NCBI RefSeq assembly: GCF_902713615.1
Contig: NC_052157.1
Location: forward strand, 17,408,566-17,472,565
DNA: 64,000 nt
Direction: 5' to 3'
Origin: Scyliorhinus canicula
Lineage: Eukaryota
The notes below the pieces were generated by a model. That model was not told where the DNA came from and made no database searches. It saw nothing but the letters and a program-made list of their open reading frames with translations. Below are positions 1 through 64,000 of the stretch, piece after piece (position 1 is the first letter of the stretch; every line of letters begins with the position of its first letter). Position numbers and translations under genes: made by a program.

Positions 1-2387
1 TAGCCACCCACAGCAGGCAGTACAGCCTGCAGGATAGGGTATTTATCAGAACGGAGGTCCGAAGGTGCTCAATAAGGCCAGTAACAGTCCCTGGAGAGCT
101 CAGGTGGTGGTCGTCAAGACCGGTGAAAATTCCGCATGGTCATCGATTATAGCCAGACCATCAATCGCTTTACGCTCCTAGACGTGTATCCCCTCCCCAG
201 AATTGCAGACATGGTCAATATCGGGTATTTTCCACGGTGGATCTGAAGTCTGCATACCACCAGCTCCCAATCCGCCCGGAGGACTGCCACTACACGGTGT
301 TCGAGGCCGATGGCCGCCTCTTCCATTTCCTCCGGGTTCCCTTCGACGTCACTAATGGGGTTTTGGTGTTCCAACGAGCAATGGACCGAATGGTCGACCA
401 GTACGGGCTGCGGGCCATGTTTCCGTATCTGGATAATGTTACCATCTGCTGCCATGACCAGCAGGACCACGACACCAACCTCCACCGTTTTCTCCAGACG
501 GCCCAAAAATTAAACCTTACATATAACAAGGAGAAATGCGTGTTCTGCACAAACAGACTAGCCATCCTCGGCTACGTCGTGGAGAACGGAGTCCTGGGCC
601 CAGACCCGGACCGCATGGGCCCCCTCTTAGAACTCCCCCTCCCCCATGGCCCTATGGCCCTCAAACGGTGCTTGGGGCTCTTTTTGTACTACGCCCACTG
701 TGTCCCCCAATATGCGGACAAAGCCCGCCCACTCTTCAAGGCCACAATATTTCCCCTGTCTGCTGAGGCGCGCCAGGCCTTCAGCTGCATCAGGGACGAC
801 ATCGCCAAAGCAGCCATGCGGGCGGTGGATGAATCCACTCCCTTTCAGGTTGAGAGCGACGTCTCAGAGGTAGCGCTAGCAGCCACTTTAAACCAAGCAG
901 GGCGGCCCGTTGCATTTTTCTCCCGTACCCTATCCGCTTCAGAACTCCGACACTCCTCAGTCGAGAAGGAAGCACAAGCCATCGTGGAGGCTGTCCGACA
1001 CTGGAGGCACTACCTTGCAGGTAGGAGGTTCACCCTCATTACCGACCAACGGTCGGTCGCCTTCATGTTCGACAACTCGCAAAGGGGCAAAATTAAAAAT
1101 GACAACATTCTTCGGTGGAGGATTGAACTCTCTGCCTACAATTACGATATCAAATATCGACCGGGGAAGCTCAACGAGCCCTCGGATGCCCTATCCTGCG
1201 GGACATGCGCCAGCGCGCAAATCAGCCGCCTAAAAGCCATCCACGATGACCTCTGCCACCCAGGGGTCACCCGGCTCGCCCACTACATCAGAGCCCGTAA
1301 CCTGCCTTTCTCCAACGAAGAGGTAAAAGCGGTCACCAGGGACTGCCCGATCTGTGCGGAGTGCAAACAGCACTTCTATAGACCAGACAAGGCCCACCTG
1401 GTCAAGGCTTCTAGGCCCTTTGAACGCCTTGCGATCGATTTCAAAGGGCCACTCCCATCCACTAACAAAAACATTTACTTCCTTAACATTATTGACGAGT
1501 TCTCCCGATTCCCTTTTGCCATCCCATGCCCCGATATGACCTCCCACAGTCATTAGGGCCCTGCATAGTGTCTTCACCCTGTTCGGTTTCCCCAGCTACG
1601 TGCTCAGCGACCGGGGTGCGTCCTTTATGTGTGACGAGCTGCGTCAGTACCTGCTCGACAAGGGCATCGCCTCGAGCAGGACTACCAGTTACAACCCCGG
1701 GGGAACGGACAGGTGGAGAGGGAGAACGCGACGGTCTGGAAGACCGTCCTACTGACCCTCAGGTCCAGGAAGCTCCAAGTTTCCCAATGGCAGGAAGTCC
1801 TCCCTGACGCGCTCCACGTAATTAGATACCTCCTGTGTACAGCTACCAACCAAACCCCCCACAAGCGGCTCTTCATTTTTTCCATGGGCACTACCACAGG
1901 GGTCTCACTTCCGGCGTGGCTGAGGATGCCAGGCCCGGTTCTCCTAAGGAAGCACGTCAGGGCGCACAAGACCGACCCCATTGTTGAAAAGGTGCGCCTG
2001 CTTCATTCCAACCCACAGTACGCATTTGTTGAGTTCCCAGACGGCTGTCAGGACACAGTATCTCTCCGGCACCTGGCACCCGCTGGATCCAGCCCCCCAT
2101 CTACCCCCACTGAGGAACTCCTTTCCCCGTTCCCTATGCGGCCACACCCTTGCGCCCCCGATTCTACGAGCTCACCAAACAAGTCCCGAGCGCCAGCACC
2201 AGCCCGCCCCCCGCGCCCCCAGTTTCCATTCGACCAGGAGGTGTATGAGGCTCGGACAAGACTCACCCCGGAGCCACCAACCGTACCCCAGACCTCGACG
2301 CCCGCCCAGCCACAGCAAGAGGCTGCAACCCTGGTTCTCTGCAGATCAAAATGGACAATTCGTCCACCGGACAGACTGACTCTTTGA
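1..2387 (+). pseudogene. pol: Gypsy pol (RT, RNase H, integrase), frameshifted
   Basis: DLKSAYHQ, YLDN, RNase H SSVEKEAQAIV, integrase HHCC (HDDLCHPG...CPIC), IDFKGP, IIDEFSRF, SDRGASF, GQVERENA; frame breaks near 1550 and 1700. Confidence 0.9.
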
Positions 2388-2430
2388 GCCATCACCCCAG
2401 CCGGACTTGATTTTTTTAACAGGGGGTGAA

Positions 2431-2809
2431 TGTGGTGTGGTATATATAGTTGCCAATATCACTCCATGCATATATGTTCGTTATCTACCCGTTGTAAGAT
2501 CAATGCTGTATATAGTTGCCAATATAACTCCATGTATATATGTTCACTATCCACCATTGTAAGTGCAGTTGCACTATCCGACCACCTGGGGGAGTCGCTC
2601 TGGGAGTACGCGAGAGTTTGTACTGGGCTCCTCCCTTGGCTCCACCCAAGACTCCTCCCCCTGGGACCGATGTATAAAGATCAGTGCCTTAGAGCCAGCC
2701 TGCCAGTTCACCTGAAGTTCAACGACGAATAGGCTGGCTCTGTTGTAAGTGTTTTAAAGCCTCTGTTCAGATCCAACTACATGTGTTCGCTGAATTGATG
2801 GTTCCATCA
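2431..2809 (+). repeat. 3' LTR of the Gypsy element
   Basis: Starts TGTGGTG directly after the PPT, ends CCATCA; TATAAA at ~2673; internal ~65-bp tandem duplication at 2441-2563. Confidence 0.8.
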
Positions 2810-3016
2810 TGGAGTTCTCCCTGTGTTGGTGTGGGTTTTGCGCGGGTGCTCTGGTTTCCTCTCACAAGTCCCGAAAGAAGAGCTGTAAGGTAATATGGAC
2901 ATTTTGAATTCTCCCTCTGTGTACACGAACAGGTGCCGGAGTGTGGCAACTTTGTTGCAGTAAGACTATTTATGACATTAATGTAAGATTACTTAATGAC
3001 AATAAAGATTATTATT
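2810..3016 (+). mobile_element. tRNA-derived SINE, 3' part, (ATT)n tail; interrupted by the Gypsy
   Basis: V-SINE-like core and tail ...gacaataaagattattatt shared with 43547-43840. Confidence 0.75.
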
Positions 3017-3384
3017 AACAATACAATCTTTTTTGAGCACCTTAAACAACATTCATTGACATTCCACTATCCACGATTTTCATTACCTCAACAAATCCAA
3101 GCAGCTTTGTCAGTGTGACTTTGTCTTTAGAAATCTATGCTGGTTCTCACGGATCAGCTGGAAGTTGGAAAGGCGTCTGTCACACTCTCTTTAATAAGGG
3201 ACGTTAGTAATTGTCCTGTAAACTTCCCGAGTATACTTTTCTGGTTTCCCTCTCTCACCTTTCTTATGCCATTTCCAATCTAAAAGAACGGTTCCTGAAA
3301 AAAGAGAACTTTGGAAGGTTGTAGTTAGGACGTCTGCACACAGAAGTTAAAAACATAGGTGTAAATCACACCCCAGTCTGTGTA

Positions 3385-3600
3385 TTCACTTAACTTGTAG
3401 CTTATAATTTTTCTTCTCAAGTGATTATAATCATCCACTTACTAATGAGGACCAACCAAATGCTGTAGCAAATCTTGTATTCTGCAGTCGGTGAGATATG
3501 AACAAATGTAAGAGTATTGTACTTTAATCCAACGAACAGTCCAAAGTCTAAGTCCGTTTCTGATTGTGTAACATTCTGTTTAATAATTGTGTAAGTTGTC
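3385..3600 (-). promoter_or_regulatory. Putative UGT promoter and non-coding exon 1 (copy 1), for a paralogue off the left edge
   Basis: GTAAGT donor at 3442-3437; DR1/HNF4-like AGTCCAAAGTCTA at 3538-3550; homologous to modules at 44.1 kb and 59.9 kb. Confidence 0.55.
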
Positions 3601-3783
3601 AAGTGACCTGTTACTCATGTTTTGCGATGATGTTTCTTTTGGCATGGAAAACATATAATCCAAGTGGTCCTTTCCACCTGAGTCCTCACTGACTTGAGAA
3701 TTAAACCATGGAATTTAATTTCCAGAATGGTCCATTTTCATTGGAAGTGCAATGCAGATTAACAGTGCAAGGGCAAAACTCTT

Positions 3784-4090
3784 TAATAATAATAATAATC
3801 TTCATTGTCATAAGCAGACTGACGTTAACACTGCAATGAAGTTACTGTGAAAAGCCCCCAGTCGCCACATTCCGGCGCCTGTTTGGGGTACACAGAGGGA
3901 GAATTCAGAATGTCCAATTCACCTAACCAGCTCGTCTTTCGGGACTTGTGGGAGGAAACCGGATCACCCGGAGGAAACCCACACAGACACTGGGAGAACA
4001 TGCAGACTTTGCACAGACAGTGACCCAAGTGGGTATCGAACCCGGTCCCTGGTGCTGTGAAGCAGCAGTGCTAACCACTGTGTTACTGTG
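3784..4090 (-). mobile_element. tRNA-derived SINE, (ATT)n tail
   Basis: tRNA-like head, V-SINE-like core, tail ...gacaatgaagattattatt. Confidence 0.85.
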
Positions 4091-4772
4091 CATCGTTCCT
4101 TCACTGGCGTTGGGTCAAAATCCTGGAACTCCCTCCCTAAGAGCACTGTGGGTGTTCCTACAACAATGGATTGTAGCGGTTCAAGAAGGCAGCGCACCAC
4201 CACCTTCTCAAGGGAATTAAGAATGGTCGATAAAACCACTCACATCCACTTCCCTTGAATGAATAAAAAGAATCCTAAATCATTTAGCCTTTCAAAACAC
4301 TAATGTAAATATCCCTGAACAAATTATTTGAAATGTTTCAAGGTGGCTCCACTGCTGAGCCGTTCCATCTTTTCCTTTTTTTCTCCCAATTTCCTCCTGT
4401 CCATTTTTTAAATTCTCCTGGCTCTATCTAATTTCAATTTCAAGCTTCAAGCCACAAGTTCACCTGTGTTCAGTGTCCAGCCGTCAATCATGCTCCAGCC
4501 GCTAATCATACTTACGCTTTGTTTTAATTGGTGAGTTCATATTCCTGGACCTCTGCCGTTAAGCCCATGCTATTCCACTGCACGACTAAGATTGAGCTGT
4601 GGTGGCAACGCACTTCCACACGTTTTTGCCGAGTCTACTGCCAAAACCCCATCATTGCAGTTATCTGCTGAGCTATTTAGAATCTATATGAATGACTTAA
4701 TATGAGGGAAGTGAGTACATTTCAGCCACATTAGCTGACAATACAAAGATAGGTCAGGAAGCAAGTTCCAAC

Positions 4773-5903
4773 AGAACAAGAACAAAGAAAAAAGAAAATT
4801 ACAGCATAGGAACAGGCCCATTGGCCCTCCCAGCCGGCGCCAATCCAGATCCTTTATCTAAACATGTCGCCTATTTTCCAAGGATCTACTTCCCTCTGTT
4901 CGCCGTCCGTTCATATATCTGTCTAGATGCATCTTAAATGATGCAATCGCGCCCGCCTCTACCACCTCCGCTGGCAAAGCGTTCCAGGCACCCACCACCC
5001 TCTGCGTAAAAAACATTCCACGCACATCTCCCTTCAACTTTCCCCCTCTCACCTTGAAATCGTGACCCCTTTTAATTGACAGCTCCACTCTTGGAAAAAG
5101 CTTGTTGCTGTCCACCTTGTCCATACCTCTCATAATTTTGTATACCTCAATCAGCTCCCCCCTCAACCTCCGTCTTTCCAACAAAAACAATCCTAATCTA
5201 CTCAACCTTTCTTCATAGCTAGCACCCTCCATACCAGGCACCATCCTGGTGAACCTCCTCTGCACCCTCTCTAAAGCATCCACATCCGTCTGATAATGTG
5301 GCGACCAGAATTGCATGCAATATTCCAAATGTGGCCTAACCAAAGTCCTATACAACTGTAACATGACCTGCCGACTCTTGTACTCAATATCCTGTCCAAT
5401 GAAGGCAAGCATGCTGTATGCCTTCTTGACCACTCTATCGACCTGCGTTGCCACCTTCAGGGTAAATGGACCTGAACTCCCAGATCTCTCTGTACATCAA
5501 TTTTCCCTAGGACTCTTCTATTGACCGTATAGTCCGCTCTTGAATTAGATCTTCCAAAATGCATCACCTCGCATTTGCCTGGATTGAACTCCATCTGCCA
5601 TTTCTCTGCCCAACTCTCCAATCCAGCTATATTTTGCTGTATTCTCTGACAGTCCTCCTCGCTATCTGCAACTCCACCAATCTTAGTATCATCTGCAAAC
5701 TTGCTAATCAGACCACCTATACCTTCCTCCAGATCATTTATGTATATCACAAACAACAGTGGTCCGATCACGGATCCCTGTGGAACACCAGTAGTCACCT
5801 TTCTCCATTTTGAGACACTCCCTTCCCCCACTACTCTCTGTCTCCTGTTGCCCAGCCAGTTCTTTATCCATCTAGCTAGTACACCCTTAACCCCACACGA
5901 CTT
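4773..5903 (-). mobile_element. CR1 LINE, 5'-truncated (RT C-terminus and 3'UTR)
   Basis: GVPQGSVIGPLLFVIYINDL, SKFADDTK, LVRPHLEYC, LERRRLRG, FFTQRVV; short microsatellite tail. Confidence 0.92.
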
Positions 5904-6484
5904 CACGGGCACCGGAGAATCGGCGTGAATCGTGCGCGTGGAGTCTACGCGGCGCGGGTAGGGGGCCATTGACAGAGGCCCTCGCAGCGATTCTGTGAGG
6001 ACAACTGGCCGAGTTCCCGGCGGCGTGGTTCTAACCACCTATTGCCGTTCGGGAAGCTCACATGGCGGCTGTGGGCTCAGTCCGCGACAGCCCTGGTGGG
6101 GGGCGGGGGATTGTACACCGGGGGGGGGGGGGGCCTTATAGGCAGCCGGGGGAAAGATTGGCGCGGTCAGATCTTTGGGCGCGCAGCTAATCGGGGGGGG
6201 GGGGGGGGGGGGAGCCTACATTCTTTATCTGCCTCCGTGGTCCGAGTCCGTCATGGCACTCGGCGCGGCTGCTGGAGGCCGCCGCCATGCGCATGCGCGG
6301 ACTCAAAACCGGAAATGCGGGGGCCCGTATCCGCAGCTAAAGCTGCGTGAACTATTCTGGCTCTCTGCTAGCCCCTTTCAGGTCAGTGAATCAGCTCATC
6401 TTTTTCCAAGGAACCTTGAGGATAAAACACCAGCCTTTTTACGCTGGCGTGGGGATATAGTCCCATTTTGGGAGAATTCAGCCT
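5904..6484. mobile_element. GC-rich Harbinger-type MITE, one end lost
   Basis: Right end GGAGAATTCAGCC resembles the Harbinger TIR; internal GCGCATGCGC motif shared with the other MITEs. Confidence 0.6.
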
Positions 6485-7108
6485 TGATGTCCGGAATTGG
6501 GATCAAATGCAGGTTTCAACTTTGTACGGGAAGAGTTCCCATTCATGATTGTGACTTGTTTGGTCAATTGTTGGCCAAAAGACATGCTTGCCATCCAGTT
6601 AAGGTTGGCAGGCAGGCTCCTGAAGCTGGAGGGCCAACAGGAGTCTTGTCATTGTTTCAGTCTTAACTGACCCTTAGTTAAGCTTGCAGCTTTCCCCTCA
6701 GCCTCTCTTGGCATTGTCCGAAAGGCACAACAAGGTTTACATCTCTGCTCCTGAGTTCCAGGTTCCCCCATGAAAGGCAAACATCCTCTCATTATTGATC
6801 TCAGAAACTTGGCTCATGTGTGATGTCCCAGTCCTTTTTAATGAAGCCTTGACAACAGGCTATGCCTTCCACCATTTGCCCAATCCACAGTGGGATGAGG
6901 CCCATGTGGCCCTTATCACCAAGTTCCACCTTGATCTGTCCTGATTCTCCTCTGGCACCTCCTGCTCTTCACCCACCTTCTCCATCCCCTCACCTCACCG
7001 ATAAACTTGATGTTCTCTTCTGCCCAATGACTGACCATGGCAAATTGTTCACACAGGTGACTTCACTAGTTTCCTCCCTGAGCCTCTTGCGCTGTGCCTT
7101 CTAGAACT

Positions 7109-7451
7109 ATAGAATTTCTGCAGTGCAGAATGAGGCCATTCAGCCCATCGTGTCTTCACTGACGTTCTGAAAGAGCACCCTACCTAGGCCCACCACCATC
7201 CCGCCCCCTACCATATCCCCATAACTCCTCCGAACCGATGCATCCTTGGAAGCTAAGGGACAATTTAGCATGGACAACCCACTTAACCGGCACATCTTTG
7301 GACCGTGTGAGGAAATTGCAGCACCCAAAGAAATCCCACACAGATACGGGGAGAAAGTGCAGGCAGCACACAGTCACCCAAGGCCAGAATTGAACCCGGG
7401 TCTCTGGCGGCGTGAGGCTGAGGTGTTAACTATGGTGCCAACTTGCCACCC
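7109..7451 (-). mobile_element. HE1-like V-SINE, CR1-type tail, diverged
   Basis: tRNA-like head, core, tail ...ctgcactgcagaaattctat. Confidence 0.8.
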
Positions 7452-7620
7452 ATCCTCAATCTTCGCATCCTCAATGATTTCAACTTTCATCTCAACTCAT
7501 CATGCCCTCTCTCCTTCGAGGACACTGCCTTCTTTCCTCCCTTAATCCTTCCTTCCACACAATCTCCTTTAAACCATGTGCGCATACATTCTCTTGACCT
7601 TGTCATGTCTTGAGTCACTC

Positions 7621-7957
7621 ACATAGAACATAGAACAGTACAGCACGGAACAGGCCCTTCGGCCCTCGATGTTGTGCCGAGCCATGATCACCCTACTCAA
7701 ACCCACGTATCCACCCTATACCCGTAACCCAACAAACCCCCTCAACCTTACTTTTTAGGACACTACGGGCAATTTAGCTTGGCCAATCCACCTAACCCAC
7801 ACATCTTTGGACTGTGGGAGGAAACCGGAGCACCCGGAGGAAACCCACGCACACACGGGGAGGACGTGCAGACTCCGCACAGACAGTGACCCAGCCGGGA
7901 ATCGAACCTGGGACCCTGGAGCTGTGAAGCATTTATGCTAACCACCATGCTACCGTG
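7621..7957 (-). mobile_element. HE1-like V-SINE, (TTCTATG)n tail variant
   Basis: Nearly identical to 49260-49578; tail ...gggccgaagggcctg...ttctatg. Confidence 0.88.
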
Positions 7958-8057
7958 AGTTGTGACCATTCCTGATCACTTCCCTGTATCGCTCTCCACT
8001 CATTATCCAATTTCCTTCTCCAAACGCCATTTCCTTCTCTGCCCATCCCTGAAAAAT

Positions 8058-8607
8058 AGGCCGGTATTCTACGAGCTTCAGCGCTGAAATGGCGCTCGGC
8101 GCCTAAGCGGAGAATGGGGCCTCACCAGCCTAGTTCCAGCCGGTGTGGTTCACGTAAGGTTCCACCCGGCGGGGGCTCAGCATCGTGGCTGCGGTGCTGT
8201 CCTGGTGGGGGGGGGGGGGCAGGGGGATCAGTCTCAGGCGGGGGCCTCCACGATGGCCAGGCCCGTGATCGGGGGCCACCGATCGGCGGGTGCCCGCGCG
8301 ATCGGGTGGGGGGGGGGGGCCTACCATCTTCCGCGCTGGCCCGCTGTGTGGCTCCACCATTTTGTGAGGTGTCGGCGCGGAAACGGCCGCCGCAAGCATG
8401 CGTGGACCTGCGGCCGGCCGCCACACGCATGTGCGGACCTGTGGCCTGCGTACAGTGGCTGGAGCAGCGTGGAGCACTCCGGTGACGTGCTGGTCCCCTG
8501 TGAGCCACGGAATCACTGGGCCAAGAGGCCCGTTTACGCCGGCGTGAAACACTCCGGTGTTTAAGCCGGCGTCAACACTCAGCCGCGTTTTTGGGGAATC
8601 ACGGCCC
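8058..8607. mobile_element. GC-rich Harbinger-type MITE
   Basis: Imperfect TIRs aggccggtattct...ggggaatcacggccc; subterminal palindrome acgccggcgtgaaacac...gtgtttaagccggcgt. Confidence 0.65.
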
Positions 8608-10072
8608 TAATTCCCCTAATTGCTTGGCCTTTGACCCTCTATTCACCAATATGCTCAGCCATATCCTCACCTTCACTTTTGCTACCCTTGCTCCCTCACC
8701 TTGATCATTCTGTGGTACCCAGAACTGGTCACAATATTCCAGTTGGGGTTGAACCATGGTTTAATAAAAGTTCACCATAACCTCCTTTCTTTTCATTCGT
8801 TCATGGAATGTTGCCATCACTGGCTGGGTCTGCATTTATTGCCCATCCCTGAGGGCATTTAAGAGACAACCACATTGCTGTGGATGTGGAGTCACATGTA
8901 GGCCTGACCAGGTAAGGATGACAGATTCCCTTCCCGAAAGGATATGAGTAAACCAGATGGGTTTTTACGACAATCGACAATGGTTTCATGGTCATTATTA
9001 GACTCCTAATTCCAGGTTTATTTTTTTTATTGAATTCAAATTGCACCATCCACCATGGCAGGATTAGAACCTAGGTCTCCAGAGCATGGCTCTTTGGCTT
9101 TGGATTACGAGTCCATTGACAACACCACTGTACCACTGCCTCTCCTATTGCTCTGTACTCCATGCCTCTATCTATGAAGTCCAAGATCCTGTATGTCTTT
9201 TGAACCACTTTCTCAACCTGACCTGCACATTCAAGGATTTGTGCACAAATGCCCCCAGATTCCTCTGCTTCTGTTAGCTACTCTGGAATTGTAACCTTCA
9301 TTTTCTATTGCCTCTTTTGTACCTCCCAACAAAATGCTCACTGAAACTGTCTGAATCAATTGGTCCAAATTACACAACAACTCTCTATTAGGATCCATGT
9401 GTGAAAAAGCTCGCTTCTACATGTCAAAATCACCAAAAGGCAGACAGACAAATCATGCAGTAACATTTCTTTATTAATATATGTGACTATATAAGTAACA
9501 GTATTTTACAATCAGAAGTCATGGTATTCCATTCTTGAGCAATGAGGGGATAACACCCAAGATGAATATCAAATGATCCTGGCAGCAGCTGAGGAAATAT
9601 TTCCTGGCTATGGCATGGCTCACTAACTCACCAAAACCAGTGGGACATTTGGTAAAGAAACCAGACATGCTGACAAACCCATGGTGAGCTGTGGTGGATA
9701 TCGTTATTGATTCGAGAGCGGGGGTTAAAATCACTGTGGGGGAAGAGTGTATCTGTCAGTGATTCCCAGAAATTTCACATTCTTACATTATGTTCTTGGC
9801 CACACGTGAATTAATGTGATGATTAGCTTTGAATAATACTTAAGAAAAAAACTTGTTGTTCTTTCATATAAAATTGTATGTAAGTACAGCAATTCCATGT
9901 CAATAACTGTACAAAAGAACTACTATTGACTGACATCCTTTGATATTTTGTTTCTTAAAATTCATGATAGAGTATCTAGAAAAGGCATTCCATGGATTTC
10001 CTGACTGCATTAAGCTCTCACTGTATAATTGGAGGAACTCAAAGAGGCGCTCCCAATTCGAAATAGTTAATC

Positions 10073-11683
10073 TCACTGAATCTTTTGTTTCTTCTTCCGA
10101 GCAATGGTACAAAGTCTGTTCAACAATAGAACTGTCAGCACTGTAACCATTAGGACCAGAGACAGCAGGAAAATCATCACATCTACACAATAGTAAGCAT
10201 ACCAGGGGAGTCGGTAAGATTCTGAGCGTAAATGTGCTGCACCTTTGTGTCGAGCAACATACTCAATCCAGAAAATGGCTCTCTCCATTGGAGAGTCTGG
10301 TTGATCCCTGTGGAGAGCAGAGAGTTTCTGCATGTTATCCCGATAAGACGTGTTGTTTATGACTTCGTGAAGTGCTTGCAAGAGATCTATTGGCTGCATG
10401 GCTGCGACATTAATCACTTTGGCTGCCCCTCGGGTTTCAAGTCTGAGTAAATTGTCAAACTGATCATAAAGCAGAGGGATGCCAACTACTGGCACCCCGT
10501 GATAGATGGCTTCATAAACTCCATTGGTGCCACCATGGGTAATGAATGCTCGTGTCTTGGGGTGCCCTAGAAGGTCATTCTGAGGGATCCATTTTGCTAG
10601 TAGCGTATTATTTCCTACGTTGGGAGGAATCTTTCCATCGTGTCTCCAAATAACTTTCTGAGGTACTTGAGCAAAGGCCTCTGCTATTTTCATTGTAATA
10701 TGCAATGGCAAAGAGCTGATAATGGTCCCCAGAGACATCACAATAATCCCATGTTCCCCTGAGGATTGGACAAACTCTTCAAACTCTGCTGCTAGAGGTT
10801 TGGATGGTTTACACTGGAATCCCCCAATGTAAACAATGTTTGGCATGGTGGGTCTCGGGAATTCAAATATAAAATCAACTCTCATCAGCCACACATCTGC
10901 TCTGAGGAGAATCGTCTCGATATCTGTGTCTGGGCCTAAATACTGATGGCAGAGTTCATTGTAAATGGGCTGAATAATAAATCTTGAAGCAGATAGTTGA
11001 AAAAGATTTAAGATGACATTTAGTGTTCTTTGTAGAAAACTCATTTTGTCTGTAAATTGAGATCCGATGATTGGGATATAGGAAGGTGGCGATGGGGCAG
11101 AGAGGAAATGAGCTTCCCCACTGATGAACCATCGAACATTATACACCAAAGGGAGTTTTAAATAATAAGCAAGGATTGGACCTGTGCCAAAAGCAGGATC
11201 AGTAAGTAGCAAGTCAAATTTTGCATCTTCAAGTTGCCTCAGCACTCCTTCAGTATTGAAAATTGCAATGGTGAACTCTCTAGCACAAGCGTGGTGTGAA
11301 TACATAGCAGACCATTTCTCATGTTCTTGCTGAACGAAGACCCATGGCATCAGACCATTGTTTAAGGCTGCCAATTTGTTTTGTAGATATCTTTGTATTA
11401 CTTTTTCAGTTTCATTCTTGCCAAGGCATTTTTGCATTTGAACCACAATGGATCGATAGAGATCAGACCTCTCCTTGGTGTACCAAGCTTCTGAGGAATG
11501 AACCACGGTGATACTGTGTCCATGAAGTTTCAGTCCTTCTATTAGAATTCTCATATTGATCCAGTGACTTCCATCAACAGGAACAACCAATATATTAGCC
11601 CCCTCGGTAATAGGACAAGACAGGGTGATGATGGTAAGGATACAAGCAGCCAGTAATTGACTTCTCCATCCAGAAGGCTCCAT
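10073..11683 (-). CDS. UDP-glucuronosyltransferase, single coding exon, UGT5-like (UGT2-related), 536 aa, intact
   Basis: Signal peptide, PVDGSHW with catalytic His, LLTDP, UDPGT signature WIPQNDLLGHPKTRAFITHGGTNGVYEAIYHGVPVVGIPLLYDQ, C-terminal TM helix and KKKQKIQ tail; ATG 11683 chosen because a splice acceptor conserved with the paralogue lies 25 nt upstream. Confidence 0.95.
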   Translation of the reverse strand: MEPSGWRSQLLAACILTIITLSCPITEGANILVVPVDGSHWINMRILIEGLKLHGHSITVVHSSEAWYTKERSDLYRSIVVQMQKCLGKNETEKVIQRYLQNKLAALNNGLMPWVFVQQEHEKWSAMYSHHACAREFTIAIFNTEGVLRQLEDAKFDLLLTDPAFGTGPILAYYLKLPLVYNVRWFISGEAHFLSAPSPPSYIPIIGSQFTDKMSFLQRTLNVILNLFQLSASRFIIQPIYNELCHQYLGPDTDIETILLRADVWLMRVDFIFEFPRPTMPNIVYIGGFQCKPSKPLAAEFEEFVQSSGEHGIIVMSLGTIISSLPLHITMKIAEAFAQVPQKVIWRHDGKIPPNVGNNTLLAKWIPQNDLLGHPKTRAFITHGGTNGVYEAIYHGVPVVGIPLLYDQFDNLLRLETRGAAKVINVAAMQPIDLLQALHEVINNTSYRDNMQKLSALHRDQPDSPMERAIFWIEYVARHKGAAHLRSESYRLPWYAYYCVDVMIFLLSLVLMVTVLTVLLLNRLCTIARKKKQKIQ

Positions 11684-11708
11684 ACTCAGAAGGACAGATA
11701 TCCAATTC

Positions 11709-11725
11709 CTATTGGAGAATCGAAT
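11709..11725 (-). promoter_or_regulatory. Splice acceptor of a 5'UTR intron (TTCTCCAATAG)
   Basis: Same motif (TTCTCCAACAG) sits exactly 25 nt before the ATG in the plus-strand paralogue. Confidence 0.7.
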
Positions 11726-11944
11726 GTAAGTAACAGTGACACGAGAATACATTGGAATTAATGTGACATTCCCGTTGTTTCCACTCCTTTAATACCAGAA
11801 CAGTGTTTTGCTTAAACAAAATCAGGCTTGAGGCCCTGACAGCTTTCGCATGTGGAATGAACATTTAACATGTTGATAAATTGTGTTGGAGTTGCAGCTT
11901 GTGACAAGAGTTTATCAAGTTTCTTCAACAGCACCAACAATTTA

Positions 11945-13075
11945 TATTTAAATCGCACCTACAACCTAATAAAATGCCCCAAGATGATTCACAGGAGCAT
12001 TTTAAAGCAACATTTGACACCAAGTCACATTAGATGATTTTTGCGTGCATGACCAAAAAAGAGATTGATTTTAAGGAGTGTCTTGAAGGGGGAAAAGGGA
12101 GGTTGAGTGGACGGTTGTTGAGGGAAAGAATTCCACAGTTTAGGACCTGGCCAGCAATGGCGCAGTAATTAAAATTGTGGATACTCAAGACCAGAATTAG
12201 CTAAGTTCAGATATCTGAAAAGGTTGTTTAACCAGAGGAGATCACAGAGACAGGGAGGAGCTTGAAAAAAAGGATAAGAATTTCAAAACCAAGGCGTTGC
12301 TTATCCGGGAGTCTTTGAGTACCGGGGTGGAGGGGTGAATGGGATAGGGTGAGTGTAAGAACAGGGGTGGCTGAATTTGGGTGACCTCAAGTTTACAGAT
12401 AGTAGAAGATGGGAAGCTGACCAAAGGTGCGTCGGAAGAATCAAGTCCACAACAAAGGCATGGACGAGGGTTTCAGCAGCAGATGAGCTGAGGCCGGGGC
12501 GGAGTCAGGCAAAGTTACAGAGGCTTTCTGAATAATGGCAGGAGTGTGTGGTCGGATGCTGGTTTCAAAGTGATATATCACACCAAAGATGTGAACAGTC
12601 TTGGTCAGCCTGAGACAGGTGCGTGGGAGGGAGCACCGAGTCGGTGGCTATGGAATGGAATTTGTAGTCGGGGCTTTGGTCTTCCTAATATTTAATGGTT
12701 GAAATTTCAGCACAGCTCACTGGATGTCGGTCAAGCAGTCTGACTGTGATCTGACTGTGTTGGGGTTGGGAAAGGCTGTGGTGAAGTACAGCTGGGTGTT
12801 GTCAGCATGTCAGTAATGCTGTGCTTTCAGGTGATGTTGCCAAGGGGGAGTGAATAGATGGGAACTGGGAAGGGGGGTCAAGGATAGTTCTTTGGGGGAC
12901 ACCAGGGATTACAGCGTGGGAGCAGGAAAAGAAGCCATTCCAAGTAAGACTCTTGCCAAAGTTAGATAGATAAGAATGGAAACAAGCAGGTCCAGCCTCA
13001 CCCAGCTGGACTAGTGTGGGGAGGCTCTGGGGGAGGGTGGTGCGGCCAACCATTGGGAAGGACAAGGAAGGAATA
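11945..13075 (-). mobile_element. Old L2-like LINE fragment
   Basis: Degenerate RT remnants (SYLSN...GVPQRTILDP) and an L2-like 3' region. Confidence 0.6.
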
Positions 13076-13753
13076 ACCTCCCCCCCCCCCCCCCCCCCCA
13101 CCGCCTTTTTTGTCAATATTTTTATATCTGGTGAAGAGAAATGTTTGAAGACTATGACAAAAAATATCTTTTTAATGTCGCAGTTTTTCCCAGGGCTGCA
13201 CACAGCGGCGGTGTCCGAGAGATTGGCGTTAAATTCCTGGAGACTCCAGGCCAATCTTAGAAAATGAGACGCACAAAATTATTCATTTACTTCGTTAAAT
13301 ATATTTTTCAACCAGCGGGTGGGGTTTCCACGACTCGGGTTGCAGAGCAGCTAATAACTGCGGCACCATGTCGCCCCCTTAGATTCAAAATTGCTCCATT
13401 TTCATGACTACACAAAGCATTTAAGTAGTTCTCCCCCCCCCCCCCCCCCCCCCCCCAACACCCTTCCCCCGGCCAGTGTTAAATTAGTGGCAGAAAGACT
13501 GAATTAGTGGAGGAATGGCCAAGGCTGAATGGGAACTAACCGTTGGGGGGGGGGGGGGGGGGGGGGGGGGCTAGCTGTGTGAGTAACTGCAGTAAGCTTC
13601 AGAGAGTAGCATCCCCGTATTTCTGATCAGGAATAAATATAAGCATTCACACTTCTGGACTGCTCTTTCTGCCATTACTACTCCGTTCAATTCTGTACAT
13701 TTTAGTGATTTAATCTCTCCTGGTCTTCCAGCTGTCACTGACCTTCCGTTGTT

Positions 13754-14079
13754 CATCGAATCCCTACTGTGCAGAAAGAAGGAGGCGATTCGGGCCCATA
13801 GAGCCTGCACGACCTTTTGAAAGAGCACTCCACCCAGCTCACTCCCCACCCTCGCCCCGCAATCACACAAAACCTTTTGGACATGAAGGGACAATGTGCG
13901 CATGGCCAATCCACCTGGCTTGCACATCTTTGGACTGTGGGAGGAAACCGCAGCACCGAGAGGAAACCCACACAGACACGGGAAAACATGCAGACTCCAC
14001 ACAGACAGTCACCCGAGGTCGGAATCGAACCTGGTCCCTGGAGCTGTGAGGCAGCAGTGCTAACCACTGTGCTGTCCCA
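13754..14079 (-). mobile_element. HE1-like V-SINE
   Basis: Head GGGACAGCACAGTGGTTAGCAC, core and CR1-type tail. Confidence 0.85.
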
Positions 14080-14085
14080 CTGAAG

Positions 14086-14445
14086 TGTTGGCTAGTGTAG
14101 ACTTGAGAGATGAACAGACACTTCCAACACTGATGAAGGTTCAACTCAATTTTATTAACTACTTCTAACTAACTAACACACGATGACTGTGGGTCTAAAT
14201 GATGCTAACTTAAACTAGAGACCTAAGCCTTGTCCAAACCAGTTGATTCTCTCAGCACGTGTTGTAAGTCTGTGCTGGGCTGGATGAGTTCTTGTTACAC
14301 TCAGAGGCAGCACCCAGAATGAGCAGGAACCGTGGTGCCCTCTGCCTTTATAGTGTGTGTATTCTAACTGGTGATTGGCTGCGGTGTTTGTCCATGTTGA
14401 TTGGTCCCTGTGTGTGTCCATCAGTGTGTGCCTGCACCATGATTT
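14086..14445 (-). repeat. Probable solo LTR, partial
   Basis: TATAAA and AATAAA on the minus strand, LTR-like terminus; no clear TSD. Confidence 0.45.
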
Positions 14446-15135
14446 CACTTGCTTATAACCTACTTCAAGATGGCACCGGTGCATGGTGACTCTCTGCGAG
14501 CTCCCTCAACCAGACCCTTTTCTTTTATATCTTATCACCGTTCTGACCTGGAGCTTTTTCCCACCTTATCATCCATTGCTTTGTTTGGCCTTTGTTTTGC
14601 ACTGTAAACAATCACTATTTGTTGATGTACCATTTGCCAATGTAATCTGTTGATTATTCTTTTGCCTACTCAGTACGTGCTGTGTACGTTTCCTTGGCCG
14701 CAGAAAAATACTTTTCACTGTTCCTCGGTACATGTGAAATAAATATCAATCAGTCAAATGCAACTTTTCCATTTTCTCCCAGTCCCAATGAAACAGACGA
14801 TAATCCTGGTTCGCCAGGGTAGGATTTGGGGGGTACCCCAATTATGCTCTGGAGAATCCCACTGGGAAGTTCCCAGGTAACGGTTTACTCGGCAATTGCC
14901 CAGAAGGGATAACTTCCCTGGGACAATTGCGCTGGGTTGAGAGCCATCGGCCAAAGTGACTCCGATCACTCACTTGGATGTTTTGCCAGTTTTACGCTCA
15001 TAGTTACACTGAAAGAGTTAGAAAGAAATAAAGTACTTCTAACTTCAGAGTAGATATTTTAACCACCCACAGGACATCCCCCACACAGGACACCTGCACA
15101 GGACAGCCCCCCCCCTCCCCCACACTCCTACGACA

Positions 15136-15481
15136 GGGCAGCACGGTAGCATTGTGGATAGCACAATTGCTTCACAGCTCCAGGGTGCCAGGTTCGATTC
15201 CGGCTTGGGCCACTGTCTGTGCGGAGTCTGCACATCCTCCCCGTGTGTGCGTGGGTTTCCTCCGGGTGCTCCGGTTTCTTCCCACAGTCCAAAGATGTGC
15301 AGGTTAGGTGGATTGGCCATGCTAAATTGCCCTTAGTGTCCAAAATTGCCTTTAGTGTTGGGTGGGGTTACTGGGTTATGGGGATAGGGTGGAGGTGTTG
15401 ATCTTGGGTCGGGTGCTCTTTCCAAGAGCCAGTGCAGACTCGATGGGCCGAATGGCCTCCTTCTGCACTGTAAATTCTATG
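15136..15481 (+). mobile_element. HE1-like V-SINE, full length
   Basis: GGGCAGCACGGTAGCATTGTGGATAGCAC head with A/B boxes; tail ...ctgcactgtaaattctatg. Confidence 0.92.
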
Positions 15482-15780
15482 AAAACCTTCAAGGGAACCT
15501 CTCAAACCACCCCCCCAACTGCTAAACTCCCAGAGGACCCCCCACACCCACCCCACCAACCAAGCCCCTCCCCCAGCCCAACTCCCCCACCATTAGTGAG
15601 TGCCACTCCAAGGAAGATACGGGATTAAATGTTGTCTCTCCCTCCAGCTTCAGATTTCGCCTGTTCTAATTGTAAATATGTTGGGCAATCACCGTTAGCA
15701 AGTGCTGAAATATGCAGTAAAGACGACTGGTTAACTATTAACTAATTCCTAACTCCCACTTTCACTTGCCCCCACCTTCT

Positions 15781-15840
15781 ACACACACACACACAGACAC
15801 ACACACACACAAACACACAGACACAAGACAGACAAACACA
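15781..15840. repeat. (CA)n microsatellite, imperfect
   Basis: Directly visible. Confidence 0.9.
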
Positions 15841-18571
15841 GAGGGGTGGAAGGGGATAAAGTCATAAGTGAAACAAGTCTTTGTTTCAGATGATGGTTTT
15901 GGCACACTTCCATAACATTTGGACACAGGACAAAGTGTTAATGGTGCCATTAGGGATGATGAGTGCTGGGACTTCCGGTGGTGGCATGTAGAGGGGAAAT
16001 CCCACGTTAGGTGGCTCCCGCTTGAGATGTATTTTTAAGAGGTTTGAAGTATGGACCCGGGGATAATTTTTGGAGGATTGAAGAAGGAAAGACAAAAAGT
16101 TGCTGAAGGATGCGAAAAGTGCTGCCGAGGAACAACTGGAAAGACGTGAGGAAACGCGGGTTCTCCGTCGAGTGAGAGGACCAGCAAAAGTGCTGGCAAG
16201 ATGGCGGATGCCGCACGGCATGGTGAGGCCCCACTGCTTATGGTGGAAAAGAATGACTGAGGTGATGGCTATAGAGAAGCAGTTTGTGAGGCACAGGGAG
16301 GCGTTGAGGAAGGAGATGGCGGTCGCACTGAAATCATTGGTGGAGGAGGCAATCGCCCCGGTGAGGGTAGCTGTGGCAAAGGCATTGGCGGGGGTGAGAG
16401 AGCAGGGTGAGAAGATGAATGAAGTGGAGGAAGCCATGTCGCAGCACAGCGACCAGCTCACCTCAATGGGGGGGGGGGGGGGGGAGCTGCGGAGGGTGGT
16501 TGAGGCCAACCGAGGGCTTTGAGCAAAGCTCGAAGGTTTGGAGGACCACTCGAGGCGGCACAATCTAAGAATTGTGGGCCTGCCCGAAGGGGCAGTGGGC
16601 CTGAGACCAACAGAGTACTTTGCTAAGATGCTGGTGGAGTTGAGGGGAGAGAATGAGGACCCCGCCCGGTATGAACTGGGCCGAGCTCATCGATCATTAA
16701 GGCCAAATTCAAAGTAAATGAGCCACCAAGAGCAGTAATTATCTGCTTCCATAAATACAACGTAAAGGAGAGGGTGCTGAGCTGGGTGCGGCATGAGCAG
16801 GAGGTACAGTGGGCTGGGCTGGAGTTCGGGTATACCAGGACCTGACGATGGAGTTGGCGAAGAGACGAGCGGTGTTCGGCCGAGTAAAGGCGACACTGTA
16901 CAACAAGGGGGTGCGATTTGCTTTGGTGTACCCGGCGAAGCAGAGGGTGACGTGCAACACCAAGGATTTTTATTTTGAAACGGTGGAGGCGGCTGAGGCT
17001 TTCGTGAAGGCGGAAGGCTTGGGACAGCAGTGAGGAGTGGAGCTGGAAGAGAGGTCGTGGACTGTGATTGGGGAGGTGGAAAATTTATAACTGTTATAAC
17101 TTTCTCTTCATTGACCTGTATTGTAATTTACTTGATTTCACATTGTTATAGAGTTCAAGTTTTTGTTTGGTTCGATTGGCATTCTTTGTTGCGACGATTA
17201 TATGTTACTTCATTGCATTGTATGGGTTGGATTGTTTTTCTTTATCCTCTGGGACTGGGTGGGAGGGGCTGGAATGCCTGGGGGGCGGGGGGGGGGGGCA
17301 CCCGCACTAGCTAACTAAAGTTGGCTAGTGAATGGGGGTGAGGTGGGAGGAGAGTTGCGGATATTGGAGCCTGCTGAGCAGATTTCAATGGGCCTACGAG
17401 GCAAGCAAAGGGGGGGATGAGATCAATACTGGGTTTTTCAAGAGGAAGTACAGGGGGGATTCTGGGAGGAGGGAAGGAGGTTCGATATTAGCAATGGATG
17501 GGGGCAAGTCAGGCTCAGGTGGCAGGGCCTGGTGATATGATGATGGTGGATAAGAGGGGGGTTGGTGCGAGACCCCCAGTTAGGATAGTAACGTGGTACG
17601 TGAGGGGGTTGTGAGGTCCAGTCAAGAGATCAAGGATGCTCGCGCATCTTAAAAGCTTGGAGGCCGATGTAGCAATGCTGCAGGCGACACACTTGAGGGC
17701 GAAGGACCAGGTGAGACTTAAAAAGGGCTGACTTAGTCAGGCGTTCCACTCTGGATTTGACGGAAGGGCTCGAGGGGTAGCGGTAATGATCCGTAAAAGG
17801 GAACGGTTCCAGATGGAGAAGGTGGTTGTAGATCAGGGGGGTAGGTAGGTGATTGTGGAGGGGAGGCGAGTAGCGCTGGTAAGTATATATGATCCCAATT
17901 GGGATGATGTGGGATTTGTGAAGAAGGTGTGTGGGGCCATCCCCGACTTGGACTCACACAAACTGATAGTGGGCGATACTGGAACTTGGTGCAGGAGCCA
18001 AGGTTGGACAGGTCATGGCCGCGCTCGCTGGTCCCGTTAGGGGCGGGGGGGGGGGGTGAAGGCATTGGCTTGGCTAATGGTGGCAATGAGAGTGGTGGAC
18101 CCTTGGAGGTTTCTGTACCAAGGGAGTGGGAGTACTCATTTTTCTTGGCAGTCCATAAGGTATAGTCGCGGATCGACTTTATTGTGGTGGGAAGGTGCTG
18201 CTGGCTGGGGTTAAGGGATCGGAGTACTCAGCAATTGCAATATCAGATCACACTCAGCATTGGGTGGATACGGTACTGGAGAAGGGGGTAGTACAGAGGT
18301 TGGGGTGGAAATTAGATGTGGGACTATTGGGGGACCGAGGGTTCTGTGACAAAGTTGAAAAGGTAATTGAGGAATATGTAGGTCTCAACTGCACTGGGGA
18401 GGTGTTAAAGGCAGTTGTCTGGGAGGCTCTAAAGGCGAGGGGTGGAGTGATCTCGTTTAAGGCTAGGGTGGACAAAGAGGAGAGGTTGGAGTGTCAGAGG
18501 GTAATAGGTGAGATGTTGGAGGTAGATAGTTATGCAGAAGATGGCGACCCAGTGAAGTTGGAAAAGAGAAT

Positions 18572-18912
18572 GGGCAGCACGATTGCACAGTGGTTAGCAC
18601 AGTTGCTTCACAGTTACAGGGTCCCAGGTTCGATTCCCGGTTTGGGTCACTGTCTGTGCGGAGTCTGCACGTTCTCCCCGTGTCTGCATGTGTTTACTTT
18701 GGGTGCACCGGTTTCTTCCCACAGTCCAAAGATGTGCAGGTTAGGTGGATTGGCCAAACTAAATTGCCCTTAGTGTCCAAAAAAAAAGTGGGGTGGGGTT
18801 GCTGTGTTACGGGGATAGGGTGGTGGTGTGGGCTTGGGTAGAGTGCTCTTTCCAAGGGCCGGTGCAGACTCAATGGGCCAAATGGCCTCCTTCTGCACTG
18901 TAAATTCTATGA
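18572..18912 (+). mobile_element. HE1-like V-SINE nested in L1 ORF2
   Basis: Head, core and tail as in 15136-15481. Confidence 0.88.
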
Positions 18913-21100
18913 CTTCTAAGATAACGACAGGCGAGTTTTGACCGACTATCCATCAGGAAGGCGGTGCGCCAATTGAGGCGAGCAAGGGGTGCAGTGTATG
19001 AGCATGGAGAGAAGGCGGGGGCCTATGTTAGCGGGTGAACTTCGGAGGGAGGCGGCGGCAAGGCAAATTATTCAGGTGTGGTACAGGGCAGGGAAGTTGG
19101 TGGTGGCTCCGGTTCAGATTTACAAGGTCTTTAAAGAATTCTATGAGAGGTTGTATAGGTCAGAACCACCTGGGGGAGGCCGGGAAATGCAGGAGTTTCT
19201 AGATGGTACCCAAGGTTAGGCTGGGGGGACAGGGATACATTAGAAGGGACAATAGTGGAGCAGGAGGTAAAATATATGATTGGGAGGATGTAGTCGGGGA
19301 AGGTAGCAGGGCTGGATGGGTTTCCGGTGGAATATTACAAAAAATTTAAGGATAAGCTGGCACCGCTGATGGTTTGAGGAGGCGATAGGGAACGGGGCGT
19401 GATCACAAACTTTGGGGCAGATATTGATTTCCCTGTTGCTTAAAAAAGACAAGGATCCGACGGTGTGTGGGTCATATAGGCCCATAACACTTCTGAACGT
19501 GGACGGAACAGTATTGGCGAAGGTACTGGCAGGTACGCTGGAGAAGGGCTTCCTGAAGGTGATTGGTGAAGATCAGACGGGGTTCGTGAGAGGGAGGCAG
19601 CTCTTTTCGAACATTAAGAGGGTATTGAGCATGGTGATGGCGGAGGGGAAGGAAACAGGTAGTTGTGGTATTGGACACCAAGAAAGCATTTGACCGGGTA
19701 GAATGGGGGTACTTGATGGCAGTTCTGGAACGGTTTGGGATTGGGCCATGATTTGTGGACTGGGTAAAGCCATTATGTTAGGAGCCGAGAGCGAGTGTCC
19801 GCACAAATAATGTCAGCTCGGAATAGTTTTCTCGCCACCGTGGGACTAGGCAGGGATGTCCTATGTCCCCCGTGCTGTTTGCACTCACGATTGAGCCGTT
19901 GGCTATTGTGTTAAGGTGTTCGGGAGTATAGAAAGGAATAGTGCGGAAGGGGGGGGGGTAGAGCATAGGGCGTCCTTATATGCCGATTACTTGTTGTTAT
20001 TCATGTCGGAATCGAGTGTATCAATAGGGAGAATATTGGAGCTGTTTCAGGTGTTTGGGTCTTTCTTGGGGTACAAGTTAAATCTAGACGCGAGTGAATA
20101 TATTGTGGTGTCTCGGCTGGGGTTGGGGACAGGGGTGGGGGCTGCTGCCATTCTGTCGGGCAGCAACTCACTTTAGATACCTGGGGGGTGCAGGGTGCTC
20201 GGGATTGGAGGGGGGCTCCGTAGGTGCAATATTTCTAATTTGTTAGGGAGGGTGAAAGCTGATCTGGCAAGGTGGGATGGTCTCCCTCTGTCACTGGCAT
20301 GTCGGGTACAGGCGGCTAAAATGAACGTGTTGCCGCGATTTTTGTTTATTTTCCGATGCCTGTCGATTTTCCTGCCAAAGGCATTTTTTAGAGGGATTGA
20401 GGGAATGATTACCTCGTTCATATGGCGAGGGAAGGTGGCCAGAATTAGAAGGAGCTACTACAGAGAAGAAGGCAGGTTTAGGGCTTCCGAACCTGATGTA
20501 TTATTACTGGGTGGCGAATGTGGAGAAGGTACGGAGCTGAGTCAGAGGAGTTGATTCACAGTGGGTCAGAATGGAGGAGAGTTTGTGTAGGGGTCGGGAT
20601 TGAAGCGCTAGCAACAGCGCCACTCCCGATGGCCCTGGGGAAATACTCAGGGAGTCCGGTTGTAATAGCCTCGTTTAGAATTTGAGGCAGTTTCGCCAGC
20701 ACTTCAGGTTGGGGGCGGGGTCAAGGAAAATGCCAATTCGGGGGAACCACAGATTTGAACCAGGGAAGTGGGATGGAGATTTTCGGATATGGGAGGCAAA
20801 GGGAAGTAGGACACTAAAAGATTTGCTTTTTGGGCGTCGGTTTGCAGGATTGAAGGAGCTGGGATCGAAATATGGGCTGGAGCAGGAGGAAATATTTAGA
20901 TACGTGCAGGTTCGAGACTTTGCTAGGAAGGCGATACAGAGCTTCCTGGTGGAGCCGACCTCAACATTGCTGGAGGAGGTGCTGATGACAGGGGGACTGG
21001 AGAAGGGGGTAGTGTCGGTGATTTACGGGGCTATTTTGGGAGAGGAGAAGGTACCTCTGGAAGGGAGCAAAGCAAAATGGGAGGAAGAGCTGGGAGATAT

Positions 21101-24100
21101 TGGGGAGGGTTGATGGAGGGTTTAAACTAATGTGGCAGGGGGATGGGAACCGATGCAGGAAGTTGGAAGGTAGTAAAACAGGGACAGAAGCAAAAGGAAG
21201 TAAAGGGGAAAGTGCAAGGCAGAGAAGACATAGTCAAAAATCAAAAAGGGCAATAGTACAAGGTACAGTGACTGAGGGGAGCTCAGTGAATAGGCCCAGT
21301 AATACTAAAAGGAATAAAACTGGAGATGTTAAGATTCAAAACAGAGGTAAAAAAAACAACATAAGTGTACTTTACCTGAATGCTCGTAGTATTCAGAATA
21401 AAGTAGATGAGTTGATGGCGCAAATCATCGTGAATGACTATGATTTAGTGGCCATTACTGAAACATGGTTAAAGGATGGTCACGACTGGGAGTCAAATAT
21501 CCAAGGGTATCAAACTATTCGGAAGGACAGAGTGGATGGTAAGGGAAGTGGTGTAGCTCTGTTATTTAAGGATGACATCCGGGCAATAGTAAGGGATGAC
21601 ATCGGTGCTATGGAGGATAAGGTTGAATCCATTTGGGTGGAAATCAGGAATAGTAAGGCAAAAAGGTAACTGATAGGAGTAGTCTATCGGCCACCAAATA
21701 GTAACGTTATGGTGGGGCAGGTAATAAACAAAGAAATAACTGATGCATGTAGAAATGGTACAGCAGTTATCATGGGGGATATTAATCTACATGTCGATTG
21801 GTTTAACCAGGTCGGTCAAGGCAACTTTGAGGAGGAGTTTAGAGAATGTATCCGCGATAGTTTCCTAGAACAGTATGTAATGGAACCTACGAGGGAACAA
21901 GCGGTCCTAGATTTTGTCTTGTGTAATGAGACAGTATTGATTCATGATCTCATAGTTAGTGATCCTCTCGGAAGGAGCGATCACAACATGGTGGAATTTA
22001 AAATACAGATGGAGGGTGAGAAGGTAAAATAAATACTAGTGTTTTGTATTTAAACAAAGGAGATTACAATGGGCTGAGAGAAGAACTAGCTAAGGTAGAC
22101 TGGGAGCAAAGACTTTATGGTGGAACAGTTGAGGAACAGTGGAGAACCTTCCAAGCGATTTTTCACAGTGCTCAGCAAAGGTTTATACCAACAAGAAGGA
22201 AGGACAGTAGAAAGAGGGAAAATCGACCGTGGATATCTTAGGAAATAAGGGAGAGTATCAAATTGAAGGAAAAAGCAGACAAAGTGGCAAAGATTGGTGG
22301 GAGACTAGAGGACAGGGAAATCTTTGGGGGGCAACAGAAATCTACTAAAAAAGCTATAAAGAAGAGTAAGATAGAGTATGAGAGTAAACTTGCTCAGAAT
22401 ATAAAAACAGACAGTAAAAGTTTCTACAAATATATAAAACAAAAAAGAGTGGCTAAGGTAAATATTGGTCCTTTAGAGGATGAGAAGGGAGTTTTTTTTC
22501 TAAATTTAGAGTACCCAATTTTTTTTCCAATTAAGGGGCAATTTAGCATGGCCAATCCACCTAACCTGCACATCTTTGGGTTGTGGGGGTGAAACCCACG
22601 CAGACACGGGGAGAATGTGCAAACTCCACACTGACAGTGACCCAGGGCCGGGATTCGAACCCGGGTCCTCAGCGCCATAAGCAGCAATGCTAACCATTGT
22701 GCCACGTGCCGCCACCCGAGAAGGGAGTTTTAATAATGGGAGATGAGGAAATGGCTGAGGAACTGAACAGGTTTTTTGGGTCGGTCTTCACAGTGGAAGA
22801 CACAAATAACATGGCAGTGACTGATAGAAATGAGGCTATGACAGGTGAGGACCTTGAGAGGATTGTTATCACTAAGGAGGTAGTGATGGGCAAGCTAATG
22901 GGGCTAAAGGTAGACAAGTCTTCTGGCCCTGATGGACTGCATCCCAGAGTGCTGAAAGAGATGGCTAGGGAAATTGCAGATGCACTAGTGATGATTTATC
23001 AAAATTCACTAGACTCTGGGGTGGTCCCGGTCGATTGGAAATTAGCAAACGTGACACCACTGTTTAAAAAAGGAATTAGGCAGAGAGCGGGAAATTATAG
23101 GCCAGTGAGCTTAACTTTGGTAGTAGGGAAGATACTGGAATCTATCATCAAGGAAGAAATAGCGAGGCATCTGGATAGAAATTGTCCCATTGGGCAGACA
23201 CAGCATGGGTTCATAAAGGGCAGGCGGTGCCTAACTAATTTAGTGGAATTTTTTGATGACATTACCAGTGCAGTAGATAACGGGGAGCCAATGGATGTGG
23301 TACATCTGGATTTCCAGAAAGCCTTTGACAAGGTGCCACACAAAAGGTTGCTGCATAAGATAAACATGCATGGCATGAAGGGTAAAATAGTAGCATGGAT
23401 AGAGGATTGGTTAATTAATAGAAAGCAAAGAGTGGGGATTAATGGGTGTTTCTCTGGTTGGCAATCAGTAGGTAGTGGTGTCCCTCAGGGATCTGTGTTG
23501 GGCCCACAATTGTTCACAATCTACATAGATGATTTGGAGTTGGGGACCAAGGGCAATGTGTCCAAGTTTGCAGATGATGCTAAGATGAGTGGTAAAGCGA
23601 AAAGTGCAGAGGATACTGGAAGTCTGCAGAGGGTTTTGGATAGGTTAAGTGAATGGGCTAGGGTCTGGCAGATGGAATACAATGTTGACAAATGTGAGGT
23701 TATCCATTTTGGTAGGAATAACAGCAAACGGGATTATTATTTAAATGATAAAATATTAAAGCATGCTGCTGTGCAGAGAGACCTGGGGGTGCTCGTGCAT
23801 GAGTCATAGAAAGTTGGTTTGCAGGTGCAACAGGTGATTAAGAAGGCAAATGGAATTTTGTCCTTCATTGCTGGAGGGATGGAGTTTAAGACTAGCGAGG
23901 TTATGCTGCAATTGTATAAGGTGTTAGTGAGGCCACACCTGAGTATTGTGTTTAGTTTTGGTCTCCTTACTTGAGAAAGGACGTACTGGCACTGGAGGGT
24001 GTGCAGAGGAGATTCACTAGGTTAATCCCAGAGCTGAAGGGGTTGGATTACGAGGAGAGGTTGAGTAGACTGGGACTGTACTCGTTGGAATTTAGAAGGA

Positions 24101-24487
24101 TGAGGGGTAATCTTATAGAAACATATAAAATTATGAAGGGAATGGATAGGATAGATGCGGGCAGGTTGTTTCCACTGGCGGGTGAAAGCAGAACTAGGGG
24201 GCATAGCCTCAAAATAAGGGGAAGTAGATTTAGGACTGTGTTTAGGAGGAACTTCTTCACCCAAAGGGTTGTGAATCTATGGAATTCCTTGCCCAGTGAA
24301 GCAGTTGAGGCTTATTCATTAAATGTTTTAAGGCAAAGATAGATAGTTTATTGAAGAATAAAGGGATTAAGGGTTATGGTGTTCGGGCCGGAAAGTCCAC
24401 AAAAGATCAGCCATGATCTCATTGAATGGTGGAGCAGGCTCGAGGGGCCAGATGGCCTACTCCTGCTCCTAGTTCTTATGTTCTTAT
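21101..24487 (+). mobile_element. CR1 LINE (complete ORF2 with stops/frameshifts), nested in the L1
   Basis: [53 protein letters not shown]; (TTCTTATG)n tail; possible TSD GATAT at 21096-21100 and 24488-24492. Confidence 0.95.
22496..22717 (-). mobile_element. Short A-tailed V-SINE variant with a 14-bp TSD
   Basis: TSD GAGAAGGGAGTTTT at 22482-22495 and 22718-22731; the empty site is visible in the sister CR1 at ~62951-62970. Confidence 0.9.
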
Positions 24488-25334
24488 GATATGGAGTTCT
24501 ATTGTGGGGTGCTCCAGAGACTGAATGCCTCCACCTCATGCGCAAGGTTGGGGCTGATACAGCTGAAGGTGGTATATAGAGCGCACCTCACAAGGACGAG
24601 GATGAGCCAGCTCTTTGAGGGGGTAGAGGATGTGTGAACATTGGGGGGGGCAAACCTAGCTTATATGTTTTGGTCCCGGCCAAAGCTGGAGGATTACTGG
24701 TAGGAGGTTTTTAGAGTAATTTCTAAAGTCGTGCACATAAAACTGGACCTGGGCCCTCGGGTGGCCATATTCGGGGTGTCAGACCAGCTGGAGTTGGAAA
24801 CGGGTGCGGAGGCAGATGCTGTAGCCTTCGCTTTGTTGATCGCCCGAAGGTGGATCCTGTTGGAATGGAGGTCAACCTCTCCATCCTGTGCCCTGGCGTG
24901 GCGGGGGGACCTGCTGGAACTTTTAGCTGATGAGAAGGTTAAGTTTGAACTGAGGGGAAGGATAGAAGGGTTCTACAATCCATGGGCGTTATTCATTATG
25001 CACTTTCAAGAATTGGATTACATCAAACATTATGTAATGTTGGGAGGTTGGGAGGGTTGGGCGAAAGGGGACTGTATGTGTTAATGGTGACTATGGTGAT
25101 TCCTGATTCCTTCTTGTTATTTGTTTATGTTAACATGTGGGCTGTTCTTTGGGGGTTTGGTGGGAGGATGGGATTGTTGTTGATAAGGGGATTGACAGTA
25201 TATTCGTTGCTGACTATTGTTTGTTGGTGGGTGTAAATTTGGAAGAAAATGTGAAAAAGGAGAATAAAAATATTTTTTAAAAAAGGGATGAAGAGTGCTA
25301 ATAATTACAAAAGGTGACAAAGAAAAACGTGTCA

Positions 25335-26050
25335 ATAAAGAACAAAGAAATGTACAGCACAGGAAAGGCCCTTCGGCCCTCCAAGCCTCCGCTGACCACG
25401 CTGCCCGTCTAAACTGAAACATTCTACACTTGCGGGGTCTATATCCCTCTATTCCTATCCTATTCATGTATTTATCAAGACACCCCTTAAACGTCACTAT
25501 CATACCTTCTTCCACCACCTCCTCCGGCAGCGAGTTCCAGGCACCCACTACCATCTGTGTAAAAAACTTCCCTCGCACATCTCCTCTACATGTTGCCTCT
25601 CGCACCTTAAACCTATGTCCCCTAGTAATTGAGTCTTCCCCCCTGGGAAAAAGCTTCTGACTATCCACTCTGTCAATGCCCCTCATAATTTTGTAGACTT
25701 CCATCAGGTTGCCCCTCAACCTCTGTCATTCCAGTGAGATCAAAACAAGTTTATCCAACCTCTCCTCACAGCCAATACCCTCCATACCAGTCAACATCCT
25801 GGTAGTTTGGCGACCATAATTGAACACTATATTCCAAGTGTGGCCTAACGAAGATTCTATACAGCTGCAACATGACTTGCCAATTTTTATACTCAATGCT
25901 CCGGCCAATGAAGGCAAGCATGCCATATGCCTTCATGACTACCTTCTGCACCTGCGTTTCAGTGACCTGTGGACCCCTACACCCAGATCCCTCTGCCTGT
26001 CAATACCCTTAAGGGTTCTGCCATTTAGTGTATATTTCCCACCTGTATTA
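25335..26050 (-). mobile_element. CR1 LINE 3' fragment
   Basis: VRPHLEYSVQLWSP, RGNLMEVYKIMRG, FFTQMVVGAWN. Confidence 0.88.
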
Positions 26051-26184
26051 GAACGGGAGCAAAATTGAACAACAAGGGACATGTGGACATGTGGGATAGG
26101 GGTGGGGTTCTGTTGGGACACGCCAAGGGAACTGAAAAACAACAATCTGCAAAAGGGGGGAGTCAAGATGGAGGGAAAGGTCAC

Positions 26185-26397
26185 AGTCCAAATTTATTGA
26201 ACTCAATGTTGAGTCCGGAAGGCTGAAACGTGCCTAACCAGAAGATGAAGTGTTGTTCTTCCTCTTACAATGGGCTTCACTGGAGCATTGCAGCAGACCT
26301 GGGATGGGCATGTGTGCAGGAGAGCAAGGTGCTGAGCTGAAATGTTACGGAAGGTGGGGTCATGCTTGTGACCAGAGCGAAGGTGTTCCACAAAGTC
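26185..26397 (-). mobile_element. Penelope-like element fragment (GIY-YIG C-terminus)
   Basis: Minus strand reads EEQHFIFWLGTFQPSGLNIEFN, resembling vertebrate Penelope endonuclease C-termini. Confidence 0.6.
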
Positions 26398-28090
26398 AGC
26401 CCAGTGTGCTAAACCAGCCCCTATCAGCGACCATAATATGATAGAATTCTTCAAGATGAATATCACCACTTGCTAGTTCACCACATTCCAAGCCACACAC
26501 CATTGTGACTTGGAACTATAGCAATATTCCTTAATCATCCCTACAGAAATACAATAGTGGGTGAAGTTACACACATGGGTCCCCGATGGAATTTACACCC
26601 ACTCCTTTCAGGAGCACCTACTGCAGTCACATTGGCAGGTAAATCTGTCCCAAAATCAGCAATGGGGCCACAGTAAATTTTTAAATAACTTACCTGACTG
26701 AGACCATAGCAGCAGGAGTGCTCCTCCGTATCGCTGAAGGAAAGTCTGGGCGGCTACAACGAATATCTGGGCCTCTGCTGTAGTATAAATGGAAAAACGT
26801 AACAGGTATGTCAGCATCTGTGGAGAGAGAAAGAGAGTTAAAGTTTTCAGTCGATATGACTCTTCTTCTGCTGCTCTGGGTTCCTCCTTACAGCTCACTC
26901 CGATTTTTATTCTCTGCCTCTTCCTGCTGGAAATGACCAAACAACAGAGTGGCCGCATTCAGATGAGTCCTGGCAGTTTAAATCTGTTAGTCTTCTGACT
27001 TATATCCCCGCACGAGACTGCTGTCGACACCTATGACTTCCTGTTAGCAGTTAACATCAACTTTCTTATCTTTGATTGCTCCACACACTCAAACTATCTC
27101 TCAGTAACTGATACATTCTGTTTGTGGGTTCTGTTGATTTCTAATTTCTGCTATTTTTGAACAGTTACAGGAATAGAATGAGGCCATTTATCCGCTCGTG
27201 TCTGCTCTGCCATCTTGTGATAACATGTCCTCTCTCCTATCTCCACATAACCAACTCTGCCCCATATGGATAACAAAGTACTCTCCATTTCACTTTATAA
27301 TTGGCCCAGCATCATCTACCATAAGTGGAATAGAGTTCCAAATCTATTCCCTATGTACGCCATCTACTCCCATTGTTCTGAACAGAATTTATGTACACCT
27401 TTCTACTGTCAATGATCTGTAAGTTGGTTTGTGACGGGTGTGTGTTTTGTTCCTCTCAGACTGAGGGTCACAATTCAAAGAAATTACAGCAGCAAGCGTT
27501 TTAGCATTTTAAAATAAAGTTTATTTAATCTCACAGATTTAGACCAGATTTTAAAATGCTGCATCTCATTTGTTCATCTCAGACACATACAAAGATGAAA
27601 TACAGATCCAGGTAAAACAATATGGTGGCAACTTATAATTATTTCAGTCTCATTTGTGGCAGATAGTTTCTTAGATGTTGCTTTAAAGTTGAATTGAAAG
27701 CAAAAGGTCAGCTGCAATGTTTGTTGTAACCAAGTTGCTTGATGTTTGTGCCTTGGGTGAACTCAAGGTTGGACCATGTTCCGGGGAGCCCTCCTCCAAC
27801 TTTCAAGGTATCGCCGTATATTACCTTAGCTGATTGACTTGCAGCTAGTTCGATTGCTTTCGGTGTATCTGTCGAAGAAACAGACCTCACCTGGTTCGGT
27901 TTTGTTTCTTGTTCTGAAACTATTTGTTCATTTTCACTCTGGGCCACCAGTGCTGGTGGATGGATTGGTGTAGATGCACTTATTAAGGGGGTCAATGTTG
28001 GAACCAATTAGAGAACAAGCCATCCCAGATGGAGTATTGTGTAATGAGGCAGGAATAATTGGCAATGTAGATGTGCGCGACTCCTTGGGG

Positions 28091-28275
28091 ATGAAATGAA
28101 ATGAAAATCGCTTATTGTCACAAGTAGGCTTCAATGAAGTTACTGTGAAAAGCCCCTAGTCGCCACATTCTGGCGCCTGTTCAGGGAGGCTGGTACGGGA
28201 ATTGAACCGTGCTGCTGGCCTCCCTTGGACTGCTTTAAAAGCCAGCGATTTAGCCCAGTGTGCTAAACCAGCCCC
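28091..28275 (-). mobile_element. Short SINE with GGGGCTGGTTTAGC head and (ATTTC)n tail
   Basis: Same family as 41247-41420, 57767-57946 and 63048-63225. Confidence 0.88.
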
Positions 28276-29380
28276 TATCAGTGACCATAATATGATAGAA
28301 TTCTTCAAGATGGAGAGTGACATTATTGATTCTGAGTCTAGGATCCTGAATCTTAAGAAAGGAAACTACGATGATATGAGATGCGCGTTGGATATGATGG
28401 ATTGGGAAATGTTATTTAAAGGGATGACGGTGGATAGGCAATGGCAAACATTCAAAGAGTGCATGGGTGAACTGCAACAATTGTTCATTCCTGTCTGGCG
28501 AAAAATAAAATAGGAAAGATGGCAAAACCATGGCTTACAAGGTAAATTAGAGACAGTATTAGATCCAAGAAAGAAGTATGCAAATTGTCCAGAAAAAACA
28601 GCAGACTTGAGGATTGGGAGCAGTTTAGAATTCAGCAAAGGAGGACAAAGGAATTGATTAAGAAAGGGGAAAGAGAGTACAAGAGTAAGCTTGTGGGGAA
28701 CATAAAAAACTAATAATAATCTTTATTGCCACAAGTAGGCTTACATCAACACTGCAATGAAGTTACTGTGAAAAGCCCCGAGTCGCCACATTTCGGAGCC
28801 TGTTCAGGTACGCAGAGGGAGAATTCAGAATATCCAATTCACCGAAGTGCACGTCTTTCAGGACTTGTGGGAGGAAACCGGAGGCAACCTACGCAGACAC
28901 GGGGAGACTGCAAACTACGCACAGTGACCCAAGCCGGGAATCAAATCTGGGACTCTGGAGCTGTGAAGCAACAGTGCTACCTAATGTGCTGCCATGCTGC
29001 CCCTAACTGTAATAGCTTCTGTAGGTATGTGAAGAGAAAAAGATTAGTGAAGATAAATGTAGGTCCTTTACAGTCAGAAACAGGGGATTTTATAACGGGG
29101 AACAAAAAAATGGCTGGTCAACTAAATACATACTTTGATTCTGTCTTCAAAAAGGACACAAATAACATACCATAAATATTGGGGAATGCAGGGTTTAATG
29201 AGAGGGAGGAACTGAAGGAAATCAGTATTAGTAGAGAAATAGTATTGGGGAAATTGATGGGATTGAAGGCCAATAAATTCGCAGGGCCTGATAACCTACC
29301 TCCCAGAGTACTTAAGGAAGTGGCCCAGAAATATTGGATGCACAGCTGGTCACCTTTCAAGATTCTATAAACTCTGGAAC
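28276..29380 (+). mobile_element. Degenerate CR1 ORF2 fragment, with a SINE at 28713-29002(-)
   Basis: SDHNMIEF, KGNYDDMR, KLMGLKANKFAGPDNLPPRVLKEVA. Confidence 0.8.
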
Positions 29381-30150
29381 AGAGAGCGACCACCACCTCT
29401 ATTGGATCTCAGTGCCACGGGTGATGCCCATTCAGGTGATGGTCCAGATCAACAATTTCCCCAGCTGCGGAGCTACACCCTTCAGCCAAGGGCCCCATGG
29501 GACATACATTCCCCGGCCCAAGTGTGGGCCTGGCACGGGAGACCTTTCGGGGAGTTGGAGTATTACAGTAGGCAAATCATCAAAGAAGACAAACAAATCA
29601 TCGAGAAGCATTTCTTTATTAATACCTGTGATCATATAATTGACAGCATTTTAAAATCAGTTAACATAAGCAAATTTTTTCTGTTCGAGAAATATGACCA
29701 TTTAACCGTGATGATCCCGTGTGTTTCTAGATCTAACCAATAATGAAAAACTGATGGTGAACGTTGTGGTGATCACAAGTTAACCAGATGCAACACAACA
29801 GAGCAACCACTAGAGGGAGCACGGGAGAGCCATATAAATAGAAATAGGACAGGAAGTGAGGACACACTTCACTGAGGGCAGAACTTGGAGCAACACATAT
29901 ACACAACACACACTTCACAGCAGGCGGGCTGGTAAGCAGGACACACACAGCAAGCAAAGCTGGTAGTTAGCACTGGAAGGTCGTTCTAGGTCGAGCTCTG
30001 GAAACTGAACGAACTCACAATAAAGCATCTTCTCCACACTTGAGACTACGAGCTTTATTAAGACACGAGTAACAACACATGGTACCCAGGAGTGATTTCA
30101 GACGCTTATGACAGGACAACTCAGCTGCAGATACAGAAAACAAAAAAAAA

Positions 30151-31209
30151 ATGGCATGGAAATCTCCTACTGGACATTCGACTTCGGAAGACATTGCTGA
30201 TGAGAGGATGTGCCTTGGATACCCACTTCACCTGGACACGACTGGAAAAGTAAGAAGTGTCTGGGAAAGGTTTAAACAAATGTTCGATTTCGCTATCATA
30301 GCATATGATGCAGCAGCAGCCTCAGACGAAATTAAAATAGCAATTCTCATCGAAGGAAATGAAGCTTGGAAAGTTTATAATGGATTTAAATACTCAAAAG
30401 GTGAAGACAGAAACAGCTTACAAACGGTACTAAACAAATTTGAAGAGTACTGTGAGAAATTTGAACAGCAAGACATACTCAGAGGCCAAACTGCACAGAG
30501 ACTGAGTGATGCAAAACTTAAAAAATCACGAAAAGAGCAAGAAATCGCGAATGAAAAGTACAGATCAAAAAGAAGAAATAAAAAGAATTTCTCACAAAGC
30601 CAAAACGCTGAAACCCTGTCCAAATCGGGAAGAGAAGATCACTTACGAATTTTGCAGTCCTGGTGGGACAGTAAAATCGCTGAAATCCGCGAAAAACGGC
30701 AAAAAATGGCGTTGGAGCACATTTTGCAGTCTCCGGTAAGCAAAGAACTACAAATGGCGTCTGCGCATGCGCCGGAACCGGAAGCCGCGCATGCGCAGTT
30801 TAAAAAAGATCGCGGTGCCGATCGTGATGCGCATGCGCAGGCCGCGCATGCGCAGTCAAAAGAAGTTTTGGTCGCGGATCGTAATGCGCATGCGCACGCC
30901 GCGCACGCGCAATGGAAACAAAACCGCACAGTGAAGGAGGAAGGCCGATTTGCGCATGCGCAATGCATTCCTGCGCGTGACGTCATGACGTCTGAGCATC
31001 CCGACCACGCCCACTTAAAAGGGAAATGCCCGAAAATTGAAAATAAGACACTTAAAGTGGTAAACACAAATTTTCTTGCCTCAGAACACAGAAAAACGCC
31101 TGAACTTACACCAACAGTTAAAAACAACTTGCACAACACCCTGAAAAAAGCAGTCTGCACCACCCAAAGTGAAGAGAACAAAAAAGAATTCCGAAACAAC
31201 AAAAGATGA
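30151..31209 (+). CDS. gag: Gag-like protein (Gypsy gag N-terminal domain followed by AHAQ repeats)
   Basis: LDTTGKVRSVWERFKQMF...ASDEIKIAIL...VLNKFEEYCE resembles Gypsy gag N-termini; starts 72 nt after the 5' LTR. Confidence 0.7.
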   Translation: MAWKSPTGHSTSEDIADERMCLGYPLHLDTTGKVRSVWERFKQMFDFAIIAYDAAAASDEIKIAILIEGNEAWKVYNGFKYSKGEDRNSLQTVLNKFEEYCEKFEQQDILRGQTAQRLSDAKLKKSRKEQEIANEKYRSKRRNKKNFSQSQNAETLSKSGREDHLRILQSWWDSKIAEIREKRQKMALEHILQSPVSKELQMASAHAPEPEAAHAQFKKDRGADRDAHAQAAHAQSKEVLVADRNAHAHAAHAQWKQNRTVKEEGRFAHAQCIPARDVMTSEHPDHAHLKGKCPKIENKTLKVVNTNFLASEHRKTPELTPTVKNNLHNTLKKAVCTTQSEENKKEFRNNKR

Positions 31210-32989
31210 TTTGTTTTTCGAAGAATACTACTCAGACACAGCTGAGTCAGTCGGATATGCTTCTCACAGAATCAGCGACAAGGTCGCAAAGTTCAACACG
31301 AATCAACTCGTGGTAGAAGAATCCAACCAGGATGATTTGTTTTTCGAAGAATACTACTCAGACACAGCTGAGTCAGTTGGATATGCTTCTCACAGCATCA
31401 GCGACACGGTCGCAAACTTCAACACGAATCAACTCGTGGTAGAAGAAGCCAACGAAGATGAAATGGGTATCAAAGAATACTACTCAGACATGGAGGAGTT
31501 ATTTGGACATGCTGATCACAGCATCAGCGACACCGTTGCAAAGCTCAACACGACTCTACTCATGGTAGATGAATCCAACACCATGAGGCCATGGCAGCTC
31601 GTCGATACATTGGATGACAGCAATACCCAAGACGAAGACGACGCCACACAGAGAGCACAGGAAGACTCCACAGAGCGAGCGATGACAGGCTCCACAGTGC
31701 GAGTAATGAAAGACTCCAAAAGGGATGCAAGCAAACACTCCCTGGCGAACACCATGCATGAACAAGACCATGCAGGTAAACCCGCAGTATCTGAGCAACC
31801 ACAAGCAGACTATGAAAGTCTGACAAGCTCACATGAACAAGAAGAAGACAATGCACCTCTACCAACTGCATGCGAAGACAGTGACAAGATGATCACACTC
31901 GACGTACAGGATCACAGCGAGACTGACAGTTCTCAGCTTGTCTGTACCGAAGCACAGAGCGAAAACAGTAACAAGGTGATCGCACTCGACGTACAGGATC
32001 ACAGCGAGACTGACAGTTCTCAGCTTGTCTGTACAGAAGCACAGAGTCGGGCCACCCAACAGTCCAGAGTGACGGTGCCGAAAGAAACCATGCAGATTCG
32101 GACTCCAGAAGAGGAGCGCCAGAAGTCCACAGACATCACGTCAATTGTAATCATGGAGGTTTTGACTCCAGAAGAGGAGCGCCAAGAATCCAGAGACACC
32201 ACGTCAAACGAAATCGAGAAGAATTTGACTCCGGAAGAGGACACAACAAAAGCAAAGATGAGGAATCCAATTCTCCACAAATGATTGAGGTCACCTGCAC
32301 CGATGCAACATCAGATCATTCGCACCACTCTCGAGACGAAATACTCAATGACTCAAATTATCCACTCGGGACACTCATAGAGTATAACAAAAAAAAACAA
32401 ACGTCAAAAGAAACACAGCAAGAACAAAAGCAACATGAAGCGCGACAAGACCAACAACAATAGCAAGAAGCACAGCAGAAACGAGAACGACAACAGAAAG
32501 AACAAAAGCAACATGAAGCGCGACAAGACAAACAACAAAGTCAGGAACAAAGATAGCGACAACACCAAAGACAGAAACGACAAAAACAGCAACACGAACG
32601 GCAACGAAAAGAACAAAGTCAGGAACAACGACAGTGCCAACACCAAAGACAGAAACGACAAAAACAGCAACAAGTACGGCAACGAAAACAACAAAAACAG
32701 GAACGACAGAGACAACAGCAATGAAACAACGACTTGTACACAATGGCACTACTTGGCACATGACGGACAATGCCACAGCACACTGCAAAACGATGACAAG
32801 ACTACAAACATGTCATGGGATGACGACGAATCGCATAAACACACGTCTGCTCCAGAACGAGCAAGCACACCAGCATCCAAGGCGGATGAGACAATAAATC
32901 AACACCACAAGCACAGAAAAAAGTCCATGCCAGTCAACATCAGTGATGTGACCATGCAAACACCTCGGGATGATGCATTGGGTACTTAA
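31169..32989 (+). other. Acidic, then Asn/Lys/Asp-rich repetitive ORFs, probably a frameshifted continuation of gag
   Basis: Overlapping ORFs 31169-32284, 32281-32463 and 32435-32989; tandem units of 126, 87, 63 and 78 bp. Confidence 0.55.
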
Positions 32990-34528
32990 AATAACAAGGA
33001 ACACCAACAACATTAACAGCGGACTTGCAATATCAATATCACCACGTCATCAACAACAACAAAAAAAAAGAAAAAAAAGCTCTGAACAAATTCATCAAGT
33101 TTGGACTCATAAATGTTTTATTGAGATTGGACATATAACTACATTGGCTTTGTACAGTATGCAATAGCACCATCACCTGTATAGATACGCATATCATAAG
33201 TAACTGTTTTCTATAATTTTCTTTAACGATGTACAGCAAATATGTAAAGAGAAAAAGGGGGATGGGGTGATCGTAGATTTACTAGATACAAAACAACTGA
33301 GCAAACACCAGAGGGAGAGCTACAAATACACCGGGACAGGATGTACAATTTTCTTTAACGATGTACAGAAAATATGTTAAGAGAAAAAGGGGGACGTGGT
33401 GATCACAAGTTAACCAGATGCAACACAACAGAGCAACCACTAGAGGGAGCACGGGAGAGCCATATAAATAGATCAGGACAGGAAGTGAGGACACACTTCA
33501 CTGAGGGCAGAACTTGGAGCAACACATATACACAACACACACTTCACAGCAGGCGGGCTGGTAAGCAGGACACACACAGCAAGCAAAGCTGGTAGTTAGC
33601 ACTGGAAGGTCGTTCTAGGTAGAGCTCTGGAAACTGAACGAACTCACAATAAAGCATCTTCTCCACACTTGAGACTACGAGCTTTATTAAGACACGAGTA
33701 ACAACACAAACGTAATAGATCCTTTGTCTTCACAGCTCTTTCTGAGAACAACACAGTCTTTCTTCTGAGCACTTCCTGTCCTCCCAAACTCCAGCAGAAT
33801 TGTTGATGGTTCTGTTACATCTGTCTACATTTTGAGGCATTTTTAGTCCATGATGTTGTGGCAGCGCATATAGTTTACCGCAGTGTAATTGAGGCCAGTT
33901 CTTTGTGCCAGTCACACACTCAAATCCATCAACGCAAATGAAAGAGAAACTAACCTTCAACCTGCAGGGACATGAGCAACAAAAATGGAGGTGTAATTAA
34001 GGCGTCAAACATGCTGAGAAGCAGAGAGAGAGCTGTGCTGAAAATCTTTGGCAATCAAAGAGTGGGTGGAATTATTGGAGTGACATTTGCTTCTCTGCCA
34101 ATGAATTCCAGAAATGTCACATTCTTATTTGATGTTCTCCCACCACACATCAACAAATATGATGATTTGTGTCAAAAACTGCTTGTAAAACATGTAGATT
34201 TTTGCATTAGATTTGATGTAAGAACAGCATTTCCCTCTCCTTTGCTGCACACAAGGATTGACATCCGCTCCATATTTAGCTCACAAAAAGGCTGCAGTAA
34301 AATCGATGATATTCAGAAAGGGAAGCAATAGATATCACATTACACTATTGTTGAAGTAAAATAATTCAAAGTTGCTTCCCCAGCAAAAGCAAATATCTCA
34401 TGAGATTTTTGCTTCAATACTTGCAGCCACTACGACACTAAGACACGAGTAGCTGAAGGCTTTCCCTAAGAGGGAATTGGCAATGCTAGTTCTGTGAGCA
34501 TTCCACAGCTCCCGAGTGGATTCCCGTG

Positions 34529-34862
34529 GGGGCGGCACGGTAGCACAATGGTTAGCACGGTTGCTTCACAGCGCCAGGGACCCAGGTTCGATTTCCGGTT
34601 TGAGTCATTGCCTGTGCGGAGTCTGCACGTTCTCCTCGTGTCTACATTGGGTTTCCTCCGGGTGCTCCATGTGCCGGATTCCTCCATGTGCCGGTTAGGT
34701 GGATTGATCATGCTAAATTGCCGGTAGTGTCCAAAAGGTTACGTGGGGTTATGGGGTTACAGGGATAGGGTGGAGGAGTGGGCTTTGGTCGAGTGCTTGT
34801 TCAGGGGTTCGGTATAGACTCAATGGGCCAAATGGCCTTTTTCTGCACTTTGTGGATTCTGT
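34529..34862 (+). mobile_element. HE1-like V-SINE
   Basis: GGGGCGGCACGGTAGCACAATGGTTAGC head, core and CR1-type tail. Confidence 0.85.
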
Positions 34863-34869
34863 GTCTCAG

Positions 34870-36865
34870 GAGAGTGTTACTGCCCAGCATCCCAATCAGA
34901 TTGTAAGGCCTGGACAATTTGCATGACCACTGGAGGGAACCTGAGCCCAGTCCAAGTAATATTCCCGGCAGGGTCTGGGATCCGGTACCCTGCTCTGGCC
35001 GGGTGTGTGTGCAGGGCGGTGTCTGCCAGCGCAACCAGCTCGTTGGATGGCACCCTGAGAGATAACAGGAATGTAAGGATGGGGGTGGTTTGGGGGCTAT
35101 GAGGGTCCCAGGGTGGGAACCCTAACCGGTTGCCAGTCTCTCACCCTCTCCAATCCCTTACAGATATCAGATGCTGGATGATATTGTGGACCTACAGACT
35201 GTGTCCAGCGTCACCAGAGTCGGGGGGGGGGGGGGGGGGGGGGGGACATGTTGGAGGGGGGGGTAGTGAGCCCTTTCACTGGCAGGTGCCTTCGGCAGGG
35301 GCTGGGGAGACTGGTGGTGGGTGGTCCGGGAGTGTCGAGTGGGGTTCCAGTGCGCACTTATTGGCAGGCCAGAATCACGCACAGCCGGCGCCATGTTACC
35401 GCAGGCCGTCGCCTTGTGCATGTGCGGCCATGGACCTGGCCATTCTGCCTCCGGATTGGCAGGTAAAGCTGGGGCTTTACGTGGCGTGCTGCTAGCCCCC
35501 CACCGGACAGAGCATCGATGCGGGGACAGCGCCGCCATTTTGCTCATAAGACCAGATGCATCCTCCGGACATAGCCATAGAATCGGAGAATCCAGCCCCT
35601 GGTACAACAAGGCTCAAGTAGCCACCCGGGCTGTCATCGAGCGGAACATCGGACTGCTCAAACTGGAGTTCTAATGCCGCGACTGTTCTGGTGGTTCAGT
35701 GCAGTGCAGCCAGCGAGGGTCGCCCGCTTTGTGATGGTCTGTTGTGCCGTCCATAACCTGGCACAGCAGCGGGGCCAGGAGTATCATAGAATTTACAGTG
35801 CAGAAGGAGGCCATTCGGCCCATCGAGTCAGCACGGGCCCTTGGAAAAAGCGCCCTCTCCAAGCCCACACCCCCAACCCATCCCCGTAACCCAGTGACCC
35901 ACCCAACCTTTTTGGGACACTAAGGGCAATTTAGCTTGGCCAATCCACCTAACTTGCACATCTTTGGACTGTGGGAGGAAACCGGAGCACCCGGAGGAAA
36001 CCCACAAAGGCACGGGGAGAATGTGCAGACTCCGCACAGGCAGTGACCCAAGCCGGGAATTGAACCTGGGACCGTGGAGCTGTGAAGCAACTGTGCTAAC
36101 CACTGTACTACTTTGCTGCCCAGTGAATAGGAATGTGTGGGCTTGTCTAAGAAGGAAGGCATGGAGGAGCTGGACCAGGAGGGGCTGGAGGATGATCCCG
36201 GGGTGGACCCATATGAGCAGCCAGAGGATGGAGGAGAGGCGGTGGTGGCAAGGATCGGCATCCCCGGAGGACCAGGGAAGCCCTCATTCTCGCCCACTTC
36301 TCAGAGGACATAGCTTCATCCATCATCTCACCTCCTCCTCCCTTCCCACCACTACCCCCACCCATTTCCCCGACCCTTTCCCCCCGCAAAACCATTCCCC
36401 CATCCTGCCTTTGCCCCCCCCAATCGCCCTGTTCCACCCTCCCAGAATCTGCGTTACATCATTCCAGGGTAATGGGCCTATTTCGCATTGTCAGCAGGTC
36501 AATATACAAGGCAGGAGGATGATGATAACCCGCTGTGAGCTGGGCTCTGGCGCTCCTCAATCTATGCCATAGTCTAACTCCTGTCTGTCTACTGATGGCT
36601 CATTCACACCAATCACCTAGGTGTGTTATGCATCACGGGGGAGGTTGGGGGGCATCAGTTATAAGACCACCGTGCCTGACCCTGGGGCCAGAGAAAGCAG
36701 CTGGGAAGGGGAGGGGTACAGGCTGGCCCGCAGTGCGCAATAACATGACAGAGGCCCCACACGTCTCGAGTGTAATGTGTTTTTGTGGTGTACAATAGTG
36801 ACCGTAAATGTCCCTAGCAACCGATGGTGCCCACCACCACCCCCATGCTACTCAGTGGCCCACAA
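34870..36865 (+). mobile_element. Relic Harbinger transposon (transposase C-terminus) with a MITE end and a nested SINE at 35784-36121(-)
   Basis: YNKAQVATRAVIERNIGLLKLEF and RVARFVMVCCAVHNLAQQRG match the transposase at 53.6-53.8 kb; TIR-like CGGAGAATCCAGCCC at 35584-35598. Confidence 0.7.
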
Positions 36866-37108
36866 ACTGCTTCGCCCTCCCGAGAAGGTTCCAAGCTCTT
36901 TCAGGGTCTGCATGATTGCCTTCTGTCCCCCCTGTGGCTTTGAGCAGATCATCCGCATAGAGTGAAACTTTGTGCTCTCTGTCTCCTCTCTGGATGCCGT
37001 TCCAGCTTTTCACGTCCCGCAGGGCTATCGCCAAGGGTTCGATTGCTAGCCCGGACAACGGGCAGCCTTGCCTTGTGCCTCTTTGTAGCTGGATTGACCG
37101 TTTGACCT

Positions 37109-37584
37109 TGTGGTGATATGCATCACTGTAAATACACAAAGGGTTAATGTAAATACATGTAGACTAGATAGACACTAGAGGGAGCACCAGAAACATGACA
37201 CACAGACATTCAACCAATAGGTCAGTAAGATAGGACACGACCAATGGGCATTCATGATACACACAGAGGTGACACTACCACAGGGGGCATTACACCAACC
37301 CATATATAAAGGACACAGCACACATGATCTTCCTCTTTCCAGTGGAGACACTCAGTGAGTACAGACACAGGGTTGATTGAACATCACACCCACCACGTGG
37401 ATTGTAGCAGACTGGTTCGTCAGTCTGAGTAGCTATAGAAGGATTAACAGGAGAGTCGAATCCAAGTAGGAGAATTGTTAATAGCTTAATAAATGTGTTA
37501 AAGCTATCTCCAAGTCTGAACCTTCCTTTGTCAGAGTGCACATCAAGGAAGCAGCTTATTCTACGTCAGGAGCATAACAAAACA
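37109..37584 (+). repeat. Solo LTR with 5-bp TSD
   Basis: TGTGGTGATA...AAAACA; TSD GACCT at 37104-37108 and 37585-37589; TATATAAA and AATAAA inside. Confidence 0.9.
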
Positions 37585-38748
37585 GACCTCTCTCGGTTCA
37601 GTTACCAGTCTGCCTCTGCTGTCCTTTACCTGGGCTATTTCCCTTGTGGCTGCCTGCTTTCTCCGCTGGTGAACCAGTAGGCGGCCAGCATCGTCCCCAT
37701 GTTCGTAGAAGGTCCCCTGTGTCTTGCGGTGTTGGTACACTGTTTTCCTGGTGGATAGCAGGTTAAAGTCCATTTGCAGTTTTTTCCACTCCGCCAGCAG
37801 CTCTGTGGTTGGGGCCTCGGAGCACATTCTGTCAACTTCCAGAATGGAGTCCACAAGCTGCTGCCTGGCCGCCCTCTCCTCCCTATCTCTACACGCTTTG
37901 GAGGCTATGATTTCTCCTTTAATCACGGCCTTCAGTGTCTCCCAAAACGTGGAGCATGAGACCTCCCCATTTTGGTTGTTACTAACGTAATCGCCGATGG
38001 CCTGCGGTGTTTTTCGGCAGAAAGCCTTGTCGGCCAGGAGGTCCGTGTCCAGCCTCCATGTGGGATGTTGGGCCCACCCTGTCTCCAACCTCACAGCCAT
38101 ATAGTGTTGAGCGTGGTCGGGGATAACGATCGCGGAGTATTCCATCCCCGTGATCCCTGGAAGCACCGATTTCCCAACTGCAAAGAAGACGATACGGGTG
38201 TGCACCGTGTGCACGTGTGAGAAGTACGAACACTCTTTTTCCCCTGGACGCAGGAACCTCCATAGGTCCACCGCCCCCATCTGTTCGATAAATGCTTCCA
38301 GTTCCCTCGCCATGCCAGTCTTTTTCCCTGTTCTGGGGTTTGATCGGTCAGTCAGTGGGTCCAGCACGCAGTTAAAGTCGCCCCCCCATAATCAGTCGGT
38401 GTGTGTCAATGTCGGGGAGTGCCATGGTGTTCTTTATCAATTCTGTGTCGTCCCAGTTGGGAGCGTACACATTTACCAGTACGACCGGTGTCCCTTCCAG
38501 GACACTGTTGACCATGACGTACCAGGTGCATCTCTTGCAGGTAGATTATGTCGGCCTTTAGGCTTTTTAAGTGGGCGAAGACTCTGAATCTTTTCACCGG
38601 GCCATTAAGTCCTCTTACATTCCAGGTAACAATCTGGGGGGGGGGGGGGGGGTTTCTGATCCCCCCAGTCTTGCGGCATCAGCCATACCTACCTGTTGAA
38701 CGAGCCCCTGCACTCCGGGGTTTCCCTTTGTTAGGGGGCTGTCCAAAA

Positions 38749-39156
38749 TGTTCACTCTTTTGTTCCCTTACTGCAGTGTGTTTGGTAGCACTACTGTATG
38801 TAACATGCGTTACTCAATCCAGTTGCGGCAGAGGCTTTCTGCACCTTGATGAAGAAGGCTCGAAGTCTTCCAGAGGTATTGAAAGATTTATTGAGTAACA
38901 AAATTTAACAACTGCGTGAGTTCTTACTTTAAGATCAATCCCAGTTGAAAGGTTACAACGTTTATATACAGTAGCTATGTCTGACCACACTATTAGCCTT
39001 GAGCTAGATCAATGCTCCTGCTCTTGTCACAGTCTAATCACCAAGAGGGCAGAGAGCCGCTTGTGTCTGGCTTTTATACCCGCCAGTGCTGCCCCCTAGT
39101 GATCTTTCAATTTCCCATTAACCCCTTATGTACATACTCATGTAAAGATCACTACA
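38749..39156 (-). repeat. Probable solo LTR inside the L1 inter-ORF region
   Basis: Minus strand TGTAGTGATC...AACA, TATAAAA and AATAAA; L1 sequence resumes on both sides; no clean TSD. Confidence 0.6.
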
Positions 39157-41246
39157 GCCACGGTCGCTGCTCTCGCCATGAGATCGGGACCCTGCACCCC
39201 GGGGTTTCCCTTTGTCCAGGGGCACTGAACATGGCCGGCAACTATGTGTACACCACGTGGACGCGCCCCTGCACTCCGAGGTCTCCCTCTGCCAGGGGCC
39301 CTCCCGAGTGGCTGCTTGCAGCGCCATCTTGGTTCCTCACCCTGATCCATGCCTGACGAGGCCTGCGCCTGTTTCGTTGCTTGTCCTTATCAATCCCTTT
39401 GTTCCTTTTCTGTCCTGCACTTCCCCCCTGTCCCCCCTTCCCCCGCAACCTCTTTCCTTCTGTCCCGCCCCTGTATTCTCACCCCTCCCTTTCTGCCCTG
39501 TTCCCCCCCCCCCCTTTTGGCCAGGCGTTCCCTCTTCCCTGAGAGGTGCGCCACAGCCTCCCTTACTCTCTGTCTTCCCGTGCTAGCCCCCCTTGCTAGT
39601 AAAGTGGCTCCGCTCCAAGTGCTTATCTAGCCCTGGCCCCGTTTTACCACCCCTTTCCACCCATTATCTCGCCCCTTTGCCTGCTTTCGCTATCCTCGCT
39701 CCCCTTGCCCTGTTGCCCCTCATCATATTGAGGGAAGAGACGGGCCCGAAAATGAGGCAGCACAGTCCTGCGTAAAAACATAGAAACATAGTTCGGATCA
39801 TGTCTCTATTTGCGGTCCGTCCTCCGCTCTCAGTCTCTTTCCTCTTCTGCCCTTGCCGCTGTCATTGCTGCTGTTTCTGCTCTACCTCTAGGTTGCTCAT
39901 TTTAACAAACTCATCGGGCTCCGCGAGGGTGTTGAAGTGTTCTTTACCCTTATATGACAGCCAGAGTCTGGCCGGGAATAATAAGCCAAATCACACCCCA
40001 TTTTTACAGAGCGCCGATTTCGCTCTATTAAATTCGGCCGTTTTTTGCCAGGTCCGCCCCAATGTCCTGGCACGTCCTGATTCTATGCCCTTTCCACGAG
40101 TATGGCTTTGTCTGGTGCGCCCACCTTAAGATGTTGGAATTGGTGCAGCTTCGCAATTATCGCCCTTGGCTGCTGCCCGGTTTTGGGCTGGGCTGAAGCA
40201 ACCCGTGTGCCCTGTCCATTTCTAGGGGGTTTGGAAAGCCCTCCCTCCCCATGAGCTTGTCCTACATTTGGGCGATGTAGCCCGTTGGATCCCTTCCTTC
40301 TATCCCCTCTGGCAGACCCACTATTCGGACGTTTTGCCTTCTGGACCTGTTTTCCTGGTCTTTCACCTTCCCTTTTAGATTCTCCCGGGCCGCCACCAAC
40401 CTCTTCACCTCGGTTTCCAGAGCCACAATCCTGTCGCTCTGGTCCGTAGATGCTCTCTCCAGGTCCAGGATCGTTCTTTCCTGGGCCTCCACCTTCCGTC
40501 CCAGGCCTTCTATCGTGAGCTGCATGATGTTTATCACCTCTGACATCACCTCCTTCATCACATGGAGCTGCATCCTGATTGCTTCTTTCTAGGCATTCAA
40601 TTCCTTTTTTAATACATCCCTCCATTCGTCCTCCTGTTTGTGTGTGTGTGTGTGTGGGGTGAGGGGGGGGGGTATTGCCGTGTCCTCCTCCTGCTCCACC
40701 ATTCGGCTCGCCGATCTTTCCCCCTCCTGGTTCGACGGGTCTCCGCCTCGCCTGGCCTTTCTGTTTGCCTGCTGTTCCTGCCCTTTTCCTGCCGTCCCCT
40801 CAGTCTATTGTTGGCAGGCGTCTTCTTCTTTTGTGTCCTTTGTGTTGGGGTGGGTTTTGGTCGGCTTTTTGGGCTGAAATCTCTGATAAATTAACTACGT
40901 TGGGTCCGATTGGGAGGAGAGCCCACCGGACGTGCGTCTGCTCAGCACATCGCCGCCACTGGAAGTCCTCAGGATAACTAATTGCCAGTAAACGATGTCC
41001 GTTTGCTTCTTGGGTGGGTTTGAGGACAAAACCCAGTATTTCCTCCATTACAGGAATGCAGCTAGTTACTTATTTTCAATAACTGACCATCAATATTAAA
41101 TCATCACCAATTGGAAAACACACTCTTACAAATCTGTTCCCAATCTCTACTAACAAAGTGACATGCCCAGCTGCGGCAGCTGTCCCACAAATATACTGTT
41201 GTGATAAGATTTAGCCTATCTCAATCTTAATCATTTGAACATACAT

Positions 41247-41420
41247 GGGGCTGGTTTAGCACAGTGGGCTAAACAGCTGGCTTGTAATGCAGAACACGGC
41301 CAGCAACACGGGTTCAATTCCTGTACCAGCCTCCCCGAACAGGTGCCGGAATGTGACGGCTCGGGGCTTTTCACAGTAACTTCATTGAAGCCTACTCATG
41401 ACAATAAACTATTATTATTA
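41247..41420 (+). mobile_element. Short SINE (GGGGCTGGTTTAGC head)
   Basis: Family match to 63048-63225. Confidence 0.8.
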
Positions 41421-41424
41421 TATG

Positions 41425-42010
41425 ATCCTGTCAATCAGGAGCAGTGGACCGTTCGGCCCCTCGAGCTTGCTGCATCATTCAAATAACTAATTTGACTGTG
41501 CGCTCAGTTCCACATTCCACCTACCCCCAGCATCTCTTGACTCCCTTGTTAGTTAAGAATCTATTATCCTCCACCTTGGCAATATTCATTGACCCTCCTT
41601 CTAGAGCTCTCTGGGGAACACTGCCAGAACTTCACAGGAGAAATATTATTCCCATCTCCATCTTAAATGGGAAGCCCCTTATTTTTAAACTCTGCCCCCT
41701 AGTTCTAGTCTCTTCTGCAAGGGGAACATCTTTTCAGCATTGACCCTGAAAATTCCCCTCAGGATCTTATATATTTCAATATGATCACCTAAACTCCAAG
41801 AGATACAGACTCAGCCCATCCAACCATTCCTGCGAGGATAACCATACCACCTCCTTCAGGGGAGTGATCCTTCTCTGAACTGCTTCTGATGCGTTTAAAT
41901 CTGTTCTTAAATCAGACCAAATCCGGTCTCAACTGCACCCTATACAACTGGAGCAAAATATTCCTACTATTCTATTCCACTTCCTTGCAATAACAACCAT
42001 TTGCCTTTCC
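41425..42010 (-). mobile_element. Old CR1 3' fragment
   Basis: Degenerate similarity to the CR1 3' ends at 23.9-24.5 kb. Confidence 0.55.
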
Positions 42011-42056
42011 CCTATTCATTGACCTTTAGCCTCTCATATTCACATTGGGAGAGAAC

Positions 42057-43534
42057 GGACAGAATTCTCCCATCGGGAGACAAACAGCCGACGCCGGAGT
42101 GAAACCCAGAGGGCGCGATTCTCCGCCCCCTACGACGGGTCGGAGAATAGCGGGAGGGCCTTCCCGACATTTTTCCCGCCCTCCCGCTATTCTCCCCCCC
42201 CCCCCCCCCCGCCCAACTCCCGACACGAATCGCTGCCGCCGTTTTTTTACGGCCGGCAGCGATTCACAGCTGATAGATGGGCCGAAGTCCCAGCCCTTTA
42301 CGCTGTTTTTACGAACGGCAAACACACCTGGTCTGGCCGTTTGTAAAAACGGCGGGAACAACTCGCTTTTTATAACCATGGCATCGATTGGCACGGCAGT
42401 ACCACGGCCGTGCCAAGGGTGCCATGGGCCCGCGATCGGTGGGCACCGATCGCGGGCAGCGGGCCCGAAGCCCGCGCACTATTTCTCCTTCTGCCGCCCC
42501 GCAGTATCCATTCGCGGGGCGGCTGAGGGGCATCCCGGCCCGCGCATGCGCGGGTTTCGCGCAAATACGCGATGACGTCATCCGCGCATGCGCGGGTTGG
42601 AGTCTTCCAATCCGCGCATGCGTGGCTGACGTCATATGACGCGTCAGCCGGCGCTAACTCCGGCAAGCGGGCTTAACGAAATTCGTTAAGCCCGTGATGC
42701 CGGAGCTTACGGCGTCGGGCTACTAACCCCGACCGGGGACCAGAATCGGTTCCCGGTCGGGAAGGGGCGCGCTGGCGTCAAACCCGCTCGGGTTTGACGC
42801 CAGCCTTACGATTTCTCCCGTTTTGGGAGAATCGCGCCCAGAGTGTTTCACTCTGGCGTCGGAGGCCGCTCCTTGCCCCCTATTCTCCCCCCCCCCGCCG
42901 AGGGGGGAGGGGGGCTAGGAGCAGCAGCGCGTGAATTCCGTGCACCGGGCCTTGACGCTTGCATCAAAGCAGCGCGCCGGGAATGACGCGGCCGGCGGCG
43001 CCGTAGTGACGTCAGCCGCGCATGCGCAGATAGGCCGGCGCCAACCCGCGCATGCGCGGTTGCCGTCTTCCCCTCCACTGCCCCACAAGACATGGCGGCT
43101 TAATCTTGCGGTGCGGCGGAGGGAAAAGAGTGCGTCTTTTAGAGACGCCGGCCAGTCGATCGGTGGGCACCGATCGCGGGCCTGACATCTGCTGAGCACG
43201 CCCGTGGTGCTCGATCCTCCCTCCGCCCCCCCACAGACCCCACACTCACCGGTCGCACGCTGTTCACGCCGGCAACGACCAGGTGTGGTTGGCGCTGGCT
43301 TGAACCGGTCGGGTTCGGCAGGCCGCTCGGCCCATCCGGGCCGGAGAATCGCTGGTCGCCGTGAGAAATGGCAAGCGGCGATTCTCCGAACGGCCTGTCG
43401 CAAAATGCGACACGCCATGTTGGGGGGGGGGGGGGGGTGGGAGAATCGCGGGGAGTGCCAGGGCGGCGTGGCGTGATTCGCCCGGCCCTCCCACGATCCT
43501 CCCCCCCTGGCTTGGGGTGCAGAGATTCGCGCCC
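42057..43534. mobile_element. Outer GC-rich Harbinger-type MITE
   Basis: Ends GGACAGAATTCTCC and GAGATTCGCGCCC; subterminal palindrome split by the inner MITE. Confidence 0.7.
42111..42839. mobile_element. Inner Harbinger MITE, 729 bp, perfect 14-bp TIRs
   Basis: GGGCGCGATTCTCC...GGAGAATCGCGCCC with 3-bp TSD AGA (42108-42110, 42840-42842). Confidence 0.92.
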
Positions 43535-43546
43535 GTACTTTCTCCT

Positions 43547-43804
43547 GGGCAGCAGGGTAGCACAGTGGTTAGCACTGTGGCTTTACAGTGCCAGGGACCC
43601 AGATTCGATTCCCGGCTTGGGTAACTGCCTGCGTGGATTTCCACCAGGTGCTCCGGTTTCCTCCCACAATACCTGCTGTCCGGTAATTTGGACATTCCGA
43701 ATTTTCCCTCTGTGTACGCAAACGGGCGCCAGAATGTGGCAACTAGGGGCTTTTCACAGTAACTTCATTGCAGCGTTAATGTAAGCCGACTTGTGACAAT
43801 AAAG

Positions 43805-43840
<36 letters not shown>
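43547..43840 (+). mobile_element. tRNA-derived SINE with long (ATT)n tail
   Basis: Head, core and tail; same junction as the SINE at 3784-4090. Confidence 0.88.
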
Positions 43841-44029
43841 AAAGAATTTGCTCTTGCACTACTAATCTGCATTGCACTTTCAGTGAAAGTGGACCATTGT
43901 GGAATTCAGAATCCATGGGTTAATTCTCAAGTCAGTGAGGACTCAGGGGGAAAGGACCACTTAGATTATATGTTTTCCATGCCAAAAGAACTATCATCGC
44001 AAAACATGAGTAACAGGTCACTTGACAAC

Positions 44030-44245
44030 TTACACAATGATTAAACAGAATGTTACACAATCAGAAACGGACTTAGACTTTGGCCTGCCTGATGGATTAA
44101 AGTACAATACTCTTACATTTGTTCATATCTCACCGACTGCCGAATATAAGATTTGCTACAGCGTTTGGTTCGTCTTTATTTGTAAGTGGAAAATTTTCAT
44201 CTCGTGACGAGAAAATTGTAAACTACAAGTTAAAAGTAATCTTTT
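44030..44245 (+). promoter_or_regulatory. Putative promoter and non-coding exon 1 of the plus-strand UGT (copy 2)
   Basis: GTAAGT donor 44182-44187; DR1-like TAGACTTTGGCCT 44074-44086; acceptor TTCTCCAACAG ending 45676 gives a ~1.5-kb 5'UTR intron. Confidence 0.6.
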
Positions 44246-44289
44246 GGCCCTAAAGTGAATAGACAGACTGAGGTGTGATTTTCACCTAT

Positions 44290-45010
44290 GTTTTTATCTT
44301 CTGTGTGCAGACGTCCTAACTACAACCTTCCAAAGTTCTCTTGTTTCAGGAACCGTTCTTTTAGATTGGAAATGGCATAAGAAAGATGAGCGAGGGAAAC
44401 CAGAAAAGTATACTCGGGAAGTTTACAGGAAAATTACTAATGTCCCTTATTAAAGAGAGTGTGACAGACGCCTTTCCAACTTCCAGCTGATCCGTGAGAA
44501 CCAGCATAGATTTCTAAAGGCAAAGTCACACTGACAAAGCTGCTTGGATTTGTTGAGGAGGTAATGAAAATCGTGGATAGTGGAATGTCAATGAATGTTG
44601 TTTAAGGTGCTCAAAAAAGAATAGCTAATCTTGCTGTGAAGCAACACTGCTACCCACTGTGCTACTGTGCCGCCTACATTTACAGTTCATGGAACTGAAA
44701 GCAAATTATTGACTTTGTTCAGAAGTTGGCTGAGCAGCAAGAGATACAGAGCAGTGAAACGGGGCAGGTATCTAATTGCCATGGCTTCTGTGTTGGTGTC
44801 GCAACCATTCGCTGTATTTCTAAATGACTGAAATAGCAGGAGAGTGTGAGAGAGTGAGAGAGAGAGAGATGCCCAAATTTGCTGATGGCACAAAAGTAGA
44901 TAGCATTGTAAAAAGTGTAAATGGAAATTTTAAAATGACACAGATATGTGCATACATTAAACTGTGGCAGATGGATTTCAATGTCGGCAAGTGTGAGGCC
45001 AAACACTTTG
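44290..45010 (+). mobile_element. Ancient CR1 RT fragment in the predicted intron
   Basis: ENQHRFLKGKVTLTKLLGFVEEV, KFADGTKV, WQMDFNVGKCE. Confidence 0.7.
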
Positions 45011-45311
45011 GAGCCGTTTCTCACGGCGACCGGCGATTCTCCGACCCGGATGGGCCGAGCGGCCTGCCGAACCCGACCGGTTCACGCCGGCGCCAACCAC
45101 ACCTGGCCGCTGCCGGTGTGAACAACGCACGTTTCTCACGTAATGTAAGACTACTTGTGACATTAATAAAGATTATATAGAGGGTACCCCAATGATGTGC
45201 TGGGGAATCCATCCAGACCCAATGGGGGACCCTGTACATACAGACGAGCCACCCAGGGGATCCACCACACCATCCCCAACCTGACATGACCACTCCTGCA
45301 AGGCTCGACCG

Positions 45312-45348
<37 letters not shown>

Positions 45349-45701
45349 CCAACCTGACCATCCCCTTGCCAGCCCGAACTGATCCCCCGCCCGCCTGCTA
45401 ACCTGGCCCGATCCCACCAGCCATACCCCCGCCGGTTCAACCCGACTTCCCAGGTCCAGCCTAACTGACCTGCTCCCCAGCCTGAACCGATCCATGTAGG
45501 CCCGAACCAACCACCCCGCTGTTCTGGTCCGACCCGCCCTCCAGTCTGACCCCCTCCAGCTCCGACCCTACCTGCCCACTCCGATCTGACCCGCTTCTCA
45601 ATGGGTTATGCCTGCTCCTTTTTTTACATGTTATTTTACCAAATTTATGCTCTATTTCTCTCAAATTCTCCAACAGAGTCTCAATACCATTTACTCTCAG
45701 A

Positions 45702-47313
45702 ATGAAGTGTTTTGGATGGAAATATCAGTTCCAGGTTGCATTCTCCCTTGGTATCATCATCACCCTGTCTTGTCCCATTACCCAAGGGGCTAATATTTTG
45801 GTTGTGCCTATCGAGGGTAGCCACTGGATCAATATGAGAATCTTAATAGAAGAACTGAGACTTCGTGGACATGACATCACTGTGCTTTTTTACTCAACAT
45901 CTTGGTACATCAAAGAGAGTCCTGATCTCTATCAGTCCATTGTGGTTGAAATGCAAGGATTCCTTGGGAAAAATTCAGATGAAGAATTTATACAGAGTCT
46001 TGTAGAAAATACACTTGGAGTCTTCCAGAAATATGCAACACCATGGACTTTCGTGAAGTTTCAATATGAAATGGCAACTTTTATGCACAGCTGTCATGCT
46101 TGGGGACGAGAATTTAATATTGCGATTTTTGAAAACAAAACTGTTGAAGAAATTTGAAAATGCCAATTTTGATTTAATACTGACCGATCCATTTTTCACT
46201 ACAGGTGCAATGCTTGGGTATTATTTAAAACTCCCAGTAGTTAACAATGTTCGTTTGCACAGTGGTGGAGAAGCTCATTTACTATCTGCCCCATCGCCAT
46301 TGTCCTATGTCCCAATCACCGGCTCAAGACTGACAGATAAAATGAGTTTTCTACAACGAACACAAAATGTACTCCATTGTATTTTTCAACTATACATTTC
46401 AGAATTTTTCACCTACCCGATATACAATGAACTCTGCCGTCGCTATCTGGGCCCCGACACAGATATTGAGACGATTCTCCTGAGAGCAGATGTGTGGCTG
46501 ATGAGAGTTGATTTTATATTTGAATTCCCGAGACCCACCATGCCAAACATTGTTTACATTGGGGGATTCCAGTGTAAACCATCCAAACCTCTCGCAGCAG
46601 AGTTTGAAGAGTTTGTCCAATCCTCAGGGGATCATGGGATTATTGTGATGTCTCTGGGGGCCATTGTCAGCTCTTTGTCATTGCAAATTACAATGAAAAT
46701 AGCAGAGGCCTTTGCTCAAGTACCTCAGAAAGTTATTTGGAGACACGATGGAAAGATCCCTCCAAACATAGGAAATAATACGCTACTGGCAAAATGGATC
46801 CCCCAGAATGACCTTCTGGGGCACCCCAAGACACGAGCATTCATTTCCCATGGTGGCACCAATGGAGTTTATGAAGCCATCTATCATGGGGTGCCAGTAG
46901 TTGGCATCCCTCTGCTTTTTGATCAGTTTGGCAATTTACTCAGGCTCGAAACCCGAGGGGCAGCCAAAGTGATTAATATCGTAGCCATGCAGTCAACAGA
47001 TTTATTACAGGCACTTAACGAAGTCATAAACAACACATCCTATCGGGATAACATGCAGAAACTCTCTGCTCTCCACAGGGATCAACCAGAGTCTCCAATG
47101 GAGAGAGCCATTTTCTGGATTGAGTATGTTGCTCGACACAAAGGTGCTGCTCATTTACGCTCAGAATCTTACCGACTCCCCTGGTATGTTTACTATTGTG
47201 TGGATGTGATGATCCTCCTATTATCTGTGTTACTAATAATTACAGTGTTGACAGTTCTACTGTTGAAAAAACTTTGTAACATCGCTCGAAAGAAAAAGCA
47301 AAAGATTCAGTAA
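45702..47313 (+). pseudogene. UDP-glucuronosyltransferase paralogue (UGT5-like) with one frameshift near 46140; recent pseudogene, null allele or assembly error
   Basis: ORFs 45702-46157 and 46066-47313 join into a 537-aa UGT collinear with the minus-strand gene if 2 nt are restored; PIEGSHW, ILTDP, full UDPGT signature, TM helix, KKKQKIQ. Confidence 0.9.
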
Positions 47314-47747
47314 GATATTTGCTTTTGAATTGGAGCTTTAAAGGATTTCAATTTAAGAATAGATATTTTTAATCCAGTGTCTAATACATTCCTGTCTGAC
47401 TGTCATGAATTTTAATGAAGGCTTTTATGGAAGAACCACAGGAACGGCGTGTCAAAAACAGTAGATACTAACATGGAAATGCTCTACTTGTGTCAAATTC
47501 GATAGGAAAGAAGTATTTTTCAAGCATTTTTCAAAACCAATCATCATATTCGATTGCATGTGATCGAGAACATAAATAAAAATGTGAGACATCTGGAATT
47601 CACTGGCAGGAAAGCCCATTTCACCCCAACCGTTGCATCCATTCTTTTATAGCCAAAGTTCTCCAGCACAGCTCTCCCTGCGTTTCTCAGCATGTTTGAT
47701 CCCTCGGCCACCACCTCCATTCATGTCGGCCATGTCCTGCCAATTTA

Positions 47748-48090
47748 CATAGAATTTACAGTGCAGAAGGAGGCCATTCGGCCCATCGAGTCTGCACCGG
47801 CTCTTGGAAAGAGCACCCTACCTAAGGTCAACACCTCCACCCTATCCCCATAACCCAGTAACCCCACCCAACACTAAGGGCAATTTTGGACACTAAGGGC
47901 AATTTAGCACGGCCAATCCACCCAACCTGCACATCTTTGGACTGTGGGAGGAAACCGGAGCACCCGGAGGAAACCCACGCACACACGGGGAGGATGTGCA
48001 GACTCCGTGCAGACAGTGACCCAAGCCGGAATCGAACCCGGGGCCCTGGAGCTGTGAAGTGATTGTGCTATCCACAATGCGACCGTGCTG
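47748..48090 (-). mobile_element. HE1-like V-SINE in the UGT 3'UTR
   Basis: Near reverse complement of 15136-15481. Confidence 0.9.
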
Positions 48091-48208
48091 CAGAGAATTG
48101 CAGAGAAGTTTCTCTTTGCTGAGTGGCACTGGGCTCCACCGCATAATCAACATAAAGAGCTGGCTTCAGTCACCCTGCTGTGAAGTTCAGGTAGTGCCAC
48201 AACATTAC

Positions 48209-49087
48209 GGGCGCAATCTTGAGCCCACACTTACCGTCCGCAGGATCGGCGGTGGAAATTCTCGCCAGAATCTGGAAATGCAATTCCCGTGGGTGAGATT
48301 GCGTTTTCCGATTTTCCACGCCCCTCGCCGGCGACGTGACGAGATTCACGCCCAGGGCACACACCATACTTGAATAAATTTGAATTGATTTCCATATTAT
48401 TATCCCCTCCCCCCCTCCGCAGCAAATGACCATCCCTCAGTAAATATTCATACTGCACGTCGGCAAGGTTTACAACAGGTTTGGCCAGGCATGAAGCAGT
48501 GGAGGGGATCCATCCAGGGACGCAAAGGTAATTACAACCCCCGGGGAGTGGAGGGTAGAGGGACATGTCCGGGCAGTGCACTAGCGCTGCCCTGGCTCAG
48601 GTAGGCACTGTCTGCTTGGCACAGTCCAACCTGGCACTGCCAGCATCTGCCAGGAGCAGTGCCAAGGTGGTCACTAGTCACTAGGTGGTTGTTATGTTGA
48701 TGTGTAATGGGTGTACTGGAGGGGGAGTGCCGGCTCTGCTTCTGCTGCATTATTGGGGGGGGGGGGGGGGGGGGGGGGTTGCAATGCTTGTGAGAATCTT
48801 CCAGGGCTGGGGGAGGGTGAGTATGCCGGCAAGGATTTCCAGGTGTGGGGGAGAGCACCAGGTACCCCTGTTATGGGGCTGGAGACATTAGGATGCAGCG
48901 CTGATTGGGCGTATGAAGCTCTGCCCTGCTGGAGTGACGGGGTAAACCACAACCACTCATTTTCTTTTCCTTAAGAGGCTCTTGATTCCAACGCTCAAGA
49001 GAAAACTAGTCTGTGCTAGTGGAGAGTCACATACCATTTTTTTTCTTTGAGCCTGGCTCTTTCCCAAATTCTAGTCAAATCCTGCCC
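48209..49087. mobile_element. Older Harbinger-type non-autonomous element
   Basis: Ends GGGCGCAATCT and AAATCCTGCCC, flanks TAC/TAT; interrupts 3'UTR homology. Confidence 0.55.
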
Positions 49088-49259
49088 TATTTCTCAAAAT
49101 GTAAAAAACGTTGGGTGAAACTGTGCCAACCTGGCAGTGCCAACCTGTGCCGGGGCAGCGCAGTGCACTGCCCAGTCATGTCCCTCTATCCTCCACTTTG
49201 GAGTCTTTGAGGAAATAAAGTGTTAATTATCAGACCCATGTGTTATTCTAAGATAGTTA

Positions 49260-49578
49260 GATAGAATAGAACAGTACAGCACAGGCCCTTCGGCCCTCGA
49301 TGTTGTGCCGAGCAATGATCACCCTACTTAAACCCACATAACCCGTATACCCGTAACCCAACAATCCCCCCATTAACCTTACACTACGGGCAATTTAGCA
49401 TGGCCAATCCACCTAACCCGCACATCTTTGGACTGTGGGAGGAAACCGGAGCACCCGGAGGAAACCCACGCACACACCGGGAGGACGTGCAGACTCCACA
49501 CAGACAGTGACCCAGCCGGGAATCGAACATGGGACCCTGGAGCTGTGAAGCATTGATGCTAACCACCATGCTACCGTG
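49260..49578 (-). mobile_element. HE1-like V-SINE, same variant as 7621-7957
   Basis: Direct similarity. Confidence 0.88.
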
Positions 49579-49748
49579 AGTTTTGTGAAGTCAATGGATC
49601 TTCTCCGCTTAACATCGATATTTCATTGTTGGTCAGGTCTAGAAACACTCGGTGTTGTCACAATTAAATGGAGGGTCATATTCCTTCAATAGGAACAGAG
49701 TACATGTGCTATCTGATTTTGAAATGGTGTAATGTAATGACAAGCATT

Positions 49749-49754
49749 AATAAA
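49749..49754 (+). terminator. Putative poly(A) signal of the plus-strand UGT
   Basis: ATTAATAAAGAAATG is conserved in the orphan 3'UTR (29.6 kb) and, as ATTAATAAGAAATG, in the minus-strand gene (~9470). Confidence 0.55.
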
Positions 49755-50037
49755 GAAATGTTTATGTGCAATTTGTCTGAGTTCTTAACTCTTTCATACA
49801 TATATCCTCATCGTTGATTGTATAATATAGACCAGCTATTAAAAGACAGTTCAAGTAAACCAAATTTATGCATGTGGCGCTTCTATATTGCTGGCCAGTA
49901 ATTTTTCAGATGATTTCCCCGATGTCTTTTGCATTGAAAATGTTCTACCGTTTATAATTATTTTAATAAGTGAATAGTTTTGTCAGCTTCCAGACAATTA
50001 TTGTTTAACTTAATTATTTTAAGTCATTTTATGTAAG

Positions 50038-50175
50038 AAATAAAAGCAAATTCCTGCGGATGCTGGAATCTGAAACGAAAGAAAAAATGCCAGAAAATCT
50101 CAGCAGGTCTGGCAGCATCTGCAGGGAGAGAAAACAGCTAACGTTTCGAGTCCAATGATTCTTTGTCAAAGCTCA
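50038..50175 (-). mobile_element. Penelope-derived short repeat with a minimal hammerhead-like motif
   Basis: rc(50136-50173) = AGCT TTGACAA A GAATC ATTG GACTC GAAA CGTT AGCT; related degenerate copy at 26791-26875. Confidence 0.55.
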
Positions 50176-50256
50176 TTTTATATCAAAACTTATTTGATGT
50201 AACTGCCCTTTTGGGGAGAGCGGAACAGAAGTAAGTTACTCAGCCGCTCAAACCTG

Positions 50257-50899
50257 GGGCGAAATTCTCCGACCCCCAGCAGGGTCGGAGAATCGCCTGG
50301 GGCCGCCTAAAATCCCGCCCCCGCTGTGGCAGAGATTCTCCGCCACCCGGGAAGTGGCGGCGGCAGGAATCTCGCCACTCCGACCGGCGAGTCCCCTGCG
50401 GTGATTCTCCGGCCCGGATGGGCCGAAGTCCCGCCGCTGGGAGGCCTCTCCCGCCGCCGAGGTTTGAATAACCTCTGTAACGGCGGGATCAGCGGCGCGA
50501 GCAGGCCTCGGGGTCCTGGGGGGGGGGGGGGGGGGCGGGGGGCGATCGAACCCCGGGGGGGTGCCCCCACGGTGGCCTGGCCCGCGATCGGGGCCCCCCG
50601 CTCAGACTCCGGGCCAGTGCCCTGGCGGCATTCTTTCTCCTACCGTGGCCGCCATGGCGGAAGCGGAAGAGAACCCCACATCGCGCATGTGCCGACCGGC
50701 GAAAGCCTTTCGGCCAGCCCCTCTGTCGGGGGCGCCGGTTTTTTGCACCAGTCTTCTGGTGCCAACCGCTCCGGCGTGGGGCTGGCCCCCAAAGGTGGGG
50801 ATAATTCCCCACCTTTGGGGAGGCCGGACCCCTGAGTGGTTGGCGCCACTCCCCTATTCCGGGACCCTCCGTCACGCCGGGTAGGGGAGAATCCCGTCC
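50257..50899. mobile_element. Harbinger-type MITE
   Basis: GGGCGAAATTCTCC...GGAGAATCCCGTCC; flanks CTG/CAG. Confidence 0.8.
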
Positions 50900-50989
50900 C
50901 AGATCTGCTATTCAATTAGATCACAGCTGATCTATATTCTAACTCATTTACCCATTTTAGTTCGATAACCCTGAATACGTTGGAGCACG

Positions 50990-51366
50990 TTATGAAGTGT
51001 AGTCACTGTTGTAAGGTCGGAAATTCGGAACCAATATGCACACAATCAACTCCCATAAACAGCAATGTGATAATACCTGGATAAATCTTTTTCTGTTTTA
51101 TTGATTGAAAGATAAATTTTGAGCAGGACACTGGTTATCACGCCACTACTCTTCTTCAAAATAGTGCCATGGGACCTTTTATATCAGCGTGAACAAGCAG
51201 ACGGGCCTGGGTTGATCATCTTATCCGTAAAATGACACCTCCAACAGTGTAGCACTCCATCAGTATTGCACTGGAGTGTCAGCTTTGATTTTTGCAATGA
51301 ACCTCTAGAATGGAACTTGAACCCAGAATCTTATGATTCAAGGTTAGAGTATTACCAGCTGAGACC
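50990..51366 (-). mobile_element. Ancient DeuSINE-like (SacSINE1/AmnSINE1-type) element
   Basis: Recalled Deu-domain-like blocks GAAGTGTAGTCACTGTTGTAA, CTCTTCTTCAAAATAGTGCCATGGGA, ACAGTGTAGCACTCC..CAGTATTGCACTGGAGTGTCAGC; tRNA-like head near 51.3 kb. Confidence 0.65.
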
Positions 51367-52058
51367 AGTGAGGAGGCAAAAAAAGGAAACGGGGGTTAAT
51401 ATGATTGTTTGTATTGGGGAAAAGAAACCAAAAGTTATCTTCCCATTCCAAAGTGACCCGAGAAGAGTGAGGAATTCATTAGAGGAAAGCTGGGTCCAAT
51501 AGTACTTTTTATGTGGTTCGGTATTAACTTGAGAGCCCGGATACTTTCAGTGTATGGGAGTGGAGATGATGACTGTATCAGGAGGAAAGACCAGAATGAG
51601 AGTATTGGTTACAAGTGTAATGAATGCAGCAGTTTCAGATTTGTATTATATGTATTTGATACAGTAAGGGTTAAAAGTCTGGGTTAGTGTATGACTGCCG
51701 CTGTTTTTATAAGTCCTGGTTTGAAAGACAGCTTGGGCGCGATTCTCCGGACTCACGACGGTTCGGAGAATAGCGGGCGTCGGAAATTTTTACGGCGACG
51801 CTGTTCCGACGCCCTCCCACTATTCTCCGAACCCCGCAAAATGTCGGAGTCGCCATTCCCGACAAACGCCTCCTTCCCGCCCCTGACACGACCAGAATCG
51901 CCACTGATAGCCCCCCTCGCTATTCACCGGCCCGGATGGGCCGAAGTCCCGACGTCATGGCGCCCTGTTTGCACGTCGTGAAACACACCTGCTTTTTAAA
52001 TTCGTCAACCAGTCGGCCTGGCTGACGACAGCTTGGAGGAGGTCAGGGCACCACTCTG

Positions 52059-52335
52059 CGCACCGCTCAGCGCACCGCTCAGCGCACCGTTCAGCGCACC
52101 GCTCGAGTCTGGCCACAACGGGGAAGGCATCCCTGAGAACGGGAGGGGGTCCAGAGCGGGGGGAGTGGGGGCGACGGGGGAGGCAGTGGGGGAGACGGAG
52201 AGGGCAGTGGGGGCGACGGGGGAGGCAGTGGGGGAGACGGAGGGGGCAGTGGGGGCGACGGGGGAGGCAGTGGGGGGCGACGGGGGAGGCAGTGTGGGGC
52301 GACGGGGGAGGCAGTGGGGGAGACGGAGGGGGGGG
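52059..52335 (+). repeat. 12-bp (CGCACCGCTCAG)x4 and G-rich minisatellite upstream of the transposase
   Basis: Repeated GGGGGCGACGGGGGAGGCAGT units. Confidence 0.85.
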
Positions 52336-52657
52336 GTTAGGTAGAGAGTGAGCCGTCCAACCCCGTAACAAAATGTCTGCCAGCGTGCCATGGTGTGCCG
52401 GTCAAGAGGACACGGCCGCTGGTTCCCCTGTGGCTTCCGGACACAGGCCACTGACGCACCCGTGAGGAGGCCATAGTTTACTGGCCGTTGAATGCAGAAA
52501 GTGACCAGGGGTTAGGCTGCCCGCGTGTCAGCAGCGCGACCAGGACACCGGGACACACAGGTATCCCGTGGCAGGCGGCTGCCGAGGTGTCGACTAACCT
52601 CCGTCTAACATGTCCCGTTTCTCTGCCCCCACCACCCTTCTGTAGGTTAGCACAATG

Positions 52658-53984
52658 TATGGGAACAGAACGGCTATGTTCTGCGCAGTGGTTGGGGCCG
52701 CTCTACTGGATTTGGAGATGCAGCAGCATCCACACCCACAACCCGCAGTGGATGCAGGGCCAGCTGCAGCAGCAGAGGGAAGGGCCGAGGAGTTGCCAGT
52801 CGTCGAGCAGCATGGGGGGGAGGAGGAGGAGGAAGAGGAAGAGGAGAGAGTGAGGGTGCAGCCACGGCGCCAGAGGCGACGACCAAAGCCGAGGGTGTAC
52901 CGTGTCCGGGTCTCTTTCCTAACAATGACGGACATCACCTGCAGGAGGAGACTCCGGCTGAGTAGGCAGACGGTGATACATATCTGCCAACTCCTGTCGC
53001 ACCTCGCCCCACGTGGAACGGGGGGAGGACACACGATCCCGGTTGCCATCAAGGTGACGGTCGCTCTGAACTTCTATGCTACCGGCTCCTTCCAATCTCC
53101 GAGCGGGGACGTCTCTGGGATCTCCCAGTCATCGGTCCACAGGTGCATCCGGGATGTGACCGACGCCCTCTATGCCATCGCGGACCGCTACATCACCTTT
53201 CCCGAGGACCAAGCAAGTCAAGAGTCACGAGCTCGTGGATTTGCCAGTGTGGCCGGGATACCGAGGGTTCAGGGGTCAATCGACTGTGTTCACGTCCCCA
53301 TGCGCCCGCCTGCAGGGGACAAGGAAGTGTTCACAAACAGAAGGGGGGCATACTCCATTAATGTCCAGGTGGTGTGCGACCCCCACATGAGGATCATGAA
53401 CGTCAGTGCAAGGTTCCCAGGGAGTGTGCATGACTCCTACATACTGGCGCAGTCGTTCATCCCTGCGATGTTTGAGGGACGTCCCCCCCTCGGCTGAGGG
53501 GCTGGTTGCTAGGCGATAGGGGTTATCCGCTGAGGTCTTGGCTGATGACGCCTATACGGAGGCCTCAGACCAATGCGGAAACACGATACAACAAGGCCCA
53601 TGCAGCAACCAGGGGTGTGGTGGAGCGCTGCCTTGGCCTCCTGAAGATGAGATTCAGGTGCCTGGACCGCTCCGGAGGGGCCCTGCAGTACCAGCTGACA
53701 GGGTCACTCGCATTGTTGTGGTCTGCTGTGCGCTGCACAACATCGCGATGCAGAGGGGAGATGACCTGCTGCAGGAGGCGGAGGGAGAAGCTAGTGGCAG
53801 TGGTGCCAGCATAGAGGAGGAGGAGGAGGAGGAGGAGGAGGAGGAGGAGGCTGGCGGAGTGGCGGGTGCAGAACGCAGCCACGACCCAGGTGCTGGTGAT
53901 GTCCAGGAGGCGGCACGACGGACCCGGCAAGGACGGCGGGCACGCGACACCCTGGTGGCAGCACGTCTCACGCATCGCATGTGA
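52658..53984 (+). pseudogene. Harbinger (HARBI1-like, DDE_Tnp_4) transposase with two frameshifts
   Basis: [77 protein letters not shown]; breaks at the C7 run (~53485) and ~53695. Confidence 0.92.
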
Positions 53985-54531
53985 CGTCCCCGCTGAACAC
54001 CAAACCACCACCTGCATCGCTAGTCATGCAGAGGATCACCACACAACTGCCACCACCACAACCCCCCCCCCCCCCCCCCCCCTCTCAGTGTACACTGCTC
54101 CACTTCGACATCACGCTTATCACTGGGTCCAGACGGTATGGCACAACATTGATGGCTGTGTCAGCGGGTGTGATCAGTGCTATGTGGAATGATGACAGCG
54201 AAGAGCTGTGAGCTCAGAATCGTTAGAGAGAGTCTGACCCATGGCAATAGCTGAACCATCCACCTTGGTGGCCGCTGAGATCGTCACTGACACGCCATCA
54301 CGTGCCCGCGTGGGCTAGCTGTGGGAGGGGGTAGGGGCAGGGACTGCACACCCGGCACCGAGGTTTCACCACCCGTCAACCCCAGCGACACTCGGTCACC
54401 ATCACGATTCCTGTGGCTGTGGAACAATCACACGGTATTACAAGTAAGGTGGAACAGTGCGTTTAATGTTAACAATTATTTACAGGTGCCCTAGCCCCTA
54501 CAACTAAACTGTGCCCTTCACCCGTGCCAAC

Positions 54532-56813
54532 TTACTCAGTGTCTATCTTAGTTGCCTTACGTGCCCTACCACTACATCTAAGTGACTCCCCAGATGATAC
54601 AGCAGGAGTGGAGGAGGATTGCTGCGAATCGCCCCCCTCGACTCGTTTCTCCTTGGCTAAGCATTTCCTGGGGCGACCCGGCCTTGATGGGCCAGGCTGC
54701 TCTGCGGGCGTCTCGGGTGACATTGTGCCACCCTGCTCTGCCTGCTGTTCCCCCCCGATGCACCAGGGATGGGACGGGGGGAGGCCGAGAATTCCGGGAC
54801 GTCCCGTGATGGCCTTAATGGGACGGACCCCGAAACCTCCTCCTCCCTCGGGGAGCCCGGTGGCCCCCGGGCCTCACTTTGGGACAGAGGTGCGAGCGGG
54901 GAGGTGCCCCGTCGCACCACCGACACCTGGCGCTGCCAGTCCTGGAGGCCTGCAACGGTATCCACCAGGATCCGAAGGTTTGCAGAGACGGAGTCCAGGG
55001 AGTTAGACATTCCTGCCAGGGACTGTGCGATCTCAACCTGTGTGTGCACGACGCCATCCAGCACATGTGTCAGGCGGTTGATGGTCTCCGCGACCGACTG
55101 CTGCGACTGGGCCATGACCTGCTGAGACTCGGCCATGGCCCGCAGGGCGCCGACAATGTCGTTTTGGCTCTGGCACATTGCTGCCTGTGAGAGGGCAACC
55201 CTGTCCAGGGCCGAGGATGACGCGTGCACATTAACCCCAACGTCTTGCATAACCTGACCCATTGCCTCCACCGCGGATGCCACCCGTGCGGTGTCGGACT
55301 GGGTCTCTGCCATGAGCGGCACCACTCCCTGCTCTTGGACGCGGTTCGACTCCTCTAACAGCGTCTGCAGAGCCAGGAAGGCTGCCCTCCTCCCGCCATT
55401 GTTTCCCTGGGTTTCCTGAGGCATCGGCTGTGCGGGTGGGTTGATAAACTCCAGGAACTCAGAAAACGTCTGGGAGCCAGCTGCATCCTGGGCCTGGTCT
55501 GGCCTCCGCGAGTCCGGGCCCTCTGTTGCTCCGACCTCCACCTGCTGTACCTGCTCAGCTGTGATGTGCCAACCAGACTGTGTCCCAGGAGACTCATCAC
55601 TAAATAGGCCCGCCGGGGTGTGTGTCTCTGGGATGATGGATGTGGTGGGAGAAAGCAGTGCCGCAAGCCCGACGCTCTCAATGTTTAGGGCCTCCTCCAG
55701 GGTGTGGGGCTGCTCAGCGTCAGGAGGGTTGTCCCTGGCCATTTCTGGTGGTTGTGGACTTCGAACCCTCTGTGCGTCCTGGTCCGCAGATTGGGTTGGG
55801 GCGGATGGGGCTGCCCGTTGATCGGGCACCCTCTGTTGTGAGGCCCCGGGTGAGGTGGCGGCAGATTCCTGTGTCCGTCTGGAGGCAGACGGCCCTGGTC
55901 GTTCGGCATCACGTCCTAGGGAAGAGAATGAGACGGGTTATTTAGATTTGCTCGGCCGGGCGCTGGACGGTCCCAGTGGGCAGGGTGTGTGAAGGGACAG
56001 AGGATGGGGGAGGTGTCCCAGTGGGCAGGGTGTGTGAAGGGACAGAGGATGGGGGAGGTGTCCCAGTGGGCAGGGTGTGTGAAGGGACAGAGGATGGGGG
56101 AGGGGTGAGTGTTTGTCAGGGAGGGTTGTCTCACTTGCTGCAGTTCCGCCAACCTCGCATAGCGCGATATCGCGGGTGGCAGACCCCCCAACAAGGTCCA
56201 GGGCCCTCTGTTCAAAGGTGCTGAGGGGGTGCAGGTTGGGCGAACCCCCTCCAGTCTTGTGCCGCTCACGGTGGTTGTGAGCGGACTTGGCCTGTTGGGG
56301 GAGGGAACATAGGTAGATCATTACAAAACGGAAGGTATCAGCAGTCCGTTCAGATACTGGCACAGTTTGAGGGGGTCAAGTTGTCATAAGACGATTGCAT
56401 CTCTCCTCGGGGCCAGAGCGCTGGGTCTGCGACAACTTTGTGAACCATCCTCAAATAACTCTGCCCCAATCCCCCTCCCCCCCTCCCATGCCGGGTGGGG
56501 GGGGGGGGGGGGGGGGGGGTGCTTAAGTTAAGGGGGAGGGATGGTTGTGACTAGGGGGCACCCTCATGGCACTTACCCTGGCAGCCCTGGTGAGGTCGTG
56601 TAGCTTCTTCCTACATTGCTCAGCTGAGCGAGGGGTCTGCCCCACAGCACTGACGGCAGCAGCCACGTCACGCCAGGCCTGGCGTACCGCGCTGGCAGGT
56701 TGGCGATGCCCTCTCCGCGGGCGGATGATGCCCCTCCTCTGCTCCACGGCATCGAGCAGCGCCTCGATGTCCGCATCAACAAAGCGAGGAGCAGCTCTCC
56801 TCGGCTCCGACAT
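54532..56813 (-). CDS. Harbinger Myb/SANT-like DNA-binding protein, 3 exons (56813-56577, 56291-56135, 55915-54532), probable late frameshift near 54750
   Basis: APRF.DADIEALLDAVEQRR, AWRDVAAAVSA, RSAEQCRKKLHDL, ERHKTGGG; GT-AG introns of phase 0 and 1 join in frame with ORF 54657-55829. Confidence 0.85.
55970..56104. repeat. 45-bp tandem repeat x3 in intron 2 of the Myb gene
   Basis: GTCCCAGTGGGCAGGGTGTGTGAAGGGACAGAGGATGGGGGAGG repeated three times. Confidence 0.92.
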
Positions 56814-57211
56814 CCTGCCCGACAGATTCTGTGGTCGCCCGCGCCTTTTTACGGCGTCGGGCAGCGTCACGTGGGCGTGATCATGTCGTCGCCGCGTTCC
56901 GTCGTCATCACGCACGTAATTGACGCGGCCGCGTTACTAGCCCATTTCCCGGAAGTGAATCCGTCGGGAAATGAAGCCTTCGCGACCGTCGTAAAACGCT
57001 CCCGATTTTTACCATGGTTTTACGATTTTCCGCGGGTGCGGAGAATCACGCCCCTAGGCTTTTTGAAGCCAGAAGTGTAATTAAAGCATTGTAAATGTTT
57101 GGGCTGAAGGACTTTTACTTATATCAGGAGGGTTGCCTGGGGAGTAGATGGTTGGAGACAGTTTGGCTTAGTAAGATGATATAGTTAATGGGAGGACCCA
57201 GGGGCTGGAGT

Positions 57212-57515
57212 ACATAAGAACATAAGAACTTGGAGCAGGAGTAGGCCATCTGGCCCTTCGAGCCTGCTCTGCCATTCAATGAGATCATGGCTGACCTTTT
57301 GTGGACTCAGCTCCACTTTCCCGCCCGAACACAATAGCTCTTTATTCCTTTATTCTTCAAAAAACTTTATCTTGAAAACATTTAATGAAGGAGCCTCAAC
57401 TGCTTCACTAGGCAGGAAATTCCATAGATTCACAACCCTTTGGATGAAGAATTTCCTCCTAAGCTCAGCCCTAAATCTACTTCTGTTTATTTTGAGGCTA
57501 TACCCCCTCTTCCTG
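57212..57515 (-). mobile_element. CR1 3' end, same family as 21101-24487
   Basis: (CATAAGAA)n tail; FFIQRVVNLWNFLPSEAVEA. Confidence 0.88.
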
Positions 57516-57766
57516 CTGTTAAGGTAATCAGGTGTTAAATTTTTCAAGTTAGTTTTTGGTGAGCTGAAAAGGTTTCTGAAGAATATAGACAGAGATTCTG
57601 CATTATTCTGACAGGGTATCAGGTCTCTTTATTACAAGTAGACTCAAAACGTCTCTTTTTCTCAAAGTGGCATTACAGCAAGTATTCATGAGTCTGCTAA
57701 CTGCATTTAAAAGTGGATTATGACTTGAAATGGTTTTATTGTTTGAGTGGAAATGAAGATAGCAAT

Positions 57767-57946
57767 TGAAATGAAATGAAATGAAAATCGCTTATTGTCA
57801 CGAGTAGGCTTCAATGAAGTTACTGTTAAAAGCTCCTAGTCGCCACATTCTGGCGCCTGTTCGGGGAGGCTGGTACGGGAATTGAACCATGCTGCTGGCC
57901 TACCTGGGTCTGCTTTAAAAGCCAACGATTTAGCCCAGTGTGCTAA
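57767..57946 (-). mobile_element. Short SINE with (ATTTC)n tail
   Basis: Nearly identical to 28091-28275. Confidence 0.85.
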
Positions 57947-58902
57947 ATCATAGTGTCACTGTATTGATCAGCATTATTTAAGGGGTAATTGTAAGTTTAT
58001 TTTTGTGAGATGTTAAAGATATTTTAATATTGTGTTTGGAATAAAGATTGTTTTAATATACCATAATCCCTACTTTGTGTGAAATCACTCCTGGAGGGAG
58101 GTATCCGTTCCTCAGTCTTACAAAATTAAAATAAAATATTGGGGTTTCTGTCCTGTATCCAAGTCACTGTTGGGGTCTGGTCCGTGATGGTAACACAAGG
58201 ATATCAATAGTGGTGGTGCGTTTGGTGCTGAACTGATTGGCAACTACAAAAATGTACTGGAGAATAGAGGGCAAAAGGCAAGCCTGCCGTGAATTTGAAA
58301 GTTCCTCAGTAAGTGATTCTGGGGAGCTTGTTCACGAGGGGGCACAGAAGGCAATGTGGTTGGGAAAAAGAAGGGGAAATGGGGATTTGGGTGCAGGTGG
58401 ATAAAACAAAGTGATTGGACAAGACCTTGAATTACATGATGGGAGTAGAGAGGCCAAAGGAGATGATAAGGTTGAGAGGCTGGCCTAACATGAATAGGAA
58501 AGATTATGTGGAGACCGTGATTAAGGGAGGGTAGGAGAACAGTGAACTCGGGGGAGAAAGATGGAGGAGTTGAGATGGTGAATTAAATCACTGATGGGCA
58601 GTCACTTGGTATCGGGGCTGAGGGAAGAAAACAGTGGAGGTATAGTGCCCTAAAGAATGATTTGGCTTTATCTTTGATGCCCAAGGAAGGTGTGCTCAAT
58701 ACAGGGCCAAACAGGTGTATTATCAACCTGTAAATCCTTCCGGCAGGTAGTAAGAGTGGGAGTTGTCCTGGTCAACCATGCTTGATATAGGATGGCACCC
58801 TCAGGATGGCAGCAGGCTGACAACCTGTTCTATGATAAAGTAGCCACGGAAACACATTCTTTGTCTCATGTGCCAATAGCCATGGGAAGAAATAAAGATC
58901 TG

Positions 58903-59435
58903 GGGCGGGATTCTCCGACCCCCCCGCCGGGTCGGAGAATCGCTGGGGGCTGGCGTAAATCCCGCCCATGCCGTTTCCCGAATTCTCCGCCACCAGAGAT
59001 TCAGCGGTCCTGTGGGGGGCGCGGGGTGATCAGGCCCGCGGTCAGGGCCCACCGATCGGCGGGCGGGCCTGTGCCGTGGGGGTACTCTTTTCCTTCCGCC
59101 TTCGCCATGGTCATCACCATGGCGGAGGCGGAAGTGACCCCCTCCCCTGCGCATGCGCGGGGATGACGTCAGCAGCCGCTGACACTCAGGCGAATGCACA
59201 GACTTACGCTGGCCGCGAAGTCCTTTCAGCCCCGGCTGGCGTGGTGCCAAAGGCCGTCCACGCCAGCCGGCGGAGCTCCAACCACTTTGGCGCAGGCCTA
59301 GCTCCTCAATGTGAGGGCTTGGCCCCTAAAGGTGCGGAGACTTCTGCACCTTTGGGGCGGACTGACGCCGGAGTGGTTCACGCCACTCCATCACGCCGGG
59401 ACCCCCGCACCGCCAGGGAGGGGAGAATCCCAGCC
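58903..59435. mobile_element. Harbinger-type MITE
   Basis: GGGCGGGATTCTCC...GGAGAATCCCAGCC; related to 50257-50899. Confidence 0.8.
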
Positions 59436-59814
59436 AAGAATTCTGATTAACATTACACCTACAAATAAAACTGAAGATTTAACAGCTCCTCACATTTCTT
59501 CCACTGGCATTTCTTTGTTATTTAGGAGGGAGCTAATTATGAAACTTAAACAGCAATTTAAAAAAATTTACTTTCACTTTTTAAAACGCGTTTCTAATCT
59601 CTACACTTTACACACTTTCCCTGATAGCTGCAGACTCGTCAGCTATTTACACACAACCCCTAAGAGCAGGTACTTAACAAACAACCCAATGCTCATTTTC
59701 TCTTTAGCTTCGGGACATCTGGCGAGAGCTGCTGCAAAGTGAATGGTTATTGGCCCTGGCAGAATGCAGAAATAAAGACAGCGTTGACTTGTCCCAAGTC
59801 AAATGAGAATTAGT

Positions 59815-60005
59815 ATAATACAATCAGGAACTCACTTAGACCTTGGACCTATAAGCTAAGTGACTATACTCTTCATTGAAGCTGAAATCTCAGCTCCCGG
59901 CAATACAAGGCTGATTGCAGCGCACAACTGCTTCACCGGTAAGTAAACGCTGATAACTTCACCACAAGGAGTTTTATAAGCTACAAGTTAAAATTAACCT
60001 TTTAA
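59815..60005 (+). promoter_or_regulatory. Putative UGT promoter and non-coding exon 1 (copy 3, divergent), for a paralogue off the right edge
   Basis: CAATCAG.AAC..ACTTAGAC.TTGG, ATACTCTT, CCG|GTAAGT donor at 59939 and TTATAAGCTACAAGTTAA all collinear with copies 1 and 2. Confidence 0.55.
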
Positions 60006-60099
60006 ATGTGCAAAATAGATCAGATCATATATGCAGAAGTGCTTTTAGTTTCTGCAACAATATTGCAGATAGCCTGACTCTAATCGTCCAAAGTTCTCG

Positions 60100-63000
60100 A
60101 GTCCAGGAAGTACACTTCCTCAGTGTTTCCCCTCCTACCTCCTCCTCTAACCAAAAAAAAACAACCACGGTCGTTGGGAAGTGGGAGCATGGACCTGTCA
60201 GGAAGGTGAGTGAGTGCCTTTAAATTTGCTTACCTTTCAGCGGGAGCGGCCTCCGGATTTTCAGCAGGAGCAGGGGCCTGTCGGGAAGGTGAGTGCCTGT
60301 AACAAGTCGGGTGGTTGCTAAACCCGAGACACTACACTTGCAGTGTCCCCCACCCTTCCGCCTCCTCTAACCGAAGGGTTTGAGGGAATATCAGGTAAGA
60401 AGCTTGCGCAGGTCAAAGAGACACAGCCGGAGTGAGGCACATCCAGAGTGGGAATTGCAACTTGGTAATTTGGTGCAGTGAGGTAATTTGGTGCAGAGTG
60501 AGAGAAGGTGCATTTCCGGAGGTGCTTTTTAACCCTGGTAAGTGACTGGTAAGTAGCTTTTCTTTTCATTGTCTAATTTATTTATTTTTATTTTGAAATG
60601 GTTGTTGTATAAGTTTACCTAAGGTTTAAGACATGGCAGGAGATCCCTGACCCGTGTTATGCTCCTCGTGTGCTTTGTGGGAGCTCAGGGACACCTCCAC
60701 TGTCCCTGGCTCCTTCACGTGCAAGAAGTGTTTTCAGTTGCAGGTCCTGTTAGACCACTTGACGGCTCTGGAGCTGCGGATGGACTCACTTTGGAGCATC
60801 CGCGATGCTGAAGAGGTCGTGGATAGCACGTTTAGCGAGTTGGTCACACCGCAGGTGAAAATTAATGAGGGAGATAGAAAATGGGTGACCAAATGAAAGA
60901 GCAAGAGTAGGAAGGCAGTGCAGGTGTCCCCTGCGGTCATCTCCCTGCAAAACAGATATACCACTTTGGATACTGTTGAGGGAGATGGCTCACCAGGGGA
61001 AGGCAGCAGATGCCAGGTTCATGGCACCGTAGCTGGCTCTGCTGCGCAGCAGGGCAGGAAGAAAAATGGCAGGGCTATAGTGATAGGGGACTCGATCGTA
61101 AGGGGATTAGACAGGCGGTTCTGTGGACGCAATCGAGATTCCAGGATGGTATGTTGCCTCCCTGGTGCAAGGGTCAAGGATGTCTCGGAGCGGCTGCAGG
61201 ACATTCTGGGGGGGGGGGGGGGGGGGGGGGGGGAGGGTGAACAGCCAGCTGTCATGGTGCACATAGGCACCAACGATATAGGTAAAAAACGGGATGAGGT
61301 CCTACAAGCTGAATTCAGGGAGTTAGGAGTTAAACTTAAAAGTAGGACCTCAAAGGTAGTAATCTCAGGATTGCTACCAGTGCCACGAGCTAGTCAGAGT
61401 AGGAATGTCAGGATAGATAGGATGAATACGTGGCTCGAGAGATGGTGCAAGAGGGAGGGATTCAAATTCCTGGGGCATTGGGACAGGTTCTGGGGGAGGT
61501 GGGGCCAGTACAAACCGGACGGTCTGCACCTTGGCAGGACTGGAACCGATGTCCTATGGAGAGTGTTTGCTAGAGCTGTTGGGGAGGGTTTAAACTAATG
61601 TGGCAGGGGGATGGGAACCGATGCAGGAAGTTGGAAGGTAGTAAAACAGGGACAGAAACGAAAGGAAGTAAGGGGGAAAGTGCAAGGCAGAGAAGACATA
61701 GTCAAAAATCAAAAAGGGTGACAGTACAAGGTACAGTGACTGAGGGGAGCTCAGTGAATAGACCCAGTAATACTAAAAGGAGTAAAACTGGAGATTTTAA
61801 GATTCAATACAGAGGTAAAAAAACCAACATAAGTGTACTTTACCTGAATGCTCGTAGTATTCGGAGTAAAGTAAATGAGTTGATGGCGCAAATCATCGTG
61901 AATGACTATGATTTAGTGGCCATTACTGAAACATGGTTAAAGGATGGTCACGACTGGGAGTTAAATACCCGAGGGTATCAAACTTTTCGGAAGGACAGAG
62001 TGGGTGGTAAGGGAGGTGGTGTAGCTCTGTTATTTAAGGATGACATCCGGGCAATAGTTAGGGATGATATCGGTGCTATGTAGGATAAGGTTGAATCCAT
62101 TTGGGTGGAAATCAGGAATAGTAAGGCAAAAAAGTCACTGATAGGAGTAGTGTATCAGCCACCAAATAGTAACGTTATGGTGGGGCAGGCAATAAACAAA
62201 GAGATAACTGATGCATGTAGAAATGGTACAGCAGTTATCATGGGGGATTTTAATCTACATGTCGATTGGCTTAACCAGGTCGGTCAAGGCAACCTTGAGA
62301 AGGAGTTTATAGAATGTATCCGCGATAGCTTCCAAGAACAGTATGTAATGGAACCTACGGGGGAACAAGCGGTCCTAGATCTTGTCCTGTGTAATGAGAC
62401 AGGATTGATTCATGATCTCATAGTTAGGGATCCTCTCGGAAGGAGCGATCACAATATGGTGGAATTTAAAATACAGATGGAAGGTGAGAAGGTAAAATCA
62501 AATACTAGTGTTTTGTGTTTAAACAAAGGAGATTACAATGGGATGAGAGAAGAACTAGCTAAGGTAGACTGGGAGCAAAGACTTTATGGTGGAACAGTTG
62601 AGGAACAGTGGAGAACCTTCCAAGCGATTTTTCACAGTGCTCAGCAAAGGTTTATACCCACAAAAAGGAAGGACGGTAGAAAGAGTGAACATCGACCGTG
62701 GATATCTAAGGAAATAAGGGAGAGTATCAAATTGAAGGAAAGAGCATACAAAGTGGCAAAGATTGGTGGGAGACTAGAGGACTGGGAAATATTTAAGGGG
62801 CAACAGAAAGCTACTAAAAAAGCTATAAAGAAGAGTAAGATAGAGTATGAGAGTAAACTTGCTCAGAATATAAAAGCAGACAGCAAAAGTTTTTACAAAT
62901 ATATAAAGCAAAAAAGAGTGGCTAAGGTAAATATTGGTCCTTTAGAGGATGAGAAGGGAGTTTTAATAATGGGAGATGAGGAGATGGCTGAGGAACTGAA

Positions 63001-64000
63001 CAGGTTTTTTTGGTCGGTCTTCACAGTGGAAGACACAAATAACATTAGGGGCTGGTTTAGCTCACTGAGCTAAATCGCTGGCTTTTAAAGCAGACCAAGC
63101 AGGCCAGCAGCACGGTTCGATTCCCGTACCAGCCCCCCCGGACAGGCGCCGGAATGTGGCGACTAGGGGCTTTTCACAGTAACTTCATTGAAGCCTACTC
63201 GTGACAATAAGCGATTTTCATTTTCACATGCCAGTGACTGATAGAAATGAGGTTATGACAGGTGATGACCTTGAGAGGATTGGTATCACTCAGGAGGTAG
63301 TGATGGGCAAGCTAATGGGGCTAAAGGTAGTCAAGTCTCCTGGCCCTGATGGAATGCATCCCAGAGTGCTAAAAGAGATGGCTAGGGAAATTGCAGATGC
63401 ACTAGTGATAATTTACCAAAATTCACTAGACTCTGGGGTGGTCCCGATGGATTGGAAATTAGCAAACGTGACACCACTGTTTAAAAAAGGAGGTAGGCAG
63501 AGAGCAGGAAATTATAGGCCAGTGAGCTTAACGTCGGTAGTAGGGAAGGTGTTGGAATCTTTCATCAAGGAAGAAATTGCGAGGCATCTGGATAGAAATT
63601 GTCCCATTGGGCAGACGCAGCATGGGTTCATAAAGGGCAGGTCGTGCCTAACTAATTTAGTGGAATTTTTTGAGGACATTACCAGTGCAGTGGATAATGG
63701 GGAGCCAATGGATGTGGTATATCTGGATTTCCAGAAAGCTTTTGACAAGGTGCCACACAAAAGGCTGCTGCATCAGATAAAGATGCATGGCATTAAGGGT
63801 AAAGTAGTAGCATGGATAGTGGATTGGTTAATTAATAGAAAGCAAAGAGTGGGGATTAATGGGTGTTTCTCTGGATGGCAATCAGTATCTAGTGGTGTCC
63901 CTCAGGGATCTGTGTTGGGCCCACAATTGTTCACAATCTACATAGATGATTTGGAGTTCGGGACCAAGGGCAATGTGTCCAAGTTTGCAGATGACACTAA
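60100..64000 (+). mobile_element. Near full-length CR1 LINE (5'UTR, ORF1 zinc finger/SGNH esterase, ORF2), runs off the right edge
   Basis: ORF1 CSSC..CKKC, VIGDSIVRG, HIGTND, DGLHL (ATG ~60633, premature stops); ORF2 from 61598 with a TAG at 62081; very similar to 21101-24487. Confidence 0.95.
63048..63225 (+). mobile_element. Short SINE inserted in CR1 ORF2
   Basis: Absent from the sister CR1 at ~22810; flanked by ACAT. Confidence 0.9.

What the first reader, a model, noticed from the sequence alone, without database searches (positions are those of the whole stretch)
10190..10940. Constant-domain homogenisation between inverted single-exon UGT paralogues
From YLGPDTDIET to about YCVDVM the two CDSs (10190-10940 minus, 46445-47200 plus) are almost identical even at synonymous sites: I count 4 differences in the first ~200 nt. 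The N-terminal substrate-binding halves differ at many residues, the TM-tail segment is clearly more diverged, and the UTRs align only in patches (seen). Purifying selection does not preserve silent sites, so this points to gene conversion restricted to the UDP-sugar-binding domain. That would give a variable-plus-constant architecture like mammalian UGT1A, which uses shared spliced exons (known), but maintained by recombination among intronless genes (inference).
Basis: partly seen in the sequence, partly recalled or inferred. Interest (0 to 1): 0.75.

Follow-up and report, generated by a model that had tools for sequence, protein, structure and literature searches.

The report
Shared constant domain in shark UGT cluster
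In a catshark cluster of 14 detoxification-enzyme (UGT) genes, the half that binds the sugar donor is kept about 94% alike in all copies by repeated DNA copying between genes, while the substrate-binding halves stay old and different. It is a clear but mechanistically ordinary case of regional gene conversion, and new for vertebrate UGTs.

Summary
Gene A (window 10073-11683, minus) and gene B (45702-47313, plus) differ at 36 of 756 sites inside window 10172-10928 (B 46458-47214), against 232 of 853 sites in the rest of the CDS. Synonymous divergence (dS) is 0.14 in the block, 0.73 in the N-half and 0.59 in the membrane tail.

The pattern is not special to this inverted pair. All 14 genes with a single coding exon in a 350-kb cluster on Scyliorhinus canicula chromosome 12 share the block at 91-97% identity. 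Their N-halves form six lineages that are 69-82% alike.

- **No synonymous constraint:** unlinked paralogues show equal dS in both halves.
- **Normal divergence between species:** block dS is 0.4-0.9.
- **Same pattern elsewhere:** zebra shark and thorny skate show it independently.
- **Trees conflict:** N-halves group by orthologue and blocks by species.
- **Mosaic block:** PHI p=0.001.
- **Recent duplicates:** they differ more in the block than in the N-half.

Corrections:
- B is a transcribed pseudogene with a 2-bp deletion.
- At least B has a 5' noncoding exon.
- The block starts about 45 codons before the donor-binding domain.

The closest precedent is clustered protocadherins. Published work found no prevalent conversion in vertebrate Ugt1 and Ugt2 clusters.

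The parts
10073..11683 (-). Gene A: intact 536-codon UGT open reading frame (ATG 11683-11681, stop 10075-10073), in one coding exon. It belongs to subfamily 'a' and equals locus L001.
   Evidence: ORF. Pfam PF00201 match with E=2e-156. 100% self-match.
10184..10949 (-). Homogenised block in A (CDS nt 735-1500, codons ~246-500). It covers the end of the N-terminal domain, the whole donor-binding domain and the stem up to the TM helix.
   Evidence: Sliding windows. Identity matrices show 91-97% among all 14 cluster genes. dS is 0.09-0.21 here. The maximum chi-square block for A-B is 10928-10172. Human UGT2B C-terminal domains align to residues 283-460.
10076..10183 (-). A's TM helix and cytoplasmic tail, which are subfamily-specific and not homogenised in the catshark.
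   Evidence: Tail identity is 65-83% between subfamilies and 98-99% within subfamily 'a'. A-B dS is 0.59.
10950..11611 (-). A's substrate-binding N-half (codons 25-244). It is an old lineage with orthologues in zebra shark, epaulette shark, skate and rays.
   Evidence: Between-subfamily identity is 69-76% and dS is 0.5-0.8. The orthology group has 98* support in the protein tree and 94-96 in the DNA tree.
45677..47313 (+). Gene B coding exon (ATG at 45702). It belongs to subfamily 'b', sister to L008 and L004. The splice acceptor AG lies at 45675-45676.
   Evidence: Two overlapping ORFs in different frames. N-half is 96% identical to L008 and L004. A contig from run X1 joins at 45677. Sequence.
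46141..46143 (+). Site of B's 2-bp deletion (sisters read CTTTG, B reads CTG). It shifts the frame and gives a stop at 46155-46157.
   Evidence: Alignment with L008 and L004. Unitigs of runs X1 and X3 cover 46113-46194 with no difference and no indel.
46437..47202 (+). Homogenised block in B, the counterpart of A 10949-10184.
   Evidence: Coordinate map. Alignment. Identity matrices.
44111..44181 (+). B's 5' noncoding exon. Only the last 71 nt are seen, and its start is unknown. It is followed by a GTAAGT donor, and the intron runs 44182-45676.
   Evidence: A 71-letter loose end of an X1 contig lies before 45677. Its 30-nt consensus matches 44152-44181 uniquely. Donor sequence.

Best explanation
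The two genes belong to a 350-kb cluster of 14 UGT genes on Scyliorhinus canicula chromosome 12. Each gene has a single coding exon, and the family resembles Ugt5.

An internal tract of about 770 bp in the coding exon (codons ~246-500) is continually overwritten between cluster members by non-allelic (ectopic) gene conversion. Tracts are short, tens to about 200 nt. Exchange is independent of gene orientation and of distance within the cluster. As a result, all copies share one slowly drifting 'constant' donor-binding module that is about 94% alike. The substrate-binding N-halves, and in the catshark also the TM tails, keep lineages that predate the split of carcharhiniform and orectolobiform sharks. 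For subfamily 'a' the lineage predates the shark-ray split.

Shown here:
- The dS pattern along the gene.
- Controls that rule out synonymous constraint.
- Tree incongruence between the two halves.
- Mosaicism inside the block.
- Independent repetition in zebra shark and skate.

Inferred:
- The tract is confined because conversion needs long, near-identical sequence. The block is a continuous stretch under strong protein constraint. It is bounded by two fast-evolving segments (codons ~216-240 and the TM helix) that stop heteroduplex extension.
- Selection probably also removes conversions that blur substrate specificity.
- A simple equilibrium model (paralogue divergence ≈ μ(n-1)/λ, with dS 0.15 and n=14) gives a per-site conversion rate roughly 90 times the mutation rate.
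For: **1. dS along the gene.** A-B dS is 0.73 in the N-half, 0.14 in the block and 0.59 in the tail. All between-subfamily pairs show block dS of 0.14-0.21 against N-half dS of 0.48-0.82.

**2. Control with unlinked paralogues.** The intronless paralogues on other chromosomes (L013, L014) have equal dS in both regions: 0.85/0.84, 0.86/1.07 and 1.40/1.41.

**3. Recent duplicates differ more in the block.** N-half dS is 0.025-0.07 but block dS is 0.09-0.18, so variants were imported after duplication.

**4. Cross-species DNA.** Paralogues within zebra shark have block dS 0.13-0.14 against N-half dS 0.68-0.84. Within skate the figures are 0.09-0.16 against 1.3-1.7. Between species, block dS is 0.40-0.53 (shark-shark) and 0.71-0.93 (shark-skate), whatever the orthology.

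**5. Trees.** N-halves group by orthologue and blocks by species or order. AU tests reject one catshark clade for the N-half (p=1e-7) and reject the 'a' orthology group for the block (p=1e-141).

**6. Mosaicism.** The PHI test gives p=0.001 in the block and 0.13 in the N-half. 44% of informative site pairs are incompatible in the block, against 24% in the N-half. The site matrix shows patches shared across subfamilies and strands. In a runs test, 21 of 91 pairs reach p<0.05 where 4.6 are expected, and 19 of these are between subfamilies.

**7. Internal patch.** The block is flanked on both sides by subfamily-specific sequence. Block divergence does not depend on orientation (6.1% same, 6.5% opposite) or on distance (Mantel p=0.85).

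**8. Boundaries.** They coincide with drops in background conservation, seen against the unlinked paralogues.
Against: - No conversion event is observed directly; everything is inferred from one haploid assembly per species.
- There is no specific GC3 signal of biased gene conversion. Block GC3 is 0.41-0.45 against 0.31-0.36 in the N-half, but the unlinked paralogues show the same offset.
- Individual tracts in the runs test barely survive correction for 91 pairs; the best is p=0.0005.
- The catshark assembly could carry some cross-paralogue polishing noise within the block. Short-read unitigs cannot resolve this, because identical stretches are shared by all copies.
Confidence: 0.9

Rival explanations
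1. Conversion is a private exchange between the two inverted neighbours A and B.
For: A and B lie head to head, 34 kb apart. They share a perfect 110-nt run and only 7 differences in the first 200 nt of the block.
Against: A-B block identity (94.6%) is no higher than for other pairs (91-97%). A is closest to L002 (96.5%) and B to L007 and L002 (95%). The first 200 nt are the most uniform part in all pairs, at 95-98%. A-B is not among the 21 significant pairs in the runs test. There is no effect of orientation or distance.
Confidence: 0.04
2. The block is similar because of constraint on the nucleotide sequence itself (synonymous constraint, an embedded RNA element or a low local mutation rate), not because of exchange.
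For: The block encodes the most conserved part of UGTs. Its dN is low (0.02-0.05) and its dN/dS is 0.15-0.28.
Against: The same block shows dS of 0.84-1.41 against and between the unlinked paralogues. Between species it shows dS of 0.40-0.93, about the same as the N-half of orthologues. Blocks group by species with 100/100 support.
Confidence: 0.02
3. The genes are recent duplicates whose N-halves and tails diverged fast under positive selection.
For: N-half dN/dS is high among recent duplicates, at 0.5-1.3.
Against: N-half synonymous divergence between subfamilies is 0.5-0.8. Each subfamily has orthologues in other sharks, and one has orthologues in rays. The flanks of A and B do not align.
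Confidence: 0.02
4. The pattern is an assembly or polishing artefact, in which reads from paralogues were collapsed or mixed during consensus building.
For: The block is multi-copy and 94% alike, a situation in which short-read polishing can mis-assign reads. Unitig depth in identical stretches is about 15 times that of unique parts.
Against: The same dS and tree pattern appears in two independently assembled species, and at protein level in Pristis, skates, stingrays and carpet sharks. The copies are not collapsed: each has its own pattern across 168 polymorphic sites. B-specific sequence, including the frameshift, is reproduced by unitigs from two studies.
Confidence: 0.03
5. Chimeric genes arose by unequal crossing-over within the coding exon (domain shuffling followed by duplication) rather than by non-reciprocal conversion.
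For: The cluster has clearly been rebuilt by segmental duplication and inversion; the subfamily order is a a b f c | c f b a | b f c d e. In the skate the uniform region runs to the 3' end of the CDS.
Against: In the catshark and zebra shark the block is internal, with subfamily-specific sequence on both sides. That arrangement needs double exchanges. Patches of 50-190 nt are shared between genes on opposite strands. A single crossover between inverted copies would invert the interval rather than transfer a patch.
Confidence: 0.05

Closest known systems
Regional gene conversion in clustered protocadherin variable exons (fugu Pcdh2, zebrafish and human Pcdh; PMC1852091, citing Noonan et al. 2004)
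   Same: Both involve tandem arrays of large single exons. The 5' part stays divergent and orthologous across species. The 3' part is homogenised within a species, including at synonymous sites, and the boundaries are sharp. In both cases phylogenies must be built on the unconverted part.
   Different: The protein family is different: an ER detoxification enzyme rather than a neuronal adhesion receptor. Homogenisation here is looser (about 94% against over 99% in fugu). It spans the whole 14-gene cluster rather than subclusters of neighbours, and it acts across both orientations. There is no GC3 excess specific to the converted part. The converted tract is internal in the sharks, whereas the fugu paper describes the 3' region of the variable exon as homogenised.
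UGT1A-type (and fish Ugt2) variable/constant clusters, in which alternative first exons are spliced to shared exons (PMC1885805, PMC2819257)
   Same: The outcome is similar: many different acceptor-binding N-halves are combined with one common donor-binding C-half. The same catshark genome appears to carry such a cluster as well, on C8 at 41.69-41.81 Mb.
   Different: Here every gene carries its own full ORF and nothing is shared by splicing. The constant part is only about 94% alike rather than identical. It starts about 45 codons earlier than the solved human UGT2B C-terminal domains. In the catshark it excludes the TM tail, which UGT1A shares (the UGT1A point is from my own knowledge). Li & Wu 2007 reported that gene conversion is not prevalent in vertebrate Ugt1 and Ugt2 clusters.
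Ugt5 family of teleosts and amphibians (Huang & Wu 2010, PMC2819257)
   Same: The whole ORF lies in one large exon, there are 5' noncoding exon(s), and the genes occur in tandem clusters. The best bony-fish hit (Thunnus, 53% identity) is also encoded by a single exon.
   Different: That paper reports Ugt5 only in teleosts and amphibians; these genes are in elasmobranchs. I built no tree with named zebrafish Ugt5 sequences. That paper does not report concerted evolution of Ugt5.

Membership tests
Region-restricted concerted evolution by ectopic gene conversion | Synonymous divergence among linked paralogues is much lower in the tract than in the flanking coding sequence. | tested here: met
   Block dS is 0.09-0.21, against 0.48-0.82 in the N-half and 0.59-1.0 or more in the tail. 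The same holds in zebra shark and skate.
Region-restricted concerted evolution by ectopic gene conversion | The same tract evolves at a normal synonymous rate where no exchange is possible, that is, between species and against unlinked copies. | tested here: met
   dS is 0.84-1.41 against and between L013 and L014. Between species it is 0.40-0.93.
Region-restricted concerted evolution by ectopic gene conversion | Phylogenies conflict: the tract groups by species and the flanks group by orthologue. | tested here: met
   AU tests give p=1e-7 and 1e-141.
Region-restricted concerted evolution by ectopic gene conversion | There is a mosaic or recombination signal inside the tract. | tested here: met
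   PHI p=0.001 in the block against 0.13 in the N-half. In the runs test, 21 of 91 pairs reach p<0.05. Site matrix.
Region-restricted concerted evolution by ectopic gene conversion | GC3 is raised in the converted tract (biased gene conversion). | tested here: inconclusive
   GC3 is 0.42 in the block and 0.33 in the N-half. The unlinked, unconverted paralogues show the same offset, 0.46 against 0.36-0.40.
Region-restricted concerted evolution by ectopic gene conversion | Conversion events are observed directly, through polymorphisms shared between paralogues, pedigrees or sperm typing. | not testable with these tools
   Only Logan unitigs were available, and they cannot assign identical stretches to individual copies.
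UDP-glycosyltransferase (Pfam PF00201, GT1) | Full-length match to the UDPGT profile, including the donor-binding domain. | tested here: met
   A matches with E=2e-156 over profile positions 2-495 of 499. B's two pieces match with E=3e-140 and 2e-10. Human UGT2B C-terminal domain structures match with E=1e-61 to 1e-66.
Ugt5 family (Huang & Wu 2010) | The entire ORF lies in one large exon. | tested here: met
   Uninterrupted ORFs of 535-537 codons in 12 cluster genes. The zebra shark and skate gene ranges equal the CDS length.
Ugt5 family (Huang & Wu 2010) | 5' noncoding exon(s) are spliced to the coding exon. | tested here: met
   For B, a contig from run X1 joins 44181 (GTAAGT donor) to 45677 (AG acceptor). 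A has a comparable acceptor-like sequence upstream of its ATG, with no read evidence.
Ugt5 family (Huang & Wu 2010) | The genes fall in the Ugt5 clade, separate from Ugt1 and Ugt2, in a tree with named zebrafish genes. | not tested
Indirect support: the best bony-fish hit is a single-exon gene. The multi-exon UGT loci of the catshark are only 29-55% identical.
UGT1A-type variable/constant locus | Alternative first exons are spliced to one shared set of constant exons. | tested here: not met
   Each cluster gene has its own complete C-terminal coding sequence, contiguous with its N-half.

The most novel reading that the evidence does not exclude
The homogenisation may not be a neutral by-product of tandem repetition. 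It may be selectively maintained and ancient, present in sharks and rays and so possibly older than their split. On this reading it is a recombinational equivalent of the shared constant exons of UGT1. It would keep one donor-binding and oligomerisation module compatible across all isoforms while substrate-binding halves diversify. That would make it a second, independent route to a variable/constant enzyme architecture in the same genome that also has the splicing-based one.
Probability: 0.3. Interest if true: 0.7.

Novelty: new member of a known kind. Interest (0 to 1): 0.55.

Why it matters
- **It contrasts with published work on vertebrate UGTs.** That work concluded that Ugt1 and Ugt2 clusters evolve by birth-and-death, without prevalent gene conversion (PMC1885805). 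Here a UGT cluster shows strong, domain-restricted concerted evolution in at least three elasmobranch lineages.
- **It affects phylogenetics and nomenclature.** Trees of shark and ray UGTs built on full-length sequences will be misleading. Orthology must be read from the N-half alone.
- **It may extend the range of Ugt5-like genes.** UGT clusters with a single coding exon occur in cartilaginous fishes, whereas Ugt5 was described only from teleosts and amphibians (PMC2819257).
- **Pseudogenes share the exchange pool.** B is one, and L019 may be another. They could pass defects to working genes, as CYP21A1P does to CYP21A2 (PMC3843699).
- **It offers a natural comparison.** One genome holds two ways of pairing many acceptor domains with one donor domain: splicing and conversion.

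Tried and rejected
- **GC3 as a sign of biased conversion.** The block is richer in GC3 than the N-half, but so are the unconverted unlinked paralogues, so this gives no support either way.
- **Distance and orientation.** Neither affects block divergence (Mantel rho -0.12, p=0.85).
- **Sturgeon and paddlefish paralogues at protein level.** There was no clear grouping of C-halves by species, so I make no claim outside elasmobranchs.
- **Unitig depth as copy number.** Depth in identical stretches is about 15 times that of unique parts in run X1, but the tool warns that depth is not copy number. I use it only as a remark.
- **Flank alignments within subfamily 'b'.** They stop close to the ATG and the stop codon. 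I could not tell whether this reflects repeat insertions, whole-CDS conversion or retroposition, and I left it open.
- **Papers not held.** Noonan 2004 and Wu 2005 were unavailable. I cite them only through PMC1852091 and PMC1885805.
- **Literature searches.** I found no paper on UGT5 or UGT conversion in sharks. That library does not cover most subscription journals.

Full report
**What is in the window.** Gene A (window 10073-11683, minus strand) is an intact 536-codon UDP-glucuronosyltransferase in one coding exon. It matches Pfam PF00201 with E=2e-156. Gene B (45702-47313, plus strand) is its head-to-head neighbour, 34 kb away. B's frame is broken, with ORFs at 45702-46157 and 46066-47313 in different frames. 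Compared with its sister genes, B lacks 2 bp (CTTTG became CTG at about 46142), which gives a stop at 46155-46157. Unitigs of two public runs from different studies cover 46113-46194 without any difference, so the deletion is probably real. Names attached to near-identical database proteins identify the genome as Scyliorhinus canicula, chromosome 12.

A global alignment shows identity rising abruptly from about 75% to about 95% between A 10950 / B 46436 and A 10175 / B 47210. A two-breakpoint maximum chi-square scan places the block at A 10928-10172 (B 46458-47214). There are 36 differences in 756 sites inside and 232 in 853 outside. Fisher's test of N-half against block gives p=3e-33. Synonymous divergence (dS) for A-B is 0.73 in the N-half, 0.14 in the block and 0.59 in the TM tail. 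The whole block has 39 differences in 768 nt.

**It is a property of the whole cluster, not of this pair.** A six-frame search of the genome found 14 UGT copies with a single coding exon between 17.23 and 17.58 Mb of chromosome 12. It also found unlinked intronless paralogues on four other chromosomes.
- N-halves fall into six lineages: a = A, L002, L003; b = B, L008, L004; c = L005, L010, L006; d = L007; e = L009; f = L011, L012, L019. They are 69-82% identical between lineages.
- The block (CDS nt ~735-1500) is 91-97% identical in every pair, with almost no subfamily structure.
- The TM tail is again subfamily-specific.
- Sliding windows show that between-subfamily identity equals within-subfamily identity across the block. 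The edges are sharp, at nt ~720-750 and ~1490-1510.
- A-B block identity of 94.6% is unremarkable.
- Block divergence does not depend on orientation (6.1% same, 6.5% opposite) or on distance (Mantel p=0.85).

**Constraint and recent duplication are excluded.**
- The unlinked paralogues L013 and L014 have equal dS in both regions (0.85/0.84, 0.86/1.07, 1.40/1.41). The block therefore has no intrinsic synonymous constraint.
- N-half dS between subfamilies is 0.5-0.8, so the subfamilies are old.
- Recent duplicates are more diverged in the block (dS 0.09-0.18) than in the N-half (dS 0.025-0.07) or the tail. The block must have received foreign sequence after the duplications.

- I aligned the catshark genes with 47 other chondrichthyan UGT proteins (46 elasmobranch, plus a Callorhinchus outgroup). 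The N-half tree groups them by orthologue. The 'a' group includes zebra shark, epaulette shark, skate and ray genes, with 98* support.
- The block tree groups them by species or order: all six sawfish genes together, all skates, all stingrays, all carpet sharks, and all 14 catshark genes.
- AU tests reject a single catshark clade for the N-half (p=1e-7). They reject the 'a' orthology group for the block (p=1e-141).
- I fetched DNA for three zebra shark and three thorny skate genes, all with a single coding exon. Within-species block dS is 0.09-0.16 against N-half dS of 0.68-1.7.
- Between species, block dS is 0.40-0.53 (shark-shark) and 0.71-0.93 (shark-skate). It is the same for orthologous and non-orthologous pairs.
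- DNA trees give 96-100 support for N-half orthology groups. For the block, they give 100/100 support for the zebra shark and skate species clades, and a star-like catshark clade.

**Evidence that the mechanism is conversion.**
- The block is mosaic. PHI gives p=0.001, against 0.13 in the N-half. 44% of informative site pairs are incompatible, against 24% in the N-half.
- The site matrix shows patches shared across subfamilies and strands. For example, one motif at nt 1040-1071 occurs in L008 (minus strand) and in L006, L007 and L009 (plus strand). L003 carries an f-type patch at nt 1272-1296 that its sisters lack.
- In a Sawyer-type runs test, 21 of 91 pairs reach p<0.05 where 4.6 are expected. 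Of these, 19 are between subfamilies, and the tracts are 50-190 nt long.
- In both sharks the block is internal, flanked on both sides by lineage-specific sequence. A single unequal crossover cannot produce that arrangement.

**Where the block lies in the protein.** Solved human UGT2B C-terminal domains align to A residues 283-460. The block (codons ~246-500) therefore covers the last ~45 residues of the N-terminal domain and linker, the whole donor-binding domain, and the stem up to the TM helix. Its edges coincide with drops in background conservation, measured against the unlinked paralogues. From this I infer that fast-evolving segments on either side act as homology barriers. The 5' edge is similar in zebra shark and skate (codons ~262-264). 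In the skate, however, the uniform region runs on through the TM helix and tail, so the 3' edge is lineage-specific. The catshark also has a variable patch inside the block (nt 1231-1350), with three sequence types shared across subfamilies. The other two species lack it.

**Gene structure and expression.** A contig from run X1 joins sequence ending at 44181 (GTAAGT donor) to 45677, just after an AG acceptor 25 nt upstream of B's ATG. That run is too small to be genomic at the depth seen, so I infer it is RNA. B is thus transcribed and spliced despite the frameshift. The genes have a single coding exon rather than a single exon, as described for zebrafish Ugt5 (PMC2819257). The best bony-fish hit (Thunnus, 53% identity) is also encoded by one exon. 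I did not build a tree with named Ugt5 genes.

**Comparison with what is known.** Regional gene conversion that homogenises the 3' part of large variable exons, while the 5' part stays orthologous, is well described for clustered protocadherins (PMC1852091, citing Noonan 2004). This is therefore a new member of a known kind. [quoted passage not shown] Ugt5 was reported only from teleosts and amphibians (PMC2819257). I found no paper on this in sharks. The UGT1A comparison is a fair functional analogy, but the defining feature of UGT1A, shared spliced exons, is absent here. Whether the homogenisation is adaptive is untested.

**Limits.** There is one assembly per species and no direct observation of conversion events. 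GC3 gives no specific support. Short-read unitigs cannot assign the identical stretches to individual copies. L019's 1-nt deletion is unverified.

Noticed in passing
window 45702-47313, break at ~46142: Gene B is a pseudogene. A 2-bp deletion relative to sisters L008 and L004 gives a stop at 46155-46157. It is nevertheless transcribed and spliced in run X1. It still takes part in the homogenised pool.
   Followed up: yes
L019 (G000:C12:17370231-17371831, minus strand): A second cluster member, of subfamily 'f', has a 1-nt deletion inside the homogenised block, at about CDS nt 861. It is either a pseudogene or an assembly error, and I did not check it with reads.
   Followed up: partly
G000:C12:17.23-17.58 Mb (window = 17408566-17472565): Cluster order by N-half subfamily and strand is a+ a+ b+ f+ c- c- f- b- a- | b+ f+ c+ d+ e+. 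This looks like a four-gene unit (a-b-f-c) copied about three times, once inverted. The A/B interval in the window is the junction between the inverted copy and the third copy.
   Followed up: partly
window 3027-3712 (minus strand) against 43912-44620: B's upstream region, which includes its 5' noncoding exon, has a 91% identical inverted copy near the left end of the window. It probably belongs to the b-subfamily gene L008, whose CDS lies about 7.8 kb to the left of the window.
   Followed up: partly
window 29574-29660: An 89-nt stretch is 81% identical to A's 3' flank, and tblastn finds no UGT coding sequence nearby. This is weakly consistent with the earlier 'ghost UGT' note s1-243693.
   Followed up: partly
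G000:C8:41686792-41805495: At least seven tandem hits to the UGT N-half (29-31% identity) are followed by single hits to the C-terminal segments (residues 297-344, 366-452 and 445-533), all on the plus strand. This looks like a UGT1-type cluster with variable first exons and shared constant exons, in the same genome.
   Followed up: no
CDS nt 1231-1350 of the cluster genes (A: window ~10334-10453): A catshark-specific variable patch lies inside the otherwise uniform block. It has about three sequence types shared across subfamilies, and it is absent in zebra shark and skate.
   Followed up: partly
L034-L036 (Amblyraja radiata): In the skate the homogenised region extends through the TM helix and most of the cytoplasmic tail (95-98% up to codon ~526), unlike in the two sharks.
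   Followed up: partly
N-halves of recent duplicates (L001/L002/L003, B/L008/L004, L011/L012): dN/dS in the substrate-binding half of recent duplicates is 0.5-1.3, against 0.1-0.3 in the block. This suggests relaxed or diversifying selection on acceptor binding.
   Followed up: no
window 45300-45350: A long poly-C run, and C-rich low-complexity sequence, lie within B's 5' intron.
   Followed up: no
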